A stretch of 64,000 nucleotides of DNA from Candidatus Methanosuratincola sp. (lineage in GTDB: Archaea > Thermoproteota > Methanomethylicia > Methanomethylicales > Methanomethylicaceae). How positions within the stretch are numbered: position 1 is the first letter of the stretch; each line of letters begins with the position of its first letter. Made by a program: the position numbers and the translations under genes. Below the pieces are notes generated by a model, which did no database searches, was not told the origin of the DNA, and saw nothing but the letters and a program-made list of their open reading frames with translations. The DNA is taken from assembly GCA_037478935.1 (NCBI GenBank), contig JBBFLR010000006.1, positions 2,865 to 66,864 of the forward strand, given 5' to 3'. Shown here piece by piece: positions 1 to 64,000 of the stretch.

Positions 1-1
1 C

Positions 2-961
2 GCTGACCTCGTACTCATCGCCCCTGCCACCGCCAACACCATCGGCAAGATAGCGGCAGGTATAGACGACACACCGGTCACATCCCTTGCGACGACCGCC
101 GTAGGCACAGGCATCCCGTTGATAGTTGCGCCCGCCATGCATGCCAGCATGTACCGCCATCCCGTCGTAATGGAGAACATCAGGAGGCTCCAGTCGATGG
201 GGATCCGGATACTGCTACCGGAAGTCTCTGAGGGTAAGGCCAAGCTTATTGATTGGAATGCGATAGTCGAGGAGGCGATCGCCGCCCTCCGCCCGAAGAA
301 CATGGCTGGCTTGAGGGTGCTCGTGACGTCTGGACCGACGCGCGCTTATATGGACCGAATACGCTTCCTCACGAACTCGAGCTCCGGGAAGATGGGGTGT
401 GCTTTTGCGACCGAGGCAGCCGCAAGGGGCGCCGAGGTCACGTTAATATCCGGACCGGTGGAGCTGCCACGGTTGGGTATGAAGTCAGTCACGGTGGAGA
501 CCACCCGCGAGATGAGGGAGGCCGTCATAAAAGAGCTATCGTCATCTAGCTACGATCTCCTTGTGATGGCGGCCGCCCCCCTGGACTTTGAGTTCGACCG
601 CACCTACGACGGGAAGCTCTCGAGCGACGCCCCTGTTGACCTCCGCCTCGTCCCTGTCCCCAAGATCCTGGCTGAGGCGAAGCGGGCATCCCCCAGCACT
701 TTTGTCGTGGGCTTCAAGGCTGAATACGGCCTCACAAAGGATGAGCTGGTGTCAAAGGCACTCGCAAGGCTCTCGGACTCTGGGTGCGACATGATTGTGG
801 CCAACGACCTCTCCCTTCCAGGCAGGGGTTTCATGTCCGAGACGAACGAGACGTACGTGGTCTTCCCCGACGGCTCGACCTTCCATGTGCCGCTGAGGTC
901 GAAGAGAGAGGTGGCAAGCCAGGTGCTCGACCTATACCTCCGGAGGGCTGGGCGATGCTGA
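2..961 (+). CDS. coaBC: Bifunctional phosphopantothenoylcysteine decarboxylase / phosphopantothenate-cysteine ligase (CoaBC), 5' end outside window
   Basis: Frame is open from the window edge (DLVLIAPATANTIGKIAAGIDDTPV..., a CoaC flavoprotein motif). It continues into ORF 119..961 with the CoaB-like VTSGPTRAYMDRIRFLTNSSSGKMG. The TGA at 959-961 overlaps the next start. Confidence 0.9.
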   Translation, partial: ADLVLIAPATANTIGKIAAGIDDTPVTSLATTAVGTGIPLIVAPAMHASMYRHPVVMENIRRLQSMGIRILLPEVSEGKAKLIDWNAIVEEAIAALRPKNMAGLRVLVTSGPTRAYMDRIRFLTNSSSGKMGCAFATEAAARGAEVTLISGPVELPRLGMKSVTVETTREMREAVIKELSSSSYDLLVMAAAPLDFEFDRTYDGKLSSDAPVDLRLVPVPKILAEAKRASPSTFVVGFKAEYGLTKDELVSKALARLSDSGCDMIVANDLSLPGRGFMSETNETYVVFPDGSTFHVPLRSKREVASQVLDLYLRRAGRC

Positions 962-1911
962 ATTCAGGGACGCCCGTCACCGGTGAGGGATACGCACCGG
1001 CACACATTACAGGTTTCTTCACCGTATGCAGGTCAGAAGAGCCCATCAGATCGGGCTCAACCGGTGCAGGGATCTGCATAGCGGGTGGCGTGAAAACCCG
1101 GCTTTCGGCTCGAGAGGGTCGCCCCTCAGGCTTCCAGCTGCGCTGCAACGGGTCTCCGGTCTCTTCCCCGACCTGCAGCTACGTCGCCTCGAGGATGGTT
1201 CCTGAGCAAGAGGGGTATGCGATCGTCGCGGAGCAGGAATCTGTCCTACCAGCGAACTACGGATACGGGGTGAGCGGCTCCTCGGCACTGAGCCTTGCGA
1301 TCTCGATCAACCGCGCCTTAGGGATGGGCATGAGCCTCAGGGAGGTCGCTTCAGTAGCCCACGTCGCGGAGGTCGTGAACGAGACTGGGCTCGGAGACGT
1401 ACTCGCGGAGACCGTTGGGGGGCTCGAGGTGAGGACTAGCCCCGGAGGCCCCGGCATTGGTGTGGCTAGGCAGATCCCCCTGAGCGAGGATTACGTGGTC
1501 ATCTCTACGCCCGTCGCCGAATTCCAGACAAGGAGAATGATCACCGAGCGCCTTACTGTGAACCGAATAAACCGGCTGGGGAAGGAGGCCCTTGAGGCAT
1601 TCCTGGAAAGCCCAACGGTCGAGAACTTCATGTTTCAGTCTAGAAGATTCTGGGACGGAGTCGGCTTGTCCAACGAAGTGATCCGATCCGTGCTCAAGAG
1701 GTACGAGTCAGCGGGGGTAGAGAACCCCTCTGCGAAGAAAGGGCTCGTCTTCGCAGTCGTTGAGCGGGCGCGTCTCGCCGGGATCCTGAGGTCACTCGCA
1801 GAGGGCGGGTCGGACAGCGAGGTGCCCCCAAGCGTTTTGGCCATGCCCGGGGGCCTTAGGCTGATAGTCTCTGAAATTCACAGGAGTGGAATGGAATGGG
1901 AGTCCGTCTGA
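955..1911 (+). CDS. Pantoate kinase (archaeal CoA pathway, GHMP kinase family)
   Basis: ATG at 955 (MLNSGTPVTGEGYAPAHITGFF) overlaps the coaBC stop. GHMP-like YGYGVSGSSALS and ETGLGDVLAE are present. It lies between coaBC and phosphopantothenate synthetase, as in archaeal CoA clusters. Confidence 0.75.
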   Translation: MLNSGTPVTGEGYAPAHITGFFTVCRSEEPIRSGSTGAGICIAGGVKTRLSAREGRPSGFQLRCNGSPVSSPTCSYVASRMVPEQEGYAIVAEQESVLPANYGYGVSGSSALSLAISINRALGMGMSLREVASVAHVAEVVNETGLGDVLAETVGGLEVRTSPGGPGIGVARQIPLSEDYVVISTPVAEFQTRRMITERLTVNRINRLGKEALEAFLESPTVENFMFQSRRFWDGVGLSNEVIRSVLKRYESAGVENPSAKKGLVFAVVERARLAGILRSLAEGGSDSEVPPSVLAMPGGLRLIVSEIHRSGMEWESV

Positions 1912-2669
1912 AAATACCGAAAAACCATGTTAGGGCAGCCTCACTGAGGGTGAGGGAAATGCTCGTGGAAGGGGAGGAGAAGAATGTCGTTACAAAGTCC
2001 GGTCTGATCGCACACGGGAGGGGGGAGGCTTTCGACTATCTCATAGGCGAGGAGACGATCCCCCCGGCCCTCTTCGCGACGAGGGCAGCAGCGGCCGCGC
2101 TACTACTCGCTTCGCACCCTGTCGTCTCAGTGAACGGCAACGCTGCTGCGCTCGTCCCCCGGGAGCTGGTCAGGCTCTCTGAAGCAGTTCCCGCGCCCTT
2201 GGAGGTAAACCTCTTCTACAGGAGCAGGGAGAGGGAACTTGCAGTTAGGGACGCACTTGTCGCGGCGGGCGCCAGGCGCGTCTTGGGCGTGGGCCGTGCG
2301 GCGAGCGCGAGGATTCCGGAGCTCTTCAGCGAGAGGCGCAAGGTGGACCCCAGAGGGATCTACGCGTCGGACGTAGTGCTCGTCCCGCTGGAAGACGGTG
2401 ACAGGACGATGGCGCTCAAGAAGGTGAACAAGTTCGTGATAACCATCGACCTTAACCCGCTCTCGAGGACTGCGCAGACAGCCGACATTACCATAGTCGA
2501 TAACATAATACGGGCTCTACCTAATCTGGTGGCGGCAGTGAACGAGTTGAAGCCCCAAGACAGATCTGCCCTGAAGGAGATACTTGGGAGCTTTGACAAC
2601 AGGAAGAACCTCTCCAGCACGCTCATCCACATAAGAGACCGCCTAACAAAGCTCGCAGAGGAAAGTTGA
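1896..2669 (+). CDS. 4-phosphopantoate--beta-alanine ligase (phosphopantothenate synthetase, archaeal)
   Basis: LIAHGRGEAFDYLIGE, VSVNGNAAAL and ITIDLNPLSRTA are typical of archaeal PPS (COG1701). It overlaps the pantoate kinase gene end by 16 nt. Confidence 0.8.
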   Translation: MGVRLKIPKNHVRAASLRVREMLVEGEEKNVVTKSGLIAHGRGEAFDYLIGEETIPPALFATRAAAAALLLASHPVVSVNGNAAALVPRELVRLSEAVPAPLEVNLFYRSRERELAVRDALVAAGARRVLGVGRAASARIPELFSERRKVDPRGIYASDVVLVPLEDGDRTMALKKVNKFVITIDLNPLSRTAQTADITIVDNIIRALPNLVAAVNELKPQDRSALKEILGSFDNRKNLSSTLIHIRDRLTKLAEES

Positions 2670-2670
2670 G

Positions 2671-3186
2671 ATGGCTTCCAGAGACAGGCGGTCCTACCTT
2701 CTGATATACGTCGCTATCTTCGGAGCTCTATCCATAGTTCTGAGCAGCATTCGCGTCTCGTTCCCGCTCGGAAACCCGAACCTTGGCTCCACCCCCGTCT
2801 CCATAGCGGCTGCCGCCTCGCCGGGTTTCGCCGCATTCGCGGTCGGCCTAATAAAAGGGATAGGGGTCTCCCTGTGGACAGGTCAGGCGCTGATAGAGAT
2901 ACCTGCCGGAATTGGAGACGGCATGATGGGCATCCTGACCTCTTGGCTTTCGAGGAGGATTAACCCCGTGCTTGCGGTCGCAGTAGGTCAACTCAGCCGC
3001 TACCTCTTCACCTCTGGGATGATCGCGATCTCCCTCGCGCTCAGCAAGGCTTACCCAGGCTTCTTGGAAGCATGGATCGCGATGGTCCCTGCGATAACCG
3101 CGTCGGTAATCGTAAACCTGGCACTCTCAGCAGCCGCTGTCGCAGGCCTCCAACGATTCTACCCGTCGATATTCAGGAGGTTCTGA
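2671..3186 (+). CDS. Small polytopic membrane protein, possible vitamin/precursor transporter component
   Basis: 171 aa with about 5 hydrophobic segments. It starts 2 nt after the PPS stop, so it is probably co-transcribed with the CoA genes. No family recognised with certainty. Confidence 0.5.
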   Translation: MASRDRRSYLLIYVAIFGALSIVLSSIRVSFPLGNPNLGSTPVSIAAAASPGFAAFAVGLIKGIGVSLWTGQALIEIPAGIGDGMMGILTSWLSRRINPVLAVAVGQLSRYLFTSGMIAISLALSKAYPGFLEAWIAMVPAITASVIVNLALSAAAVAGLQRFYPSIFRRF

Positions 3187-3277
3187 CCCGAGCCTCCGCT
3201 GCCAGATCCAACTCATTATGCCGACGCGCCAAGACATATTCACGGATAAGAATTTATTAAGGCAGGAGTAGTCATAC

Positions 3278-4753
3278 GTGAGCCACAGTGGTCTGCGGCC
3301 CAGGGTGGTAGGTTTGGATACAAAGACCGCTGTTCAGATATTCGGAAAGTTCGCCGAGAGCAAACCGGTCCAAGCCGCCCTTAGGATGATGAGCGAGTAC
3401 TGCCAAGAGGACGGGCGGTCGAGGCTTGAGGTGTCGCTCGAGCTCTACACCGGGGTCAGAGAGGATGCGTGCCTAAAGTGCAAGATGGCTGAGAAGACGG
3501 TTTCTGCATTTCTCTCGATGGGCGGAAAGGCGTTTGGCATCGGCAGTCAAGAAATAAAAGAGAAGTTCAAGGACAAGTACTGGAGACGAGGTCTTGCGAA
3601 CGTCGTGAAGGGCATATCCCTCTTCGGAGTCAGGAAGCCCTTCGTGCCGGGCGCCCCCTTCCAGGTCGTCTGGAATGTAACAAACAGCTGCAACCTGCGC
3701 TGCAGGCACTGTTATGCTAACGCCGGCGGGGAGAACCATGGTGCGGATCTCCCGACGGAGACTGCCAAGCGGGTCATTGACAGGATAGCTGAATGGGGGG
3801 TGGTGGTACTCGCATTCTCAGGAGGGGAGCCGCTGGTCAGGAGGGACATAATCGAGCTCGCAAGGCACTCCTCGTCGAGGGGCCTCTACACCGCAATAGC
3901 TACGAACGGCGTTCTTCTCACCAAAGGGAAGTGCAGCGAGCTCAGAGATGCTGGGGTCGAGTATCTCCAGATAAGCCTAGACGGCGCGAGTGCAGCCACC
4001 CACGACTCCTTCAGGGGAGTCAATGGGATGTTCGACAAGACAGTCGAGGGCATACGCAACGCGGTGGAGGCCGGTTTCTTCGTCAATATTGCCACAACCG
4101 TCACAAGACACAACCTGACGGAGATCCCGGAGATGATAGGGCTCTGCGAGGCCTTGGGGGTCGACTGGTTCATGATGTACAACTTCGTTCCGACCGGAAG
4201 GGGGAGGTTCATTGAGGAGAACGACCTCTCCCCCTCCGAGAGAGAAGCCCTCCTCAGGATGCTCTGGAGCAAGCTGAAGACGAGCAAATTAAACCTCCTG
4301 TCCACCGCGCCGCAATTCGCCAGGGTTGCTTTAGAGACAGACGGGGCATCCTGCAGCGTTGTTCCAACCCACTTCTCGAATACCGAGCTCTCCGGGCAGC
4401 TCCACTCGCTCGCCGACTTTATTGGGGGGTGCGGGGCAGGGCGCTTCTACATCGCCCTCGAACCTAACGGAGACATTACCCCATGCGTTTTTCTACCGAA
4501 GAGGGTGGGGAACATCCTAGAAGACTCGCCGGACCGTCTTTGGGTCGAGTCGGAGGACTTTCGCACCTTGAGAGACAGGAGCAGGCTCCATGGCAGCTGC
4601 GGCTCCTGCGAGTACAGGTTTGTCTGCGGGGGCTGCAGGGCAAGGGCTTACGGATACTTCGGAGATCTCACATTCCCGGATCCGGGGTGTATCCGTAATG
4701 AGCACGAATTCGCAAAAGCTGTCCGTACACAAAGGGCCCCTCAAGTAGTCTGA
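3278..4753 (+). CDS. Radical SAM / SPASM-domain protein with about 130-aa N-terminal extension
   Basis: CNLRCRHCYANAG (CxxxCxxC) is followed by a TIM-barrel-like region and a C-terminal Cys-rich SPASM-like segment (CGAGRF...PCVF...CGSCEYRFVCGGCRARAY). GTG start. Confidence 0.8.
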   Translation: MSHSGLRPRVVGLDTKTAVQIFGKFAESKPVQAALRMMSEYCQEDGRSRLEVSLELYTGVREDACLKCKMAEKTVSAFLSMGGKAFGIGSQEIKEKFKDKYWRRGLANVVKGISLFGVRKPFVPGAPFQVVWNVTNSCNLRCRHCYANAGGENHGADLPTETAKRVIDRIAEWGVVVLAFSGGEPLVRRDIIELARHSSSRGLYTAIATNGVLLTKGKCSELRDAGVEYLQISLDGASAATHDSFRGVNGMFDKTVEGIRNAVEAGFFVNIATTVTRHNLTEIPEMIGLCEALGVDWFMMYNFVPTGRGRFIEENDLSPSEREALLRMLWSKLKTSKLNLLSTAPQFARVALETDGASCSVVPTHFSNTELSGQLHSLADFIGGCGAGRFYIALEPNGDITPCVFLPKRVGNILEDSPDRLWVESEDFRTLRDRSRLHGSCGSCEYRFVCGGCRARAYGYFGDLTFPDPGCIRNEHEFAKAVRTQRAPQVV

Positions 4754-4840
4754 ATCTGCCGAAGGACAATAGCAAAAGCTTTTAAACTTTGGAAATTTCT
4801 TTCTGCATGTTCATAATTGATTGATTGGAAGGGTTTTAGG

Positions 4841-6037
4841 ATGGATATAAAGAAGATAGCTTTGGCTTATTCCGGGGGTCTTGACACCTCTGTCGCGATC
4901 AGGTGGCTTTCTGAAAAATACGGTTCGAAAATAGTCACTGTGACGGTCGATGTGGGCCAGGATGAAGACTTCAGGGGGATAGGAGAAAAGGCCCTCAAGG
5001 TAGGTGCAGAGAACCACTACACGGTCGACGCGAAGGAGGAATTCTTAAGGGAATATGTCTTCCCTTCTGTCAGGGCAAACGGGCTCTACCAGGGGAAGTA
5101 CCCGCTTTCCACCGCCCTCAGCAGGCCTCTGATAGCCAGGAAGCTGATAGAGATCGCGCACAAAGAGGACTGCGATGCCGTTGCACACGGCTGCACAGGC
5201 AAGGGCAACGACCAACTGAGGATCGAGATCTCATGCAGGGCGCTCGACCCGCGGCTGAGGATACTTGCCCCGACTCGGGAGTGGGGGATGAGCCGGGACC
5301 AGGAAGTCGAGTACGCAATGAAGCATAATATACCTGTTTCCAAGGCGGCGAAGAAGTACAGCATAGACCAGAACCTCTGGGGGAGATCCATCGAGAGCGG
5401 CCCTCTAGAGAACCCTTGGAACAGCCCAGAGGAGGACGGTTGGGAGTGGACGAACCCGCCGGAGCGCGCCCCTGATGTGCCGACGGTCGTCGAACTGGAG
5501 TTCAGGAAGGGCGTACCGGTCGGGATCGACGGGAAGGAGTGCACGCCCGTCGAGCTGGTGAAGAGGCTGAACAAGGTGGCCGGTGAGAACGGAGTGGGCA
5601 GGATCGACCACATGGAGGACAGGATAGTGGGAATAAAGTCACGCGAGACCTACGAGTGTCCTGCCGCACTCACGATACTGGAGGCTCACAAGGATCTCGA
5701 GAAGCTGGTGCTCAACAGGCACGAGCTGGGATTCAAGAGGCTTGTCGACGAGCAGTGGGCTTTTATGGTCTATGCCGGATTCTGGGACGACCCCCTTAGG
5801 GAGGAGCTCGACGCCTTCATCAACAAGGCAAACGAGCGCCTGAATGGGCGGGTCAAGGTCAAACTTTACAAGGGCTCAATGATTGTGACGGGAAGGGAAT
5901 CCCCCAACTCGGTCTACGACTTCAGGACAGCCACCTACGACTCCTCGTCCACATTCGATCAGTCGCTCTCAAAGGGCTTCGTAGATCTCTGGGGGCTGCC
6001 TACGGTCGTCTCAAGGAAGATCATGACGGGGCGCTGA
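4841..6037 (+). CDS. argG: Argininosuccinate synthase
   Basis: MDIKKIALAYSGGLDTSVAIRWL (N-type ATP-PPase motif), with full-length similarity to ArgG. The ATG at 4841 is preferred over the TTG at 4817. Confidence 0.95.
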   Translation: MDIKKIALAYSGGLDTSVAIRWLSEKYGSKIVTVTVDVGQDEDFRGIGEKALKVGAENHYTVDAKEEFLREYVFPSVRANGLYQGKYPLSTALSRPLIARKLIEIAHKEDCDAVAHGCTGKGNDQLRIEISCRALDPRLRILAPTREWGMSRDQEVEYAMKHNIPVSKAAKKYSIDQNLWGRSIESGPLENPWNSPEEDGWEWTNPPERAPDVPTVVELEFRKGVPVGIDGKECTPVELVKRLNKVAGENGVGRIDHMEDRIVGIKSRETYECPAALTILEAHKDLEKLVLNRHELGFKRLVDEQWAFMVYAGFWDDPLREELDAFINKANERLNGRVKVKLYKGSMIVTGRESPNSVYDFRTATYDSSSTFDQSLSKGFVDLWGLPTVVSRKIMTGR

Positions 6038-6055
6038 GCTTCTGGGGGGATCTGT

Positions 6056-7534
6056 TTGAAGATCACTCGAGGCGGGCGCCTCGCCGGGGATCTGACCGGT
6101 GATGTTGCGAGGTTTACATCCTCCGCAGAGCACGACCACTACATAGCGGATGCCGTGATCGAGATAAACATGGCTCACGTCCTCACACTGGCAAGATGCA
6201 AGTGCATCGAGAAAGACGACGCTGCTGCCATTCTATCTGCCCTTGACAGCCTGTTCGGCAAGGTAAAGCACGTCCCCCCGGACATGGAGGACATCCATAT
6301 GGTCGTCGAAGAGGAGGTGACGCGCCTTGTCGGAGAAAAGACAGGAGGGAAGATGCACACCGGCAAGAGCCGCAACGACCAGGTGGCGACAGCAATAAGG
6401 ATGCGTTTGAGGGCTTTTGTCATAGAGATCTGCGAGGGGCTAGTTTCCCTCCAGCGTTCCCTGCTCCAAAGAGCCGAATCACCCGAAGGGAGGATTGTAG
6501 TCCCCGGATACACTCACCTCCAGCACGCCCAGCCGGTGACGATAGCGCACTGGCTTCTGGCCCACCACGACTCGGTCAAGAGGAGCTTTGACAGGCTCAT
6601 CGGATCATATCAAAGGATCAACCTGTGCCCCATGGGTGCAGCAGCCCTTGCAGGGACCGGCTTCAAAATTGACCGAGCCACGGTGGCGGGATACCTTGGG
6701 TTCGACGGCCTTTTGGAGAACACGATGGATGCGGTGTCCTCCAGGGATTTCGCTCTCGAAGCGATCTCCTCGCTCGCTATCCTGATGGTTGACCTTAGCA
6801 GGTTCGCAGAAGAGCTGATCGTGTGGGCGTCTTCGGAATTCGGCTACATTGATGTCCCCGACGACCACGCCTCGACCAGCAGTATCATGCCCCAGAAGAA
6901 GAACCCCGTCACCCTCGAGATGCTGCGCGCGAAATGCGGCTCGGTTTTGGGTGACTTGGTCTCCACTATTGCTATTATGAAGGCTCTGCCGCTCACTTAC
7001 AACCTGGACATGCAAGAGCTGACCCCGCACCTCTGGGATGCCTGCGAGTCGACGGTCCTGTCAATCAGGGTCCTCGCGGACTTTGTAAGCAAGGTGAAGT
7101 TCAGCGAGACCAAAATCAAAGCCTCGCTCGACAGGGGGTCCTCCGTGGCTACCGAGCTTGCTGACGTGCTCGTAAGGGAGGGGGGACTCCCCTTCCGTAA
7201 GGCACACAGTATTGTCGGTTCCCTCGTAAAGTCCCTCTCTTCAGAGGGCGTTTCTCTTTCCGAGGTCGATCTGGAGCGACTGCGGAGGATGATCGCCGTG
7301 GAGTCTGGAATTGAGCTCTCTAGGGAATCTGTCGAGCGCGCGGTCTCACCTTCAATGAATGTCGATGTGAGGAGTGTACGCGGCGGCCCTTCTCGCTCAG
7401 AAGCGCAAAGGATGGTGCGGGAGAGGATGAAATCCTTGGAAGACGAGGAGAGAACGATTGCTTCGATCCGCCAGAGGATCGATAGGGCTCGTGAAGAGAT
7501 GCGGAAGGAGGTTGCGTCTACCGCCGGCTCCTGA
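6056..7534 (+). CDS. argH: Argininosuccinate lyase
   Basis: Fumarase/lyase family signature GSSIMPQKKNP, with HTGKSRNDQVAT and PGYTHLQHAQP. TTG start. Confidence 0.9.
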   Translation: MKITRGGRLAGDLTGDVARFTSSAEHDHYIADAVIEINMAHVLTLARCKCIEKDDAAAILSALDSLFGKVKHVPPDMEDIHMVVEEEVTRLVGEKTGGKMHTGKSRNDQVATAIRMRLRAFVIEICEGLVSLQRSLLQRAESPEGRIVVPGYTHLQHAQPVTIAHWLLAHHDSVKRSFDRLIGSYQRINLCPMGAAALAGTGFKIDRATVAGYLGFDGLLENTMDAVSSRDFALEAISSLAILMVDLSRFAEELIVWASSEFGYIDVPDDHASTSSIMPQKKNPVTLEMLRAKCGSVLGDLVSTIAIMKALPLTYNLDMQELTPHLWDACESTVLSIRVLADFVSKVKFSETKIKASLDRGSSVATELADVLVREGGLPFRKAHSIVGSLVKSLSSEGVSLSEVDLERLRRMIAVESGIELSRESVERAVSPSMNVDVRSVRGGPSRSEAQRMVRERMKSLEDEERTIASIRQRIDRAREEMRKEVASTAGS

Positions 7535-7727
7535 GCAGGTAGATGGCCGCTTCCTTGACCAGCGTTCCTGTCCGCTCGTTCTCAACAATTGCCCCGAGAT
7601 ACTCGGTCCATCCAATCCCAGTCCGCTCTGCCCAGACTTTGAAGTGCTCCCGAAGCTTAATTTCAGCCTCGGCGTGTCTTTTGCAAATCTCACCCTCCCC
7701 CCCTCTTCCACAAATCCTGCACTTCAT
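7518..7727 (-). CDS. Small zinc-finger-like protein (69 aa), translationally coupled to topA
   Basis: MKCRICGRGGEGEICKRHAEAEIKLREHFKVWAERTGIGWTEYLGAIVENERTGTLVKEAAIYLLRSRR. Its ATG overlaps the topA TGA as ATGA (7724-7727). Composition is protein-like. It lies inside the longer ORF 7518..7979. Confidence 0.45.
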   Translation of the reverse strand: MKCRICGRGGEGEICKRHAEAEIKLREHFKVWAERTGIGWTEYLGAIVENERTGTLVKEAAIYLLRSRR

Positions 7728-9787
7728 CTCCTCACCCTCGATGAACAGCCTGGGTTCAAACATACCCTCCACGGATCGGTCCGCCCTCCAGCTCCAATGA
7801 CGGTCACGGTGGGATAGCCACATATTCTGCACGCCTCTCCTGTTGCCCTTATAGCCCCCCTCTGGGGCAGGGGTGCCGAGAAGCTGCACCCTGAGCCATA
7901 GTTCGAGCATCCTACAAACCTCTTCCCTGTCTTCTTTGAGCGAACAATCCTGAGCTCGCCGTTTTTGCACGAGGGGCATGGGCCTAGCTTCCCCCCCTTT
8001 TCCCTAAGAGCGTTCACAAGGTTTGAGATCTCCTCGCCGACAGCCTCGAACTCGGATATTGTGCGTTCGAAAGCCTCCTTGATGGCATCTGCCCCCCTTA
8101 TGAGTACGGCGGAATAATCCTCCCTGCCCTCCTCTATCCCAGCCATCCTCTCTTCGAGATCCCTCGTGAGTTCTATAGACACCAGGTCCGGGAAGCGCTT
8201 CCTCAGTACCTCAATTACCCCGCGCCCCCGATCCGTCACGCGTATGCCGCTGCCCGCGATATACCCTCGCCTGTATAGCGTGCTTATTATCTCGGCACGG
8301 GTTGACTTTGTTCCTAACCCGTTTTTTTCCATGAATCTGACCAAGCTGATCTGGTTGAACCTCGGTGGGGGGTCGGTGAACTTCTCTTCGACCCAGACCT
8401 TTTCGGCCCTCGCCCCCCCTCCCTCTGCCACCTCTGGCAGCCTTGAGCTCCTGGCCTTCGCATAGGGCTCGTAATGTTCCATCCATCCGGGATCAGAGAC
8501 CGCCTCGGCTTTTACCGAGAAGACGTCGCCCATTTCCAGCTTCACATCTATGGTCCTCAAGGATTTTCGGGCAGGTGGACCGAAGGTTGAGATGAACCGT
8601 TTTACTATCAGGTCATAGACTTTCCTAGCGTCAGCCCCAAGCCTTTTCGGCTTGACCCCCGTAGGGTGGATGGCCGGATGGGCAGGATCCGCCTTCCTGC
8701 CCTGCCTGGGCCAAAGCCCGCCTCTTGCGTCTGCATACTCGAGTATGGCGTTTACGCTCTCCTCGTATTCATGATTAGTTCCTAGCTTTGTCAGTATGCT
8801 CCTGAACCCTATTGAAGGGGGTAGCTGCTGGCTCGACGTCCTCGGGTAGGATACCAGCCCCTCCAGGTACAGCCCTTCTGCGATTTTCTGGGTCCTCCAT
8901 GGCTGGAATCCAAAGGCCCTGTATGCTTCACTCTGTAGATCGCCGAGATCGAATGGGGTCGGCGCAGGAATGGTCAGCTCCGAATCCTCGACCCGGCTTA
9001 CCGTTCCGGAGGACCCTTCGCACCTGCGCCTAAGGTCCTCGCCCTCCCCTTTCCTCAATATCGGGTTCCTGGAGTACTCCGCCCTGGCTCTCTCCCCATT
9101 CGATGTAAACCTGATCTCGGCACCAGCAATCCAGTAGGGGTCTGGGACATGGAGGTCTATCTCGTCCTCTCTCCTGCAAAGCGCGTCCAGTGTGGGGCTC
9201 TGGACCCTGCCTGCGCTGAGCACCTCGAAACCCCCTGTTTTACAGCTGAAAGCGTCCATCATCGCCCTTGAGACGTTCACACCAAATATCCAGTCGATCT
9301 CGTGTCTAACCCTCCCTGCATTTATGACTGGCATGTCGAGCTCAGAAGTGTTCTCATATGCCTTCACGATCTCGTCTCTCGTGAGCGATGAGAACTTCAT
9401 CCGCCTTGCCCTAGCATCTGCCCCGCCGCAGGCGTTCCTGAGTATCATGAATGCTATCAGGCTCCCCTCGGTGTCGTAATCGCAGGCGCTAATGAATGAG
9501 TCGGCCTCTCTTGCCAACCTTGCTATCTCCACTAGGAAGAGCTTCGCCCGCCCTCTGCTGGCAGGCTTCCAGACGAGGTTAAAGACGGGGAAGCTCCAGC
9601 CCTTTCCCTGCTGGGCCGGACTATAGAGGTGTCCCAGCGCGGTCACCACCGTGACTGTGTCTCCGTCCTTCTGGAAACGGTAGAATGGAACTCTCCGTCC
9701 AATCCTGCTGACGCCTCTGCCGCCGAGCAAGTACGCTATCTTCCTGGCAGCGCTCGGCTTCTCGCAGACAAGAAGGTGATGAGCCAC
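7724..9787 (-). CDS. topA: DNA topoisomerase I (type IA) with C-terminal zinc ribbons
   Basis: N-terminal TOPRIM motif LLVCEKPSAARKIA, a type IA core (SYPRTSSQQLP with the catalytic Tyr context), and C-terminal CPSC...C and CRICG zinc ribbons. Confidence 0.9.
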   Translation of the reverse strand: MAHHLLVCEKPSAARKIAYLLGGRGVSRIGRRVPFYRFQKDGDTVTVVTALGHLYSPAQQGKGWSFPVFNLVWKPASRGRAKLFLVEIARLAREADSFISACDYDTEGSLIAFMILRNACGGADARARRMKFSSLTRDEIVKAYENTSELDMPVINAGRVRHEIDWIFGVNVSRAMMDAFSCKTGGFEVLSAGRVQSPTLDALCRREDEIDLHVPDPYWIAGAEIRFTSNGERARAEYSRNPILRKGEGEDLRRRCEGSSGTVSRVEDSELTIPAPTPFDLGDLQSEAYRAFGFQPWRTQKIAEGLYLEGLVSYPRTSSQQLPPSIGFRSILTKLGTNHEYEESVNAILEYADARGGLWPRQGRKADPAHPAIHPTGVKPKRLGADARKVYDLIVKRFISTFGPPARKSLRTIDVKLEMGDVFSVKAEAVSDPGWMEHYEPYAKARSSRLPEVAEGGGARAEKVWVEEKFTDPPPRFNQISLVRFMEKNGLGTKSTRAEIISTLYRRGYIAGSGIRVTDRGRGVIEVLRKRFPDLVSIELTRDLEERMAGIEEGREDYSAVLIRGADAIKEAFERTISEFEAVGEEISNLVNALREKGGKLGPCPSCKNGELRIVRSKKTGKRFVGCSNYGSGCSFSAPLPQRGAIRATGEACRICGYPTVTVIGAGGRTDPWRVCLNPGCSSRVRR

Positions 9788-9841
9788 GCCGCCCGACCCG
9801 ACCCAAAACTTAATACTTTTCAGGGCTTTAATAAATGTGGT

Positions 9842-10396
9842 ATGCCCCTCGCCTCAATCAAGTCCAGGTTCCTCCTCCTTTCCTTGTCGCTCTTCTACAA
9901 TGCGGCTTTCGTAGACCGCGTCTGGACCGACCCGAAAATGAGGCGGACGCTTGCAGGCGTTATGGGGACCTTGCTCATAGGGACCTCCGCAGCCGTCTAC
10001 TCCGTTGACCGACTCTTCTTCTCGACCAGCACGTCCCCATATTCCGACTTCGGCATATTTTTTGGGCTGATCCTCTTCCTGGTTGGAGGATGGAAGGGGG
10101 GGATGGTGATCGCCTTCGATATTGAGCGGTCTTGGGGCATCTTGAAGTCAAAGAGGACCGTTCTTTGCTTTCTCGATGATCCAATGCAGTCCTCTGCTTA
10201 CATAGAAGGAGTGCTGACCGCATCACAGGACCTCGGCGCGGAGAATGGTTTAAAAGTGTCCAAGTATTTGATGTTCGCAGCAGAGATATGGGCTGACTCC
10301 ATGGCCAGAAAGGGTCTGGTAAGGCTGGAACGAGCCCTTGAGAATGGCGACATGGGTGATATGATTGCCAATAAGAGTCTTGTGTCATCAATGTAA
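9842..10396 (+). CDS. Hypothetical membrane protein
   Basis: ATG at 9842 follows a TATA-like CTTAATAC about 30 nt upstream. Two clear TM segments (TLAGVMGTLLIGTSAAVYSV, FGIFFGLILFLVGGW) precede a soluble C-terminus. No family recognised. Confidence 0.4.
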   Translation: MPLASIKSRFLLLSLSLFYNAAFVDRVWTDPKMRRTLAGVMGTLLIGTSAAVYSVDRLFFSTSTSPYSDFGIFFGLILFLVGGWKGGMVIAFDIERSWGILKSKRTVLCFLDDPMQSSAYIEGVLTASQDLGAENGLKVSKYLMFAAEIWADSMARKGLVRLERALENGDMGDMIANKSLVSSM

Positions 10397-10571
10397 GGCT
10401 GTACTCTACGAAGATCCTGAACTCGTCTCCCCAAAAGAGATACTCGAGAAGAACAACGGTCGGTGCCCGAAGTGCTCATCACCATTAAGCTTCGACTCGA
10501 ACAGCCTGAGGATCTCAATTTCGGACGAGAAAAAGCGCGGCCTATTGAAGCTATTCCAGAAGGACGTCTGA
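10365..10571 (+). CDS. Small zinc-ribbon protein
   Basis: CHQC...(23 aa)...CPKC pattern. TTG start at 10365, or alternatively at 10380. Confidence 0.4.
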   Translation: MPIRVLCHQCKAVLYEDPELVSPKEILEKNNGRCPKCSSPLSFDSNSLRISISDEKKRGLLKLFQKDV

Positions 10572-10679
10572 ACTATCCGACCAGACTCGTTGCCCAACAG
10601 CGCTCTGCTACGGTCTTGAATCAAGGATTTCGACCCATAAATAAAAATAGCAATACGCAGAAATCGGATAGAGGGTATC

Positions 10680-11090
10680 GTGATGTCGGACTTCATTGAT
10701 ATCGCGGGGAACTTGGTTAAGAAGGGGTTGAAGTATGCCAAGACTCATGAATGGATCGACCTCTCATCCTCGCCTTCGGTGGTAGGCGTTTCGGACTTTG
10801 CCCAGAGGAGCCTCCACGATGTTGTGTATGCCGACCTTCCGAAGATCGGTCAGAAAGTCAAGCGAGGCTCGACTCTCTGCACACTCGAGTCGATCAAGGC
10901 AGTCGCAGAGGTCTACTCTCCCGCGGACGGCGTGGTGGTTGAGGTCAATTCAGAGCTCGAGAGCAAGCCTGAGCTAGTCAACAAAGATCCGTATGGGACC
11001 GGATGGCTGGTCAAACTTCAGGTCACAGGCGGAACGGAGGGTCTGCTCGGGGCCGAGGAGTACTCCGATCTGGTGAGGAAGCAGATCTGA
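10680..11090 (+). CDS. gcvH: Glycine cleavage system H protein (lipoyl carrier)
   Basis: YAKTHEWI...GVSDFAQ...LESIKAVAEVYSPADG (lipoyl-Lys context)...DPYGTGWL. GTG/ATG start at 10680/10683 lies behind the TATA-like ATAAATAAAAATA. Confidence 0.9.
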   Translation: MMSDFIDIAGNLVKKGLKYAKTHEWIDLSSSPSVVGVSDFAQRSLHDVVYADLPKIGQKVKRGSTLCTLESIKAVAEVYSPADGVVVEVNSELESKPELVNKDPYGTGWLVKLQVTGGTEGLLGAEEYSDLVRKQI

Positions 11091-11120
11091 CGCTTCTTCC
11101 GCCCCTCGCCCGTCCGGACG

Positions 11121-12302
11121 TCATTCCGTCCCTACGACCCTCATTATCTTGGCATAATTGTAATCCACAACCACCCTTATAGTCCCGGATAAAAGGGAGT
11201 CTAGTTCGGGGTCTCCCGTGTCGACCCTCAGCAATCTGATATTCCTCAATTTATCCCTTGTAGCTATCACGACGAGGTTTTCCCTCCCTACTGCCCTGAT
11301 CACCCTCGGACTTATCTGCTGGTTCCCCCTCCCGAAGATGAATCCCTGATTCCCTATCGGAGAGACGATTATCTTTGCTTTCCCGTCTCTGACATTCCTG
11401 AAGACGACCTCCTCCGGGGCGTCCGCTGCGACAAGTGCCCCGTCCCTTATGATGTCGACACCGAGCTGCGATCCATCGATGCCCAAGACTTGGTTTATCC
11501 TCTTGACTGTGCTGCCCGGGCCAAGCACATAGGCCACGCCCCCCTCCATCCCCTCGACTACCCACTCCGCTATCGCCATGGCGTTTTCGATGACGTCATC
11601 ACTCGACTGCGTCGCAACCTTCAGGCCCTGTACCCTCTCTGGGTCGTAGGGGACACTCATATACCCGTATATTCTGGACGAGACCCTCCCCTGCCTGAAG
11701 TCCTCCTCGTCCACGTCCGCCACCTCCGCCTCCTTTAGGGGGAGTTCGCCCCAAAGGAACCTCACAAGGATCCATGCAGCCGCCTCTGGGCTCACCGCGA
11801 AGACCCCGCTATGCATCTTGACTCCTGCGGGTATGCCGATGACCGGCACATCCTCCCCGACCGTGTCGAAGATGTCCCTTGCGGTCCCGTCCCCGCCGCA
11901 GAAAACAATCACCCCGACCCCTTCTTCAAGCATCTTTTTAGCCGCCAGCCTGGTGTCTTCGCTAGTCGTCCTCTCCTTCCTCTCCATCCCCCGCAAAATC
12001 CTGAATGGTAGCGCCGCCCTCATGAACGCATCTTCCCCCATCTCGCCTGGACAGGTGAGGAAATCGATCGCTGCTCCAAAGGGCTTCAACTTCTCTAGGA
12101 ACCTCGCCGCCCTATTGACTGACACCTTAACGGCACCGAGTTGGACGGCCCTCTCGACCAAACCGTCTGTGCCCTTCAACCCTACCGCTCCCCCCATGCC
12201 TGCCACGGGGTTGACGATCAGCCCCGCCCTCCTGATGCCAGACACGGTGTTCTCGCCCCTCTTGACCGCTCGGGGGACGGTCGCTGCGTCAGATCCTCTC
12301 AA
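11121..12302 (-). CDS. ATP-NAD kinase-like protein (COG3199-type)
   Basis: GLIVNPVAGMGGAVGLKGTDG and VIVFCGGDGTARDI motifs of the NAD kinase / diacylglycerol kinase fold. The ORF start overlaps the ileS stop by 14 nt, so the true start is uncertain. Confidence 0.65.
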   Translation of the reverse strand: MRGSDAATVPRAVKRGENTVSGIRRAGLIVNPVAGMGGAVGLKGTDGLVERAVQLGAVKVSVNRAARFLEKLKPFGAAIDFLTCPGEMGEDAFMRAALPFRILRGMERKERTTSEDTRLAAKKMLEEGVGVIVFCGGDGTARDIFDTVGEDVPVIGIPAGVKMHSGVFAVSPEAAAWILVRFLWGELPLKEAEVADVDEEDFRQGRVSSRIYGYMSVPYDPERVQGLKVATQSSDDVIENAMAIAEWVVEGMEGGVAYVLGPGSTVKRINQVLGIDGSQLGVDIIRDGALVAADAPEEVVFRNVRDGKAKIIVSPIGNQGFIFGRGNQQISPRVIRAVGRENLVVIATRDKLRNIRLLRVDTGDPELDSLLSGTIRVVVDYNYAKIMRVVGTE

Positions 12303-15300
12303 TGCTTATTACGTACTTCTCTCCATCGATCTCCCACGCTTCGGGGGCTCCAAAATCCGGTTCCTGCAGCGATATCCTGAGCTCCTTTGCCCTGACTTCG
12401 CCTGCAATCTCTGTAGCCCTGCTCTCGAGTGCCCTTCTAGCATCCTCCGACGGCACACTCACGAAGGCTCTGATGTAGTCGTCAACGTTCAGGTCGGCAC
12501 GCTTTCTCATCTCCTGGATCCTCCTCACAATGTCCCTGGCAAGACCCTCGGCAAGCAGTTCTTCGCTCTTCGTGGTGTCGATGAAGATCTCCCCATACTT
12601 GCACCTCTCGCTTATGTAGTTTTCAGGGAGCCTCTCCTGGAAGCTGACATAATCCTTCCTGACCTCTACTCTGCCCACTCCCTCCACCTCTACCGAGACG
12701 CCCTCCCCCTTCTCGAATGCTGCCATCACTTCCTTCCCGTTGAGGGTACTGATCGCGCGCTCAACCAGTCCGCTCCTCTCCCTGAAGACCGGGCCGAGGA
12801 TCGGTCTGTTGGGGACGAGGATCACATCCTTCATCTTCACCCCTTCCTCGGGGGTTATTACTTCCACTTCCTTCACATTCGCTTGATCCTCTATGACTCC
12901 CCTCATTCTCTCGACCGCAGCCTTAACCGACCCGCTGCCGGTCACCACCTTCATCCTGAGGAGCGGAATCCTCGTCTTTATCCTGGCGGCCTGCCTTGCG
13001 CTGAATGAAGCCTCTATCACCTCCTTTACCACCTTCATCTCCTCCTCAAGGTTCGGATCAATCCTCTCCTTTGAAGGGGAGGGCCACTTTGTCATGTGGA
13101 CGCTCTCCGGCATACCCTCGAGTCCGGCAAAGACGTGCTTGTAGATCTCCTCCGATACGAAAGGCACTATCGGAGCGATCAATTTCAGGTAATTGAAGAG
13201 GACATGGCTGAGGGTGGCATAGACGGCTATCTTGTCCGGGTCCTCCTCCTCCGTCCACGTCCTCCTCCTGATCAGTTTTATGTACCACCTGCTGACGTCG
13301 TCCCTCATGAACCCCTCGAGGTCTCTCACCGCATCGAATACCCTGCACCCCTCCATCGCCTCGGTGACCCTGTTGATCAGCCCCTCAAGCTTCGAGATTA
13401 TCCACTTATCCTCCAGCCGCAAATGCCTCTCTATGGTCCCGATCGTGTGTTTCCCCGGGTCGAAATTGTCGAGGTTCATGTAAAGGCTGGCGAAGTAATA
13501 GGTGCTCCATAGGATATTGAGGAATCGTGCAGTCTCCTCTATCTCCTTCCAAGTGAACCTGAGGTCCTCCCAGGTGGTGCATCCGAGCTCATACCATCTC
13601 AATGTGTCCCTGCCGAACTTCTCTATCACCTCCTCCGGGAAGACGACGTTCCCGAGGGACTTGTGCATCGCCCGGCCGTCTTGGGCTGTCGTGAATCCGT
13701 GCATCAAAACCCTCTTGTACGGAGCTTCGTTGAAGAACACAACGCTACAGATCATGAGGGTGTAGAACCATCCTCTCGTCTGGTCCTGCCCCTCAAGGAT
13801 AAGATCTGCGGGCCACCACTTCCCGAATTCCTCTTGGTTCTTAGGGTAGCCCAGGCACGCGAACGAAGCAGATCCGGAGTCCATCCAGACGTCCGCGACG
13901 TCTGGTACCCTTTGCATATCCCCGCCGCATTCGCACCTCAGCTTTATCCTGTCAACCCAAGGGCGGTGGGGCTCGATTTCGCCGGATCCGGGGGCATTCT
14001 CCTTGAGTTCGCCTATGGATCCGATGACGCGGTGTTTGCCGCATGAGTTGCAGACCCAGATCGGGAGCGGTATCCCCCAGTACCTCTGCCTTGATATCAC
14101 CCAATCCTTCGCGTTCTTTATCCAGTTGCCAAACCTTGCCTTGCCTGCCCAGTCGGGTATCCACTCTACCTTCTCGTTCTCTTCCAGTAGCCGCTCCTTC
14201 AGGTCGGTGACCTTTATGAACCACTGCGAGGCGGTCCTGAGGATCAGGGGCGTCTTGCACCTCCAGCAGTGGGGATACCTGTGCCTCGTTTTCTCAGTCT
14301 TAAAGAGGAGCCCCTTCTCCTTGAGATCTTTGATTATCTCCCCGTTGGTCTCCCTGACGCTCTTCCCGGCGTACTTCCCTGCCTCCTCGGTGAAAAGCCC
14401 GCGCTCGTCCACAGGGCAGAAGTCAGGAAGCCCATACTCCTCGCCTACGGTATGGTCCTCCTCTCCGTGGCCGGGCGCTGTGTGGACGCAGCCAGTGCCC
14501 TCCTCCAGCGTAACGAACTGGTCGCTCAGCACAACGAAATGCGCAGGGCTCAGCCTTGACTGCTCTGGCACTTCTTCCAGGAGTGGTGCCCTGTACCTCA
14601 GCCCCCTCAGGTACGAGCCGGGAAACCTCTCAACGACCTCGTACGCCCTCCCCAAGTCGGAGAAAACATGGTCGAGCCTAGCTTCCGCAAGTATGTATGT
14701 CTCACTCCCAGATCTTACGCGTACATACATGAAATCAGGATGCACCATTACAGCTGCGTTCGCTGGCAGCGTCCACGGTGTCGTGGTCCAGATCAGTATG
14801 TACTCGTCCTCCTTCCCCTCGACCTTGAACTTTACGTAAATGGACTCCTCCTCCAGCTCCCTGTACTCGTCGGTCACCTCGTACCCTGCGAGCACCGTCT
14901 CGCACCTCGGGCACCAATGAACGACCTTCTTACCCTTGCCGAGGAGCCCCCTATCGTCTGCCCTCTTCAGCATTGCCCAGACCGATTCGATGTAATAGTC
15001 GTCGATAGTCCTGTAGGGCGAGTCCCAGTCCATCCAGACCCCGAGGTTCTCGAACTGCCTCGTCGCGATCTGGAGGTTCTCAAGGGCAAAAGACTTGCAT
15101 GCCTTTATGAAGTTCTCTATCCCCATCGTTTCTATCTCTTTCTTGCTCTTTATGCCGATCTTCTTCTCGACCATCACTTCTATGGGTAGGCCGTGCATGT
15201 CAAATCCTGGCTGGTCTCTAACCCTGAAACCGTTCATCCTGTAGAATCTGATGTAGGCGTCCTTTAGTATCTTGTTCCATGCCGTGCCGACATGTATCGG

Positions 15301-15456
15301 GTTAGTCACATACGGAGGGCCGTCCAAGAAGTAGAACTTCCCTTGGCCCATCTTCCTCACCTTCTCCTCGACTCCCGTCTCCTGCCAGTACTTGAAGACC
15401 CCTTCCTCTACAACCTTTGATTTGTAGTCCTTTGGCATCTTTCCGATCCGAGACAT
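12289..15456 (-). CDS. ileS: Isoleucyl-tRNA synthetase
   Basis: 1055 aa with a class I HIGH-type motif (PPYVTNPIHVGTAWN), KMSKS-type HKSLGN, and a CP1 editing domain with zinc-binding Cys pairs. Confidence 0.97.
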   Translation of the reverse strand: MSRIGKMPKDYKSKVVEEGVFKYWQETGVEEKVRKMGQGKFYFLDGPPYVTNPIHVGTAWNKILKDAYIRFYRMNGFRVRDQPGFDMHGLPIEVMVEKKIGIKSKKEIETMGIENFIKACKSFALENLQIATRQFENLGVWMDWDSPYRTIDDYYIESVWAMLKRADDRGLLGKGKKVVHWCPRCETVLAGYEVTDEYRELEEESIYVKFKVEGKEDEYILIWTTTPWTLPANAAVMVHPDFMYVRVRSGSETYILAEARLDHVFSDLGRAYEVVERFPGSYLRGLRYRAPLLEEVPEQSRLSPAHFVVLSDQFVTLEEGTGCVHTAPGHGEEDHTVGEEYGLPDFCPVDERGLFTEEAGKYAGKSVRETNGEIIKDLKEKGLLFKTEKTRHRYPHCWRCKTPLILRTASQWFIKVTDLKERLLEENEKVEWIPDWAGKARFGNWIKNAKDWVISRQRYWGIPLPIWVCNSCGKHRVIGSIGELKENAPGSGEIEPHRPWVDRIKLRCECGGDMQRVPDVADVWMDSGSASFACLGYPKNQEEFGKWWPADLILEGQDQTRGWFYTLMICSVVFFNEAPYKRVLMHGFTTAQDGRAMHKSLGNVVFPEEVIEKFGRDTLRWYELGCTTWEDLRFTWKEIEETARFLNILWSTYYFASLYMNLDNFDPGKHTIGTIERHLRLEDKWIISKLEGLINRVTEAMEGCRVFDAVRDLEGFMRDDVSRWYIKLIRRRTWTEEEDPDKIAVYATLSHVLFNYLKLIAPIVPFVSEEIYKHVFAGLEGMPESVHMTKWPSPSKERIDPNLEEEMKVVKEVIEASFSARQAARIKTRIPLLRMKVVTGSGSVKAAVERMRGVIEDQANVKEVEVITPEEGVKMKDVILVPNRPILGPVFRERSGLVERAISTLNGKEVMAAFEKGEGVSVEVEGVGRVEVRKDYVSFQERLPENYISERCKYGEIFIDTTKSEELLAEGLARDIVRRIQEMRKRADLNVDDYIRAFVSVPSEDARRALESRATEIAGEVRAKELRISLQEPDFGAPEAWEIDGEKYVISIERI

Positions 15457-15607
15457 GCCGTCTACCCCAGATACCTGAAATCTTCAGCCGCTTCGATATT
15501 AACCCTTTCCTTGATCACCCCGTCCGGTCTTGAGCCCGTATCCGTTAATAACACCATAGGGTTTAAATTATTCCCAGAATAAGGTCAATTGTTTTGGTGC
15601 ATCAACA

Positions 15608-17638
15608 ATGAACCGTCAGGTAAACTCCCCTTTGAGGGGAAAATTTGGTATCGACGACCTCCTGGTCTACACCTCTCTTATCGCATTGCTCGCTTTCGGC
15701 GTAGCCATACGCCTCCTCCCCCTTAAGTGGGGGATTTACCTCGATGAATTTGACCCTTACATCCAGTATAAGGGAGCCCAGTACATCGTGGAGAACGGCT
15801 TCAGCGCATGGTATACTTGGTTTGACCCCACCAGGTGGGCACCCTGGGGTACCGATCAGTCCACAGCTGGGCTGCCGGGGGTTCCCTTCGCAGGTGCCGC
15901 CGTGTATCTGTTGCTGAACTTCCTTGGTATAAACGTCCCTCTCTTCGATACAGTCGTCTTCTTCCCAGTCTTCGCCGGTGGAGTGATCATTCTCTTGGGC
16001 TATTTCCTCGGAAAGGAGCTTGTGAACAGAGGGGTGGGGCTGCTCACATCCCTGGTACTGGCAATCGACTCTACCGCCATCCAGCGGACCTCGCTCGGCT
16101 TCTTCGATACCGAGTCAGTCGGGATGATCGGGATGCTCGTTGCTTTGCTCTTCTTCGTCAAGTCCCTCCGCGGCAGGACGGTTCCCTTCGCCGTAGTGTC
16201 TGGGCTCGGGCTCGCCCTGATGGCCATCTCGTGGAGGGCATTCCTCTACACGATTAACTTCCTCGCGCTCTACGTGGTCATAATGGTTCTGCTCGGAAGG
16301 TGGAACAGGCGCATGACCACCTCTTTTGCAATCGTATCCTCAATAACACTACTTGCAGTCGCTGCGACTCCTGCTTACGGACTCTCAACCCTTCTTTCCC
16401 CGTACACAATAGGAGCATACGTAGCGTTTCTCGTATGCATAATAAGGACGCTAGCCGAGGAGATACCGGACCCTGCAAAGCGGACAAAGTTTACCTTAGG
16501 CGTGATCGCCTCAGTCCTTATTGTGGCTGGTGCTCTCACGTTTTCAGGTGTGCTCGGAGACATAACTGGAAAGTTCTTATCCATCGTGAACCCATTCTCG
16601 CGCTTGGACGAGGGGGTCAGGACCGTCGGGGAGCAATTCCCGTCAACCTGGTCGCAATTCTACTCGACATACCGCTCCCTGATACTCCTGCTGCCGGTAG
16701 GGATCCTCTACGCAATGAGGCGGCTAAGCGGCGAAGCTGTATTCATAACGCTCTTTGCAGTCACTTCCCTCTACGGTGCCGGATCCTTTGTACGACTTCT
16801 GATACTTGTCGCCCCTGCCTTGGCCATAGCCTCCGGGTATGCCCTTGACTCTATAATTAAGACGGTCCGCCCTGTTCTTAAGCAGGAGCTGGACCGAAAG
16901 AGCAAGGCCTCCCTGCTCAGCAAGTACTACGGGTTCTTCACTATCGCCATCATCGCAGCGACGATGGTGCCCGTCATTGCGGACTCACCTGGGATCAGAT
17001 CTGCAGACCGCCCTGCAATGATAGTTTCGGCCTCGACTGGGATACGCCAGGAGATCCCTGACTGGATAGAGGCCCTCGCTTGGATGAGGGACAACATCCC
17101 TCAGGATGCGATTGTCGGGTGCTGGTGGGACTATGGATACTGGATAAACATAATGGCAAACAAGTCCGTGATTAGCGACAATGCCACCATCAACGGGACC
17201 CAAATTACCGATATAGCGAGAGCATTTCTCAACAACGAGTCAGTCTCACTCGAGATCTTCAGGGCCATGAACGTCTCTTATGTCGTGGTCTACGAGCCAT
17301 TCACACTCGTATCGACAAACCCGCCGCTCGCCCTACCTCCATGGTACGTGCTAGGGGATTTTGAGAAGTCCACTGCCATGATGGTCTGGGCGGGCTACAA
17401 CTCCTCCGAATATATCTCCCCTGTGACGATAAACCTGGGGGGAACCCTTTACAGCTACCCGCTACCAGCCGGGCCAAAAGCTGCAAACACAACGCTGTAC
17501 CAACTGCTCTTCTATCCATACAGGGAGGCATACAACCAGACTCTAGGGATCCGGATATCTGCCCCCCAGAACTACCAGCTCGTCTACATCTCCCCTAGCA
17601 ACGGGTGGGTCATGGTATACAAGATCAATTATCCCTGA
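15608..17638 (+). CDS. aglB: Archaeal oligosaccharyltransferase AglB (STT3 family)
   Basis: About 13 TM segments followed by the WWDYGYWI catalytic motif and a soluble C-terminal domain. Confidence 0.9.
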   Translation: MNRQVNSPLRGKFGIDDLLVYTSLIALLAFGVAIRLLPLKWGIYLDEFDPYIQYKGAQYIVENGFSAWYTWFDPTRWAPWGTDQSTAGLPGVPFAGAAVYLLLNFLGINVPLFDTVVFFPVFAGGVIILLGYFLGKELVNRGVGLLTSLVLAIDSTAIQRTSLGFFDTESVGMIGMLVALLFFVKSLRGRTVPFAVVSGLGLALMAISWRAFLYTINFLALYVVIMVLLGRWNRRMTTSFAIVSSITLLAVAATPAYGLSTLLSPYTIGAYVAFLVCIIRTLAEEIPDPAKRTKFTLGVIASVLIVAGALTFSGVLGDITGKFLSIVNPFSRLDEGVRTVGEQFPSTWSQFYSTYRSLILLLPVGILYAMRRLSGEAVFITLFAVTSLYGAGSFVRLLILVAPALAIASGYALDSIIKTVRPVLKQELDRKSKASLLSKYYGFFTIAIIAATMVPVIADSPGIRSADRPAMIVSASTGIRQEIPDWIEALAWMRDNIPQDAIVGCWWDYGYWINIMANKSVISDNATINGTQITDIARAFLNNESVSLEIFRAMNVSYVVVYEPFTLVSTNPPLALPPWYVLGDFEKSTAMMVWAGYNSSEYISPVTINLGGTLYSYPLPAGPKAANTTLYQLLFYPYREAYNQTLGIRISAPQNYQLVYISPSNGWVMVYKINYP

Positions 17639-17697
17639 GTTTTCTCTTCACGTGGCTCGGGCTCCGCCCTTGCCCGCCCCATGACCCTTTTTCCCTC

Positions 17698-17877
17698 TTA
17701 TTCTTCCCTTTCCTTCTCGTAAATCTCTCTAAGTGCCAAGCGGAACCTGCTGTACTTGTCTTGGGGCGAGAATTTAGCGGGGTGCGGGATCCTGACCCCC
17801 ATGCCGCACCGGGGGCAGGCGTCTTGCCTCAGCGTGTACGTCCCGCATGATGTGCACTTCCTGAGCATCCCCTTCAT
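17698..17877 (-). CDS. nop10: H/ACA RNP protein Nop10 (59 aa, below the ORF-track cutoff)
   Basis: Hand translation of the minus strand gives MKGMLRKCTSCGTYTLRQDACPRCGMGVRIPHPAKFSPQDKYSRFRLALREIYEKEREE, then TAA. It has the zinc ribbon plus PHPAKFSPxDKY signature and lies directly downstream of aIF2-alpha, as in many archaea. Confidence 0.85.
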   Translation of the reverse strand: MKGMLRKCTSCGTYTLRQDACPRCGMGVRIPHPAKFSPQDKYSRFRLALREIYEKEREE

Positions 17878-17890
17878 CTGCCAAACGCCT

Positions 17891-18679
17891 CTACCGGACG
17901 AATTCGGCGGTGCCGCCAGACTTCCTGAATCTGTTCATTATTGCCTCAACCGCCGACTTCATCTGCTCCTCGGCAACCCTATAGTCCTTTGCAGAGATTT
18001 CTATCCTGTATCTGGGGGCACCAAGCGTGTACATCTCTACTTTTGCCAGTTTAGGGTCGACTGCCTTGATCCCTTCGTTGAGTGCTTTCTTGATGTCCTC
18101 GACCCCCTCCGGTGCGTTCGTGAAAAGCTTCACCTCGCCTGTTATTTGCACCATGGGTGCTTCTATGTGGTCCTTCGAGGCATCGTAGAGCGAATCTGCC
18201 CAGTCCTCGCCTATCCCTACCTCCAGGACTGCCTTAGGCCCCTTCTGGACGAGCTGCTCGAGCGCGGCATAAAGATCGCCGTACGCATCCTCGAGCGGAA
18301 TCCCCACCAGCCTGATCGCTTCCTGGGGATCCTTGCCGAGCTTCTTTGCAGCCATCTCCAGGATCTTTTCGGCCTTCTTCGCCTTCTTCCACTGGATCAG
18401 CTTCTCCTTCTTCTCCCTCTCGGTCACCTTTCTGAGCGAGAGGTCGATGTGCCCCTTCCTTTCGTCAATCCTGATCACTTTGAGGACGAGTTTTTGCCCT
18501 TCCTTCACAAAGTCCTTAATGTTCTTTACCCACGTCGAGGCGACCTCGCCTATGGGAACGTAGCCGTTCTTGCCGTACTCATCCAGGCTCACGTAAACAC
18601 CGTGTTCCTGGAGCCTGACAGCAGTCGCAATTACGAACTCCCCGATCTCTGGGTACTCCTTCTTTCTGAGAACCATCAT
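17891..18679 (-). CDS. eif2a: Translation initiation factor 2 subunit alpha (aIF2-alpha)
   Basis: An S1 domain (PEIGEFVIATAVRLQEHGVYVSLDEY...GYVPIGEVAS) followed by KGHIDLSLRKV, across the full length. Confidence 0.93.
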   Translation of the reverse strand: MMVLRKKEYPEIGEFVIATAVRLQEHGVYVSLDEYGKNGYVPIGEVASTWVKNIKDFVKEGQKLVLKVIRIDERKGHIDLSLRKVTEREKKEKLIQWKKAKKAEKILEMAAKKLGKDPQEAIRLVGIPLEDAYGDLYAALEQLVQKGPKAVLEVGIGEDWADSLYDASKDHIEAPMVQITGEVKLFTNAPEGVEDIKKALNEGIKAVDPKLAKVEMYTLGAPRYRIEISAKDYRVAEEQMKSAVEAIMNRFRKSGGTAEFVR

Positions 18680-18810
18680 TAAACACCTTGATCAATCAGC
18701 GAGTAAGTGTGACCTTTGACTTGAAGTAAGCATATCGAACATCAAGTTATAAGTTTATCCCAACAACTACAGGGCATACCTTTTGCCAGTTAAGAAAAAA
18801 TGATGGCCCT

Positions 18811-19017
18811 CTAGCTTATCTCCCTGACCTTGTCAGAGAGTATTTCGCTCTTGCCGCCGGTAGGCAGTGCCAGGTCCTTCCCGCAGATGTTGCACTTCAC
18901 GACAGTCGCAACATGTGAGAATACGCTCTGCTCGTTCCCGCACTCGGGGCACTGGACCATGTAGAACTTGCTTCTCGGTACCGGCGTGAGCATCTCTTTC
19001 CTCTTCATATCATGCAC
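18811..19017 (-). CDS. rps27e: 30S ribosomal protein S27e
   Basis: SKFYMVQCPECGNEQSVFSHVATVVKCNICG zinc ribbon. Confidence 0.9.
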   Translation of the reverse strand: MHDMKRKEMLTPVPRSKFYMVQCPECGNEQSVFSHVATVVKCNICGKDLALPTGGKSEILSDKVREIS

Positions 19018-19018
19018 C

Positions 19019-19294
19019 TCAGACTATCTCCAACTTCTTGAGCCTGATCCCTTTCCTCTGGTTCTGGTAACCGCACTTCTTGCACTTTAACTTGAGGCTC
19101 AGCTTCTTTGTCGTCTTGGCTGTCCGCTTCTGGACCGGCTTTCTGGAGCTGCCGTAACCAAGCTTCTTCCTCTCGTACCTCCTTGTGCCCTCTGCCAGCG
19201 CCCTCTCCTTGCCCTTCTTGTAAAGGGTCACGCTGTGGGCCGTGTAAACCTTGCACCTCGGACAGTACGTGTTTATCTCTTTTGGCGCCTTCAT
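19019..19294 (-). CDS. rpl44e: 50S ribosomal protein L44e
   Basis: TYCPRCKVYTAHSV...KLKCKKCGY with lysine-rich composition. Confidence 0.9.
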   Translation of the reverse strand: MKAPKEINTYCPRCKVYTAHSVTLYKKGKERALAEGTRRYERKKLGYGSSRKPVQKRTAKTTKKLSLKLKCKKCGYQNQRKGIRLKKLEIV

Positions 19295-19299
19295 CTCGA

Positions 19300-19824
19300 T
19301 TACCTCTTGATCTCCGCTGCGATCCCCCTCTTGATGAGGGCTTCAGCGTTCTGCGCTGGAAGCAGCGCTACATCCTCGGTCTTATAGGGGCCGTATGTTT
19401 TTAAATCTACCCCTACGAACGGTGGAACATCTCCGAGCAATCTGGCTAATATCTTTTTCGTACCTTCGGCAGGGGTCTGTACTGAGGGCTTCTCCTTAAA
19501 GGACCCCTTTTCGTCCTCGAGCAGCCTGCCAAGATCGAGGGTCCCTGAAAGGAAGTCCCTGCATATCTTGGACTTCCTGAGTAGCCTGAACTCCGCAAGC
19601 GCGGTCTTGGCTCTCTTCAGCTCTTCCTGCATAAGCTTCCCCCTGACGCCGTCTGCACCACCGCCGAGGTCCTCAAGGTACCTGTTAACCTCGTCGATGA
19701 ACCCGTCCGGGAGCTTTTGCAGCTCCTGGCTCCCCCTCTCTGCGATCCAGAAATCCAGTATCCTCCTGTACAACTGCGACTCACCTCGGTTCGGCAGCTC
19801 CCCTGCATATGAGGTACAGCCCAA
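19300..19824 (-). CDS. GINS subunit (Gins51/Gins15-like)
   Basis: LYRRILDFWIAERGSQELQKLPDGFIDEVNRYLEDL (A-domain-like) and a C-terminal B-domain-like DLKTYGPYKTEDVALLPAQNAEALIKRG. It lies directly downstream of priS. The ORF-track start is a TTG overlapping priS by 44 nt. An in-frame TTG at 19773, after the priS stop, is an alternative. Confidence 0.65.
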   Translation of the reverse strand: MGCTSYAGELPNRGESQLYRRILDFWIAERGSQELQKLPDGFIDEVNRYLEDLGGGADGVRGKLMQEELKRAKTALAEFRLLRKSKICRDFLSGTLDLGRLLEDEKGSFKEKPSVQTPAEGTKKILARLLGDVPPFVGVDLKTYGPYKTEDVALLPAQNAEALIKRGIAAEIKR

Positions 19825-21004
19825 GCGCCAGCGGAACCTCCAGCGTTCTGTCCTTGAGAGGCCCCAGTTCTTCGTCCCCTATCCTTACACGAGGCGCCTC
19901 TTTAACATATATCCTTATACTGCCATGCCTGAATGCAACAGCCTCCTTCAGCGGGTCGAAACTGTCGATGCCGCTGTAATCCACACGGAGGGTCCTGAGG
20001 CCTGACTTTCCGTGGAGGCTGTTGGGGCACCTTATCAGCCTCTTCGAGTCGATTGTGACCCTCTCGTCTATGTTGCAGATGAGGTCCTTGATCGAGGCCA
20101 GTGTAATCTTCTCGAGGCTCTCCAGCGTGTATCCCTTAAGGCCCCCCCAGTAGGGCGGGTCGGATTCTATATTCTTCAGGAACCGCTCCTTGTTATCGAA
20201 GAGGCTCTTTGCCACGCCCGGGGCTACTACCTTTTTCAGGTCCTCGAGCGAAGCCCTGTTCACGAACTCGTAGACCGCCCTAGCAATCCTCCCCCTCCAG
20301 CCCCCGTCCTTCATGTCCGGACCTATGAGGACTTCTTTTTTGATCTCCCTGAATCCGTGCGACCTTATGTCGAGCCCGATTCCCCTGACGTAGTCTGCAA
20401 TCTCCCTTCTCCCGTCCCCTGAAAGCATGCGGAGCGCCTCGCTCCTCACATGTATGTGATACCCCCTGTGACCGGAGAAGAATACCTCGAAATCCGAATC
20501 CGCGACCCCAAAGTCCGGGACGAGGTACTCGTCGATGATCCTTATCACCTCCTTCTTTGCGGCCTCCAAGCAGTCTTCGCAGATCCAAGTCCGTGTGTCG
20601 ATCTTCTTCATCCTGCAGCGCGGGCAGCTCTCGGGGGGGAATCCTGCCCCTTCCTGACCGCACTCCATGCAATGCCAAACGTCATGCCTTACCTTGCACT
20701 CCGTCCTTATGTGGTCCGAATCAACGTCGAAGACAAGATCCGCGCCGTTCCATCCCTTTCCATTCATGTCCGCCGCTTCGGGCGTCTTGTAATATGCCGA
20801 GGAGTGATAAATATGAGCAGGCGTGTTCTCAACGACATAATCCTTCAGTGTTTTTGGTTCGAGGAACTTCATGTGCCTGATCATGACCTCGCCACCAAAC
20901 TGCAGGAATGCAAACTCCCTCTGCTGCATGTCCGGTACCGCGAGATCCTCTGCCGCCAGTCCTGAATAGTACTTGCTAAACTCCTTTCTTACGATCTCGT
21001 GCAC
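19781..21004 (-). CDS. priS: DNA primase small (catalytic) subunit PriS
   Basis: REFAFLQFGG...HIYHSSAYY...ADLVFDVDSDHI (catalytic Asp triad context), a zinc knuckle CMECG...CPRC, and FSGHRGYHIHV. Confidence 0.9.
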   Translation of the reverse strand: MHEIVRKEFSKYYSGLAAEDLAVPDMQQREFAFLQFGGEVMIRHMKFLEPKTLKDYVVENTPAHIYHSSAYYKTPEAADMNGKGWNGADLVFDVDSDHIRTECKVRHDVWHCMECGQEGAGFPPESCPRCRMKKIDTRTWICEDCLEAAKKEVIRIIDEYLVPDFGVADSDFEVFFSGHRGYHIHVRSEALRMLSGDGRREIADYVRGIGLDIRSHGFREIKKEVLIGPDMKDGGWRGRIARAVYEFVNRASLEDLKKVVAPGVAKSLFDNKERFLKNIESDPPYWGGLKGYTLESLEKITLASIKDLICNIDERVTIDSKRLIRCPNSLHGKSGLRTLRVDYSGIDSFDPLKEAVAFRHGSIRIYVKEAPRVRIGDEELGPLKDRTLEVPLALGLYLICRGAAEPR

Positions 21005-22058
21005 CAGTCTTCCCTCCTGGGGCGCTCATGCTCTTGAGCCTTTTCCTGTAGTAGCTGAGAGGGTGCTTGACACTTCTGCAGTATTCGTCCATGCCGACGC
21101 ACAGTCCGAAGGACCTGAGCACGTCGCATTTCGGAGGATGGTACTTTGTCCTTGACCCGATCTTCCCTGCTATGTGCTCGATCTGGTACTTGGCCTTTCC
21201 CTCATCAAAATCTGCGACATTGCCGAAAATCTTCAGAACTTCATCGACACTCTCGCCAACATTTACCATGAACGTGGTAAGCGCGAATCTAGCCATGTGA
21301 GAGAGGCTTTTCCCAGCCCTGACGTCCTCCATTATTGCGACTATGCAAGGCGGTCTGGCATCGCTGACAAGGCCCTGGGGCAGTTCCTCGACAAACTGCA
21401 TATTCTCCTGCGCATACCTCAGTATTTCGTCCAGGTGGGGCGCGAGTACCTGCGGCAGACGAAAGTTCTGCAGGTCCCTATCAGAAGACCTCCTGATGAT
21501 CTTTGCCTTGAAGCCCTCGGAAATGAGCCGGGCAAGGCTCCCAGAGTTGAGGAAGACGCGCCCCCCCTTTACGTACCTGTTGACCAGCTTCCAGTGGGCG
21601 TCGTTGAAGCCGGTAGCCGCCTCAAGGTATGACTGCATAGGGATGCTGAAGGGGAGGTCTTCGTATTCGAGCTTCAGGTTGGCACGTTCGATCTCCCAGG
21701 AAAAACCGGACTTTGCGACCTCTAAAATCTTGTCCCCTGGCTCTCTCCTCAGCTCCTCCTCAACCCGTTTGGCCTCAATCGTGGCGAACCTGTTAAGAAG
21801 CCAGTTGGACTTGCTGCCGTAGACAAGTGCAAGTGAGAGGGGGTACGAAAGTATCTCAGAGTCGGGATCCGAAAGATCGACCGGTCTGACGGTTTTGTCT
21901 ATGCAGTCCCTTATCCTGCTCAGCGCTTTGCGGAGGATGCCCGAATAATCCCCGGCCGCAAGGTCGCTGAGGTTCAGCTGCATACTCTCTATATACGCTG
22001 CTGATTGTTTAAGAAATGGGTATTTGGCAAGGTCTTCCTTGGTCAGCATCAAGCTCAT
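20976..22058 (-). CDS. priL: DNA primase large subunit PriL
   Basis: 360 aa immediately upstream of priS and overlapping it. The C-terminal region has conserved Cys residues (PPCIVAIM..., PPKCDVLRSFGLCVGMDEYC), consistent with the PriL Fe-S domain. Confidence 0.8.
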   Translation of the reverse strand: MSLMLTKEDLAKYPFLKQSAAYIESMQLNLSDLAAGDYSGILRKALSRIRDCIDKTVRPVDLSDPDSEILSYPLSLALVYGSKSNWLLNRFATIEAKRVEEELRREPGDKILEVAKSGFSWEIERANLKLEYEDLPFSIPMQSYLEAATGFNDAHWKLVNRYVKGGRVFLNSGSLARLISEGFKAKIIRRSSDRDLQNFRLPQVLAPHLDEILRYAQENMQFVEELPQGLVSDARPPCIVAIMEDVRAGKSLSHMARFALTTFMVNVGESVDEVLKIFGNVADFDEGKAKYQIEHIAGKIGSRTKYHPPKCDVLRSFGLCVGMDEYCRSVKHPLSYYRKRLKSMSAPGGKTGARDRKKGV

Positions 22059-22071
22059 CTGTTCTCTCTGG

Positions 22072-22824
22072 CTACTCCGATTCCATCCTCGGGGCCAGGT
22101 AGTAGACTATCTTGCCTCCGCTGGAGAGGTTGAAGTCCAGCCTCAGCGGCATGTCTTTGGAGAACATGATAGCCACGATCTCCGCGAGCGATGCTGCCGT
22201 CATCATCTTGCTGAGGTAGTTCAGGCTGTACAGGGCCTGAGACGGTTCCTTGACCTCAACGGACAGCAGCTCTCCGCTCTCCTTGGTGATCACGATCTCC
22301 ACCTCTCCCCTGTCTCCGCTCGCGGTAATCTTCATCTGGCCGTCTTCGACCGCGATCCGGACAAAATCGCTCACAACTTCAGCATCCTTGATGGCCTCGG
22401 TGATGGTTGAGGCGGGTGCCTTTACGGTCACATTGAATGGGATGCGTGGTACCGAGAGTTCCTCCTTGCCGGTGTCAAGAAGCGGCATTGAGAATGTCCT
22501 CGCGGTCTTGCCCTTAAGCCTCATCTTGAGCCTTGCCTCGTCCTCGCCCTTCTCGATCTCCAGCTTCTCGTTCGCTCCGGCCCTTCTCATCACATTCTTC
22601 ATGTCCTCAAAATTGACGCCTATCGGAACCTCCTTGGTGCAGTCGTAGCTCTCAAATGCCCCCTTCGGGAGATCCAAGTCGACCATTGCCACCCTAGACG
22701 GATCCATGGCCCTCAGCTTTATCCCTGAAGGGTCTGCAACGAAGACCCCCTCGTCAACAAGGGTGGAGACCGACTCGATTATACTCTTCCAGATCCTGCT
22801 GTCGGCGAGAACTGCTTTAAACAC
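22072..22824 (-). CDS. pcn: DNA polymerase sliding clamp PCNA
   Basis: MFKAVLADSRIWKSIIESVSTLVDEGVFVADPSGIKLRAMDPSRVAMVDLDLP is a typical PCNA N-terminus. 250 aa. Confidence 0.93.
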   Translation of the reverse strand: MFKAVLADSRIWKSIIESVSTLVDEGVFVADPSGIKLRAMDPSRVAMVDLDLPKGAFESYDCTKEVPIGVNFEDMKNVMRRAGANEKLEIEKGEDEARLKMRLKGKTARTFSMPLLDTGKEELSVPRIPFNVTVKAPASTITEAIKDAEVVSDFVRIAVEDGQMKITASGDRGEVEIVITKESGELLSVEVKEPSQALYSLNYLSKMMTAASLAEIVAIMFSKDMPLRLDFNLSSGGKIVYYLAPRMESE

Positions 22825-22943
22825 ATACGTCCCTCCAGCTCAACCTATAATCTGTCTTAATACTTAAGAACTGCTGTCCGTGGACTGCCTGGGCTTCAGG
22901 GACGGGATCAGGGGTCAGCTTGGTCGGGTCTCCGCTGAATCCA

Positions 22944-23273
22944 TCACTCATATTCGCGCCATGTCGCCCCGCACTTTGTGCAGCGGTAGAAGCGCGTCGA
23001 CGGTTCGTCTGCGCTCCTCGTCTGCATCATCCAGTAGTAGGCCTCGATGTTGCCGCACTTTTTGCACTCTGCCTTCGTGATCGGGAGCGTCCTCTCCTTG
23101 CTCGGGTCATTGTCCTTAACAATCACTGTCTCCACCTTCCTCTCTATGACTTCGACGAATCTCTGCCCGCTCTCGACACCGATGCTCTTCTCGAACTTGC
23201 ACTTCCTGCAGACGAGCACCTTCCTCTTCCTGTCTTCAAGAAGTATGCAGTTGCAGTTAGGACAGAACTCCAA
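22944..23273 (-). CDS. tfs: Transcription factor S (TFS / RpoM-like)
   Basis: N-terminal zinc ribbon FCPNC...CRKC and C-terminal TFIIS-type ribbon CKKCG...QTRSADEPSTRFYRCTKCG. Confidence 0.93.
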   Translation of the reverse strand: MEFCPNCNCILLEDRKRKVLVCRKCKFEKSIGVESGQRFVEVIERKVETVIVKDNDPSKERTLPITKAECKKCGNIEAYYWMMQTRSADEPSTRFYRCTKCGATWREYE

Positions 23274-23334
23274 CGTTAACCCCCACCCAAAATCAAAGTC
23301 TCCTGATTTAATACTTTTGGGTATCCGCCACTGC

Positions 23335-23676
23335 TTAACGCCTCTTGTCCCTCTGGTACTCCCTCAGCCCTTCCATAATCGCCGAAACCTGATTCAAGTT
23401 CCTTGCTGGCAGTTCCCCCCTCGGGATCCCGTGCCTCGCGAGCCAATCCTCAAGCTCTGAAATGCCCTGCAGCGCAGAGAGGCCTTCGCCTATAACAAAT
23501 GCCTTTATCTCCTCGGTGTATCCTGATGATCTGAGCCATCCGATAAGCCCCTCTGCATCCTTGGCTTCGCAGGAAGTAATGGTGTCTATCCATCCTCCCC
23601 TGAATATTACGATCAGAATCCTGCCCATGCCCGGGACAGCGTCCACATACGCTGTCCTGGTTTCCCTCTTTACCAA
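23335..23676 (-). CDS. Conserved hypothetical protein
   Basis: 113-aa ORF with protein-like composition. Its start overlaps the upstream gene's stop by 7 nt. No family recognised. Confidence 0.5.
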   Translation of the reverse strand: MVKRETRTAYVDAVPGMGRILIVIFRGGWIDTITSCEAKDAEGLIGWLRSSGYTEEIKAFVIGEGLSALQGISELEDWLARHGIPRGELPARNLNQVSAIMEGLREYQRDKRR

Positions 23677-24170
23677 TTCTCCACGCCCCCTTTTACCGGG
23701 CCGCAGACCCTCCTTATGGCGGTCAAAAATAGCGCCGAGAATGCCTTGGCTGCAGCCTCCTCCTCCTCGCGCCTGCTCTCACAGGTCACGCCCCTGAGCG
23801 AAGCCTCGAGTACGCACACCGCCTCTTCGAAAGTAAGGAGGTTCTTAGTCCACGCATATGCCAGCACGCCCTCCACAATGTCCCCCCTCTCTCCGTGGTT
23901 GAGCCTAGTCGGTACTTTCACTCCTGACAGTGAGAGTGACCTTGAGAGGATCTTGTCCGGAACTTTGCCTCCGAACGGTTTGCCAGATGACCTGGACTTG
24001 GCAGAGGAATAGATGAAGTTTACGAATGAGTCCCCGAGTCTGGAGAGCCCCTTGTCCTTAGAGAGCGCTTGGATCGTCCCGTAGACATCCGAGACCGGGG
24101 CATCTCCCAAAATTTTCACCGCAAGAACCGCATAATCGTCGCCCTCCAAAAATACCTTATGGGCGAACAA
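23670..24170 (-). CDS. Conserved hypothetical protein, possible RNase III-like helical fold
   Basis: 166 aa downstream of rpoL. LSRLGDSFVNFIYSSA resembles the RNase III / Mini-III signature (LGDxxxxxxxS). The assignment is tentative. Confidence 0.5.
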   Translation of the reverse strand: MFAHKVFLEGDDYAVLAVKILGDAPVSDVYGTIQALSKDKGLSRLGDSFVNFIYSSAKSRSSGKPFGGKVPDKILSRSLSLSGVKVPTRLNHGERGDIVEGVLAYAWTKNLLTFEEAVCVLEASLRGVTCESRREEEEAAAKAFSALFLTAIRRVCGPVKGGVENW

Positions 24171-24231
24171 AAAAGTCCTGATGGGCGCTCGGCAGACTAC
24201 CCGTGCAAAATTCGCCGGCGATTCCTGAGTT

Positions 24232-24507
24232 TCACGTGCTTGACCTTAACTTTTCCTTAAACTCCTCGACTTCCCTGCCCATCCTGCCCAGTGCCTCGGC
24301 TACCGCTTCTCGCGGCGAGACCCCCTCTTCTGTAACCACTACCACCCTTATCCCCCCGGTCAGCGGGTGTATTATGTCGTATCCTGCCTGCTTCACGCCC
24401 TTGACCGAGAGCAGGGTCGCCCTGAGGTAGTTGCCGAGCGTGTGGTCCTCTCCGGGTATCTCGACCTCGAGCCTGTTCTTCCCTTCGCTAATGACTTTGA
24501 CCTCCAT
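24232..24507 (-). CDS. rpoL: DNA-directed RNA polymerase subunit L (Rpb11 homologue)
   Basis: MEVKVISEGKNRLEVEIPGEDHTLGNYLRATLLSVKGVKQAGYDIIHPL is the typical RpoL pattern. Confidence 0.85.
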   Translation of the reverse strand: MEVKVISEGKNRLEVEIPGEDHTLGNYLRATLLSVKGVKQAGYDIIHPLTGGIRVVVVTEEGVSPREAVAEALGRMGREVEEFKEKLRSST

Positions 24508-24514
24508 ACTCTCT

Positions 24515-25072
24515 CTACTCCCTCAGAAGATACAGCCTTGAGATCTTCTTCTTCTCCGATATATTGTCATTGGTGCAGCAGAGCCTCCCTTTCTTAAGCA
24601 CAAGATCCCCGCCACACTTCGTGCAGGTAGCGTATATCACGCCCAGATCATCGTCAACAGTCGATAGCTGGTAGGGGGCCCATCCGGTCGTGACTTTCGC
24701 AAGGATCCTGTCGTTCAGGTTCACGGCGTCGAATATGCTCTTGGTATAATCCTTCGAGACCTGTGAGACGTGTAGCTGCGCTGAGAAGTCTCCTGTGAGC
24801 GGTCTCTTGCCCTTTATCCCCACTATCTTCACGAGCGCGACATCCTCCTTCATGCCGACTACTATCCCCTCGACGGTGTCGCCTACCTCGGGGACGGCGA
24901 CCCTCTTTCTTGGGCTCACGCCGACACTCCGATTCTTAGTGTCAACCTCTAGCTCTCCTGCCGTGCAAGAGAAGATCTTGCCGTCCTCCTCATACGCGCC
25001 GCTCCCCGTCATATACTCCTCGATGACCCCGAGCTTCTCCCCGGGGGTAACTATCTTCTCTGTTTTTGACAT
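24515..25072 (-). CDS. csl4: Exosome complex RNA-binding protein Csl4
   Basis: N-terminal VTPGEKLGVIEEY, an S1 domain (GDTVEGIVVGMKEDVALVKI) and a C-terminal zinc ribbon CTKCGGDL...CC. Confidence 0.85.
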   Translation of the reverse strand: MSKTEKIVTPGEKLGVIEEYMTGSGAYEEDGKIFSCTAGELEVDTKNRSVGVSPRKRVAVPEVGDTVEGIVVGMKEDVALVKIVGIKGKRPLTGDFSAQLHVSQVSKDYTKSIFDAVNLNDRILAKVTTGWAPYQLSTVDDDLGVIYATCTKCGGDLVLKKGRLCCTNDNISEKKKISRLYLLRE

Positions 25073-25763
25073 GTCTTCCCTTCCCTCCCCTCACGATCCT
25101 GAATAGATGAGCCTCAAAGGCATATGATCTCTTTTTATGGAAGTGATAGGTCGGCGAGAGTTTTATCTTTAACGGAATTATCTCATCGACGCGCCCGCCG
25201 CACTCAACCACGAATGCCGATACAAACCCCATCACCGCCTCGCCCCCCTTGTGTATCGAATACACCCTCGGAGCGATCTCGAGGCTCTTGCGGATGAAAG
25301 CCCTGTCAGCGCCCCTGACCCGTACACCAAATGGCGGATTCTGGACGACCACGTCGGCGTCAAGCTCAAGTTGACTGACCTCTGCATTGACAAAGTCTAC
25401 GACGGGGGCCAAAGCCAGCATCCGACAAGCCTCCCTTGCCTTAAGGATCGATCCGGCGTCAATGTCGACACCGACGACGTAATCCGCCCCCATAAGCGCA
25501 GCCCCTGCGGTGAGCATCCCTGTCCCGCAACCAAGGTCGACGATCCGCTTCCCCTGTATGTCCCGGTGCCTCATCTCGATGTACCATATGACCTCTGCGG
25601 CAAGCTGCGCCGGAAGCCTGTACTGCTCGTAGCCAATCTTCGGACCCTCGAACTCCCTGACCGTCTCGAGAAGGATCTCGAGCTCCCTCTTCGACCTAAC
25701 GGGCTGGCGCCCCCCGGGCATGCTGTATGAAGGATCCGCCATTCCGATCTTCCGACCAATCAT
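24990..25763 (-). CDS. Putative RNA N6-adenine methyltransferase (METTL5-like, COG2263 family)
   Basis: LEILLETV..FEGPKIGYEQYRLPAQLAAEV, the SAM motif VDLGCGTGMLTAGAALMGA, and the catalytic NPPFG. The start overlaps the dph2 stop as a 4-nt ATGA. The 3' tail overlaps csl4 by 83 nt. Confidence 0.75.
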   Translation of the reverse strand: MIGRKIGMADPSYSMPGGRQPVRSKRELEILLETVREFEGPKIGYEQYRLPAQLAAEVIWYIEMRHRDIQGKRIVDLGCGTGMLTAGAALMGADYVVGVDIDAGSILKAREACRMLALAPVVDFVNAEVSQLELDADVVVQNPPFGVRVRGADRAFIRKSLEIAPRVYSIHKGGEAVMGFVSAFVVECGGRVDEIIPLKIKLSPTYHFHKKRSYAFEAHLFRIVRGGKGRHVKNREDSYPRGEARGHRGVYDGERRV

Positions 25764-26725
25764 TTATCGCGGGGCTTTATTATCTCGAGCATCTTCCAGG
25801 CCTCGGCCTCGTTCAGGAATGGCCTGTTCGGGCCTTGGTGCGAGTCCGTCGCGATCCTCGGGCATCCGGTGATAATGAACGACTCAATGAACGGGAAGGC
25901 CGAAAGCCTCTCGGGGGTGACCTCGTCCCCCACGAGAAGGTGCGCTTCTCTGCCAGCCTCCCTGAGTTCTGCCGCAATTTTCTCGGCAGAGTGGATGCTG
26001 AACTGCCCGGGTTTTGTAACCACGATGACCCCGAAGCGCCTGGACTTGGCAGCCTCCATTATCGCCCACCAGCGCTGCGAAAGAGTCTTTTTCATGATCT
26101 CGGCGGTTCCCCTCACCTCGTTCCTATAGGGATCCGCTACAAAAACCTCCTTCTCCACATCCATCGCCACGCCGAGAGGGTGGAAATCTCCCCCTCCTAT
26201 GAAGAGGAACGCGTCCACCTCACTCTCAATCCTCTTAGCGCCGCCGGTCCGGCAACCGAGGACGAGCCCGCCCGTCTGCCTGTCGACCACTGGCACCAGC
26301 CCCGCCGCGTCCAGCGCCCTGGCGAACTCTCCCACGTAATCGATGTGCTGGACGTTCGCGAGAACCCCGACCCTCGTTAACCCCCTCCTCCTCAGTTCGG
26401 TCGCCGCACTGCTGGCAAGCTCCTTGACATCGACCACGTGAGGGGCAGGGAGGTACAATGTCTGGATCTTTTCTTCCCCCTCGATGAACTTCCTGTGTCC
26501 TATGTGGATCACCATGTCGGCACCGATCATCAAAGCCCTGCCGTCCTCCAAATCGCAGCCACCGTAGCAGGGATTTATCGAGACGTAGACTTCGCAGACC
26601 TCTGATAGCTTGGAGACGAGCTCCGCAAGGAACTGCTTCAACCCATCGGGGGCCTGGACAAAAACCCTCTTCGCTCCCCTCTTGGCTACCTCTCTGGCTG
26701 CCTTCTCAATTTCAAAATCGTACAC
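25760..26725 (-). CDS. dph2: Diphthamide synthesis protein Dph2 (2-(3-amino-3-carboxypropyl)histidine synthase)
   Basis: YDFEIEKAAREVAKRGAKRVFVQAPDGLK plus conserved Cys residues. The GTG at 26725, preceded by GGGGTGAG, is preferred because the longer ORF (to 26842) overlaps the rpl10e 3' end. Confidence 0.8.
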   Translation of the reverse strand: MYDFEIEKAAREVAKRGAKRVFVQAPDGLKQFLAELVSKLSEVCEVYVSINPCYGGCDLEDGRALMIGADMVIHIGHRKFIEGEEKIQTLYLPAPHVVDVKELASSAATELRRRGLTRVGVLANVQHIDYVGEFARALDAAGLVPVVDRQTGGLVLGCRTGGAKRIESEVDAFLFIGGGDFHPLGVAMDVEKEVFVADPYRNEVRGTAEIMKKTLSQRWWAIMEAAKSRRFGVIVVTKPGQFSIHSAEKIAAELREAGREAHLLVGDEVTPERLSAFPFIESFIITGCPRIATDSHQGPNRPFLNEAEAWKMLEIIKPRDK

Positions 26726-26798
26726 TCTCTCACCCCTCAAAAAACAGGGAGCGGCATTACGTGAACTTAAAATGGCACAAAGAACGGGTATGTGCCCC

Positions 26799-27299
26799 TC
26801 AGGCCACTTCAACGACCCTGCAGGGCATCGGCATCTTTGCACAGGCTAGCTTCAGAGCCTGCTTCGCCACATCCTTCTTATCTGGAGCAACCCTGATGTC
26901 AATTATGGGCTGCAGCGCCCTGAACCTGGCAGCGGTTCCGGCCGGTTTTCCGAAGGACCTCCTCATCCCGTCCTGAAGCCTGTCCGCCCCTGCAAATGCC
27001 ATCATCTTGTTCTCCCTGAGTACCTGGTGCGGGTATGCCCTGACCTTTAGGTGGAAACCCTTTTCGCCCAGGAGTGTCTGCAGGTGCTTGGTTGCTATCA
27101 CTCTCGCAGCCTCAAGCGCATTGTGTCTGATCTGTCCCGCCTCCAGCGGGATCAGCCTGACAAGTGCCTGGAAGTCGCCATTCGGATCCCCGTAATCGAA
27201 CTTGGTGATCTTCGATCCAGGGACGCCCCTGATATACTCCTTTCTGGTGTAAGCCGGCGTATCGAAATACCGGTAGCAGTGTGCCGGTCTCTCTGGCAT
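26799..27299 (-). CDS. rpl10e: 50S ribosomal protein L10e (uL16)
   Basis: MPERPAHCYRYFDTPAYTRKEYIRGVPGSKITKFDYG is the canonical L10e N-terminus. Confidence 0.93.
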   Translation of the reverse strand: MPERPAHCYRYFDTPAYTRKEYIRGVPGSKITKFDYGDPNGDFQALVRLIPLEAGQIRHNALEAARVIATKHLQTLLGEKGFHLKVRAYPHQVLRENKMMAFAGADRLQDGMRRSFGKPAGTAARFRALQPIIDIRVAPDKKDVAKQALKLACAKMPMPCRVVEVA

Positions 27300-27346
27300 G
27301 ATTATTCCTCCGAACACTTCCAAATGGAAGTGAAATCCTTAGTATT

Positions 27347-27949
27347 TTAGCTTTTCCATACCTCCTTTGGGCCGCGCCCCCTCCTCTTCATCCTGATCAC
27401 AGCGAGGCTCTCGAAATCGAAATCCCTGCGCCCTGTTACCTCGGCGTCAAGCCCTTCTGAACGTGCCCTCTCCACGCTTTCCTCTATCCCGTTGAGGCTC
27501 GACTGGAGCATGTATGCCCTCCCCCCGGGGCTCAGGAAATCTCCGACCTCCGAGATGAACCTGTCTATGACTGACCTGCCTCTCGCCCCGCCGCTCCACG
27601 ATATGTCGAACGGGGCGCCCTCCCCGTCAGGGAGATAGGGGGGGTTCATTATTATCAGGTCGAACTCGCCGCGGATCGGCGAGAATAGATCGCCGACGAC
27701 CACATCGGCATCCATCCCGTTCTTCCTGTAGTTGAAGAGCGTGTTCATCGCAGCGAGGGGATTCAGGTCAACCGCGACCATGTGCCCCACACCGCTGGCC
27801 ACGCTCAGCCCGACGGTGCCCGTGCCGGAGCAGAGCTCGAGCCCCCTGGCTGCCCTCTCGCCCCTCACCGCGTCCATAAGCATGAATGTATCCTCTGAGG
27901 GGGGATACACCCCATCAAAGACTTGGATCTCGAGCCCTCTGATCTTCAC
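27347..27949 (-). CDS. HemK-related N5-glutamine methyltransferase (Mtq2/PrmC-like)
   Basis: VYPPSEDTFML, the SAM motif LELCSGTGTVG, and the catalytic NPPY (IIMNPPYLP). Confidence 0.75.
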   Translation of the reverse strand: MKIRGLEIQVFDGVYPPSEDTFMLMDAVRGERAARGLELCSGTGTVGLSVASGVGHMVAVDLNPLAAMNTLFNYRKNGMDADVVVGDLFSPIRGEFDLIIMNPPYLPDGEGAPFDISWSGGARGRSVIDRFISEVGDFLSPGGRAYMLQSSLNGIEESVERARSEGLDAEVTGRRDFDFESLAVIRMKRRGRGPKEVWKS

Positions 27950-28787
27950 CGCCGTCCACCACCCGTCTTGAAAAGGCCCTGCTGACCTCCAGGAACTCCC
28001 CCGGGCTTAGCTCGAAGACCCTCTTCTCTAGCAGAGCGTGCCTGATCTCACCCTCGAGCGCCTCCCTGCCGATCCCCTTTGCCTTAGAGAACGTCTCCAA
28101 GGCTTTTCTCAGAGTCCTCCTCCTCTGCGAGAAGAGGAATTTCAGCGTCGCATCGAGCACCACCCACTCTGCCACCGCGGGGGCTTCCGTCTTTTTCTTT
28201 TTTATGGTCACTACTGTGCTGTTGACACTCGGTGCGGGGTAAAAAGACTCCGGAGGGAAGTCCGCGACCGCCATTACCTCGGCTAGGAGCGATACAGCCA
28301 CGCTCAGCCTGGAGTAGTCAGGGTCAGACGGCTTTGCCCGAAGCCTATCCGCGACCTCCCTCTGGTAAGTGAACGCTCCAAACCTAAAACCCCTGTCCGA
28401 GAGGAGCTTGAAGGTTATCGGTGTGGATATCGAGTACGGCAGGTTTGAGACCACCTTGTCTACCTCGGGGATCCCGATCCGCAAGATATCTGCCTGAACG
28501 ATCTCGACGTTCGAACCCGCGAATTTACGCATTAGATACCTGGCGGACGCAGGATCCTTCTCGACTGCCACAACCTTCCCTGCCCTTTTGCTGATCTCCT
28601 CCGTCACCGTGCCGACACCGGGTCCGATCTCGAGCACGGTCTCGTTTTCGGAGATCCTTGCGGAATCAACCAGGCACCTGATGAGTCCAGGATCCACTAC
28701 GTAGTTCTGTCCTTGGGCCTTGCGCGGTCTGATGCCCGCCTCCTCCAACGCCCTCTTTGTGAGGGCGAGAAGCGAACGGTCAATCAA
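27915..28787 (-). CDS. rsmA: 16S rRNA (adenine1518/1519-N6)-dimethyltransferase KsgA/Dim1
   Basis: KAQGQNYVVDPGLI, VLEIGPGVGTVTEEI and VVSNLPYSISTP. The TTG at 28787, 3 nt after the upstream stop, is preferred over the longer ORF start at 28964. Confidence 0.85.
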   Translation of the reverse strand: MIDRSLLALTKRALEEAGIRPRKAQGQNYVVDPGLIRCLVDSARISENETVLEIGPGVGTVTEEISKRAGKVVAVEKDPASARYLMRKFAGSNVEIVQADILRIGIPEVDKVVSNLPYSISTPITFKLLSDRGFRFGAFTYQREVADRLRAKPSDPDYSRLSVAVSLLAEVMAVADFPPESFYPAPSVNSTVVTIKKKKTEAPAVAEWVVLDATLKFLFSQRRRTLRKALETFSKAKGIGREALEGEIRHALLEKRVFELSPGEFLEVSRAFSRRVVDGGEDQRARDPSL

Positions 28788-28789
28788 GA

Positions 28790-29389
28790 TCAGAATTCCT
28801 TCCTCATCGGCGGCTTGGTGAAGATGTAATACTTGTCTTCGTTCATTATCTCCTGCATGATCCTCTTCACGACCGTCTTCTTTGGATCCGGTAGGCGTGT
28901 CCTGCTCTGGATGTCGTCGAAGCTCGCAAAGGGGCCCTTCTTCCTCTCCTCGAGGATCTGCCACATCGCCTTCTTGCCTATCCCTGGGAGGAGCTCCAGC
29001 GAGTGCATTCTTGTGGTGACCGGGCCTGCGTTGTTGAAGAACGAGACGAACCTCTCCATGTTTTTCGTCACAAGCTCCTCTATCACGCTGGGGAGCTCGT
29101 CCTTTGCGTTCTGGGTGAGCTCCTCATAATCGATCCTTCTCTTTACGTGATCGATCTTCTCCCTGCCCCACTTACCTATTGCTATGAGCTCTCTGTGCTG
29201 GAACGATGCCCCCGGAACCGGGATCAGCTCGAGTAGTGTAAAGTACTCCGTCCCCACCGCTTGGACCAGCGGCTCCCTCCTGTAGAGGGGCCTGGTGTCC
29301 CTCGGATGACCGTAGGGTAGATGCTCCAAGACGACCGCGAAGTCTTCGAACTTTCTCGGCTGATCCCTCGGGCTGCTCATTAAACTCAC
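28790..29389 (-). CDS. DUF655-family nucleic-acid-binding protein (OB fold + helix-hairpin-helix)
   Basis: FAVVLEHLPYGHP...LLELIP...FFNNAGPVTTRMHSLELLPGIGKKAMWQILEER. It occupies the conserved archaeal position between rpoF and ksgA. Confidence 0.7.
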   Translation of the reverse strand: MSLMSSPRDQPRKFEDFAVVLEHLPYGHPRDTRPLYRREPLVQAVGTEYFTLLELIPVPGASFQHRELIAIGKWGREKIDHVKRRIDYEELTQNAKDELPSVIEELVTKNMERFVSFFNNAGPVTTRMHSLELLPGIGKKAMWQILEERKKGPFASFDDIQSRTRLPDPKKTVVKRIMQEIMNEDKYYIFTKPPMRKEF

Positions 29390-29442
29390 CGTTTTTACAT
29401 TGCTCTATTTACATTATTAGATGCATTAAAATAGTTATAGAC

Positions 29443-29772
29443 TTACCTGAACATATTGATGATGCTCAGGAGCTTCTCGAGCTCGGAGGGAAGGACTGGT
29501 CTGCTCTCTGCAGAAAATATCGTCCTCAGCTCCTCAACACTCGCGGGCAGGATGTTGACGATCTGCGTCGCGAGCGTTCCTGAAATGCCCTCCTCCTTCA
29601 GCCTAGCCAGCAGCGCGTCTGCCTTATCGACATCGATCTTTGAGAACTTCGAGGCATAGTCATAGGTAAGCTTCTGGAGGTGGCTCAGCTCTCCCTCCTT
29701 CTGCCGCTGTTCAAGCAGCATTTTGACTTTGGGGAGGGTTACCTCTTCTTCCTTCACGATCTCTCTGGGCAT
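29443..29772 (-). CDS. rpoF: DNA-directed RNA polymerase subunit F (Rpb4 homologue)
   Basis: 109 aa. SHLQKLTYDYASKFSKIDVDKADALLARLKEEGI...ATQIVNILP is the typical RpoF pattern. It lies downstream of rpl21e. Confidence 0.8.
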   Translation of the reverse strand: MPREIVKEEEVTLPKVKMLLEQRQKEGELSHLQKLTYDYASKFSKIDVDKADALLARLKEEGISGTLATQIVNILPASVEELRTIFSAESRPVLPSELEKLLSIINMFR

Positions 29773-30069
29773 TTATTGCCCCTCTATTGGCTTTATGTGC
29801 TCTGGCCTTGCAATGATCGTCTTCTCGAACCCGCCCATGTGGACTGCGATCACGTAGGCCCTGCCCCTCTTCTCGACCACAGTGCCGGTCCTTCCGTGGA
29901 ACCTCCTGTGCGGCATCCCCTTGACCGTGGACGGGTCTATCTTTATCACGACCTTCTCGCCCTCAGCGTATTCCCTGAGTATCCTGTTGATGGGGGAGAG
30001 CCCCCTCTCTCTCGGGCCCTTCTTAAGAAGGGTTCTGGTCCTGTTCCTGTAGCCAACCGAATGCCTCAT
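29773..30069 (-). CDS. rpl21e: 50S ribosomal protein L21e
   Basis: MRHSVGYRNRTRTLLKKGPRERG...MPHRRFHGRTGTVV. Confidence 0.93.
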   Translation of the reverse strand: MRHSVGYRNRTRTLLKKGPRERGLSPINRILREYAEGEKVVIKIDPSTVKGMPHRRFHGRTGTVVEKRGRAYVIAVHMGGFEKTIIARPEHIKPIEGQ

Positions 30070-30071
30070 CT

Positions 30072-31394
30072 CTACACACCCTCGTTTACCGCAATCACGT
30101 CGAGCTCAGTGCACCTTGCACCGCAGCCAAGGACCTCCGAGACGCTGGGAGTCGTTCTCCCCCCGTCCCCTGAGATGAGCTCCTTAACGTAGAGCCCGCC
30201 TTGGCAGCGGACCACCAGCTCAAGGTGCCTAGGGTCGATCATCTTGACCGACATCTCATAGACCTTCTTGAGCCTGAGCCTGTCAGCCCGGCGATGCAGC
30301 ACTCTGTTCGGAGTTAATTGATTTATAACACATCCATTAAAGCTTTTCCCCAACGCCCCCGCCTCCTCCTCCCGTATCTCGCGGTCCAGCTCGACGAGGG
30401 CCCTGTAGGTCTTCTCCGCAACCTTGGCACCCTCCTTGAGCCTCCTTACCGTCTTCCTGTCCGAGAGCCTGAGCCCCACAACCTCCACCATCCCGTTCCC
30501 CCCTTTGTTTATCTCAGCCTCGACTGCTTTGAGGTCCAGCTCCCTGAACTTCGGCTCCCTGACCTCGACTACAAAGGGCCTCCCGTTGCCGCTCATTATT
30601 GCATCCACGTCCTCCCTTCCCGCCCCGTGGAACTTTGTCTCCCTCCCTCCTGCTGCCCTGAGGATGGGCCCGGACACAATCTCCTCCACCGATATTGGAT
30701 AGATCTTACCTGTGCCGTGGCAGACCTCGCAGCCCTTCCCCCTGCAGTGGACACAATCCCACTTTGACTGGGGTATGCCCCTTGCTAGCTTCTTGTACCT
30801 GCCAAAAATGAATAGTGGCATCGGGTTGACCCTGACCACATGCCCTGGTATCTCGACCATCACGACCACGTCGGGCTTCGAGAACTCGACCTCCTTACCT
30901 GTCGCCTTTGAGACCAGCTTACCGATCTCCCTGCTGGCCTCCATTTTCATGGACTCCCCGAACTCGATTCCGAACTCAGACTTTACTGCGTCTTCTCGTT
31001 CGGCAAGCTCGCCGGAGACCTTGACGCCAATCAGGAACGTCCTGTAATCGTACCCATCCAGAGCCCTGACGACCTCCGCAGCATAGTCGCCCATCCTCTC
31101 CATGATCCCGCCACAAATGTAGCAGCTCTCCCTTTCAGCCTCCCCAACGAGGTTTGCGGCGGGAGGGTGACCGCCTCTCACTGCAAGGATCCTCAAGGTC
31201 TCTTCCTCGTGTCCCTCCCCCCTCTTGAGCCCCATGTGTGCCTCCATAGTGATCAATAGCTTCACCGCAAACCCCCTCTCCCTGTTTGTAACCCCTCTGC
31301 CCAGTCCGCCGAACTGCCTCCCCAAGCAGCTGTCGCAGAGCGGGTATTTCTGGAGCATCAATCTGGCTTTCTCGATCAAGGGCATGGTCAACAC
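30072..31394 (-). CDS. pus10: tRNA pseudouridine(54/55) synthase Pus10
   Basis: N-terminal zinc module LCDSCLGRQFGGLGRGVTNRERG and CYICGG, a THUMP-like middle region, and a C-terminal catalytic domain (GREDVDAIMSGNGRPFVVEV). Confidence 0.85.
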   Translation of the reverse strand: MLTMPLIEKARLMLQKYPLCDSCLGRQFGGLGRGVTNRERGFAVKLLITMEAHMGLKRGEGHEEETLRILAVRGGHPPAANLVGEAERESCYICGGIMERMGDYAAEVVRALDGYDYRTFLIGVKVSGELAEREDAVKSEFGIEFGESMKMEASREIGKLVSKATGKEVEFSKPDVVVMVEIPGHVVRVNPMPLFIFGRYKKLARGIPQSKWDCVHCRGKGCEVCHGTGKIYPISVEEIVSGPILRAAGGRETKFHGAGREDVDAIMSGNGRPFVVEVREPKFRELDLKAVEAEINKGGNGMVEVVGLRLSDRKTVRRLKEGAKVAEKTYRALVELDREIREEEAGALGKSFNGCVINQLTPNRVLHRRADRLRLKKVYEMSVKMIDPRHLELVVRCQGGLYVKELISGDGGRTTPSVSEVLGCGARCTELDVIAVNEGV

Positions 31395-31451
31395 CGTAGA
31401 ATTCGTGAGTACCTTCCAACGGGCAAGGGGATATAAACCTTGATATCTGCC

Positions 31452-31976
31452 TTACGGTTGCAACCTGTCTATCGCATTGTTAACGATCACCGCAGCCTGA
31501 TCGACGGGCACCTCTCTCGCCCCGAGGCGGAGGGGTTCGAAGCTCAACCCCCTCAGCCTCTCGGCAAACTCCCCCTCTATCCCCCTGCAGCCGAAGACAA
31601 CCGCGATCTCGCCCCTGATCCCATGAGTGCTCCCTCTGCCCTCAAAAAAGTACTTCTTCCCTGGGAGCTTCGGAGCCAGCTCTTCGATCCCAGCCCTCTT
31701 TGCGGTTACCCCTTGAAGTACCCTCGCCTTGCCCCTCTCCTCCCCTTTCCTGAGCCCCGCCCTCAATATCCCCGAAAGTGACTGCTCGTCGGGCCTCACA
31801 TTCCTCATCCCCCATCCTTCAAAACTGACCAGTACCTCGCCGTCAAATAGGATCGCAGCCCAGACGTCCTTTCTGGTTCCGTGAGACAAAAGGAGGGCGC
31901 CTGCGATGAACCTGGTCAACAACCCTCGATGGGAAGAGAGGTCGGTCTTTTTCGCGAGAAGAAGGAAACTCCGCAA
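31452..31976 (-). CDS. trmY: Probable tRNA (pseudouridine54-N1)-methyltransferase TrmY (SPOUT, DUF358)
   Basis: MRSFLLLAKKT...ALLLSHGTRKDV pattern. It is adjacent to pus10, a known functional pairing. Sequence similarity was judged by eye only. Confidence 0.55.
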   Translation of the reverse strand: MRSFLLLAKKTDLSSHRGLLTRFIAGALLLSHGTRKDVWAAILFDGEVLVSFEGWGMRNVRPDEQSLSGILRAGLRKGEERGKARVLQGVTAKRAGIEELAPKLPGKKYFFEGRGSTHGIRGEIAVVFGCRGIEGEFAERLRGLSFEPLRLGAREVPVDQAAVIVNNAIDRLQP

Positions 31977-31986
31977 GCTGATGCCC

Positions 31987-33342
31987 CTAGTACTTCGGGA
32001 TCTGTCCTCCCTTCATTCCTGGGAACCTCTTCTGTTTCGTGACCATCTGCTTGACGAACTTCTTGCTCATCTTGTACTGGTCGAGCAGCTCCCTTATGTC
32101 CTTCGGCGTCGTCCCAGATCCTCTGGCTATCCTCCTCATCCTGGAGCCGTCAATAACATGCGGCTCTTCAAGCTCTTCCTCTGTCATCGACTGCATAATG
32201 ACCATCCACTTCTTCATCCTCTCCTCGGATAGATCCATCGCTTCCTTCGGGAGGCTGAGGCCCATGCCGGGTATTGACTGCAGGATCTTATTCAGCGGGC
32301 CCATCCTCCTTAGTGCCTGCATCTGGTTGTAGAGGTCTTTGAGAGTGAACCTCCCGGAGGCTATCACGCTCATATCCTTTGACATGGACGTGCTCTTCTG
32401 AACCTCCTTGACCTTCTCAACCAGCGCTTCGATGTCGCCCATCCCGAGGAGTCTGCCCACGAACCTCGATGGGATGAACGGCTCGATCTCTTCTATGCCC
32501 TCGCCGGTCCCGATGAACCTTATTGGGGCGCCCGTTGCCGCGACCGCCGAGAGGGCGCCTCCGCCCCTAGCAGAACCGTCGAGCTTGGTCAGGAAGATGG
32601 TCCCTATCTTGGTCGCTTGGTTGAAAGCTTCCGCCTGCTGCATGGCCTGCTGCCCTATGGTCCCGTCCAGGACGAGTATTATTTCGTCCGGCGAGATGCC
32701 CTCGGCAATCTCCCTCATCTCGTTTATTAGATCGCTCTCGTTCTTGTGCCTTCCAGCGGTGTCTACAATTATTAGCTCGATCCCCTTCTCCTTCATCTTC
32801 TGGACGCCATTCTTCGCGATCTCCACGGCATTCGAATTCCCCTTCTCGCCGTAGAACTCTGCGCCAGACCTATCCGCAAGCTGCTTGAGCTGGTCGTAAG
32901 CCCCAGCCCTGAAGTTGTCCGCGCAGACTACCCCAACGGAAAGGCCCTGCTTCTTGTGATACCATGTCAACTTTGAAGCAGTTGTGGTCTTCCCCGAGCC
33001 TTGGATGCCCACAAGCAGCACCACCGTGGACCTCCCCCTTTGGTACTTGGGGAGCTGCGCCTTCTCGCCCCCTAGGAGGCCTGTGAGTTCGTCGTACACG
33101 ACCTTGACCGCAAGCTCTCTCCTCGTGATCCCGGGCGGGAGCTCTTCCTCAAGCACCCTCTTCTCGATCCTCTTTGAGAGCTCTGAAACAAGTTTGACAT
33201 TGACGTCAGACTGTATAAGTGCACGCTGGATGTCCCTGACTAGTTCCTTCACAGCCTTCTCATCGACAATGGGCGCCCTAATGATCTTCTTTATGGCGTT
33301 GCCAAGTGAGCTGCTTAGACCATCCAATACCATCTGGTACAC
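31987..33342 (-). CDS. srp54: Signal recognition particle protein SRP54
   Basis: GTPase motifs [17 protein letters not shown] and TKLDG, plus a Met-rich M domain. Confidence 0.95.
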
Positions 33343-33412
33343 CTTGCTTTACAGGTGATGAATGTATGTGTTTACCTAAAATGCTTTGGGGATTCAAAAA
33401 ATGGAACGGGGC

Positions 33413-33808
33413 TTACTTGACCCTCATTATGTGCTTCTCATTCAGTATGTCCCAGTACTCGACCTCTGCCCCTGGGGCTATCTTCGCCATTATCTCCTCG
33501 TCTTTCGGTTTCTTCACTTCAAACGTCTCATAGCTCTCCAGATCCATAAGCTGGACCGAGTCCGCCATGATCGAGATGACTTGGGCAGCCCTCTTCTCCA
33601 CAATCGGGACATCGACTCTCTGGTCTGCAGGGGCAACGATGTTTCTCTTAATGCCGTCAAAGATCCCGACCGCAACAACTCTGCCTTTCGCTGAGCCGTG
33701 CTTTCCGGTCTTCGATTTTTCCATTGAGACGACCCTGCAAGGGACGCCGTCTATGACCACGAAGCTGCCCTCTTTCAGGGAGCCGATTTCAACAGGTTTC
33801 GTAGACAT
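33413..33808 (-). CDS. eif5a: Translation initiation factor 5A (aIF5A)
   Basis: [13 protein letters not shown] hypusine loop and OB fold. 131 aa. Confidence 0.93.
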
Positions 33809-34133
33809 CAGTCTCTACCATCCGCTTGTTTTTGAGTAAATGGAATAAGTAAATAAATCTTATCGTATTCTCAGGCAGGACTTTAAAGGAGGTCCTGGTG
33901 GTTACATACAACAATGCCTACGGTCTTTCGCGGATGGCAAAATAGCTTCCCCAATTAAATCCTTTCTTATGCCATGTTCCGCCGATCATTAGTGCCAAAG
34001 AACCGGTGACTGGTTTTCTAGACCTGAAATCTTTTGCTAATGTGCTAATCGAGTCATTGATTATTTGAAAAATTGAGAAATAATTGTAAAAACTTAATAA
34101 ATATGGACTAGTTATTATGTTTAGGGTAAAATT

Positions 34134-34958
34134 ATGGACAATGATTTGAGAAGGGAGCTTATTTCGAAATCCCCAGTAACCATGGAGTCCCTTAGGAAGC
34201 TGAACATAGGAGCAGGGGCCCTCCACTTGGTGCAGGGAATAATCATGCTGGCTTTGGGCACACTCTTGACATGGGAACGGGATATTTACACCTTTTATCT
34301 CAAGTTTGAAGTGATCCCCTCGAACCCGCCTGTTTTCCAGGTTCTGCCAAACCCTCAGGTCGCCTTCACGATCACCTATCTCGGAGCCATACTGGCATCG
34401 TTCCTTCTGATATCCGCAGCTGCACACATGATCATCGCGTTCGCAAGGACCAGGCAATACGCAGAGTACTTAAAGAGGGGGATGAACCCGTATCGATGGT
34501 ATGAGTATGCATTCTCCAGCTCGATTATGCTAGTGATCTTGGCAACTTTTGTTGGGGTCTGGGAGTTGTGGTCACTTGTCATGATCTTCGTGCTGAACGC
34601 GATGATGATCATGTTCGGCTACCTGATGGAAAAGATCAACCAGTACACAAAGAAGATCGACTGGTCCCCTTATCTTTTGGGCTGCATCTCTGGCTTCACC
34701 CCGTGGGTGGTCGTAGCCGCCTACTTCGTTGCCGCTCTGAATTCGACCGGGACAAGCCCGCCAACATTCGTTTACTTAGCGCTCGTTCTTTATTTCGTGA
34801 TGTTCAACACATTCTCGATCAACATGCTTCTCCAGTACAAGGGGATCGGTAGGTGGAAAGACTACCTTCATGGTGAGCGGGTCTACATTATACTGAGCCT
34901 AGTGGCTAAAACAATACTGGCCTGGCTAGTCTTCATCGGAATATTCGCACCATTCTAA
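34134..34958 (+). CDS. Heliorhodopsin (7-TM retinal protein, inverted topology family)
   Basis: NIGAGALHLVQGIIMLAL, AAAHMIIAF, RWYEYAFSSSIMLVILA (TM3 Glu), NAMMIMFGYLMEK, GCISGFTPWVVV and LQYKGIGRWKDYLHGERVYIILSLVAKTILAW (Schiff-base Lys). From memory these match heliorhodopsin 48C12 closely. Confidence 0.9.
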   Translation: MDNDLRRELISKSPVTMESLRKLNIGAGALHLVQGIIMLALGTLLTWERDIYTFYLKFEVIPSNPPVFQVLPNPQVAFTITYLGAILASFLLISAAAHMIIAFARTRQYAEYLKRGMNPYRWYEYAFSSSIMLVILATFVGVWELWSLVMIFVLNAMMIMFGYLMEKINQYTKKIDWSPYLLGCISGFTPWVVVAAYFVAALNSTGTSPPTFVYLALVLYFVMFNTFSINMLLQYKGIGRWKDYLHGERVYIILSLVAKTILAWLVFIGIFAPF

Positions 34959-34960
34959 AT

Positions 34961-34976
34961 CCCCTTTTTCTTTATC
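34961..34976 (+). terminator. T-rich tract after heliorhodopsin stop
   Basis: CCCCTTTTTCTTTATCC lies immediately after the TAA. Archaeal termination typically uses oligo-T. It is followed by the inverted repeat ACTGGTG-N8-CACCAGT (34990-35011). Confidence 0.35.
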
Positions 34977-35021
34977 CCCCCGATAAGGCACTGGTGCAGC
35001 AATTCACCAGTAAAGTAATTA

Positions 35022-35402
35022 ATGCGGGCATTACTTAAGTTCGTGAGGGGATCCAGATTGCCTACCTCGTTCTCGGTGCAGTCCCCTAGGTGCGACCAGC
35101 GGACTCGGATAGTTGCAGCGAAGGAAGGTTCAACAATCAAAATAATGATCAACACGACCTGCCCGAGAGTGAAAGCTTATGGGGAGGCCCTCGCTGAAAT
35201 CAACATCAAAGACTTAGCCCAGCCTATACTCAAAAACCCGATTTACGTTATAGCCTCCTCGAACCTCGGTCCTGAATGCGTCGTGCCTTGTGCGGTTGTT
35301 TCCGCCGCTTGGACAGAAGCCGGAATGGTCGCTAAGAGTATTCTTAACAGGTTCCCAAGCACCTGCTTCACTTATGAAGGATCCTCTGATAACAGATGGT
35401 AA
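35022..35402 (+). CDS. Small cysteine-containing hypothetical protein
   Basis: Five Cys residues (SPRC, TTCP, PEC, VPC, STC). The pattern C-x3-T-x-I..A....I.I..TTCP...L...L.E.....L....N.IY..AS.....C.VPCAVV.A..TEAGM recalls a family of small uncharacterised proteins from anaerobes. The alternative TTG start at 35058 has a better SD (GAGGGGA) and TATA spacing. Confidence 0.5.
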   Translation: MRALLKFVRGSRLPTSFSVQSPRCDQRTRIVAAKEGSTIKIMINTTCPRVKAYGEALAEINIKDLAQPILKNPIYVIASSNLGPECVVPCAVVSAAWTEAGMVAKSILNRFPSTCFTYEGSSDNRW

Positions 35403-35485
35403 ACCGCTTTTGAGTTTTGTATTGATTGCTGCAAAGAATAATCAATAAATGCACAAGGTAAAATAGGCGCGTTCATAATTAATTA

Positions 35486-35845
35486 ATGGGTGGAAAAATG
35501 GTAGACTTGATCTCTGTTATTATCAACCTCGTCATCAGTGTAATCATTCTATCTCCGGCGCTCTGGCTAGTCGGTAGATGGCTTGTCGGTAAAGACAAGG
35601 CTAAGTTCACCGATGCGATCTGGATTGTAGTCATCGGCACAATTGTGGGCACCATATTCGGCTATTTCAATCTGGGTCTGGTAGGGGCTTTAATTATGCT
35701 GATAATCTGGCTGGCCCTAATCAAGCACTTCTTTGACTGCGGGTGGCTCAAGGCATTGCTGATCGCAATAGTGACAGTCGTTGTCTTCATAATCATCGGC
35801 ATAGTGTTGGCTCTGCTCGGCTTTGCACTTTTAGCTATCATCTAG
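35486..35845 (+). CDS. Small membrane protein (3-4 TM)
   Basis: Strongly hydrophobic 119-aa ORF. The alternative ATG at 35498 is preceded by GGTGGA. A T-rich tract (CCTTTTTTATC) follows the stop. Confidence 0.55.
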   Translation: MGGKMVDLISVIINLVISVIILSPALWLVGRWLVGKDKAKFTDAIWIVVIGTIVGTIFGYFNLGLVGALIMLIIWLALIKHFFDCGWLKALLIAIVTVVVFIIIGIVLALLGFALLAII

Positions 35846-35968
35846 CAAATCCTTTTTTATCATGTCCTTGCAGCCTCTGATGCGAGAGCACTCAATTTAC
35901 GTTCTATTGACGAAATGACTTACTTAGTTCCTTTACATTCCCCTTTCGTAGAAGGCCCCACCGAATCT

Positions 35969-35983
35969 GGAAAAAGAAAAAAT
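35969..35983 (-). terminator. Oligo-T tract downstream of minus-strand operon
   Basis: The minus strand reads CCATTTTTTCTTTTTCC directly after the stop at 35991-35993. Confidence 0.35.
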
Positions 35984-35990
35984 GGTTTTT

Positions 35991-36533
35991 CTATCTGTGG
36001 TGATGCTCTGGTATGCAATACCTGCACCCGTCGTATCCCGCCGCAAGCGCCTCCTCTAGATCGCAGAAATAGACCCTGTTCCTGGTGGCAATCCGGTGTG
36101 CCCACTCGCAATCCTTCTTGTGGACCTCCATGTGTTCGGGTGACCTGTTTGCGACGTAGGGTGCATACGACCCTATGCCTGAAGTTTCGATGTTCGCTGC
36201 GACAATGGCTTCTGGCTCGTCGATGAAGAGCTTAGTGAATGTCGCCTTGACTTTCACCGCGGTTCCTGGTATGCTCTCCTCAATGACCGCCGGGAAGAGC
36301 ACGATCGGCGGCAGGTTCTCGACTATCCTGTCTATCAACCAGTTGACAAAATAGTTCAGGAGGAACTCGGGTATCTCCCAGTTGAGCGGTATCGAGAGGT
36401 CCAAGTCAAGTATGTCGACGACTAGCTGGTTCTTCTCGTCCAAGTAGACCCTTGCAGACGCCGAGTCGATATTGATGACCAGGTTGTTGACGGACAGGCT
36501 GAATATCTCCCCAGTATACGTCTCTGTCGACAT
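35991..36533 (-). CDS. C-terminal part of a large unknown protein; ends in an Ada-like zinc-binding module
   Basis: A beta-rich segment (EIFSLSVNNLVINIDSASARVYLDEKNQLVVDILDLDLS) is followed by HKKDCEWAHRIATRNRVYFCDLEEALAAGYDGCRYCIPE. That second segment matches the H-x3-C...NRV.F....A..AGY..C..C pattern of Ada-type metal-binding domains. It overlaps the upstream ORF in a different frame (see the frameshift finding). Confidence 0.5.
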   Translation of the reverse strand: MSTETYTGEIFSLSVNNLVINIDSASARVYLDEKNQLVVDILDLDLSIPLNWEIPEFLLNYFVNWLIDRIVENLPPIVLFPAVIEESIPGTAVKVKATFTKLFIDEPEAIVAANIETSGIGSYAPYVANRSPEHMEVHKKDCEWAHRIATRNRVYFCDLEEALAAGYDGCRYCIPEHHHR

Positions 36534-37563
36534 CCCAAAGCCCCCAGAAAAGCGACGTTGTAGTCTGTATCCTGACGTATGCTCTCATCCAAGCATCGAT
36601 CGAGACGCTCCCTGCGATCTCCACAACGTTGCCAGGCTTCATGTCGAAGTCGAACTTGCTGAACTTTATTGTGGCCCCGAACTCCGCCCAGACCCGTTTT
36701 ATGTCAATCTCGGTGCTCACCAGCCCTAGAGTGCAGGCAGCCACCACCCAGTCCGCGAGCTCGTCCAGCCATTCAACAATTGTCGGCATTTCAAAATCGT
36801 GGCTGCCGGTCTGCGTGATCGACTTCGGATGCGTCGTCCTGTCCCACCAGAAGTCATATACCCTGTGCATCGCTCCCTCGTTGACGCCGATCCCGATGTG
36901 GCTTCCATCCGTGAAGTCAGAGACTGAGTTGATGTCGCCGCCGTTGTATCCAAGCAAGTTGACCGCTACGCAGATTGTCGACGGATTCAGGACACGGAAA
37001 TTCCCCAGCCCGACAGTGAGCTTGTTCTCGTCCCCTGCTGGCATATTCGGGAGCTCTGTGGCGAATAGAACTGGGCTCAGTTCCAATGTTGTAAGATCCT
37101 CGGTCAAGTACTCGTGCATCGCGATCGTCATTATCTCGTTCAGCCTGGCTATCACATTGGTTGGGAGGTGGTAAGCGTCGTTCAGCTCGACGTCGTCAAT
37201 GCTCGCGCTCACCAGGTCGATCTTCAGCCTGCGGGTTGATTGATCGAATGACGGGGAGACCCCAACCGTGAACTCGACCTCGATCTCAAACTCTATCCCC
37301 CCCAGTACAGTGAACTTTGCCTGCCCCCTCACATTCATCCGCAGGTGGAGGTCTGCCGTGGCCTCGATCGTCGGTGGCTTCGAAAGGGAGACTTCGTACC
37401 CTATCACTGTGAACTCCTTCAGGCTATCTGGCACATTTGGTATAGGGAGCGTGTAAGTCCCCTTGAGCACAGGGAATGCGCCTATGCAATGCCCGATCTT
37501 CATGAACTTGTTCAGTAGCTCTTCCCTAGCTTCCAAGACGACGTCGTACCCTCCTGTCTGCAT
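36406..37563 (-). CDS. N-terminal part of a large unknown beta-rich protein (frame changes near 36541)
   Basis: ATG at 37563 (MQTGGYDVVLEAREELL) overlaps the upstream stop as TGATG. The sequence is protein-like up to ...RIQTTTSLFW. The last roughly 45 codons (DVDRDVYWGDIQPVRQQPGHQYRLGVCKGLLGREEPASRRHT) look non-coding. Confidence 0.55.
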   Translation of the reverse strand: MQTGGYDVVLEAREELLNKFMKIGHCIGAFPVLKGTYTLPIPNVPDSLKEFTVIGYEVSLSKPPTIEATADLHLRMNVRGQAKFTVLGGIEFEIEVEFTVGVSPSFDQSTRRLKIDLVSASIDDVELNDAYHLPTNVIARLNEIMTIAMHEYLTEDLTTLELSPVLFATELPNMPAGDENKLTVGLGNFRVLNPSTICVAVNLLGYNGGDINSVSDFTDGSHIGIGVNEGAMHRVYDFWWDRTTHPKSITQTGSHDFEMPTIVEWLDELADWVVAACTLGLVSTEIDIKRVWAEFGATIKFSKFDFDMKPGNVVEIAGSVSIDAWMRAYVRIQTTTSLFWGLWDVDRDVYWGDIQPVRQQPGHQYRLGVCKGLLGREEPASRRHT

Positions 37564-37928
37564 CAATCTTCACCCCCCAGCGACTTCTCGCATCTGCCAG
37601 TCTCTTTGTCTATGTGCACACGTATCTTCAATGGTTTCCCTTCCACCACGCGTTTCAGATACCAATTCTTAGCCTCTGGTCTGTTCTTGACGACCTCTCT
37701 AAGGTCTGCCCTCACCTTCGAGTTTAGTCTTTCCATCACCTTACCCTTGAAAACATCGTCTACCTTGATACCCTCCTTTTGGAGAGTTCCTTGAAAATCC
37801 TTCTTCAGGCGCTCTTCTAGCGAGGGGTCGCTTGCGATGCGCTTCCTGATCAGTTCCAGCTCGGGCAAATCTAATCCAGAGAATTTACTTCTGTCGATTT
37901 TTGTTTTTTTCAATACAAACACTACCAA
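37563..37928 (-). CDS. Hypothetical protein (121 aa), first gene of the unknown operon
   Basis: Charged, helical-looking sequence (LPELELIRKRIASDPSLEERLKKDFQGTLQKEGIKVDD...). TTG start, with other in-frame GTG/TTG starts possible. A TATA-like ACTTAAATAATATT lies about 30 nt upstream on the minus strand. Confidence 0.45.
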   Translation of the reverse strand: MVVFVLKKTKIDRSKFSGLDLPELELIRKRIASDPSLEERLKKDFQGTLQKEGIKVDDVFKGKVMERLNSKVRADLREVVKNRPEAKNWYLKRVVEGKPLKIRVHIDKETGRCEKSLGGED

Positions 37929-38171
37929 AAGTTCTAATTAAGAACTGTTCGGAATATTATTTAAGTATTCCCGTTTTACAAATGAACAAAAACATATCGC
38001 AGCCGAATAAATTCTCAACTTCTTTCAAAGGATCAGGCGCATCCTACATCTTTCTGGCCCCTGACGCCTTTCGTTCCTTCGAACCAGCCCAGCGTGCGTT
38101 TGAAGGAAACTTGCATGAATTAAAATTCCGCTAAAAATGGGAAATAAAAATAAAATGAGTGGCGGGTGCCT

Positions 38172-38846
38172 TTACCAGGCACTCGATGGATCCTGCTTCA
38201 GCTTCGCCACTAGATCCTTTGTCACGCCTACTGCTGCTGAGGCATCGTGAGGTCTTGCATCTGCGCCTATGGACAGTGCCCACTCCTCGGTCACTGGGCC
38301 GCCCCCGACGATTATCTTGACCTTGTTCCTGACCCCTGCTTGGGCGAACATGTCGATCACTCTCTTCATTGCTGGCATCGTCGTGCTCATCAGCGCAGAC
38401 ATCCCAACGACCTCTGCCTTATTATCCTTAGCAGTCTCCAGGAACTTTGCCAACGGCACGTCTTTGCCGAGGTCGATAACATTGAACCCGGCGGCGCTGA
38501 GCATTATCTTGACCAGGTTCTTACCGATGTCGTGGATGTCTCCTTCGACCACTCCGAGGACCACCTTCGCCGGCACCGCTGTCTTGTCAGCCTTCATGTA
38601 CGGAGTAAGTACATCGACAGCTGCATTGAGCGCATTGGCGGAGCAGAGCACCTCTGGGACAAAGTACTCCTTCTTCTCGTACTTCTGATTCACTACACTC
38701 ATCGCGTCGCCGCCGTATTTCGTGACGAGCTCATATGCGTCTAGCTTCGCAGCAACAGCCTCGTTTGCCCACTTGGCAGCAGCTACCTCGTCGCCGTCGA
38801 CTATGGCTTTTACAAACCCGTTTATGATTTCTTCTCTAGTTGCCAT
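38172..38846 (-). CDS. Corrinoid (B12-binding) protein of a methyltransferase system (MtaC/MtbC/MttC-like)
   Basis: An N-terminal helical cap, then VVLGVVEGDIHDIGKNLV (DxHxxG), MSALMSTT and a GGG motif. The ATG at 38846 has a GAGGTG SD 8 nt upstream. Confidence 0.88.
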   Translation of the reverse strand: MATREEIINGFVKAIVDGDEVAAAKWANEAVAAKLDAYELVTKYGGDAMSVVNQKYEKKEYFVPEVLCSANALNAAVDVLTPYMKADKTAVPAKVVLGVVEGDIHDIGKNLVKIMLSAAGFNVIDLGKDVPLAKFLETAKDNKAEVVGMSALMSTTMPAMKRVIDMFAQAGVRNKVKIIVGGGPVTEEWALSIGADARPHDASAAVGVTKDLVAKLKQDPSSAW

Positions 38847-38856
38847 CACCAACACC

Positions 38857-39882
38857 TCACACATAAACCATGCATCTTGCTACTTCGACCATTGCCTTGA
38901 AGTTCGCAGTCGGAGTCCTCGGGGGTATGCCGCACGATGGCATCAGCACATCGACACCTTTCTTGATTGCGTCAACCGCCGCATCCCTGACCTTCTGCGG
39001 AGTACCGAAGAGTAGCGCCGTAATGGTCGGCACGCCTCCAACTATGGCTATCTTATCGCCCACAATAGCCTTTGCAAACGCCGGGTCAACTTGGGCATCT
39101 ACCGAAAATGCATCGAACCCTGTATCTGCGATAAAAGGCAGGTAAGACGAAGTGTTACCGCAGATGTGCAGCACTATGGGCGCCCCGATCTTCTTTGCCA
39201 TGTTCTGGTATACTGGAACCATCACATCCCTGAAGAACTGTGGCGACAAGATGTCCGAGGTCGCGGACGGGTCTGCTATGCAGACTACGTCGGCACCGCT
39301 CTGGAGTGCCTTCTTGCAGTCATCAACGTTCATCTCGGATATGCGCATCAGCGCCTCCTTGACCTCCTCCTGCGGCCTCTTCTTGGTCCAGATGCAGAAC
39401 TTCTCGATCCCAAAGATGTGTCCGGCAACCGTGAACGGGCCTGTAACTTGGTTGATCACGGGCAGGTAGTCGCCGTACTCCTTCCTGAGCATCTCCTCGA
39501 CCCTGTGCTTTAGCGGGAACCTGCCGGTCTCCACCATGTTCTCCGGTATCTTGAGATCCTTCAGGTCATTGAAGACATGCGTCTCCACGCTAGGATGCCT
39601 GTCTATCCTCCCCCAGTTGATCTTGCACCCGAAGGCCTCTGCTTCGACACAGAGATCGAAAGGCAGTTTGAACCCCTCAAGCCCTATTACCTCCCAGGCA
39701 GCGGCTGCGAGCTTGAAAGCAAGCTGCGGATCCCTGTTTGCCTCAGGGAAAGGCGCGTTCACTGCATTCATCTGTTCGACTGTAGCCGTAGTCAGAGTGT
39801 CCATGCAGCTTATCCTGTCCGCCCGCTTCTTGTTGCCTGTGACGCAAAGAAGGGCACGTTTACGCGGCGTCATTTCGGCCAT
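38857..39882 (-). CDS. Uroporphyrinogen decarboxylase-family methyltransferase (MtaA/MtbA-like methylcobamide methyltransferase)
   Basis: URO-D fold pattern (FDLCVEAEAFGC, TGPFTVAGHIFG, ADVVCIADPSAT, VLHICGNT, MPSCGIPPRTP). The ATG at 39882 is preceded by GGAAGGTGAT. Confidence 0.85.
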   Translation of the reverse strand: MAEMTPRKRALLCVTGNKKRADRISCMDTLTTATVEQMNAVNAPFPEANRDPQLAFKLAAAAWEVIGLEGFKLPFDLCVEAEAFGCKINWGRIDRHPSVETHVFNDLKDLKIPENMVETGRFPLKHRVEEMLRKEYGDYLPVINQVTGPFTVAGHIFGIEKFCIWTKKRPQEEVKEALMRISEMNVDDCKKALQSGADVVCIADPSATSDILSPQFFRDVMVPVYQNMAKKIGAPIVLHICGNTSSYLPFIADTGFDAFSVDAQVDPAFAKAIVGDKIAIVGGVPTITALLFGTPQKVRDAAVDAIKKGVDVLMPSCGIPPRTPTANFKAMVEVARCMVYV

Positions 39883-40056
39883 ATAATCACCTTCCGCTTT
39901 TATCTTGATGCTTTTATATAAAGAATTTCTAGGATGGATAATCCGTCCTTTATTATAAATACTTGCCGTGCAGATCCTTGTTCCATTCAAAAACCCCTAA
40001 CGCGAAGAAGTTATAAAACAGCCTTGGTTGCACAATACTAACGGAGTAGGAAGGTT

Positions 40057-40890
40057 TTGAGGATCTCGAGAGTAGAAATCGTCGCCAAGCCGAATTCGGA
40101 GGAGGCCGCGAGGGTAGCCTTAGACGTGGGGCATTTTCTCTCATCAAGGGGGGTGGAGGTGATCCGCTCCACAGGGATTCAGAGAGAGGGCGTATTTGAA
40201 AAGCCCGTGGAGGCGACGACGGCCGACCTAATTCTGGTTGTTGGCGGGGACGGCACAATAATGCGGACCGCCCAGAGGGCGGGCTCAACGCCAATCCTTG
40301 GCATAAAGGTCGGGGCAAGGGGCTTTCTCTGCGAGACCGTCCCAGAAGACGCCGTCAAAACACTTACCTGCGTCCTGGAGGGCAAGACCTACCTCGAATA
40401 CAAGACCAAACTTTCAGTAAAATTCGGTGGACATCTGCTCCCTGATGCCCTCAACGAGGTGCTCGTGACCTCCTCGAGGCCTTCAAAGATAATTCGCTTC
40501 CTAGTTTCTGCGAACGGCAAGCGCATCCATCGTGGGATGGCTGACGGCGTCATTGTGTCCACGACTACCGGGGCTACCGCATATGCTCTTTCTGCAGGCG
40601 GACCCTTGATTGATCCTGACTTGGACGCAATTGAGCTGGTCTTCGTATGCCCGCTCCATCATGGGGTGCGGCCGGTAATCCTTCCCCCCTCAGCGAAGGT
40701 CGAGGTCAGTCTGTTGCCCGGCTCATCCAGCGGATTGTTAGTCCTCGACGGTCAGACCTCTGTCTGTTTGGAGGAGGGCGGGCAGATCTTTGTAGAAAAG
40801 TCAAAGCTACCTGCAGTCTTTCTGAGGACTGCCCCTCCTGACTTCTATGAAAGAGTGAGGAAATCGCTGAGTATGGGGTTTGAGGCATAG
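40057..40890 (+). CDS. nadK: NAD(+) kinase
   Basis: LILVVGGDGTIMRTAQ, NEVLV and STTTGATAYALSAGGPLIDP. TTG start behind a GGAAGG SD. Confidence 0.88.
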   Translation: MRISRVEIVAKPNSEEAARVALDVGHFLSSRGVEVIRSTGIQREGVFEKPVEATTADLILVVGGDGTIMRTAQRAGSTPILGIKVGARGFLCETVPEDAVKTLTCVLEGKTYLEYKTKLSVKFGGHLLPDALNEVLVTSSRPSKIIRFLVSANGKRIHRGMADGVIVSTTTGATAYALSAGGPLIDPDLDAIELVFVCPLHHGVRPVILPPSAKVEVSLLPGSSSGLLVLDGQTSVCLEEGGQIFVEKSKLPAVFLRTAPPDFYERVRKSLSMGFEA

Positions 40891-41417
40891 TGGCCAAGAC
40901 ATACGTGCTCGATACCTCCGCGATAATCTACGGCTTCAACCCTCGCCTAGTCGAAGGAACCCATTACATCACTCCCGGTGTCGAGGCCGAGCTTTATGCT
41001 GGAAAGACGCGTTCTGTGACGGAGGTATCAATTGCCAGCGGGCGCCTCCGGGTCAGGGCACCGCGTCCCGAGTTCATGACAGTCGTCAGGACCCGCGCCT
41101 CCTCCACTGGAGACCTCAGCGTGCTCTCTGAAACGGATCTCGAGGTCGTAGCGCTCGCGCTCGAGCTAGACAGCGAGGGGGAGAGCGTCCTTGTCGTGAG
41201 CGACGACTACAGTCTGCAGAACCTCTGCACCTTGCTCTCGATCGACTTCAAGCCTATGGTCACAAAGGGGATCTCTGAAGAGTTCTGGTGGTTTCTTTAC
41301 TGCCCCGCATGCGGTGCCACATACGACCAGTCAAAGAAGCTGACCGACTGCCGAGTGTGCGGACACGCACTGAAGAGGAAGGTCTACAGCAAGAAGAAGA
41401 TCAACGGGCCCTTCTGA
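40890..41417 (+). CDS. nob1: Nob1-like endoribonuclease (PIN domain + zinc ribbon)
   Basis: YVLDTSAII (PIN), SETDLEVVALALEL, VVSDDYSLQN and the C-terminal CPACG...CRVCG. The GTG start shares 1 nt with the nadK stop. Confidence 0.75.
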   Translation: MAKTYVLDTSAIIYGFNPRLVEGTHYITPGVEAELYAGKTRSVTEVSIASGRLRVRAPRPEFMTVVRTRASSTGDLSVLSETDLEVVALALELDSEGESVLVVSDDYSLQNLCTLLSIDFKPMVTKGISEEFWWFLYCPACGATYDQSKKLTDCRVCGHALKRKVYSKKKINGPF

Positions 41418-42672
41418 GCCTCGCAATGAAGTAGCCAGGTGCTTCGCAGACGTCTGGGTCAAACCTGATACACTCCTTGAATCCTATCCCTCTTCCAGCC
41501 CCGCTCACTCTGAAGGGCGGATCCTCGAGTTCAAGCCCAAGCTCCTCGACAGCGAACCTGACCATGCCCTCATTCTCCTGCAGTGTCAGCGTACATGTCG
41601 AGTAGACGACCACTCCGCCAGGCTTGACGATCCTTGCAGCTGCCCTTAAGAACTGCTTCTGGAATGCTGCTGATGAGAAGACCTCTGCTGCACTCGCCTC
41701 CTCATAAAGTTTGGGTCTTACACCCAGGGCTGTGCATGGCGGGTCAACGAGCACCCTGTCGGCCTTCAGCGTCGGGCGGTCCCTGTCGAGGTACCTCGAG
41801 TCTGCCCTCTCCAATACGACAGATCTGACTCCAAGGCGCTCAAGCTCCGCCCCCATCTTCTTGATCCTCTTGGGGGAGTGCTCAAAAGCGAGTACCCTCC
41901 CCGTGTCGCGCTGGAGCTGTGCTATGTGGGCGGCCTTGCCTCCGGGCGCTGCACACAGATCCACAATCGTCTCCCCTGGCTGGGGGTCAAGGACTCGCGA
42001 GGTCAATATTGCGGGCAGGCTCTGTTCTTGCACCTTGCCCTCTGAGAACAAACTGGTCTCCCGTATGGGTGGAAGCCTGTATATGCTCTCGGTTGTGGCA
42101 ACCGCAATCCCTTCGGTACCCCTAATCCCTGAATGGATCTTGGAGAATCCTGACCCGACCAAGTGCCCTCGGGGATCTTCGATCCTTACTCTATCGCCAA
42201 CCTTGACCCTCTGCATCCTCATCACCCCGGGCAGATACAGGTTGCTCCCGAGCATTACGCTCTCGGCGGCATGCTTCTTCGCGGTGATAGAATTCCCAGA
42301 TGCGATCACCTCAAAAGGTCCCTCTACAGAGATCATTGCCGCCTCCTCGACCATTTCGTGGACCATGCAGTCCAAGCCGAGACCATTGAAATACCCTGCG
42401 ACCTCTTCAGCATCGCACCTGAGCGTGTTGACCCTGATTGCATACCTCCTCGGGGGAGTACCAAGCCTGTCAAGTACCCCCTGGACCCTTGGGCCGTAAG
42501 CCTCAGAAAGAAGCGCCAGCAGCCCTTCTGAATAGTGCCCCCTGCAAATCTCGCGTGCCAAGGCGCTCCCCCCGGCTTCCCAGAGGAGAACAGTTATTTT
42601 AGTGTAACTTTCATAGCTTACTGTGCAACCTATGCCACTCGGGATTCTATCAAGGAAAGAGGAAGGGTTCAA
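41401..42672 (-). CDS. NOL1/NOP2/Sun-family RNA cytosine-C5 methyltransferase with PUA domain (NSun6-like)
   Basis: A PUA-like VKVGDRVRIEDPRGHLVGSG, the SAM site VDLCAAPGGKAAHIAQL, and catalytic DRVLVDPPCTALG and VYSTCTL. The annotated start overlaps moaE divergently, so a later in-frame TTG is likely. Confidence 0.85.
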   Translation of the reverse strand: MNPSSFLDRIPSGIGCTVSYESYTKITVLLWEAGGSALAREICRGHYSEGLLALLSEAYGPRVQGVLDRLGTPPRRYAIRVNTLRCDAEEVAGYFNGLGLDCMVHEMVEEAAMISVEGPFEVIASGNSITAKKHAAESVMLGSNLYLPGVMRMQRVKVGDRVRIEDPRGHLVGSGFSKIHSGIRGTEGIAVATTESIYRLPPIRETSLFSEGKVQEQSLPAILTSRVLDPQPGETIVDLCAAPGGKAAHIAQLQRDTGRVLAFEHSPKRIKKMGAELERLGVRSVVLERADSRYLDRDRPTLKADRVLVDPPCTALGVRPKLYEEASAAEVFSSAAFQKQFLRAAARIVKPGGVVVYSTCTLTLQENEGMVRFAVEELGLELEDPPFRVSGAGRGIGFKECIRFDPDVCEAPGYFIARLRRAR

Positions 42673-43072
42673 CGCCGAAAGACTGGCCTCGCTTGCGAAA
42701 ACGCGTCTAGAAGAGGGCTCCTACGGGGCACTCATCACTTTCATCGGTACCGTTAGGGGGGCTTCCCGCGGGGGGTCGAAGGTTACAAGGCTGGAGTATG
42801 AGGCATACGAAGAGCTGGCGAGGGAATCGCTACAGAAGATAGCGGATGACATATCCAAGATTGATGGTGTCAGGGACGTGATTATATGTCACCGATATGG
42901 CACATTCACACCGGGCGAAGAAGTTCTCTTTGTTGCGGTCGCCTCCGAAAGGAGCGCCTCAGGCTTCGAGGCCATCCAACGGGCTGTGTACAGGGTGAAG
43001 CACGAGGTCCCGATCTGGAAGAAGGAGTGGACAGCGGATGGGGGCTATTGGGTAGGCATTGAGGGATCTTAG
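42623..43072 (+). CDS. moaE: Molybdopterin synthase catalytic subunit MoaE
   Basis: GALITFIGTVRG...LEYEAYEELA...ICHRYG.F.PGEEVLFVAVAS.R..A FEA......VKHEVPIWKKE. The start is 42623 (GTG) or 42632 (ATG). Confidence 0.85.
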   Translation: MQPMPLGILSRKEEGFNAERLASLAKTRLEEGSYGALITFIGTVRGASRGGSKVTRLEYEAYEELARESLQKIADDISKIDGVRDVIICHRYGTFTPGEEVLFVAVASERSASGFEAIQRAVYRVKHEVPIWKKEWTADGGYWVGIEGS

Positions 43073-43127
43073 CCCAGCAGATCAACGCTATCCAAATTTC
43101 GAATACGGACAGTTCGACAAAATGCGC

Positions 43128-44303
43128 CTAGAGCCTAATGCCCAGGATCGACTCGACCGCGTCGAAAATCCTCCAGGCTCCGGTGAAGTCCTTGTCCTTG
43201 CCTTCAGCAATCTCCCAGGCGAGCCTCTCTGCAATCCTCAGCGCCTCTCCAGTCCTCAGATCGTCGTCGAGGCATCCGAAGAACATGTCCGAATAGTCCT
43301 TTACGCAGTCGCTCATCTCCCCCTCGCCTCTGCCTTCATTGGCAATTTTGGCACCCTCTCTCAGGTTCTGCACCATCCCCTCTGCCCCCTCCAGCCCTGC
43401 CTCGGAGTAATCGATCTTCTCACGGTAGTGCCTCCCGAGCAGGAATGCCCTGAGCGCGCTGCCAGAAAACCTTTCTAAGACGTCCCTTATGTAGACTGAA
43501 CGCCCCAAGGACTTGGACATCTTGTCTCCGCCCATCAGCACGAAGTTGTTGTGCATCCAATACCTTACGAAAACCTTACCGAAGATCACCTTGGACAGCA
43601 GCGCCTCACACTCGTGGTGCGGGTAGATGAGATCGATCCCGCCCCAGTGGACGTCGAACTCGGGTCCGAGCGTTTCTGTCGACATAACCACGCACTGTAT
43701 GTGCCATCCCGGCCTCCCCCTGCCCAAGGGGGAATCCCAGGTCTCCTCCCCCTCCTTGCCTTGCCTCCACAGCGTGAAATCGAACGGGCCCTTCTTTGAG
43801 CCAGTCTCTATCTTGTCTGTGACCGCCTCCTCGACCCTCGAGACGAGTTCCCCGAACCCTCCTGCCTTCTGGACGTCGAAGTAGACCGCACCTCCTGACC
43901 TGTAGGCCAGCCCTGCCTCGAGCAGCCTTGCTGTCGCCTCGGCAATCCTCGGGACGAACTCCGATACCCTTGTGTATACAGTCGCCCTCTTGACACCCAG
44001 CCTGTCCACGTCCTTGAAATACTCCTGGATGAAGTACTCTGCGACCTCCCTAGGCTGCCTCTTCTGCTCGATTGCCCGCTCGGTTATCTTGTCGTCTACG
44101 TCGGTGAAGTTCTGCACGTGTATGAAGCTATATCCGAGTGCTTCGAGGTACCTCCTGAACACGTCGAAGTTTATGTAGGTCCTGGCATGCCCTATGTGGC
44201 AATAGTCGTACACCGTCGGCCCGCATATGTACGCCTTCACCGTGCCCAGTTCGCTTGTTATCAGCTCCTCTTTGCTACCGCTCCTTGTGTTGAATACCTG
44301 CAC
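43128..44303 (-). CDS. cysS: Cysteinyl-tRNA synthetase (short form, about 391 aa)
   Basis: YICGPTVYDYCHIGHARTY (HIGH), WDSPLGRGRPGWHIQC and KMSKSLG. The GTG at 44303 is preceded by GGGGTGAT and sits just after the GNAT gene stop. The longer ORF to 44501 overlaps that gene. Confidence 0.9.
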   Translation of the reverse strand: MQVFNTRSGSKEELITSELGTVKAYICGPTVYDYCHIGHARTYINFDVFRRYLEALGYSFIHVQNFTDVDDKITERAIEQKRQPREVAEYFIQEYFKDVDRLGVKRATVYTRVSEFVPRIAEATARLLEAGLAYRSGGAVYFDVQKAGGFGELVSRVEEAVTDKIETGSKKGPFDFTLWRQGKEGEETWDSPLGRGRPGWHIQCVVMSTETLGPEFDVHWGGIDLIYPHHECEALLSKVIFGKVFVRYWMHNNFVLMGGDKMSKSLGRSVYIRDVLERFSGSALRAFLLGRHYREKIDYSEAGLEGAEGMVQNLREGAKIANEGRGEGEMSDCVKDYSDMFFGCLDDDLRTGEALRIAERLAWEIAEGKDKDFTGAWRIFDAVESILGIRL

Positions 44304-44307
44304 CTGA

Positions 44308-45099
44308 TCACCCCAGTTCAAGTCCAGCAAAAGCGACTGCCCTGCTGCGATCGATCTTCGGCGGATCGCCCAGATATAGCCTCCTGATCCTCTCCTCATA
44401 ATTAAGGTGCCCGATCCCCTCCTCGACCACCACCGCCTTTGCATTCGGTCCTGCAGCCTGCAGCGCCGCCAAGAGTAGATTATTCCCAGCGTCCCGGTCA
44501 TCGGAGATCACAGGTCCTGCAGAGGGCTCGACCGGATCCTTCCTGACTATGGCGAATCCTCCGCACCCCCTCGGTTTAAGGATCCCCCCTCTTTTAACCA
44601 TCTCTTTGAGCAGATTCTGTCTTTCATAACCGAAGCACTCCCGGTCCATCTCGAGTACCGGGGCATCGACTTCCGTGCCCTCTAGAACTCCCTCGCCCCT
44701 CCCGTTCCCATAATGATTCTTCAGAGAGACCAGGTATGCCTCGAGTTCGACCCTGAACCCGTGTGCCTTGTAGAACTCCGTCGTACGTTCGTAAGAAAAA
44801 AGGGCGACAGTCCTCTTATCGCCGAGGCGGTTAACGCACTCCATGAGGATCTCTGCGCCGATCCCATGACCCCTGTCCTTCGGCTTCACCAGGATGTTCG
44901 AGACCCACCCTGCTTTCCCGTAATCGAATACTGTGCCCATCCCGACAATTTCTCCCTGACTGACGGCGACCAAGGTCTTCCCGCCGACCCGCTTGAACCA
45001 ATGAAAGTCGTCCTCGTTGTAGTTCCAGCCCTCTTTTTCCGTCAGTAGGGAGAGCACCGGGAAATCCCTAAGTCCGGCTTCTCTGATCTTGATCTCCAT
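44308..45099 (-). CDS. GNAT-family N-acetyltransferase with C-terminal extension
   Basis: VSNILVKPKDRGHGIGAEILMECV (acetyl-CoA binding motif A) and FYKAHGF. Confidence 0.75.
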   Translation of the reverse strand: MEIKIREAGLRDFPVLSLLTEKEGWNYNEDDFHWFKRVGGKTLVAVSQGEIVGMGTVFDYGKAGWVSNILVKPKDRGHGIGAEILMECVNRLGDKRTVALFSYERTTEFYKAHGFRVELEAYLVSLKNHYGNGRGEGVLEGTEVDAPVLEMDRECFGYERQNLLKEMVKRGGILKPRGCGGFAIVRKDPVEPSAGPVISDDRDAGNNLLLAALQAAGPNAKAVVVEEGIGHLNYEERIRRLYLGDPPKIDRSRAVAFAGLELG

Positions 45100-45250
45100 C
45101 CTGGTCAGATCCCTTGTCCCGGTAGATCTCGTCGCAGAGGTGTTCCCCGTGCGTGATGAATTTCTTGTCTCCCCGTGCGTGCTTTATGCTGCAGGGTCCA
45201 TAATCGTCGTCCTCTGCACCGTACCACTTCTCACACGACTTGCAACGCAT
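45068..45250 (-). CDS. Small cysteine-containing protein (60 aa)
   Basis: MRCKSCEKWYGAEDDDYGPCSIKHARGDKKFITHGEHLCDE (C-x2-C ... C ... C). Its tail overlaps the GNAT gene start by 32 nt. Confidence 0.4.
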   Translation of the reverse strand: MRCKSCEKWYGAEDDDYGPCSIKHARGDKKFITHGEHLCDEIYRDKGSDQDGDQDQRSRT

Positions 45251-45270
45251 TCCTGCATCCGCGCTCCCTT

Positions 45271-45558
45271 TCAGTCCGGTCTCCCAGAGGCGACCCAGTT
45301 TTCCACCCCTTCCCTCACCGTCCTCTCCACCAGCGCCTCCTCCTCCTTTATCAGGGAGCCACCAAGCCTGATTACGGGGGTCTTGTCGCAGTCGAGCATG
45401 AGGAGCTCGGCCATGGCCTCGGAGTCATTTTCCGTGTCCCTCTCCACGACTGTGCTCTCATAGTCGAGCCCCATTGTTACCAAAACCCGGTTCAGGATGA
45501 ACTTGGCAATAGGGCATCTTGTACACGAAGGGGACTTGTAGAGCTTTATCTTGCCCAT
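45271..45558 (-). CDS. Glutaredoxin/thioredoxin-fold protein
   Basis: IKLYKSPSCTRCPIAKFIL (CxxC at the start of helix 1) and TPVIRLGG. Confidence 0.7.
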   Translation of the reverse strand: MGKIKLYKSPSCTRCPIAKFILNRVLVTMGLDYESTVVERDTENDSEAMAELLMLDCDKTPVIRLGGSLIKEEEALVERTVREGVENWVASGRPD

Positions 45559-45626
45559 ACTCTCACCGCACTCTCTATTTTGCCTGATGTGGTTTATCTA
45601 CACTGCGCCGTGAAATCCCCTGATCT

Positions 45627-46145
45627 TCACCTGTAGATTGATGCCCTTAGCGGGTACCTCCTGATGAACTCCCTCTCCACCTCAATCCTGAGCCTTTCGT
45701 CCAGCTCCTGCTGTGCTTTGGAAACCGCCCTGAGATCAGGATGGTGCAGGAAGGGTCCCCCCAGGATCCCTGCCGCATCTGGACCGATCCTGTTCAGGGG
45801 CACCGGATCGCTCTCAAGGATCTTTCCGATTATGTTTTGCCTATCCCCTGAGCCGGAAAGTTTCCCCTCCAACATCTTTTCAAAAAGATCCGACGGGAGC
45901 GGCCTGAAGCCGAATGAGTAGCCCGTAGCTATTGATGTCTCAACGTCCTTGGGCTCGAAGCGCGCCCCGAAGCCGATGTTCTCAGACGGGCTAATCATCA
46001 TCATTTTGAGCCTATAACCAGAATCCGGCCCGACCACTATCGCATTTCCTCTCAGGTCTGATGCCATCTTCCAGCCGAGCGGCTTCTTGTTGTACTTTTC
46101 AATGATCTCACGGATAATCTCGTCTGCAGCGAGCATCTCTTGCAT
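45627..46145 (-). CDS. Hypothetical protein
   Basis: Protein-like 172-aa ORF from the ATG at 46145 (MQEMLAADEIIREIIEKY). The upstream part of ORF 45627..46220 looks non-coding. No family recognised. Confidence 0.5.
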   Translation of the reverse strand: MQEMLAADEIIREIIEKYNKKPLGWKMASDLRGNAIVVGPDSGYRLKMMMISPSENIGFGARFEPKDVETSIATGYSFGFRPLPSDLFEKMLEGKLSGSGDRQNIIGKILESDPVPLNRIGPDAAGILGGPFLHHPDLRAVSKAQQELDERLRIEVEREFIRRYPLRASIYR

Positions 46146-46385
46146 ATTGCTCCAGTGAGATATCTCCGACCACAGATAATAACATTTTTGCAAAACCAAT
46201 ACACACCAAACAACCTGCAACCCAGACCGGGTCAGTCGCTGATTTTCTCCATCCTGCTCCTCAACATGATCCGGATCGGCGCCTCCCGCAAAAGTAATTG
46301 TACTTCCTTGTACAGCAATGTTTAAATATTTTTATAAAAAACCATTTTTGTACATTATAATGAGGTGAGGCGAGCCTTGGACGTT

Positions 46386-46460
46386 ATGCTCATACTCCTT
46401 GTAATCGGCGGCACGGTCTTGGCAGCCGTCAACTTCTTAATCAGCCTGAAAAAGAGGTGA
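46386..46460 (+). CDS. Candidate 24-aa single-TM peptide coupled to the symporter gene
   Basis: MLILLVIGGTVLAAVNFLISLKKR. Its TGA (46458-46460) overlaps the symporter GTG (46457-46459). A GAGGTGAGG SD and a strong TATA (TTTAAATATTTTTATAAAAAA, 46321-46341) lie upstream. Confidence 0.3.
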   Translation: MLILLVIGGTVLAAVNFLISLKKR

Positions 46461-47938
46461 TCGGTACGGAGCTATTCCCGGCAGCCGTCCTCTTTTTCTA
46501 CACCTCGGCGATACTACTTATCGCTATCGTTGGAAGGAGCAAGAACAAGGCTGTGGTGGACTTCCTTCTCTCCAGCAAAAGCCTTGGGCCGTTGCTACTT
46601 GCATTCTCCTACACGACCACCTACTTCAGCTCTGCAGCCTTCTTGGGCGGCGGAGGGATGGGTTTTCTTCTCGGGTTCCAGTGGAGCGCCTTTCTTTTCT
46701 TCTTCCACGTCCTCTTCGCTGTGCTAGCGTGGGCGCTGATCGCCCCAAAGATAAAGCAGTTCACCGACCTATCCAACTCCATGACCGTCCCAGAGTTCTT
46801 GGGGACAAGGTACTCCTCTAGGACTCTTCAGCTAATCTCAGCCTTGATCTTCATCGTATTCATGGAATTCTATCTGATATCGATCTTCAAGGGGGCTGGA
46901 AACATCCTACAGGTCGTCCTCGGGATTCCATACCCCCAGGCCCTCCTAGTAGTCGCGGTGCCAGCACTCCTCTATGCGAGCATAGGGGGGTTCAGGGGGA
47001 ATGTGGCAGTGAGCCTTCTCCAGGGGGTTTTGATGATCTCTTCCGCCATCTTCTTGATGGGAGGGATCCTGATGCGCAGCGGAGGTTGGGCGGGTGCGAT
47101 CTCGGCCCTAGAGGCGGTGCGACTCAGCGGGTGGGGAAGCGACATTTCCCTCCTCTCCTTCCCAGGCCCGGTCCCCTCAGCCGTATCTGCAGCAGGCGCC
47201 GCAATCCCCTACATACTCTCGCTCACATTCGCGATAAGCTTCGCACAGATGACTAGCCCGCATATGGTAGTACAGTTCTATAGCGCACGGGACGCCTCCG
47301 TCCTGAGGATGGGTAGGGCGATAACTCCGGTTCTGATTGCAGTCTTCGCCTTTGCAGTCTTTTTTGCGGGTCCGTTCGGATGGGCAGTGATCTCAGATCC
47401 GGCGGTACTGCGGCAGTGCCTCGGAAATCCTGACTTGGTCATCCCTTCCATGGCTGTTTCAATCTTCGGCACCGATTTGGGGTCTCTCCTGCTGGTGGCG
47501 GTACTTGCCGCAGCCATGTCCACGCTGGCTCCAATATGCATAATGCTCTCGGGCTCGCTGCTGAGGGATGTGGTCTCCGCAGCAACTCAAAAGAAAAGCG
47601 AGGGCACGTCCGTCCTCAGGTTCGCAACCTTACTCTTCGGGGCCGTCCCTCTTCTACTCGCCGTGAACCCTCCTGACGTTATTGTCGGGATCGTGGGCGT
47701 GGCGTTTTCCGCAATCTCCTCCGCCTTCTTCGCACCGCTGATCGGTGGGCTTTACCTAAAGCGGGCTTCGAGACTGGGCGCCATAGTCTCAGTAGTCGCA
47801 GCCGCATCCACGTGCATAATCTGGCAGATTTACTTCTATTCGAGTTCCTTCGTTTACCCGGTAGTGCCGGGCGTTTTGGTGGGGACGCTGGTCTACGTCG
47901 CATTTTATGTTGGTTCCAGGGTGACTAGAAATGGATGA
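46457..47938 (+). CDS. Sodium:solute symporter family transporter
   Basis: 493 aa with about 13 TM segments and SSF-like composition (GGFRGNVAVSLLQG). GTG start. Confidence 0.85.
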   Translation: MIGTELFPAAVLFFYTSAILLIAIVGRSKNKAVVDFLLSSKSLGPLLLAFSYTTTYFSSAAFLGGGGMGFLLGFQWSAFLFFFHVLFAVLAWALIAPKIKQFTDLSNSMTVPEFLGTRYSSRTLQLISALIFIVFMEFYLISIFKGAGNILQVVLGIPYPQALLVVAVPALLYASIGGFRGNVAVSLLQGVLMISSAIFLMGGILMRSGGWAGAISALEAVRLSGWGSDISLLSFPGPVPSAVSAAGAAIPYILSLTFAISFAQMTSPHMVVQFYSARDASVLRMGRAITPVLIAVFAFAVFFAGPFGWAVISDPAVLRQCLGNPDLVIPSMAVSIFGTDLGSLLLVAVLAAAMSTLAPICIMLSGSLLRDVVSAATQKKSEGTSVLRFATLLFGAVPLLLAVNPPDVIVGIVGVAFSAISSAFFAPLIGGLYLKRASRLGAIVSVVAAASTCIIWQIYFYSSSFVYPVVPGVLVGTLVYVAFYVGSRVTRNG

Positions 47939-49235
47939 AATGTGGAACAGGAGTCTCGAGTCGCTTGACCGCGACTCGATAAGGAGGATCCAGCTCGAGA
48001 GGCTCAGGATCACGGTCAAGCGCTCCTACGAAAAAATCCCCTTTTACCGTTCCGCGTTAAGGGGTAGGGGGCTCTCCCCAGAGGACATAAACTCCCTAGA
48101 CGACCTGCGTAAACTCCCCATGATATCGAAGGATGACCTTCGGAGTGGCTACCCGTTTGGCCTCCTTGCAGTGCCTCGGGAAGAGTGCGTCAGGGTCCAT
48201 GCTTCTTCCGGAACAACAGGAAAGCCAAGTTTGGTACTTTACACCCGAGAGGATATACAAAACTGGACAGAACTTATGTGCAGGTGCCTCTTCATGAGCG
48301 GGTTGCGTCGCGGCGATGTCTTTCAAGTCACGCCCGGCTATGGGCTTTTCACCGGCGGTCTGGGGTTCCACTATGGAGGGGAGGCAATCGGCGCAACGGT
48401 GATCCCGACAGGCACAGGGAACACCGAACGGCAGATCAGTCTGATGCGGGACCTCGGGACGACCATGATAGCCGGAATTGCCAGCTACGCCCTTCACATG
48501 GCTGAGGTCGCCTCTGAGATGGGGGTTGACGTCAAGAGGGACTTGAGTGTCAGGAAAGGGATCTTTGGAGCTGAGGCTTGGAGCGACACGATGATGAAGA
48601 AGATCTCGGAGGTTTGGGACATGGACTGCCACGACATATACGGAATGTCCGAGATGTACGGACCAGGGGTCGGCTGCAGCTGCTCTCATGGTAGTGGCCT
48701 GCACGTTTGGGAGGATCACTTTATCGTCGAGGTCGTAGATCCATCGACCGGAGAGCCCGTTGGACCAGAAGAAGAGGGTGAGGTCGTCCTTACCTCGCTG
48801 ACAAAGACGGCGATGCCGATGATTAGGTTTAGGACCAGGGATGTGTCGAAAATCTTGGATGCAAAAGAGTGCGATTGCGGGCGAACCCACCTGCGTTTGG
48901 CACGGGTAAAGGGGAGGTGTGATGACGCATTCTCGGTCAACGGAGTTAAGGTCTTCCCGGGGCAAGTCGAGTACGTCCTGATGAAGTATCCTGATGTAGG
49001 CATGAACTACCAGCTAGTCGTAGAAAAGGTGGGCGTGCTCGATCAGCTGACCGTCCTAGTCGAAAGAGGCAGCGACTGCGGGGTTGTGAGCTCTTCTGGG
49101 TCGCTGGAGCAGATCCTGCTCAGGGATCTTAGGTCCGTCTTGGGATTCCAGCCGAGGGTAAAGGTTTTGCCACCCATGTCGATCGAGAGGGGCGAGGGCA
49201 AGGCAAAGCGGGTGTTGGATCTGAGGAAGAAATGA
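47931..49235 (+). CDS. paaK: Phenylacetate-CoA ligase family protein (PaaK / F390 synthetase-like)
   Basis: LERLRITVKRSYEKIPFYR, LPMISKDDLR and VHASSGTTGKPSLVLYTREDIQNW. It overlaps the symporter gene end by 8 nt. Confidence 0.88.
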   Translation: MDEMWNRSLESLDRDSIRRIQLERLRITVKRSYEKIPFYRSALRGRGLSPEDINSLDDLRKLPMISKDDLRSGYPFGLLAVPREECVRVHASSGTTGKPSLVLYTREDIQNWTELMCRCLFMSGLRRGDVFQVTPGYGLFTGGLGFHYGGEAIGATVIPTGTGNTERQISLMRDLGTTMIAGIASYALHMAEVASEMGVDVKRDLSVRKGIFGAEAWSDTMMKKISEVWDMDCHDIYGMSEMYGPGVGCSCSHGSGLHVWEDHFIVEVVDPSTGEPVGPEEEGEVVLTSLTKTAMPMIRFRTRDVSKILDAKECDCGRTHLRLARVKGRCDDAFSVNGVKVFPGQVEYVLMKYPDVGMNYQLVVEKVGVLDQLTVLVERGSDCGVVSSSGSLEQILLRDLRSVLGFQPRVKVLPPMSIERGEGKAKRVLDLRKK

Positions 49236-49308
49236 GAACCCTGCCTGCCGATGCCTTGGGACGTCTGGGCCTTTGAAGGCTGGAACGATTTCCCTCTATT
49301 CATTTAAT

Positions 49309-49338
49309 GGCGTAGCCGGTTCGCTGCTACGCCTTTCT
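49309..49338. terminator. Hairpin plus T-tract between convergent paaK and CPBP genes
   Basis: Perfect 8-bp inverted repeat GGCGTAGC-N9-GCTACGCC followed by TTTCT. Confidence 0.4.
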
Positions 49339-49347
49339 GGTTGTAAA

Positions 49348-50187
49348 TCAGCTGTGTGCCTTATTCCCAGGAAACCCTTTGCGAACCATCCTCTTTGTGC
49401 CGTATAGTTTCAGTACAACTGCAACAGCGAGAACATTGAGGATGAGCAGGTAGAGTCCGCCAGTCTCCGTCTCGAGCGTAGGGAAGATCAGATAGGCGAG
49501 GTTATTCATCGTGTGGTAGATCATCACCGCGAGCACGCTGCCACCCGTATTGTTGTAGATCCAAGTGAATAGGAAAGCCCCGCTTATTATCAGAACGAAG
49601 AACCCCCAGATGGGCGTCTGAGACTGGATCGTCCCTTGGATGTAGAAGAGGGGAAGATGCCAAGCCCCCCAGACCGCCCCGAGAACTGCACTAGAAGCGA
49701 AGGCGCTCCACTTCTGCTGCAGAACCTCGAGCGCGTAACCCCTCCAGCCAAACTCCTCCTGCAGGGGCCCTCCCAAGAGGAAGATGTAGGCAAAGGCGAA
49801 CGGGATTATTAAGGGGTCGGAGAATGCTGTGATTTCTGGCAGCGGATCACCGGTGAGCACCGCCGTCAGTAAGGCCAGGCCCATGATCGCAGGCGAAACA
49901 AGGAAGACGGGGAGGTACCATCATCCTATCCTGTATCTGGTGATCTTTTTTAGGAGCGTTGCCACTCCCGCCCCCCTGCCCTCGCTGTAGGTCATGGCGA
50001 TTGCACCGACCAGGGGACCAAAGGCTGCCGGATTGTAAGGGCTGGACAAAAACGCGCTCAGCCAAGGTGCGGCTGTGAGCGTCCCTGTCGATACGAGTGC
50101 TTGGGGTATCCATAAAGCCCATGAAAAAGCAAAAGTTATCAAGAAAAAGAGGATCAGATTCCGCCAACCTGCCAAACGATCTTTCAA
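49348..50187 (-). pseudogene. CPBP-family intramembrane glutamic endopeptidase (CAAX protease/Abi-like) interrupted by one in-frame TGA
   Basis: ORFs 49921..50337 and 49348..49884 are in the same frame and are separated only by the TGA at 49921-49923 (...KITRYRIG*WYLPVFLVSPAIMGLALL...). The C-terminal part has LQEEFGWRGY (EExxxR) and HTMNN motifs. The proposed start is the TTG at 50187, about 30 nt downstream of a TATA. Confidence 0.7.
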
Positions 50188-50215
50188 TTCAAACCTCTCA
50201 GAGATACTTTTCTCA

Positions 50216-50286
50216 TTTTTATTTCTAAACCCTTTCTCTTTCTTTTCCTCTCTTTCTTTCCCTCTTTCCTTCCTTTCCCTTCCCTT
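50216..50286 (-). promoter_or_regulatory. TATA box (TTTAGAAATAAAAA on minus strand) preceded by a 57-nt pure polypurine tract
   Basis: The plus strand at 50230-50286 contains only C/T. The TATA lies about 30 nt upstream of the CPBP start. The same TTATTTCTAAA + CTTTCTCTTT module occurs upstream of tRNA-Ser. Confidence 0.5.
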
Positions 50287-50346
50287 GTTGGAGCGCAACC
50301 GATCCTTGAGCAAATGTATTATTTGGTGCCACTGCATAGATTAATT

Positions 50347-51462
50347 GTGCGCTCCGAGATTATCCGACTTGCCTGCACCGCATGCTCAGCCGCTCTGGAC
50401 ATCGACTTTACTGGTTGGCAATGCCCTGAGTGCAGAGCACCGCTGGAGATCTCGCGACCGAGATGCGCTAGGAAAATGTCCGAGATCGTTGCGGAGGGGC
50501 GGAGTGGCATGTGGCGTTACAGTCCGTGGTTACCATTCTCGTCCCGCCCCGTCACGCTCGGTGAGGGTGGGACACCGCTGATCAAAAGTGAGGTTGCTGG
50601 TGTAGAGATAATCTTCAAGTTAGAATTCGTGTCGCCGACTGGGTCTTTCAAGGACAGGGGTGCCTCAATGAGCGTCTCAAGAGCGGCTGCACTCGGGGCC
50701 AGAACGGTTGTCGAAGACTCGACGGGAAACGCAGGAGTGGCGGCGTCCGCATACGCGGCGAGGGCCGGCATCAGGTCGCGGATATACGTACCAGCGGATG
50801 CCCCGAATGCCAAAAAAGCACTGATGAGGGCGACCGGAGCAGAACTGGTCGAGTGCAGGGATAGGTCAGAAGCAGCAGAGCGGGCAGCCTCCGAGCTCGG
50901 AACCGGCGACTTTTACATCGGGCACGCATGGGATCCGTTCTACATCGCGGGGATGGAGACTGTGGCATTCGAGGTCTATGAGCAGTACGGAATTCCAGAC
51001 TCGATCTTGGTGCCGGTCGCGAGCGGCACACTCCTCTTGGGACTCTACAGGGGCTTCCGTGAGCTCGTGGCTTGTGGGATCGCCGGGCGGATTCCGCGCA
51101 TCTTCGGCGTGCAGGGCGAGGACTGTGCCCCGATATATCAAGAGATCCATGGCCCTGCCCCGAAGACCTTCGGGAGTTCGCTCGCGGACGGTCTCCGAAT
51201 CGCCAGCCCTCCTCGGAAGAGAGAGATTCTGGATGCAATCAACTCGAGCGGAGGAGACGTCTTCGTAGTCTCAGATCCGGAGATAGCTCGGAGCCTGAGG
51301 TGCCTGATGGGGATGGGGATCGTGGCTGAGCCAACATCAGCAACGGCATTGGCGCCCCTCTCGAAGAACGCGGGATCTCTCGGCAGTGCAGTCTTAATCC
51401 CTATAACCGGATCCGGGATTAAACACCCTGATGGGATCGTTAAAGCACTCGGCATACGGTGA
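50347..51462 (+). CDS. thrC: Threonine synthase-family PLP enzyme with N-terminal zinc ribbon
   Basis: CTAC...CPEC, GEGGTPL, the PLP-lysine motif PTGSFKDRG, and STGNAG. The GTG at 50347 is preferred because the ATG at 50314 lies inside the TATA-like AAATGTATTATTT. Confidence 0.85.
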   Translation: MRSEIIRLACTACSAALDIDFTGWQCPECRAPLEISRPRCARKMSEIVAEGRSGMWRYSPWLPFSSRPVTLGEGGTPLIKSEVAGVEIIFKLEFVSPTGSFKDRGASMSVSRAAALGARTVVEDSTGNAGVAASAYAARAGIRSRIYVPADAPNAKKALMRATGAELVECRDRSEAAERAASELGTGDFYIGHAWDPFYIAGMETVAFEVYEQYGIPDSILVPVASGTLLLGLYRGFRELVACGIAGRIPRIFGVQGEDCAPIYQEIHGPAPKTFGSSLADGLRIASPPRKREILDAINSSGGDVFVVSDPEIARSLRCLMGMGIVAEPTSATALAPLSKNAGSLGSAVLIPITGSGIKHPDGIVKALGIR

Positions 51463-51697
51463 ACTGTGCCGGCCTGCCTTTTCGTCCTGCCTCCCGCCAG
51501 ACAAGCTATTGGTAGTCCGTTGCTGATTAGCCATCGTGAAAGCAATTTTTCTTCTATCTCGGTATCAGGGTCCGAGAACTGCGTGCGTCAATCCGGTTCT
51601 ACGCCCCCCTCCCCAGTATGGCGATTCTGCGAAGGGACAGGTTCTACCAGACCGGACAAAAGGGAGCTGCAGTGTCGAGCGTACCGGAGGAGGCCTG

Positions 51698-51928
51698 ATG
51701 TTGGAGCTGAATCACCGGGGAAAATATAGCCATTTCGACATCGAATATTCTGTGGGCAGAGCATTGGACAATTTTGCCTTGAAGGCGGATGATCTGGACC
51801 GAGCGCTCTCGGAGGTAAAGAAGACTGGTAGCCACATCCTTATGGGGATGGGGATCGAATTCCGGGTGGGCTTGTTTCGAGGATCCGAATGGGATATGGT
51901 TCGGGCTGTTTCAGTTCGGGTGCAGTAG
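51698..51928 (+). CDS. Small hypothetical protein, half-size VOC/glyoxalase-like
   Basis: The ATG at 51698 is preceded by GGAGGAGG. FALKADDLDRALSEVKKTGSHIL resembles one beta-alpha-beta-beta-beta module of the VOC fold. At 76 aa it may be a remnant. Confidence 0.35.
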   Translation: MLELNHRGKYSHFDIEYSVGRALDNFALKADDLDRALSEVKKTGSHILMGMGIEFRVGLFRGSEWDMVRAVSVRVQ

Positions 51929-52049
51929 ATGCAATAACCGTTGGCTGCTGTTGTCGCTTCAGGCCGTTCTAAACAATCTTGGAAAGGACGAAAATCCCTG
52001 CGCGAGGATAAATGAATTCCTGCACACGCTTATGCACAACGAAAGCTCT

Positions 52050-52170
52050 TGGTGCGGGGAGTGGGATTCGAACCCACGAAGGCCTTCGCCATAGGAGCTT
52101 CCTGGGCGATCGGGACGAACCCGCCCCGCCACTCAGTCCTACCCCTTTGACCTGGCTTGGGAATCCCCGC
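52050..52170 (-). tRNA. tRNA-Leu (anticodon read as GAG) with about 33-nt intron at the anticodon loop, CCA encoded
   Basis: The minus strand reads GCGGGGATTCCCAAGCCAGGTCAAAGGGGTAGGA-CTGAG-[TGGCGGGGCGGGTTCGTCCCGATCGCCCAGGAA]-GC-TCCTA-TGGCGAAGGCCTTC-GTGGGTTCGAATCCCAC-TCCCCGC-A-CCA. It has a 7-bp acceptor, a long variable arm and a GTTCGAATC T-loop. Confidence 0.8.
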
Positions 52171-52288
52171 TCGTCAAGATTAAGGCGCAAACACTTTTTT
52201 AACCTTATCGGAACTCCCTGCGCTCAAGCCTGAGAAGGGACAGAACAAATACCGCCATTCTAAATTTAAATACATCCTCCCTCCCCTT

Positions 52289-52990
52289 ATGAAGCGTGCC
52301 GTTGCAATGAAAGAAGACGATCTCATCACCCTCGCCGAGAAGATTAGCGACCAATCGCTCAGGAGTAAGGTAATCGAGATGATAAGGGATCCCAGGCTCT
52401 CGTTCTTAGAGATGCCGAACTCGACCCAGTTCTCGAAGTCTCCTGCCAGCAAGAGGCGGCACCACTCCTACGAGACCGGGCTGTTGGTTCACACCTACTC
52501 GACGACTAGGTTCGCCGTCGCGTTGGCGGACATCGTCGAGGAGGTCTACGGCGTGAAGGTCAACAGAGATGTTGTTATAGCCGCCAGTCTACTCCACGAC
52601 CTGTTCAAATTCGCAACCTACCACCAGACGTATCCAGGTAAGTACAACAGGTCAAAACTGGGTGAGATGCTCGATCACCTCTCATTAATCACCGGGGAGC
52701 TCTATGCCAGGCGATTCCCGATAGAAGTGATACACGCCGTGGCATCTCACCACGGCGACGCCAGCCCAATAGAGCCCAGGACAATCGAGGCACTCATCCT
52801 GCACATAGCGGACAACGCGGACGCAGAGATGAACGACAAGGTGTTCTGGGCTGCGAAGGACATCATCAGGGAGTGCCTGGGGCTCGAAGTGCAAACACTC
52901 CCGAAGGAGGTATCGCCGTTCAAGGTGGTCCTCGCCAAGAAGGAGGGGGGCTGCGAAGAGGTGCGAAGGAAGTTCTCAGGTCTGCTTTGA
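52289..52990 (+). CDS. HD-domain phosphohydrolase
   Basis: SLLHDLFK (HD) and VASHHGD...LHIADNADA. The TATA-like TAAATTTAAATA lies about 25 nt upstream of the ATG. Confidence 0.75.
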   Translation: MKRAVAMKEDDLITLAEKISDQSLRSKVIEMIRDPRLSFLEMPNSTQFSKSPASKRRHHSYETGLLVHTYSTTRFAVALADIVEEVYGVKVNRDVVIAASLLHDLFKFATYHQTYPGKYNRSKLGEMLDHLSLITGELYARRFPIEVIHAVASHHGDASPIEPRTIEALILHIADNADAEMNDKVFWAAKDIIRECLGLEVQTLPKEVSPFKVVLAKKEGGCEEVRRKFSGLL

Positions 52991-52991
52991 G

Positions 52992-54623
52992 GTGCTTCTT
53001 ATGTCCGGTGGACACTGGGTGAGGGGGATCGTAGACGAGATAATCCGGAGGGGCGACGAGAGGATAGTGATCCATACGGGAAAGACCCCGTCGGGCCCGA
53101 TACACATCGGCGCCGAGCGCGAGCAGTTCATCTGCAGTGCGATACAGCGTGAGCTGGAGAGGCGGGGTTTCGAATCAACCTTCAATTTCATAATAGACTC
53201 ATTCGACCCGATAAAGTCGATACCAGCGGGTCTCACCGTCCCGAAGGGTTTCGAGGACGCGCTGGGCAAGCCCCTGTCATCTGTACCGGACCCCTTCGGC
53301 TGCCACGGCAGCTACGCCCACCACTTCGCAGAGGAGTTCATAGAATGCCAGCCCGAGTTCGGCCTCTCGCCGAACATCGTCTATTCGCACGAGCTCTACA
53401 GGGAGCCAGCAATGAAGGACGCGATAAGGACCGTCTTGAGGAAGCTGGACCAGCTCAAGGCAATAAGGAGGAAGTACCTGCACCTCCCGGAGGAGGATGG
53501 GACCGCAGACGACTGGAACCCCGTGATGGTCGTCTGCGAGGAGTGCGGCAGGATCGCGTCGATGAAGAAGGAGGTAATCCCGAACAGGCTAGACTCCTGG
53601 GACCTCGAGAGGGACGAACTCTCCTACACCTGCTCTGCCTGCGGGCACAGGGGGAGGGGCAAGATCGGGGACCTCTCAGTCAAGCTCAGCTGGCGCGTGG
53701 ACTGGTCTGCAAAGTGGGCGGTATTCAGGGTCACATGCGAGCCCGCGGGCAAGGACCACTGCGTCAAGGACGGGGCCTACGACATGGGGCTTGAGGTCTG
53801 CCAGGCGATCTTCGGATACCGCGGTCCTCTGAGGGTCTCTTACGAGTGGCTCACGCTGGGCGAGCACGCGATGAAGACACACAAGGGGATCACTTTTACG
53901 CCGGTAGAATGGCTCAAGATCGCCCCGCCTGAGGCTCTGAGGTACCTGATCCTGAGCGCTGACCCGATGCGTCATATATCGTTCCTGCCCGAGAGGGTTC
54001 CGGACATCGTCGACAACTTTGACAGGCTCGAGCGATTCTTCTACGGCAAAGAGACGCCACCTCCCAGCGAGGACTCGGATTACCTCAGGGACCTCTATAC
54101 TCTGTGCGTCAGGAGCAGACCGTATGCATCGGCTCCTGCGCGGCTTCCCTACAGGTTCGCGGCGACGATCGTCCAGCTCGATCCTCTCCTAGAGCGGAGT
54201 AAGATCCTCGCAAAGTCGATCGAGTACGCCGCCCGGCTCCACGGCAAAAAGGCCCTCTCGGACGAAGAGGAAGCCGATGTGGTGCGTCGCCTCTCCATGG
54301 CTGAAAAATGGGTGAAGCTCTATGCGCCGGCTCAGGCTAAGTTCATGATCTCTACAGGCGAATCGGTCTTTCACATCTCTAGCGAAGTCGAGAGGAAATT
54401 CGTGAGTTCAGTTGCGGAGATACTAGAGAGGGGCTTGGCTGAGCCTGAACTCCAGAACGAGATATTCGAGAAAGCAAAGTCCCTAGGCCTTGAAACGAGT
54501 AAGGCATTTGCCGTGCTTTATCGGATACTGCTCGGTTCCGAGCGGGGGCCTAGGCTCGCTCCCCTCTTATTGGCGTTGGACAAAGACTGGTTGGTAAAGC
54601 GGCTAAGATCTTCGATCAAGTGA
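52992..54623 (+). CDS. lysK: Lysyl-tRNA synthetase, class I
   Basis: HWVRGIVDEI...TGKTPSGPIHIGAEREQF is the class I LysRS N-terminus. There is a zinc-binding CEECG...CSACG insert. The start is the GTG at 52992 or the ATG at 53001. Confidence 0.88.
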   Translation: MLLMSGGHWVRGIVDEIIRRGDERIVIHTGKTPSGPIHIGAEREQFICSAIQRELERRGFESTFNFIIDSFDPIKSIPAGLTVPKGFEDALGKPLSSVPDPFGCHGSYAHHFAEEFIECQPEFGLSPNIVYSHELYREPAMKDAIRTVLRKLDQLKAIRRKYLHLPEEDGTADDWNPVMVVCEECGRIASMKKEVIPNRLDSWDLERDELSYTCSACGHRGRGKIGDLSVKLSWRVDWSAKWAVFRVTCEPAGKDHCVKDGAYDMGLEVCQAIFGYRGPLRVSYEWLTLGEHAMKTHKGITFTPVEWLKIAPPEALRYLILSADPMRHISFLPERVPDIVDNFDRLERFFYGKETPPPSEDSDYLRDLYTLCVRSRPYASAPARLPYRFAATIVQLDPLLERSKILAKSIEYAARLHGKKALSDEEEADVVRRLSMAEKWVKLYAPAQAKFMISTGESVFHISSEVERKFVSSVAEILERGLAEPELQNEIFEKAKSLGLETSKAFAVLYRILLGSERGPRLAPLLLALDKDWLVKRLRSSIK

Positions 54624-54860
54624 AGATGCAAACTGCGAGCTTGGGAGCCCGGCCGACCTCCACACCTCTTTCGACGACTCATCACCGCGGGCGGCATTCC
54701 TAGTTTTGGCGAAATCCCTCCTATTTTTCTTAACCCCATTCCATCGGCATGGATCCAAGCGCCACGGTGCATCCAAGTATCGGGAGTAAGATAGTTATGT
54801 ACTGATTTAAAAACCGAAAACCCTTTAAATATTTTTTTAAAAAAAATATGATGGGCGTTT

Positions 54861-55067
54861 ATGAATATAATCGAAGATGTATTTGAGCTGCTAAGCGACG
54901 GTATTCAAAGGAAGGCCACGGACATATCGAGGGAGCTTAAAGTTGATCTTCCTATAATAAACGAAGTCCTGGCGTTCCTTACTGAATACAATCTTGTCCG
55001 AAGAGGTCACGATGGTAGTTACGTTTTGGATGAGGAAGTAAAGCGAATTCTAGACATTGAGTCTTAA
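54861..55067 (+). CDS. Small winged-helix DNA-binding protein (68 aa)
   Basis: VFELLSDGIQRKATDISRELKVDLPIINEVLAFLTEYNLVRRGHDGSYVL has an HTH + wing pattern. AT-rich TATA elements lie upstream. Confidence 0.5.
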   Translation: MNIIEDVFELLSDGIQRKATDISRELKVDLPIINEVLAFLTEYNLVRRGHDGSYVLDEEVKRILDIES

Positions 55068-55358
55068 GGCCCCAAAGCGCCTGCTGTAGAGCTCTAGCTC
55101 CGTATAGTCTCTCAAAAAATCTGCGCCCTTGGTCGTTATCCTGTATACTGGCTCGCCCCGAGTCACGTCTATCTTAACAAGCCCCTTGTGAAGAAGCATC
55201 TTCAACATTGCCTTTCTTCTCTTCAAGCCTGCCGCGGGCCATTTTGTGATGTCCCCTGCCTCGATCCCATAAGTCGAACTCTCCAATATGGCACAGAGTT
55301 CCTTAAAAAATGATTTTGATAGGGACAAATACTCTACCCCAAAACAGGTGACTTCCAC
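55050..55358 (-). CDS. Winged-helix protein (102 aa)
   Basis: MLKMLLHKGLVKIDVTRGEPVYRITTKGADFLRDY has a wHTH pattern. It is convergent with the previous gene and overlaps it by 18 nt. Confidence 0.5.
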   Translation of the reverse strand: MEVTCFGVEYLSLSKSFFKELCAILESSTYGIEAGDITKWPAAGLKRRKAMLKMLLHKGLVKIDVTRGEPVYRITTKGADFLRDYTELELYSRRFGALRLNV

Positions 55359-55497
55359 TTTTAAATACTGGGGACTGGTATAAAAGCATTTTTTTGAATA
55401 ATTGTTTTTGTGTTAAAATAAAAAACAATTATAGCGATTCCTGTTCATTACTTCAGTTCCAATGGGCGGGCTGAATTTGCAATTTTCATTTTTTTCA

Positions 55498-55606
55498 TGG
55501 CGCCGGGGAAGGGATTCGAACCCTTGCTCCCCCGAGAGGGAACCGGCTTGCCTGTCCCACGGATAAGATCTCGAGGCCGGCGCCTTAACCGCTCAGCCAC
55601 CCCGGC
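55498..55606 (-). tRNA. tRNA-Ser (CGA) with about 21-nt intron, CCA encoded
   Basis: The minus strand reads GCCGGGG-TGGCTGAGCGGTTAAGGCG-CCGGC-CTCGAG-[ATCTTATCCGTGGGACAGGCA]-A-GCCGG-TTCCCTCTCGGGGGAGC-AAGGGTTCGAATCCCTT-CCCCGGC-G-CCA. It is class II, with a long variable arm. Confidence 0.85.
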
Positions 55607-55626
55607 TCATTTTCCGATACACAAAG

Positions 55627-55698
55627 TTATTTCTAAATCTTTCTCTTTTCTTTCCCTGCCCCTGCCTTGCCTCGCTCCTTCCTTTCGTCTTATCTTTT
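55627..55698 (-). promoter_or_regulatory. tRNA-Ser promoter: TATA (TTTAGAAATAA on minus strand) preceded by a purine-rich tract
   Basis: The TATA ends 21 nt upstream of the tRNA 5' end. The plus-strand TTATTTCTAAATCTTTCTCTTTTCTTTCC nearly repeats 50219-50248. Confidence 0.55.
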
Positions 55699-55705
55699 AA
55701 CGAAA

Positions 55706-56614
55706 TCAGACCGGCATGAATATCGGTCTCTCATCGGTGGCGACTATGTCCCACCGCCTAGTCTTCTCGACGAGGTCTTTCGGGAGGGCAAAGAGCGCTT
55801 GGTAAGTCCTCTCGTCTAGGTACCTGAGGCTATTGAGCCCTTTCCCCGCTGCCGCCTCCTCAAACCTTCCGATCAGCCCGCGCGGGTCAGGCCCCCTCGT
55901 CCCATAAACGAACCCCCACGTAGAGTCGTACGAGGGGATCCAGGCGTGGTACCCGCCAGCCGCCTCAAACGCGCTCCCCACGGTCTTGAGTATCGTTGCA
56001 AAACAGAAGTCGCTATAATACGTAGAAGTAGACTGGGTGACCATAATCCCGCCCTTTTTCATGACCCCAATTAGCAGAGCATAGAACTCCTTCGTGTACA
56101 GCATCGCCCCGGGGCCGCCCTCGAGCGGGTCCGTCAAATCGACTATCACGACGTCGAACTTACTAGAACACCCCTCAACGTACTTTCTCCCGTCGGAGAT
56201 GACCACCTCGACCCTCGGATCTTCGAACGCCCCTCCTGAGAGCTCTGGCATGTGTTCCTTGGAGATCTCGATGACCCTCCGGTCGATATCCACCATCACC
56301 GCCCTCTCGACTGAAGGGTGCTTGAGCACTTCCCTCAACGTGCCCCCCTCCCCTCCGCCCAGTATCAGCACCTCCCTCGGCGAGCTGTGCGCGACCATGG
56401 CCGGGTGCACCAGTGCCTCGTGGTATATGTGCTCGTCCCTGACCGTCGACTGGACCTTCCCGTCGAGTAGGAGCATCCTTCCGTACTCCTCGCTCTCGAC
56501 GACGTCTATCTCCTGGAACCCGGTCCTCTCGCTGTGGATGATCCTGCGTATTCCGTGCATGTGGGCGCTTCCGTGGGTCTGGTACTCGATAAACCACTTC
56601 CAGGCGAGGCTCAA
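55706..56614 (-). CDS. speE: Spermidine synthase / polyamine aminopropyltransferase
   Basis: LLLDGKVQSTVRDEHIYHEALVHP, VLILGGGEGGTLREVLKH, VMVDID and DVVIVDLTDP. Confidence 0.9.
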   Translation of the reverse strand: MSLAWKWFIEYQTHGSAHMHGIRRIIHSERTGFQEIDVVESEEYGRMLLLDGKVQSTVRDEHIYHEALVHPAMVAHSSPREVLILGGGEGGTLREVLKHPSVERAVMVDIDRRVIEISKEHMPELSGGAFEDPRVEVVISDGRKYVEGCSSKFDVVIVDLTDPLEGGPGAMLYTKEFYALLIGVMKKGGIMVTQSTSTYYSDFCFATILKTVGSAFEAAGGYHAWIPSYDSTWGFVYGTRGPDPRGLIGRFEEAAAGKGLNSLRYLDERTYQALFALPKDLVEKTRRWDIVATDERPIFMPV

Positions 56615-56988
56615 TCTCCCATCTCCCCCGTGTTCAGGACCCCGCGCTTCATCTCGACGACCGTGTTGGACGCAGGCTTAAGCAGCTCAGCCATCCGTCT
56701 GAATACCTTCGTAGGATCCGTGCTCCTGCCGCAGGTGAAGACGTCAAGAGCGGCGTATCCGAGCTCGGGCCAGGTGTGTATCGAGACATGGGACTCGGCG
56801 ACCACGAGCACGCCCGTCACTCCCTGGGGTGAGAAGCGGTGGAATACCCTCCCGCATATGGTCAATCCGGACTCGATCGCCCCTCTCTCCATCGCCTCCT
56901 CAATCCCGTGGATGTCGTCGAGTGCCTTTGGGTCACAGCCGAAGAGCTCAAAAATGAAGTGTCTACCGAGTTCCTTCATCCCGATCAC
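56611..56988 (-). CDS. speH: S-adenosylmethionine decarboxylase proenzyme (pyruvoyl type)
   Basis: GVTGVLVVAESHVSIHTWPE (self-cleavage ES site) and DVFTCG. It overlaps speE by 4 nt. Confidence 0.88.
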   Translation of the reverse strand: MIGMKELGRHFIFELFGCDPKALDDIHGIEEAMERGAIESGLTICGRVFHRFSPQGVTGVLVVAESHVSIHTWPELGYAALDVFTCGRSTDPTKVFRRMAELLKPASNTVVEMKRGVLNTGEMGD

Positions 56989-57044
56989 CGGGTAGTCTTA
57001 TCGTTCAACAATCTCTTAAATTTCTTTTCCATTCGTTCGTCCAT

Positions 57045-58022
57045 TCAGACAGGAGAGCCGCTGACCAGCTCTGCAAGGTCAATCCCGTGTGCGCCGATCT
57101 GGTAGAAGTATATCGCGATCGAGTCCAGAAGCGCGGCTATTCTGGGCTGCTTTGTCATGAGCAGTTCGTTTACCGATAGCAGGGCCTTGCCGAGCTCTTT
57201 GCCCTCCTCGAGTACAGAGTCTGCTAGCGCGAGATCTTTCTTGAAGAGGGCACTCGCCGCCTTATCGTGTATCCTGTACGCCTGCCTGCTGAGTGATGCG
57301 AGCGCTTCCACCAGTTCGTTGTCGGCTCCGCCTCCCAACTTGGGGACCGACTGGGCAACCGCCCCAGCATAATCCGCAATCGTTTCCACATACTTGGCGG
57401 CCATCCTCATGTCGAGGCATTCTGAGGACCTGATCCCCAGCTTCTCAGCTACGGTCGGGCTTCTTATGGCGAGCCTGAGCTGCCTCACTATTAGGAAGTA
57501 GAGCCTGTCGACTTCATCGTCCCTCCTCTCCACAGAGGATGCCAGCTCCGAGTCTTGGCTCAACAGCGCCTCCTCGGCGTCCCTGTGCATGCTTGCCGCA
57601 AGCGAATACGCCCTCCTGATGGTGCTGAGCACGGGCATTGACGTAGGCTGCAGGAGGCACTGGATCGTGACCGTGTCTTTGTCTTCCTCGACAATCTCGA
57701 GCCCTATGAGCTTCCTAATGGCTCCCTTGATCTCCTCCCTAACCGCGGGGGTGAGCCTCTTCCCCAGCTCCACCACTATGGTATCGGCACCGAAAAGGTA
57801 GTTGGATCTGATCTGTCTCTCCAGACCCTCAGCCTGCCTGATGTATGCGGTTGACCCCTTCTCCAGCTCCCCGGTAGCGTCCGCACTGATTCTCAACTCC
57901 CCCTCCGAGATGGTGAGCTTCAGTACCGAACCCCCCTCCAACCCGTTTGACTTGACCCAATCCTTCGGGAGCGATATCAGGAAGGAGCCGCCCTTGCTCA
58001 TCTGCAACCTTCTGTACTCCAC
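57045..58022 (-). CDS. AbrB/SpoVT-domain + PhoU-domain regulator (phosphate uptake regulator-like)
   Basis: N-terminal SKGGSFLISLPKDWVKSNGLEGGSVLKL (AbrB swapped-hairpin), then two PhoU-like helical repeats (DDEVDRLYFLIVRQL...). Confidence 0.75.
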   Translation of the reverse strand: MEYRRLQMSKGGSFLISLPKDWVKSNGLEGGSVLKLTISEGELRISADATGELEKGSTAYIRQAEGLERQIRSNYLFGADTIVVELGKRLTPAVREEIKGAIRKLIGLEIVEEDKDTVTIQCLLQPTSMPVLSTIRRAYSLAASMHRDAEEALLSQDSELASSVERRDDEVDRLYFLIVRQLRLAIRSPTVAEKLGIRSSECLDMRMAAKYVETIADYAGAVAQSVPKLGGGADNELVEALASLSRQAYRIHDKAASALFKKDLALADSVLEEGKELGKALLSVNELLMTKQPRIAALLDSIAIYFYQIGAHGIDLAELVSGSPV

Positions 58023-58157
58023 ATGCCTCCCTCACAATCAACTCGAGCCCCAATCAATAAAACCTTTTCAACCGCCGGTCACGGGATACGAGTCCTACCC
58101 AGTTGAAGCGCGAATTAAAAAAAATTAAGAGCCCGCACGCATACATCCGAATAGGGG

Positions 58158-59780
58158 TTGAACTTGGCTGGAAACATGAGGGCTGCTGTAGAGATGGTGC
58201 TCAATTCAGGTTTCCAGCTGTCACCCGATGCCTTCGAATACCTTGCCTCGAAGGAGGATCCCGATCGCCTTGTCGAGCATGCTCTCAAGACCATTAAAGG
58301 ATCCGGATCGGCTCCACTTGTTTTGAATCGTACCCACTTTGAGGGGCTTGAAGGCTCCCTGCGAAGGGGCGATCCGCGACCGTGCGGGTGCAAAACAACA
58401 CCCGGGTCAGTTGGACCAGGTTCGACGATCAGTGCTGAGGCTGGGGGATCCCCTGAGCTTTTACGGGGGTCCCGGAAGCTGGCCGCCGAGCCGGTATCCG
58501 GATACGGCGGCATCCGCACCGCCGTCTCGCCCGTCTCGACCCTGCTTGGTGGCGATGAAGTGAAACTTATCTCAGGCCTGGAACGGGTGACGATAAGGGG
58601 CAAGGCGAGCGATTTTAGGGACTACTTCAGGGATCGGCTCGAGTCCCTCTCCTCGATTCTGCGTTCCAGGGCTGACGTAAGCGGCGCGACGACCGCCTCG
58701 CAGGTTCCTGACGGCCTCAGGTGGCATAAGGTCAAGTTCATCGGCATGGTCAACTCGAAGAGGGAGTTCAGGGACGGAACCGTGGTTGCCGAGCTGGAGG
58801 ACAAGGACGGTATTGTGAAAGTTACCTTCAGAGGCGACGCGGCTATAAAGAAGGCTGCCCGTCTCCTCGTCGACGAGGTGGTGTGCGTGTTTGGCGCCAC
58901 GAAGAACGGCAGTTCGGTAATCGCCGAGGACGTGATCTGGCCCGACATACCGTACAGGTCCAGATCCCCTGCCGCCCCTTCTGACCACCACTACGCGGTC
59001 CTAACCTCAGACGTTCACATCGGGAGCAAGACATTCCTGAGGGATGACTTCGAGAGGTTCCTTGGCTGGCTCAGGGGCGAGACCGACGAACCGAGGCTCA
59101 AGGAGATCGCGAGCAAGACAAAGTACCTCGTTATAGCCGGCGACCTCGTCGACGGTGTGGGCGTCTACCCCAACCAGGAGGAGGAGCTTGAAGTCGCAGA
59201 CCTTTTTGATCAGTACAGGATCGCGGCGGAGTACCTGTCCACACTGCCTGATCGGATCAGGATAATCATAATACCCGGGAACCACGACGCCTGCCGGCCA
59301 ACCCTGCCCACCCCCCCGATCTACAGCGACTACGCTGCGCCGCTCTACTCGATGGAGAACGTCCTCATGCTCGGAGACCCTTCTTTCGTGAATCTCAGCG
59401 GCGCGACCTTCCTCCTGACGCACGGGAGGAGCCTCGACGACGTGATCCCCTTCCTCCCAGACTGCAACTTCAGGGAACCGCAGAGGGCGATGGTCGAGCT
59501 CCTCAAGTCGAGGCACATCGCCCCGATCTACGGTGAGAAAACGCCTCTCGCCCCCGAGCCCAAGGACCGCCTTGTGATCGACCCCGTCCCTGACATATTC
59601 CACGCGGGGCACGTCCATGTAGAGGGGGTCGCCGAGTACAGGGGGGTCCTGGTGGTCAATTCGGGCACGTGGCAGTCGCAGACCAAGTACCAGCTTTCGG
59701 CTGGGATAGTGCCCAAGCCCTCCGTGGTGCCGGTCGTCGACCTCTCCACGATGAAGACCTATGAGCTCAATTTCAGCTAG
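58158..59780 (+). CDS. DNA polymerase II (PolD) small subunit DP1
   Basis: An OB-fold region, then calcineurin-like phosphoesterase motifs VLTSDVHIGS, AGDLVDGVG, IIIPGNHDA and GHVH. The start is the TTG at 58158 or the ATG at 58176. The TATA AATTAAAAAAAATTAAG lies at 58118-58135. Confidence 0.9.
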   Translation: MNLAGNMRAAVEMVLNSGFQLSPDAFEYLASKEDPDRLVEHALKTIKGSGSAPLVLNRTHFEGLEGSLRRGDPRPCGCKTTPGSVGPGSTISAEAGGSPELLRGSRKLAAEPVSGYGGIRTAVSPVSTLLGGDEVKLISGLERVTIRGKASDFRDYFRDRLESLSSILRSRADVSGATTASQVPDGLRWHKVKFIGMVNSKREFRDGTVVAELEDKDGIVKVTFRGDAAIKKAARLLVDEVVCVFGATKNGSSVIAEDVIWPDIPYRSRSPAAPSDHHYAVLTSDVHIGSKTFLRDDFERFLGWLRGETDEPRLKEIASKTKYLVIAGDLVDGVGVYPNQEEELEVADLFDQYRIAAEYLSTLPDRIRIIIIPGNHDACRPTLPTPPIYSDYAAPLYSMENVLMLGDPSFVNLSGATFLLTHGRSLDDVIPFLPDCNFREPQRAMVELLKSRHIAPIYGEKTPLAPEPKDRLVIDPVPDIFHAGHVHVEGVAEYRGVLVVNSGTWQSQTKYQLSAGIVPKPSVVPVVDLSTMKTYELNFS

Positions 59781-59823
59781 TCCCGCAGGCCCTGTCCAAA
59801 ACGTAAAGCCTGTTTATGTCCGC

Positions 59824-60429
59824 TCATGAAATTGCCTTGGAGAGCATGCAGCAGACCCTGAGTGGCTCCGGGGTCTTACCGAAGATTGAGAGGGATCTCA
59901 CCGCCATCGATGCAGCCTCCGGGTCTATCCCATAGCACCTCAAGAAGACTTCCCCTGCGCCTGCCACCTGAATCCTCAGCGGGCCGGTCGGTTTCATCAG
60001 AACTGCGAGTCTATCTCTCCAGTCCGCGAAATGCCTCCTCAAAGCGCCCTCAACGGCCTCTGCGTCCGGCTCATCCTCGAGCACGAATACAGAAGGCACC
60101 CCTGTCCTTTTCAAAATCTCTTCAGGATCGATCAGGTTGAATCCAGCGACCGGGACGCTCCTCGCAAAGAGGACCTCGACCTTCCATTTGTTGCCCAATA
60201 TGGCTTTGACGATCTTATCGGTCGCGTCCATCCCGTCGATCTCTACGTCTGCCACCGCGACCTTGATTGCCCTGATCCCTGATGCGGTTAGGAGCACTAA
60301 GGGGGTCGTGCCTTTCTTGAAGGGGTTGACCCTGCCCCCGCAGACAGAGATCGAGATAATGCCCAAATGGTACCCACCTTCGCCAAAGCCCTTCGAAAGC
60401 CCTGCAATTATGGATCGTCCATTTCCCAT
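59824..60429 (-). CDS. DUF99-family protein (endonuclease V-like fold, UPF0215)
   Basis: ...VADVEIDGMDATDKIVKAIL...VPVAGFNLID... resembles archaeal DUF99 proteins. The assignment is from memory. Confidence 0.5.
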   Translation of the reverse strand: MGNGRSIIAGLSKGFGEGGYHLGIISISVCGGRVNPFKKGTTPLVLLTASGIRAIKVAVADVEIDGMDATDKIVKAILGNKWKVEVLFARSVPVAGFNLIDPEEILKRTGVPSVFVLEDEPDAEAVEGALRRHFADWRDRLAVLMKPTGPLRIQVAGAGEVFLRCYGIDPEAASMAVRSLSIFGKTPEPLRVCCMLSKAIS

Positions 60430-60481
60430 AATCAGCCTTTCGGGGCTCGTCGCCCCTCAGCAGGTAATCATCTTCGGGAGT

Positions 60482-61684
60482 TCACCTGCCCACAAGCGGC
60501 CCTAGCCGTGCGTCATCCTGCAGCGCTTCCTTGAGGTTTTTGGCTGAGACGCTCAGGCTCACTACCTTGGTCCTCCCGTATCTCCCCTTGCTAACGACCT
60601 TTGCGTTCGCTATCCCCAGCATGTCGAGCTCGTTGATCAGGTCGCTGATCCTTCTCTGGGTGAGCGGTTCGAGCCCCAGGTTCTTGGCGACCGTGCAATA
60701 GAAGTCGTAGAGCTCCCCCGTGGAACGGCCCTTTGGACCCCCCTTGCCCAGAAGGTTGAGGCTCAGGATCAGGAGCTTCGAGTGGAAGGGCATCGTCCTG
60801 ATGACTTCGACGACCCTGTCCTTCTCAATCTCCCTCTGGGCCATCCTCACGTGCTCCTCGGTGACTTTGGCATCGCCGTTCCTCTCCGCTATCTCGCCTG
60901 AGATGCGGAGGAGATCCAGCGCCCTCCTGGCGTCGCCGTGCTCCTTCGCGGCCAGCGCTGCGCAGAGCTTGATCACGCTCCTCTCTATTGCATTCTTGTT
61001 GAACGCGAGCGCCGCCCTCCTGCTGAGTATGTCCTCGAGCTCCGAGGCGTCATACGGGGGGAAGACGAGCTCCTCCTCGCCGAGGCTGCTCCTAACCCTC
61101 GGGTCTAGGTACTCCATGAACTTGAGGTCGTTCGTTATTCCGACTATTGCGATTCTGGTCTTGCTCAGCCACTGGTTTATCCTCGTCAGGTCGTAGAGGG
61201 CCTGGTCTCCCGTCTTCTTTACGAGCGCGTCCACCTCGTCCAGTACCGCGAAGATCATCCTCTCTGACGAGTCGACAAGTTTCACGAACCTCCTGAGCAC
61301 CTCTGAGGTCGAGAGTCCTGTAAACGGGATCCTCTCACCTGCGGACTCACAAAGGTCGGCCAAGACCCTGTAGTTCGTGTCATCCTGCTTGCAATTTATG
61401 TATGCAATCCCCAGGCTGACCCCTATCTTCCTTCCCTCCTCCTCGACCTTCTTCAGAACATACTTTGTGACCGCCGTCTTTCCGGTCCCCGGGACTCCGT
61501 AGATGAATATGTTGGACGGTCTAGACCCCTTCAGAGATGGTGCGAGGATCTCCGCGAGCCTGATTATCTGCCCCTCCCTATGGGGCAGGTCGTTCGGAAT
61601 ATAGTCCGGCCTCATCATCTCTCTGTTGGCAAAGATCTTTGCGCTCAGCACTCTGCTGAAAAGGCTGTCCAGCGGGTCCGTCAT
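60482..61684 (-). CDS. cdc6: Orc1/Cdc6 replication initiator
   Basis: LPHREGQIIRLAEILAP, Walker A IYGVPGTGKTAV, Walker B AVLDEVD, and a C-terminal winged helix. The ATG at 61684 (MTDPLDSLF) is preferred over the ORF start at 61798. Confidence 0.92.
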   Translation of the reverse strand: MTDPLDSLFSRVLSAKIFANREMMRPDYIPNDLPHREGQIIRLAEILAPSLKGSRPSNIFIYGVPGTGKTAVTKYVLKKVEEEGRKIGVSLGIAYINCKQDDTNYRVLADLCESAGERIPFTGLSTSEVLRRFVKLVDSSERMIFAVLDEVDALVKKTGDQALYDLTRINQWLSKTRIAIVGITNDLKFMEYLDPRVRSSLGEEELVFPPYDASELEDILSRRAALAFNKNAIERSVIKLCAALAAKEHGDARRALDLLRISGEIAERNGDAKVTEEHVRMAQREIEKDRVVEVIRTMPFHSKLLILSLNLLGKGGPKGRSTGELYDFYCTVAKNLGLEPLTQRRISDLINELDMLGIANAKVVSKGRYGRTKVVSLSVSAKNLKEALQDDARLGPLVGR

Positions 61685-62028
61685 GGTGGTCTCTCCAGGG
61701 GATGCATTTGAATTAGTGGATCCAATAGAAATATAAGCTCTTTTCAAGCCCCTCAGATGAAACAAAAGCGCCTTTTGATGTGGCGCCCGCTCCCCCATGA
61801 CGTACTAGGTTGTGTCCTCTTGACGTTTTGATTTAAATTTTGCGCACAGTCAGGCTCTTTTTTTGCATCAATCAAGTTCGGTCAGCCGCACTGCAAGCCC
61901 GTTAGGGTAGGATCTTTACGGATCGGTGAGCCTCCGGCGCCGGATACGGGTACGGGTAACAACAACGACAGGGTTTTAAATAGTCCGGGATGATACCCGT
62001 GATCATATCCATCTGAGGTGGCGGGAGC

Positions 62029-63177
62029 GTGTCTGCATTGATCTCTCAGGTTTGGCGCGTCAACGTTGCCACAATGCTCTTCTTCACCATGATCCAGGTG
62101 GTCGTCCCGCTCATTCCGAGGTACGCACTCACCATCTCCGCGTCGCCTTTCCTGATCGGTCTAGCAGTCTCCTCGATTTCGTTCACTGCGATCTTCCTCC
62201 GACCGGTATCCGGTTTCCTGAGCGACGCGTGGTTGAGGTCTAGGCTGATGCTGCTGGGGCTTGCCTTAGGCTCCGCCGCCTACCTCGTCCTCTTCATTTC
62301 TACCGATATCTACCAGGTATTGATCGGGCGGCTCCTCGAGGGGGCGGGGGTTGCCCTATTCGTTCCCTCATCGATGGCGAGCGCGGTGGACCAGGCTCCA
62401 GAGGGTAAGGTGGGGGAGACCCTGGGGTGGAGGAGCCTGATGATCGGCCTCGGCTTCACTATAGGCCCCGCCCTTGGTGGCCTCCTCGCCGAGACCTTCG
62501 GCTACACCGCGACATTCGGTATAACCGCACTGCTGATCCTATTACTCGTCCCTCTAGTGCTCTACAGGGAGCCAAGAAAGGAGAAGGTCTCGCTCTCCGT
62601 CTCAATCAGGGGCCTTTCTGAGAGGCACTTCGTCGTCGCTTTCATCAGCCTAGTAGTGTACGCGGTTGCATGGATGGGCTTGCTTACCTTCCTCTCGGCT
62701 TACCTTAAGATTATTGGGTACGGCGACCTCCAGATCGGGCTCTTCGTCAGCATCCAGGCGATCTCGAGCCTCGCCCTGAGGATACTTGCAGGGAAGGCTG
62801 CCGACAAGAACCCTGCTCTGATGACCTACCTTGGACTCCTCCTGATCTCGTCCGCATTTTTCCTCATTGCGCTGAATCAGGAACCGATTTATCTCTACAT
62901 CGATGCGCTGATCTTCGGTCTTGGGATAGGAGTCTTCGTTCCTGGGTCTCAGACGCTTGCGCTCAGTCATGCGCACGCCGGCAGTAGGGGGTTTCTCTCG
63001 AGCATATACACTATGGGGATGGACATAGGGAACATGCTGGGACCGCTGATATTCGGGGCTGTGGTCCAGGCTTCCGGTAGCTACCAAGAATCCTTCATGA
63101 TTGCGCCCGTGCTCACCTTCATCGCAGCGCTGGTGGTGCTCGTTCCGGAACGGTTCGGGAGGCTTAAGAAAAATTAG
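62029..63177 (+). CDS. MFS transporter
   Basis: 382 aa with about 12 TM segments and an MFS loop motif (LSDAWLRSRLML). GTG start. Confidence 0.8.
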   Translation: MSALISQVWRVNVATMLFFTMIQVVVPLIPRYALTISASPFLIGLAVSSISFTAIFLRPVSGFLSDAWLRSRLMLLGLALGSAAYLVLFISTDIYQVLIGRLLEGAGVALFVPSSMASAVDQAPEGKVGETLGWRSLMIGLGFTIGPALGGLLAETFGYTATFGITALLILLLVPLVLYREPRKEKVSLSVSIRGLSERHFVVAFISLVVYAVAWMGLLTFLSAYLKIIGYGDLQIGLFVSIQAISSLALRILAGKAADKNPALMTYLGLLLISSAFFLIALNQEPIYLYIDALIFGLGIGVFVPGSQTLALSHAHAGSRGFLSSIYTMGMDIGNMLGPLIFGAVVQASGSYQESFMIAPVLTFIAALVVLVPERFGRLKKN

Positions 63178-63215
63178 ATTTATACCTGTTGCGCCCATGA
63201 TCAACAGGGTTCCAG

Positions 63216-64000
63216 ATGTTGATCCTCCGTTATGAAAAGGGGACGGTACTATCCGGCAACGTCCGTGTCCCGCACTCGAGTTGGGACTCTGCCGCGAAAT
63301 CTTACCGGAGCCTCGCAATCCGATACCTGGAGATCATCAGATACTTACAGGAGAGCGGAATCAAGTTCCAGGACAGGGTCATGGATCCTCCGCCCCACGC
63401 CGACTTCAGGACCGAGATCGTCCCTAGGAACTACCAGGTCGAGGCGCTCGACGCCTGGCTGGAGGCGGGGATGCGCGGTGTAGTGGTCCTTCCCACAGGA
63501 TCGGGAAAGACTGTCCTTGGAGTGCTGGCCATCCAAGAGGCAAACTGCCCTGCGATAGTAGTGGTGCCAACCATCGATCTCATGGACCAGTGGAGGGCAA
63601 GGCTCTCTAACGCGTTCCGCACAGAGGTGGGTGCGTACGGCGGGGGCGAGTCTGTCCTAAAGCCGCTGACCGTTGCAACATACGACACTGCGTATCTAAG
63701 AGCCGAGGAACTCGGCAACAGGTTCCCGCTGATCATATTCGACGAGGTCCACCACCTCGCTTCGCCAGGGTACTCCCAGATAGCCGAGCTCTATGCGTCC
63801 CCTTATAGGATGGGGCTTACGGCGACCTACGAGAGGGAGGACGGCCTCCACAGCAGGCTTCCCGACCTGGTCGGTCAGAAGATCTACGAGAGGAGGGTCT
63901 CGGACATGGCTGGGGTTCACCTCGCCAACTTCCGCATCGAGCGAGTCCAAGTCGATCTACCGCCGACCGAGGCTGAGGAGTACATAAGGGCGATGAGTAT
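63216..64000 (+). CDS. xpb: XPB/Rad25-type SF2 DNA helicase, 3' end outside window (not in ORF track because no stop is reached)
   Basis: Hand translation from the ATG at 63216 gives MLILRYEKGTVLSGNVRVPHSSWD... (damage-recognition-domain-like). This is followed by PRNYQVEALDAWLEAGMRGVVVLPTGSGKT (motif I), IIFDEVHHL (motif II) and GLTATYERED (motif III). Confidence 0.85.
   Translation, partial: MLILRYEKGTVLSGNVRVPHSSWDSAAKSYRSLAIRYLEIIRYLQESGIKFQDRVMDPPPHADFRTEIVPRNYQVEALDAWLEAGMRGVVVLPTGSGKTVLGVLAIQEANCPAIVVVPTIDLMDQWRARLSNAFRTEVGAYGGGESVLKPLTVATYDTAYLRAEELGNRFPLIIFDEVHHLASPGYSQIAELYASPYRMGLTATYEREDGLHSRLPDLVGQKIYERRVSDMAGVHLANFRIERVQVDLPPTEAEEYIRAMS

Follow-up and report, generated by a model that had tools for sequence, protein, structure and literature searches.

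An intact heliorhodopsin gene beside aIF5A in a Candidatus Methanosuratincola genome

We analysed a 64-kb stretch of Candidatus Methanosuratincola DNA (the window), whose ORF listing contains a reading frame with an ATG start at 34134..34958 on the plus strand, coding for 274 amino acids. The initial annotation had described this ORF as a seven-transmembrane (7-TM) protein carrying a set of heliorhodopsin (HeR) motifs, and all of the quoted motifs are found in the translation: GALHLVQ at residues 28-34, AAAHMIIAF at 95-103, RWYEYAFSSS at 121-130, NAMMIMFGYLMEK at 155-167, GCISGFTPWVVV at 183-194 and LQYKGIGRWKDYLHGERVYIILSLVAKTILAW at 233-264. The gene and its surroundings comprise the following features:

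33413-33808, minus strand: aIF5A, divergent from HeR across a gap of 325 bp; the housekeeping neighbour that defines the conserved junction
34094..34103, plus strand: TATA-like element TTAATAAATA, approximately 35 nt 5' of the HeR ATG; putative promoter
34123..34127, plus strand: SD-like AGGGT, 7-11 nt 5' of the HeR ATG
34134..34958, plus strand: heliorhodopsin CDS, 274 aa, with K259 in TM7, E124 in TM3, H31 in TM1, H98 in TM2, and S94 and S255
HeR residues 48-81: long extracellular beta-hairpin (AF2 model)
34965..34973, plus strand: oligo-T tract (TTTTTCTTT), beginning 7 nt past the HeR TAA stop
35022..35402, plus strand: DUF6951 protein, ~64-100 nt 3' of HeR and beside HeR only within Methanosuratincola
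35486..35845, plus strand: small multi-pass membrane protein of 115-119 aa, with no family match and kept only within Methanosuratincola
35991-37928, minus strand: three genes of no known family (no Pfam, NCBIfam or PDB match)
38172-39990: corrinoid protein and URO-D-family methyltransferase (Pfam scans), ~3 kb downstream of HeR

Behind aIF5A, Pfam identifies SRP54, a SPOUT-type RNA methyltransferase, Pus10 and ribosomal protein L21e; HeR thus lies beside an aIF5A/SRP54 cluster, as first annotated. The gene content of the window, with the corrinoid protein and URO-D methyltransferase and the archaeal informational genes, fits a methyl-reducing methanogen. The G+C content of the window is approximately 0.555, in keeping with the 54.4% reported for strain LWZ-6.

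HeR looks like a monocistronic, stand-alone transcription unit, since conserved promoter-like and SD-like elements precede it and an oligo-T tract follows it. The TATA-like element, a putative archaeal promoter, is situated within a block (GAGAAATAATTGTAAAAA..TAWTAAAT) that is kept among the aligned Methanosuratincola genomes. The AGG core of the SD-like element is conserved in all six aligned Methanomethylicia loci, and the oligo-T tract, which may serve as an archaeal terminator, is present 3' of the HeR stop in five out of five aligned genomes.

The ORF had been read as a heliorhodopsin and not a type-1 rhodopsin, and a search with the family profiles bears this out. The Pfam heliorhodopsin profile PF18761 matches with 306.7 bits (E = 1.3e-91; profile positions 1-241 of 242 covered; gathering cut-off 26.7 bits), and the NCBIfam equivalog NF038020, 'heliorhodopsin HeR', matches over its full length (1-244 of 244) with 339.5 bits (E = 1e-101; cut-off 100 bits). 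No Pfam family other than Heliorhodopsin is found in the ORF at E <= 0.01, and Bac_rhodopsin in particular is not matched. All six matches in a search of PDB sequences with phmmer are heliorhodopsins, the best being TaHeR from Thermoplasmatales archaeon SG8-52-1 (6is6; E = 6e-55) and 48C12 (E = 7e-46).

The best solved relative is TaHeR (6is6, 7clj and 7u55), with ~40% identity. Both proteins are archaeal, although the host of the window protein is a methanogen of the Thermoproteota and that of TaHeR belongs to the Thermoplasmatota. The founding member of the family, 48C12, comes from a freshwater actinobacterial fosmid (6su3, 6su4, 6uh3 and 9ljj) and is 36-37% identical; its host is bacterial and lives under oxic, sunlit conditions. 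In a three-way alignment, residues H31, S94, H98, E124, S255 and K259 of the window protein correspond to H23, S76, H80, E107, S237 and K241 of 48C12 and to H23, S78, H82, E108, S234 and K238 of TaHeR, and N118, W122, Y125 and W191 are likewise matched. The assignments made beforehand, with the TM3 glutamate at the counterion position, the TM7 lysine as the Schiff-base residue and a histidine in TM1, therefore agree with the alignment to 48C12 (E124, K259 and H31), and the lysine, the glutamate and both histidines take the same positions against TaHeR. Entry 7clj, the E108D mutant of TaHeR, has an Asp in the E124 column, which pins the counterion position. K259 is located within helix 244-271, and both K259 and E124 are kept in 119 of the 119 clade members.

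The window protein also shares with TaHeR a Met at the position of Q213 in 48C12. The two archaeal proteins differ in the region of TM1 and the hairpin, which is ~9 residues longer in the window protein, and in the TM5-TM6 loop, which is five residues longer. In the pocket, S129, N155, I159 and F221 follow 48C12 and not TaHeR.

An AF2 model built with 37 homologs (pLDDT 88, pTM 0.82) has seven helices, and its strands 48-61 and 67-81 form a beta-hairpin between TM1 and TM2. When the model is compared with the PDB by Foldseek, the top ten matches are all heliorhodopsins; 6is6 superimposes with TM-scores of 0.84/0.92 and an rmsd of 1.8 Å, and 48C12 gives TM-scores of 0.78-0.82. Type-1 rhodopsins appear only with E ~6e-3 or worse, 11-18% identity and an rmsd of ~8-9 Å. 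Given these distant structures and the missing Bac_rhodopsin match, we rejected a bacteriorhodopsin-like type-1 microbial rhodopsin. Lysine and arginine residues number 11 in the loops on the N-terminal side and two on the other side, which, by the positive-inside rule, fits an inverted topology with a cytoplasmic N-terminus. In family membership, catalytic residues and fold, ORF 34134-34958 is a genuine, intact heliorhodopsin, and it carries every defining feature of the family that can be tested computationally.

To place the protein among its relatives, we scanned GTDB species representatives and obtained 342 loci encoding HeR relatives. The highest identities are found in Methanosuratincola sp. 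A05DMB-I-01 (94%) and in the complete genome of M. verstraetei LCB70 (93%), followed by Ca. M. petrocarbonis LWZ-6 (83% in a raw comparison) and the Methanomethylicia MAG LCB019-004 (82%). Pairwise dN/dS values (NG86) among the Methanomethylicia orthologs are 0.03-0.11. Among 119 close homologs with identities of 66-96%, conservation reaches 98% or more at 92 of the 274 positions, and S94, N118, W122, E124, Y125, W191, S255 and K259 never vary. HeR is under strong purifying selection, the chromophore site included.

Outside Methanomethylicia, the nearest heliorhodopsins (64-82% identity) belong to Methanobacteriaceae, Bathyarchaeia, and Conexivisphaerales and Nitrososphaeria MAGs. The Methanobacteriaceae relatives, which reach 82% at best, include M. 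oryzae, M. ferruginis and a Methanothermobacter MAG. Bathyarchaeia and Methanobacteria heliorhodopsins from anaerobes were grouped as cluster C10 in a preprint (Bulzu et al. 2021), and bathyarchaeotal heliorhodopsins and their transcription have already been published. Since its closest relatives outside Methanomethylicia are C10 taxa, the window protein, judged by the taxonomy of these relatives, almost certainly belongs to C10, although the description of that cluster does not mention Methanomethylicia members (Bulzu et al. 2021). The Methanomethylicus ortholog is labelled 'Heliorhodopsin HeR' in UniRef; our literature search returned no paper joining heliorhodopsin with Methanomethylic* or Methanosuratincola.

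In a neighbour-joining tree of HeR, the archaeal phyla are interleaved. As a cross-phylum baseline we compared aIF5A with its PDB homologs, because genes shared by chance in the relatives' loci, which we had considered for this purpose, gave only one usable match (an aaRS with 30% identity). The aIF5A protein is 48% identical to that of M. jannaschii, 50% to that of Pyrococcus and 55-62% to those of other Thermoproteota. Within Methanomethylicia, aIF5A is 92% identical as against 81% for HeR, and is thus the slower-evolving protein of the two. HeR identities of 64-82% across phyla, compared with ~48% for aIF5A, therefore point to transfer of the HeR clade between phyla, and the sequences imply that it moved horizontally between archaeal phyla sharing anoxic habitats.

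A gene that has crossed phyla in this way, with 82% identity where aIF5A has ~48%, might be a neutral passenger of horizontal transfer that is drifting to loss, and the broken ortholog of LWZ-6 (see below) would suit such a history. We consider this extremely improbable for the window gene. Its dN/dS values and the high conservation of a third of its positions in the clade (92/274) argue for maintenance, and both its position and its reading frame are kept across genera at 62.5% AAI, with a GC3 that has converged on the host value.

The conservation of position is evident from tblastn synteny. The three other Methanosuratincola genomes all conserve the block that runs from L21e through Pus10, the methyltransferase, SRP54 and aIF5A to HeR and onward; on the HeR side of aIF5A it comprises HeR, DUF6951, the small TM protein, the three genes, the corrinoid protein, URO-D and an NAD kinase. 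The aIF5A/HeR junction is also kept in the MAG LCB019-004 and in Ca. Methanomethylicus mesodigestus, whose HeR is 81% identical; in Methanomethylicus, HeR is separated from the corrinoid genes by another set of genes (HSP20, a permease, Alba, ArsP and others). As the AAI between Methanosuratincola and Methanomethylicus is ~62.5%, the synteny across genera and the 81% identity of HeR indicate an old resident that is conserved above the average protein.

The initial annotation spoke of a gene 'inserted' next to the core cluster, and this wording is misleading, as the junction is kept across genera and GC3 is host-like: HeR is a long-term resident. A foreign origin shows up only further back, in the clade that it shares with Methanobacteriaceae and Bathyarchaeia. 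Base composition had to be considered here, since the G+C profile of the window dips at 34-36 kb and the HeR gene itself has a GC of 0.492 (z = -2.3). AT-rich spacers with a GC of 0.375 are the main cause of the dip, to which amino-acid composition also contributes; third codon positions show nothing unusual (GC3 0.662, z = -0.7), and no tRNA or repeat was found flanking HeR. We therefore discarded a recent insertion or genomic island. The adjacency to aIF5A shared with Methanomethylicus, the host-like GC3 and the dN/dS of 0.03-0.11 identify HeR as old, vertically retained and maintained, and it belongs to the conserved backbone of the Methanosuratincola and Methanomethylicus genomes.

The ortholog of LWZ-6, a strain that originates from oily sludge of an oil field and was grown in the dark, is frame-broken. 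It has a +2 insertion at about codon 43, a -2 deletion at about codon 66 and a 3-nt deletion; two in-frame stops lie in the segment bounded by the first two. Ten substitutions, radical ones among them, are specific to this lineage, and five fall on positions with a conservation of 95% or more in the clade (including W146R, G187C and L245P), compared with three to six such substitutions, and none or one at conserved sites, in its sister lineages. After repair of the frame, dN/dS against the window HeR is 0.05, and we rejected a long-decayed pseudogene on this basis. Given such a low value after repair, either the frame was lost recently or part of the damage is an assembly artefact; the latter could be the case, as the disruption is seen in one assembly. 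If the gene is of use only in light, a broken copy is just what one would predict for such a strain.

A second deviation from the canonical protein concerns the two conserved histidines. Both are replaced by Leu in 39 of 119 clade members, with perfect covariation, and all of these are apparently of the Methanobacterium type. L30F, F99L and Q170F change together with the Leu/Leu state, and one MAG, PtaB.Bin024, carries one His/His and one Leu/Leu copy.

The source of the chromophore was addressed by Pfam scans of nearly all window ORFs of at least ~130 aa, which contain no SQS_PSY, phytoene desaturase, lycopene cyclase, Blh/BCD or RPE65; the earlier observation that the 64 kb hold no retinal or carotenoid genes is thereby confirmed. 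The known enzymes that form retinal by cleaving carotenoids need O2. With a strictly anaerobic host, no pathway genes in the window and cleavage enzymes that depend on O2, the most likely source of retinal is scavenging from the surroundings. The absence of retinal synthesis is not special to this locus, since it is the rule in HeR-only genomes: a full retinal pathway occurs in one of 381, and capture of exogenous retinal is thought likely (Bulzu et al. 2021).

Many hosts of the clade come from probably dark places (digesters, an oil field, a 300 m lake cast), so that a light function cannot be taken for granted. The protein could instead have a light-independent role, as a membrane scaffold, as a binder of lipids, isoprenoids or retinoids, or as a chemosensor. 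Such a role would suit strictly anaerobic hosts from digesters, oil field and deep lake water, and also a window without a retinal pathway when known retinal-forming cleavage needs O2. The Methanobacterium paralog group points the same way: its loss of both conserved histidines means that the canonical proton-acceptor chemistry is dispensable in some members. Nevertheless, the Lys, Glu, Ser and Trp residues at the retinal site are 100% conserved in the 119 homologs, which is hard to explain without a chromophore, and the sole disrupted copy that we found is from a strain of a dark habitat that was kept in the dark. A light-independent role is thus unlikely.

With respect to output, characterised heliorhodopsins have long photocycles with long-lived O intermediates and, outside one viral branch, do not transport ions. 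Reported outputs are the light-dependent modulation of a glutamine synthetase, a photolyase and an ABC transporter. AbHeR (glutamine synthetase), TfHeR (photolyase) and OcHeR (the OmrDE ABC transporter) belong to the same family as the window protein, and we adopt their functional model, but they are encoded in operons with their partners, whereas the window HeR is apparently monocistronic and has no such genes nearby. Ten classes of HeR neighbours have been described, including glutamine synthetase, photolyase, ABC transporter and MerR (Cho et al. 2024), and Pfam scans detect none of the ten within +/-10 kb of the window gene. The physiological output of heliorhodopsins had been called unresolved in the initial annotation; for the family this is too broadly put, since reports exist of partners and of proton transport by a viral member. 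None of the published partner genes lies near HeR here.

A partner is not apparent from shared context either. Comparison with Methanomethylicus, M. oryzae, a Bathyarchaeota MAG, a JGI contig and UBA587 contexts reveals no neighbours shared outside the genus, and when all window proteins were searched by tblastn against ~80 foreign HeR loci, nothing but HeR recurred. DUF6951 and the small TM protein were not accepted in that role, as they occur beside HeR in this genus only, are separated by spacers of ~64-100 nt with oligo-T between, and have no NCBIfam match; they are context, and candidates at most. By these comparisons, HeR lacks a linked partner gene.

A protein that has no conserved partner gene and forms its own transcription unit might act alone, for example as a light-gated proton channel or transporter that changes membrane potential or pH directly, and one HeR branch does transport protons. 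This branch, that of the coccolithovirus protein V2HeR3, is however the sole ion transporter reported among >3,000 heliorhodopsins. The solved proteins closest to the window HeR by sequence and structure are TaHeR and 48C12, which are reported to be non-transporting and have the same Schiff-base environment, and its nearest relatives are archaeal. We therefore regard a channel or transporter as very unlikely.

By analogy with the non-viral family members, HeR is probably, with somewhat better than even odds in our judgement, a retinal photosensor with a slow photocycle, whose retinal is scavenged and whose output is the regulation of an unlinked partner. Retinal binding, photocycle, sensor or regulator role, exogenous retinal and ecological rationale are what we infer for this protein, and the following mechanism would combine them. 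The 7-TM protein would be inserted with its N-terminus inside and would bind all-trans-retinal via a protonated Schiff base at K259, which would be stabilised by the single counterion E124 and a network of H31, H98, S94 and S255. Light would start a slow photocycle in which the O state is long-lived and no ions are moved, as in other non-viral heliorhodopsins. The O state may then alter the cytoplasmic face of the protein and thereby modulate a partner encoded elsewhere in the genome. More speculatively, the cell might benefit by detecting surface layers that are lit and therefore also exposed to oxygen or UV.

On a wider scale, Thermoproteota methanogens, many Methanobacteriaceae and Bathyarchaeia might all sense light with scavenged retinal and so regulate methanogenesis or avoid oxic or UV-exposed layers, a generalisation that we hold tentatively and consider rather doubtful. 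As the corrinoid protein and methyltransferase are encoded 3 kb downstream, protection of photolabile methyl-corrinoid or F420-dependent steps by HeR is a further possibility.

The window protein is an ordinary, well-conserved member of a known family, and it leaves what is known of that family unchanged. To a specialist the find is unsurprising, since annotation pipelines label close homologs 'heliorhodopsin HeR' and a cluster from anaerobic archaea has been described. It is of modest interest because of its context: a cultivable methanogen of the Thermoproteota, horizontal spread among anaerobes, and strains with an intact or a broken gene. Heliorhodopsins are abundant, but what they do for the cell has been worked out in just a few bacterial cases and in no archaeon. 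The host lineage is strictly anaerobic and has recently become cultivable, and light sensing in it has apparently not been discussed. The host is thermophilic, and the protein may be a thermostable HeR of biophysical interest. The HeR clade has spread horizontally among strict anaerobes that are unable to make retinal by the known O2-dependent route, and M. verstraetei LCB70, with an intact HeR, and M. petrocarbonis LWZ-6, with a frame-broken one, form a natural pair of cultures. The system thus offers an experimental handle on two questions, the role of heliorhodopsins in anaerobes and the source of their retinal.

The two conserved 'proton-acceptor' histidines of the heliorhodopsin (HeR), H31 and H98 in the window protein, are both replaced by leucine in a subclade comprising 39 of the 119 closest homologs. 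The covariation is perfect, and the swap is accompanied by L30F, F99L and Q170F, with the Schiff-base lysine and the counterion glutamate retained. Members of the Leu/Leu subclade include P0056 (locus L024, Methanobacterium oryzae), P0069, L026, L039 and 35 further homologs. Methanobacterium sp. PtaB.Bin024 carries two HeR copies, one of the His/His type (L030) and one of the Leu/Leu type (L039).

Among the hosts of the clade, several were sampled in settings presumed to be aphotic, for example digesters, an oil field and a 300 m lake cast, the last represented by L016, from the Methanobacteriota MAG K_DeepCast_300m. For a photoreceptor that purifying selection strongly constrains, such an origin is odd. 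One homolog (L048, 67% identical) is binned in a Candidatus Sumerlaeota bacterium MAG, in a clade that is otherwise archaeal. Since its contig is very short (2.4 kb), mis-binning is a likelier explanation than transfer between domains.

Two groups of genes lie downstream of HeR.

35991-37928, minus strand: three adjacent genes (~150-180, 386 and 121 aa)
38172-39990, minus strand: corrinoid (B12-binding) protein and URO-D-family methyltransferase (MtaA/MtbA-like)

The trio is kept in all Methanosuratincola genomes with 76-91% identity and is absent from Methanomethylicus. None of its three proteins has a match in Pfam, NCBIfam or PDB, and the first ends in a Cys/His-rich C-terminal tail (HKKDCEW...YFCD...GCRYCIPEHHH) that looks like a metal-binding motif. 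The corrinoid protein and the methyltransferase are methyl-reducing methanogenesis genes, located 3.2 kb 3' of HeR in the window versus 8 kb in Methanomethylicus. Methyl-corrinoids are photolabile, and a functional tie between these genes and light sensing by HeR is therefore conceivable, although this is pure speculation.

Further features of the window are as follows.

11121-12302, minus strand: NAD-kinase-family paralog (393 aa)
40057-40890, plus strand: NAD-kinase-family paralog
55501-55606, minus strand: tRNA (106 nt; Rfam, 48.9 bits)
58158-59780, plus strand: DNA polymerase small-subunit/phosphoesterase
59824-60429, minus strand: Endonuclease dU
60482-61798, minus strand: Cdc6/Orc1

Two NAD-kinase-family paralogs occur within a single 64-kb window, the first being unusually long. 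The Rfam tRNA, which ARAGORN does not report, is probably an intron-containing archaeal tRNA. The last three genes form a cluster (58158-61798), and the 230-bp spacer past Cdc6 (61799-62028) could contain a replication origin.

In the cultured oil-field isolate Ca. Methanosuratincola petrocarbonis LWZ-6 (CP130488.1), the HeR ortholog (locus L019, 8001-8825) is frame-broken: a +2 insertion near codon 43 is followed by a -2 deletion around codon 66, and two stops fall in the stretch between. A 3-nt deletion is present as well. Radical substitutions (V134E, W146R, G187C and L245P) fall on clade-invariant positions. Once the frame is repaired, dN/dS remains low, indicating that the gene was lost recently or that the disruption is in part an error of the assembly. 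LWZ-6 may represent a natural HeR-null strain.
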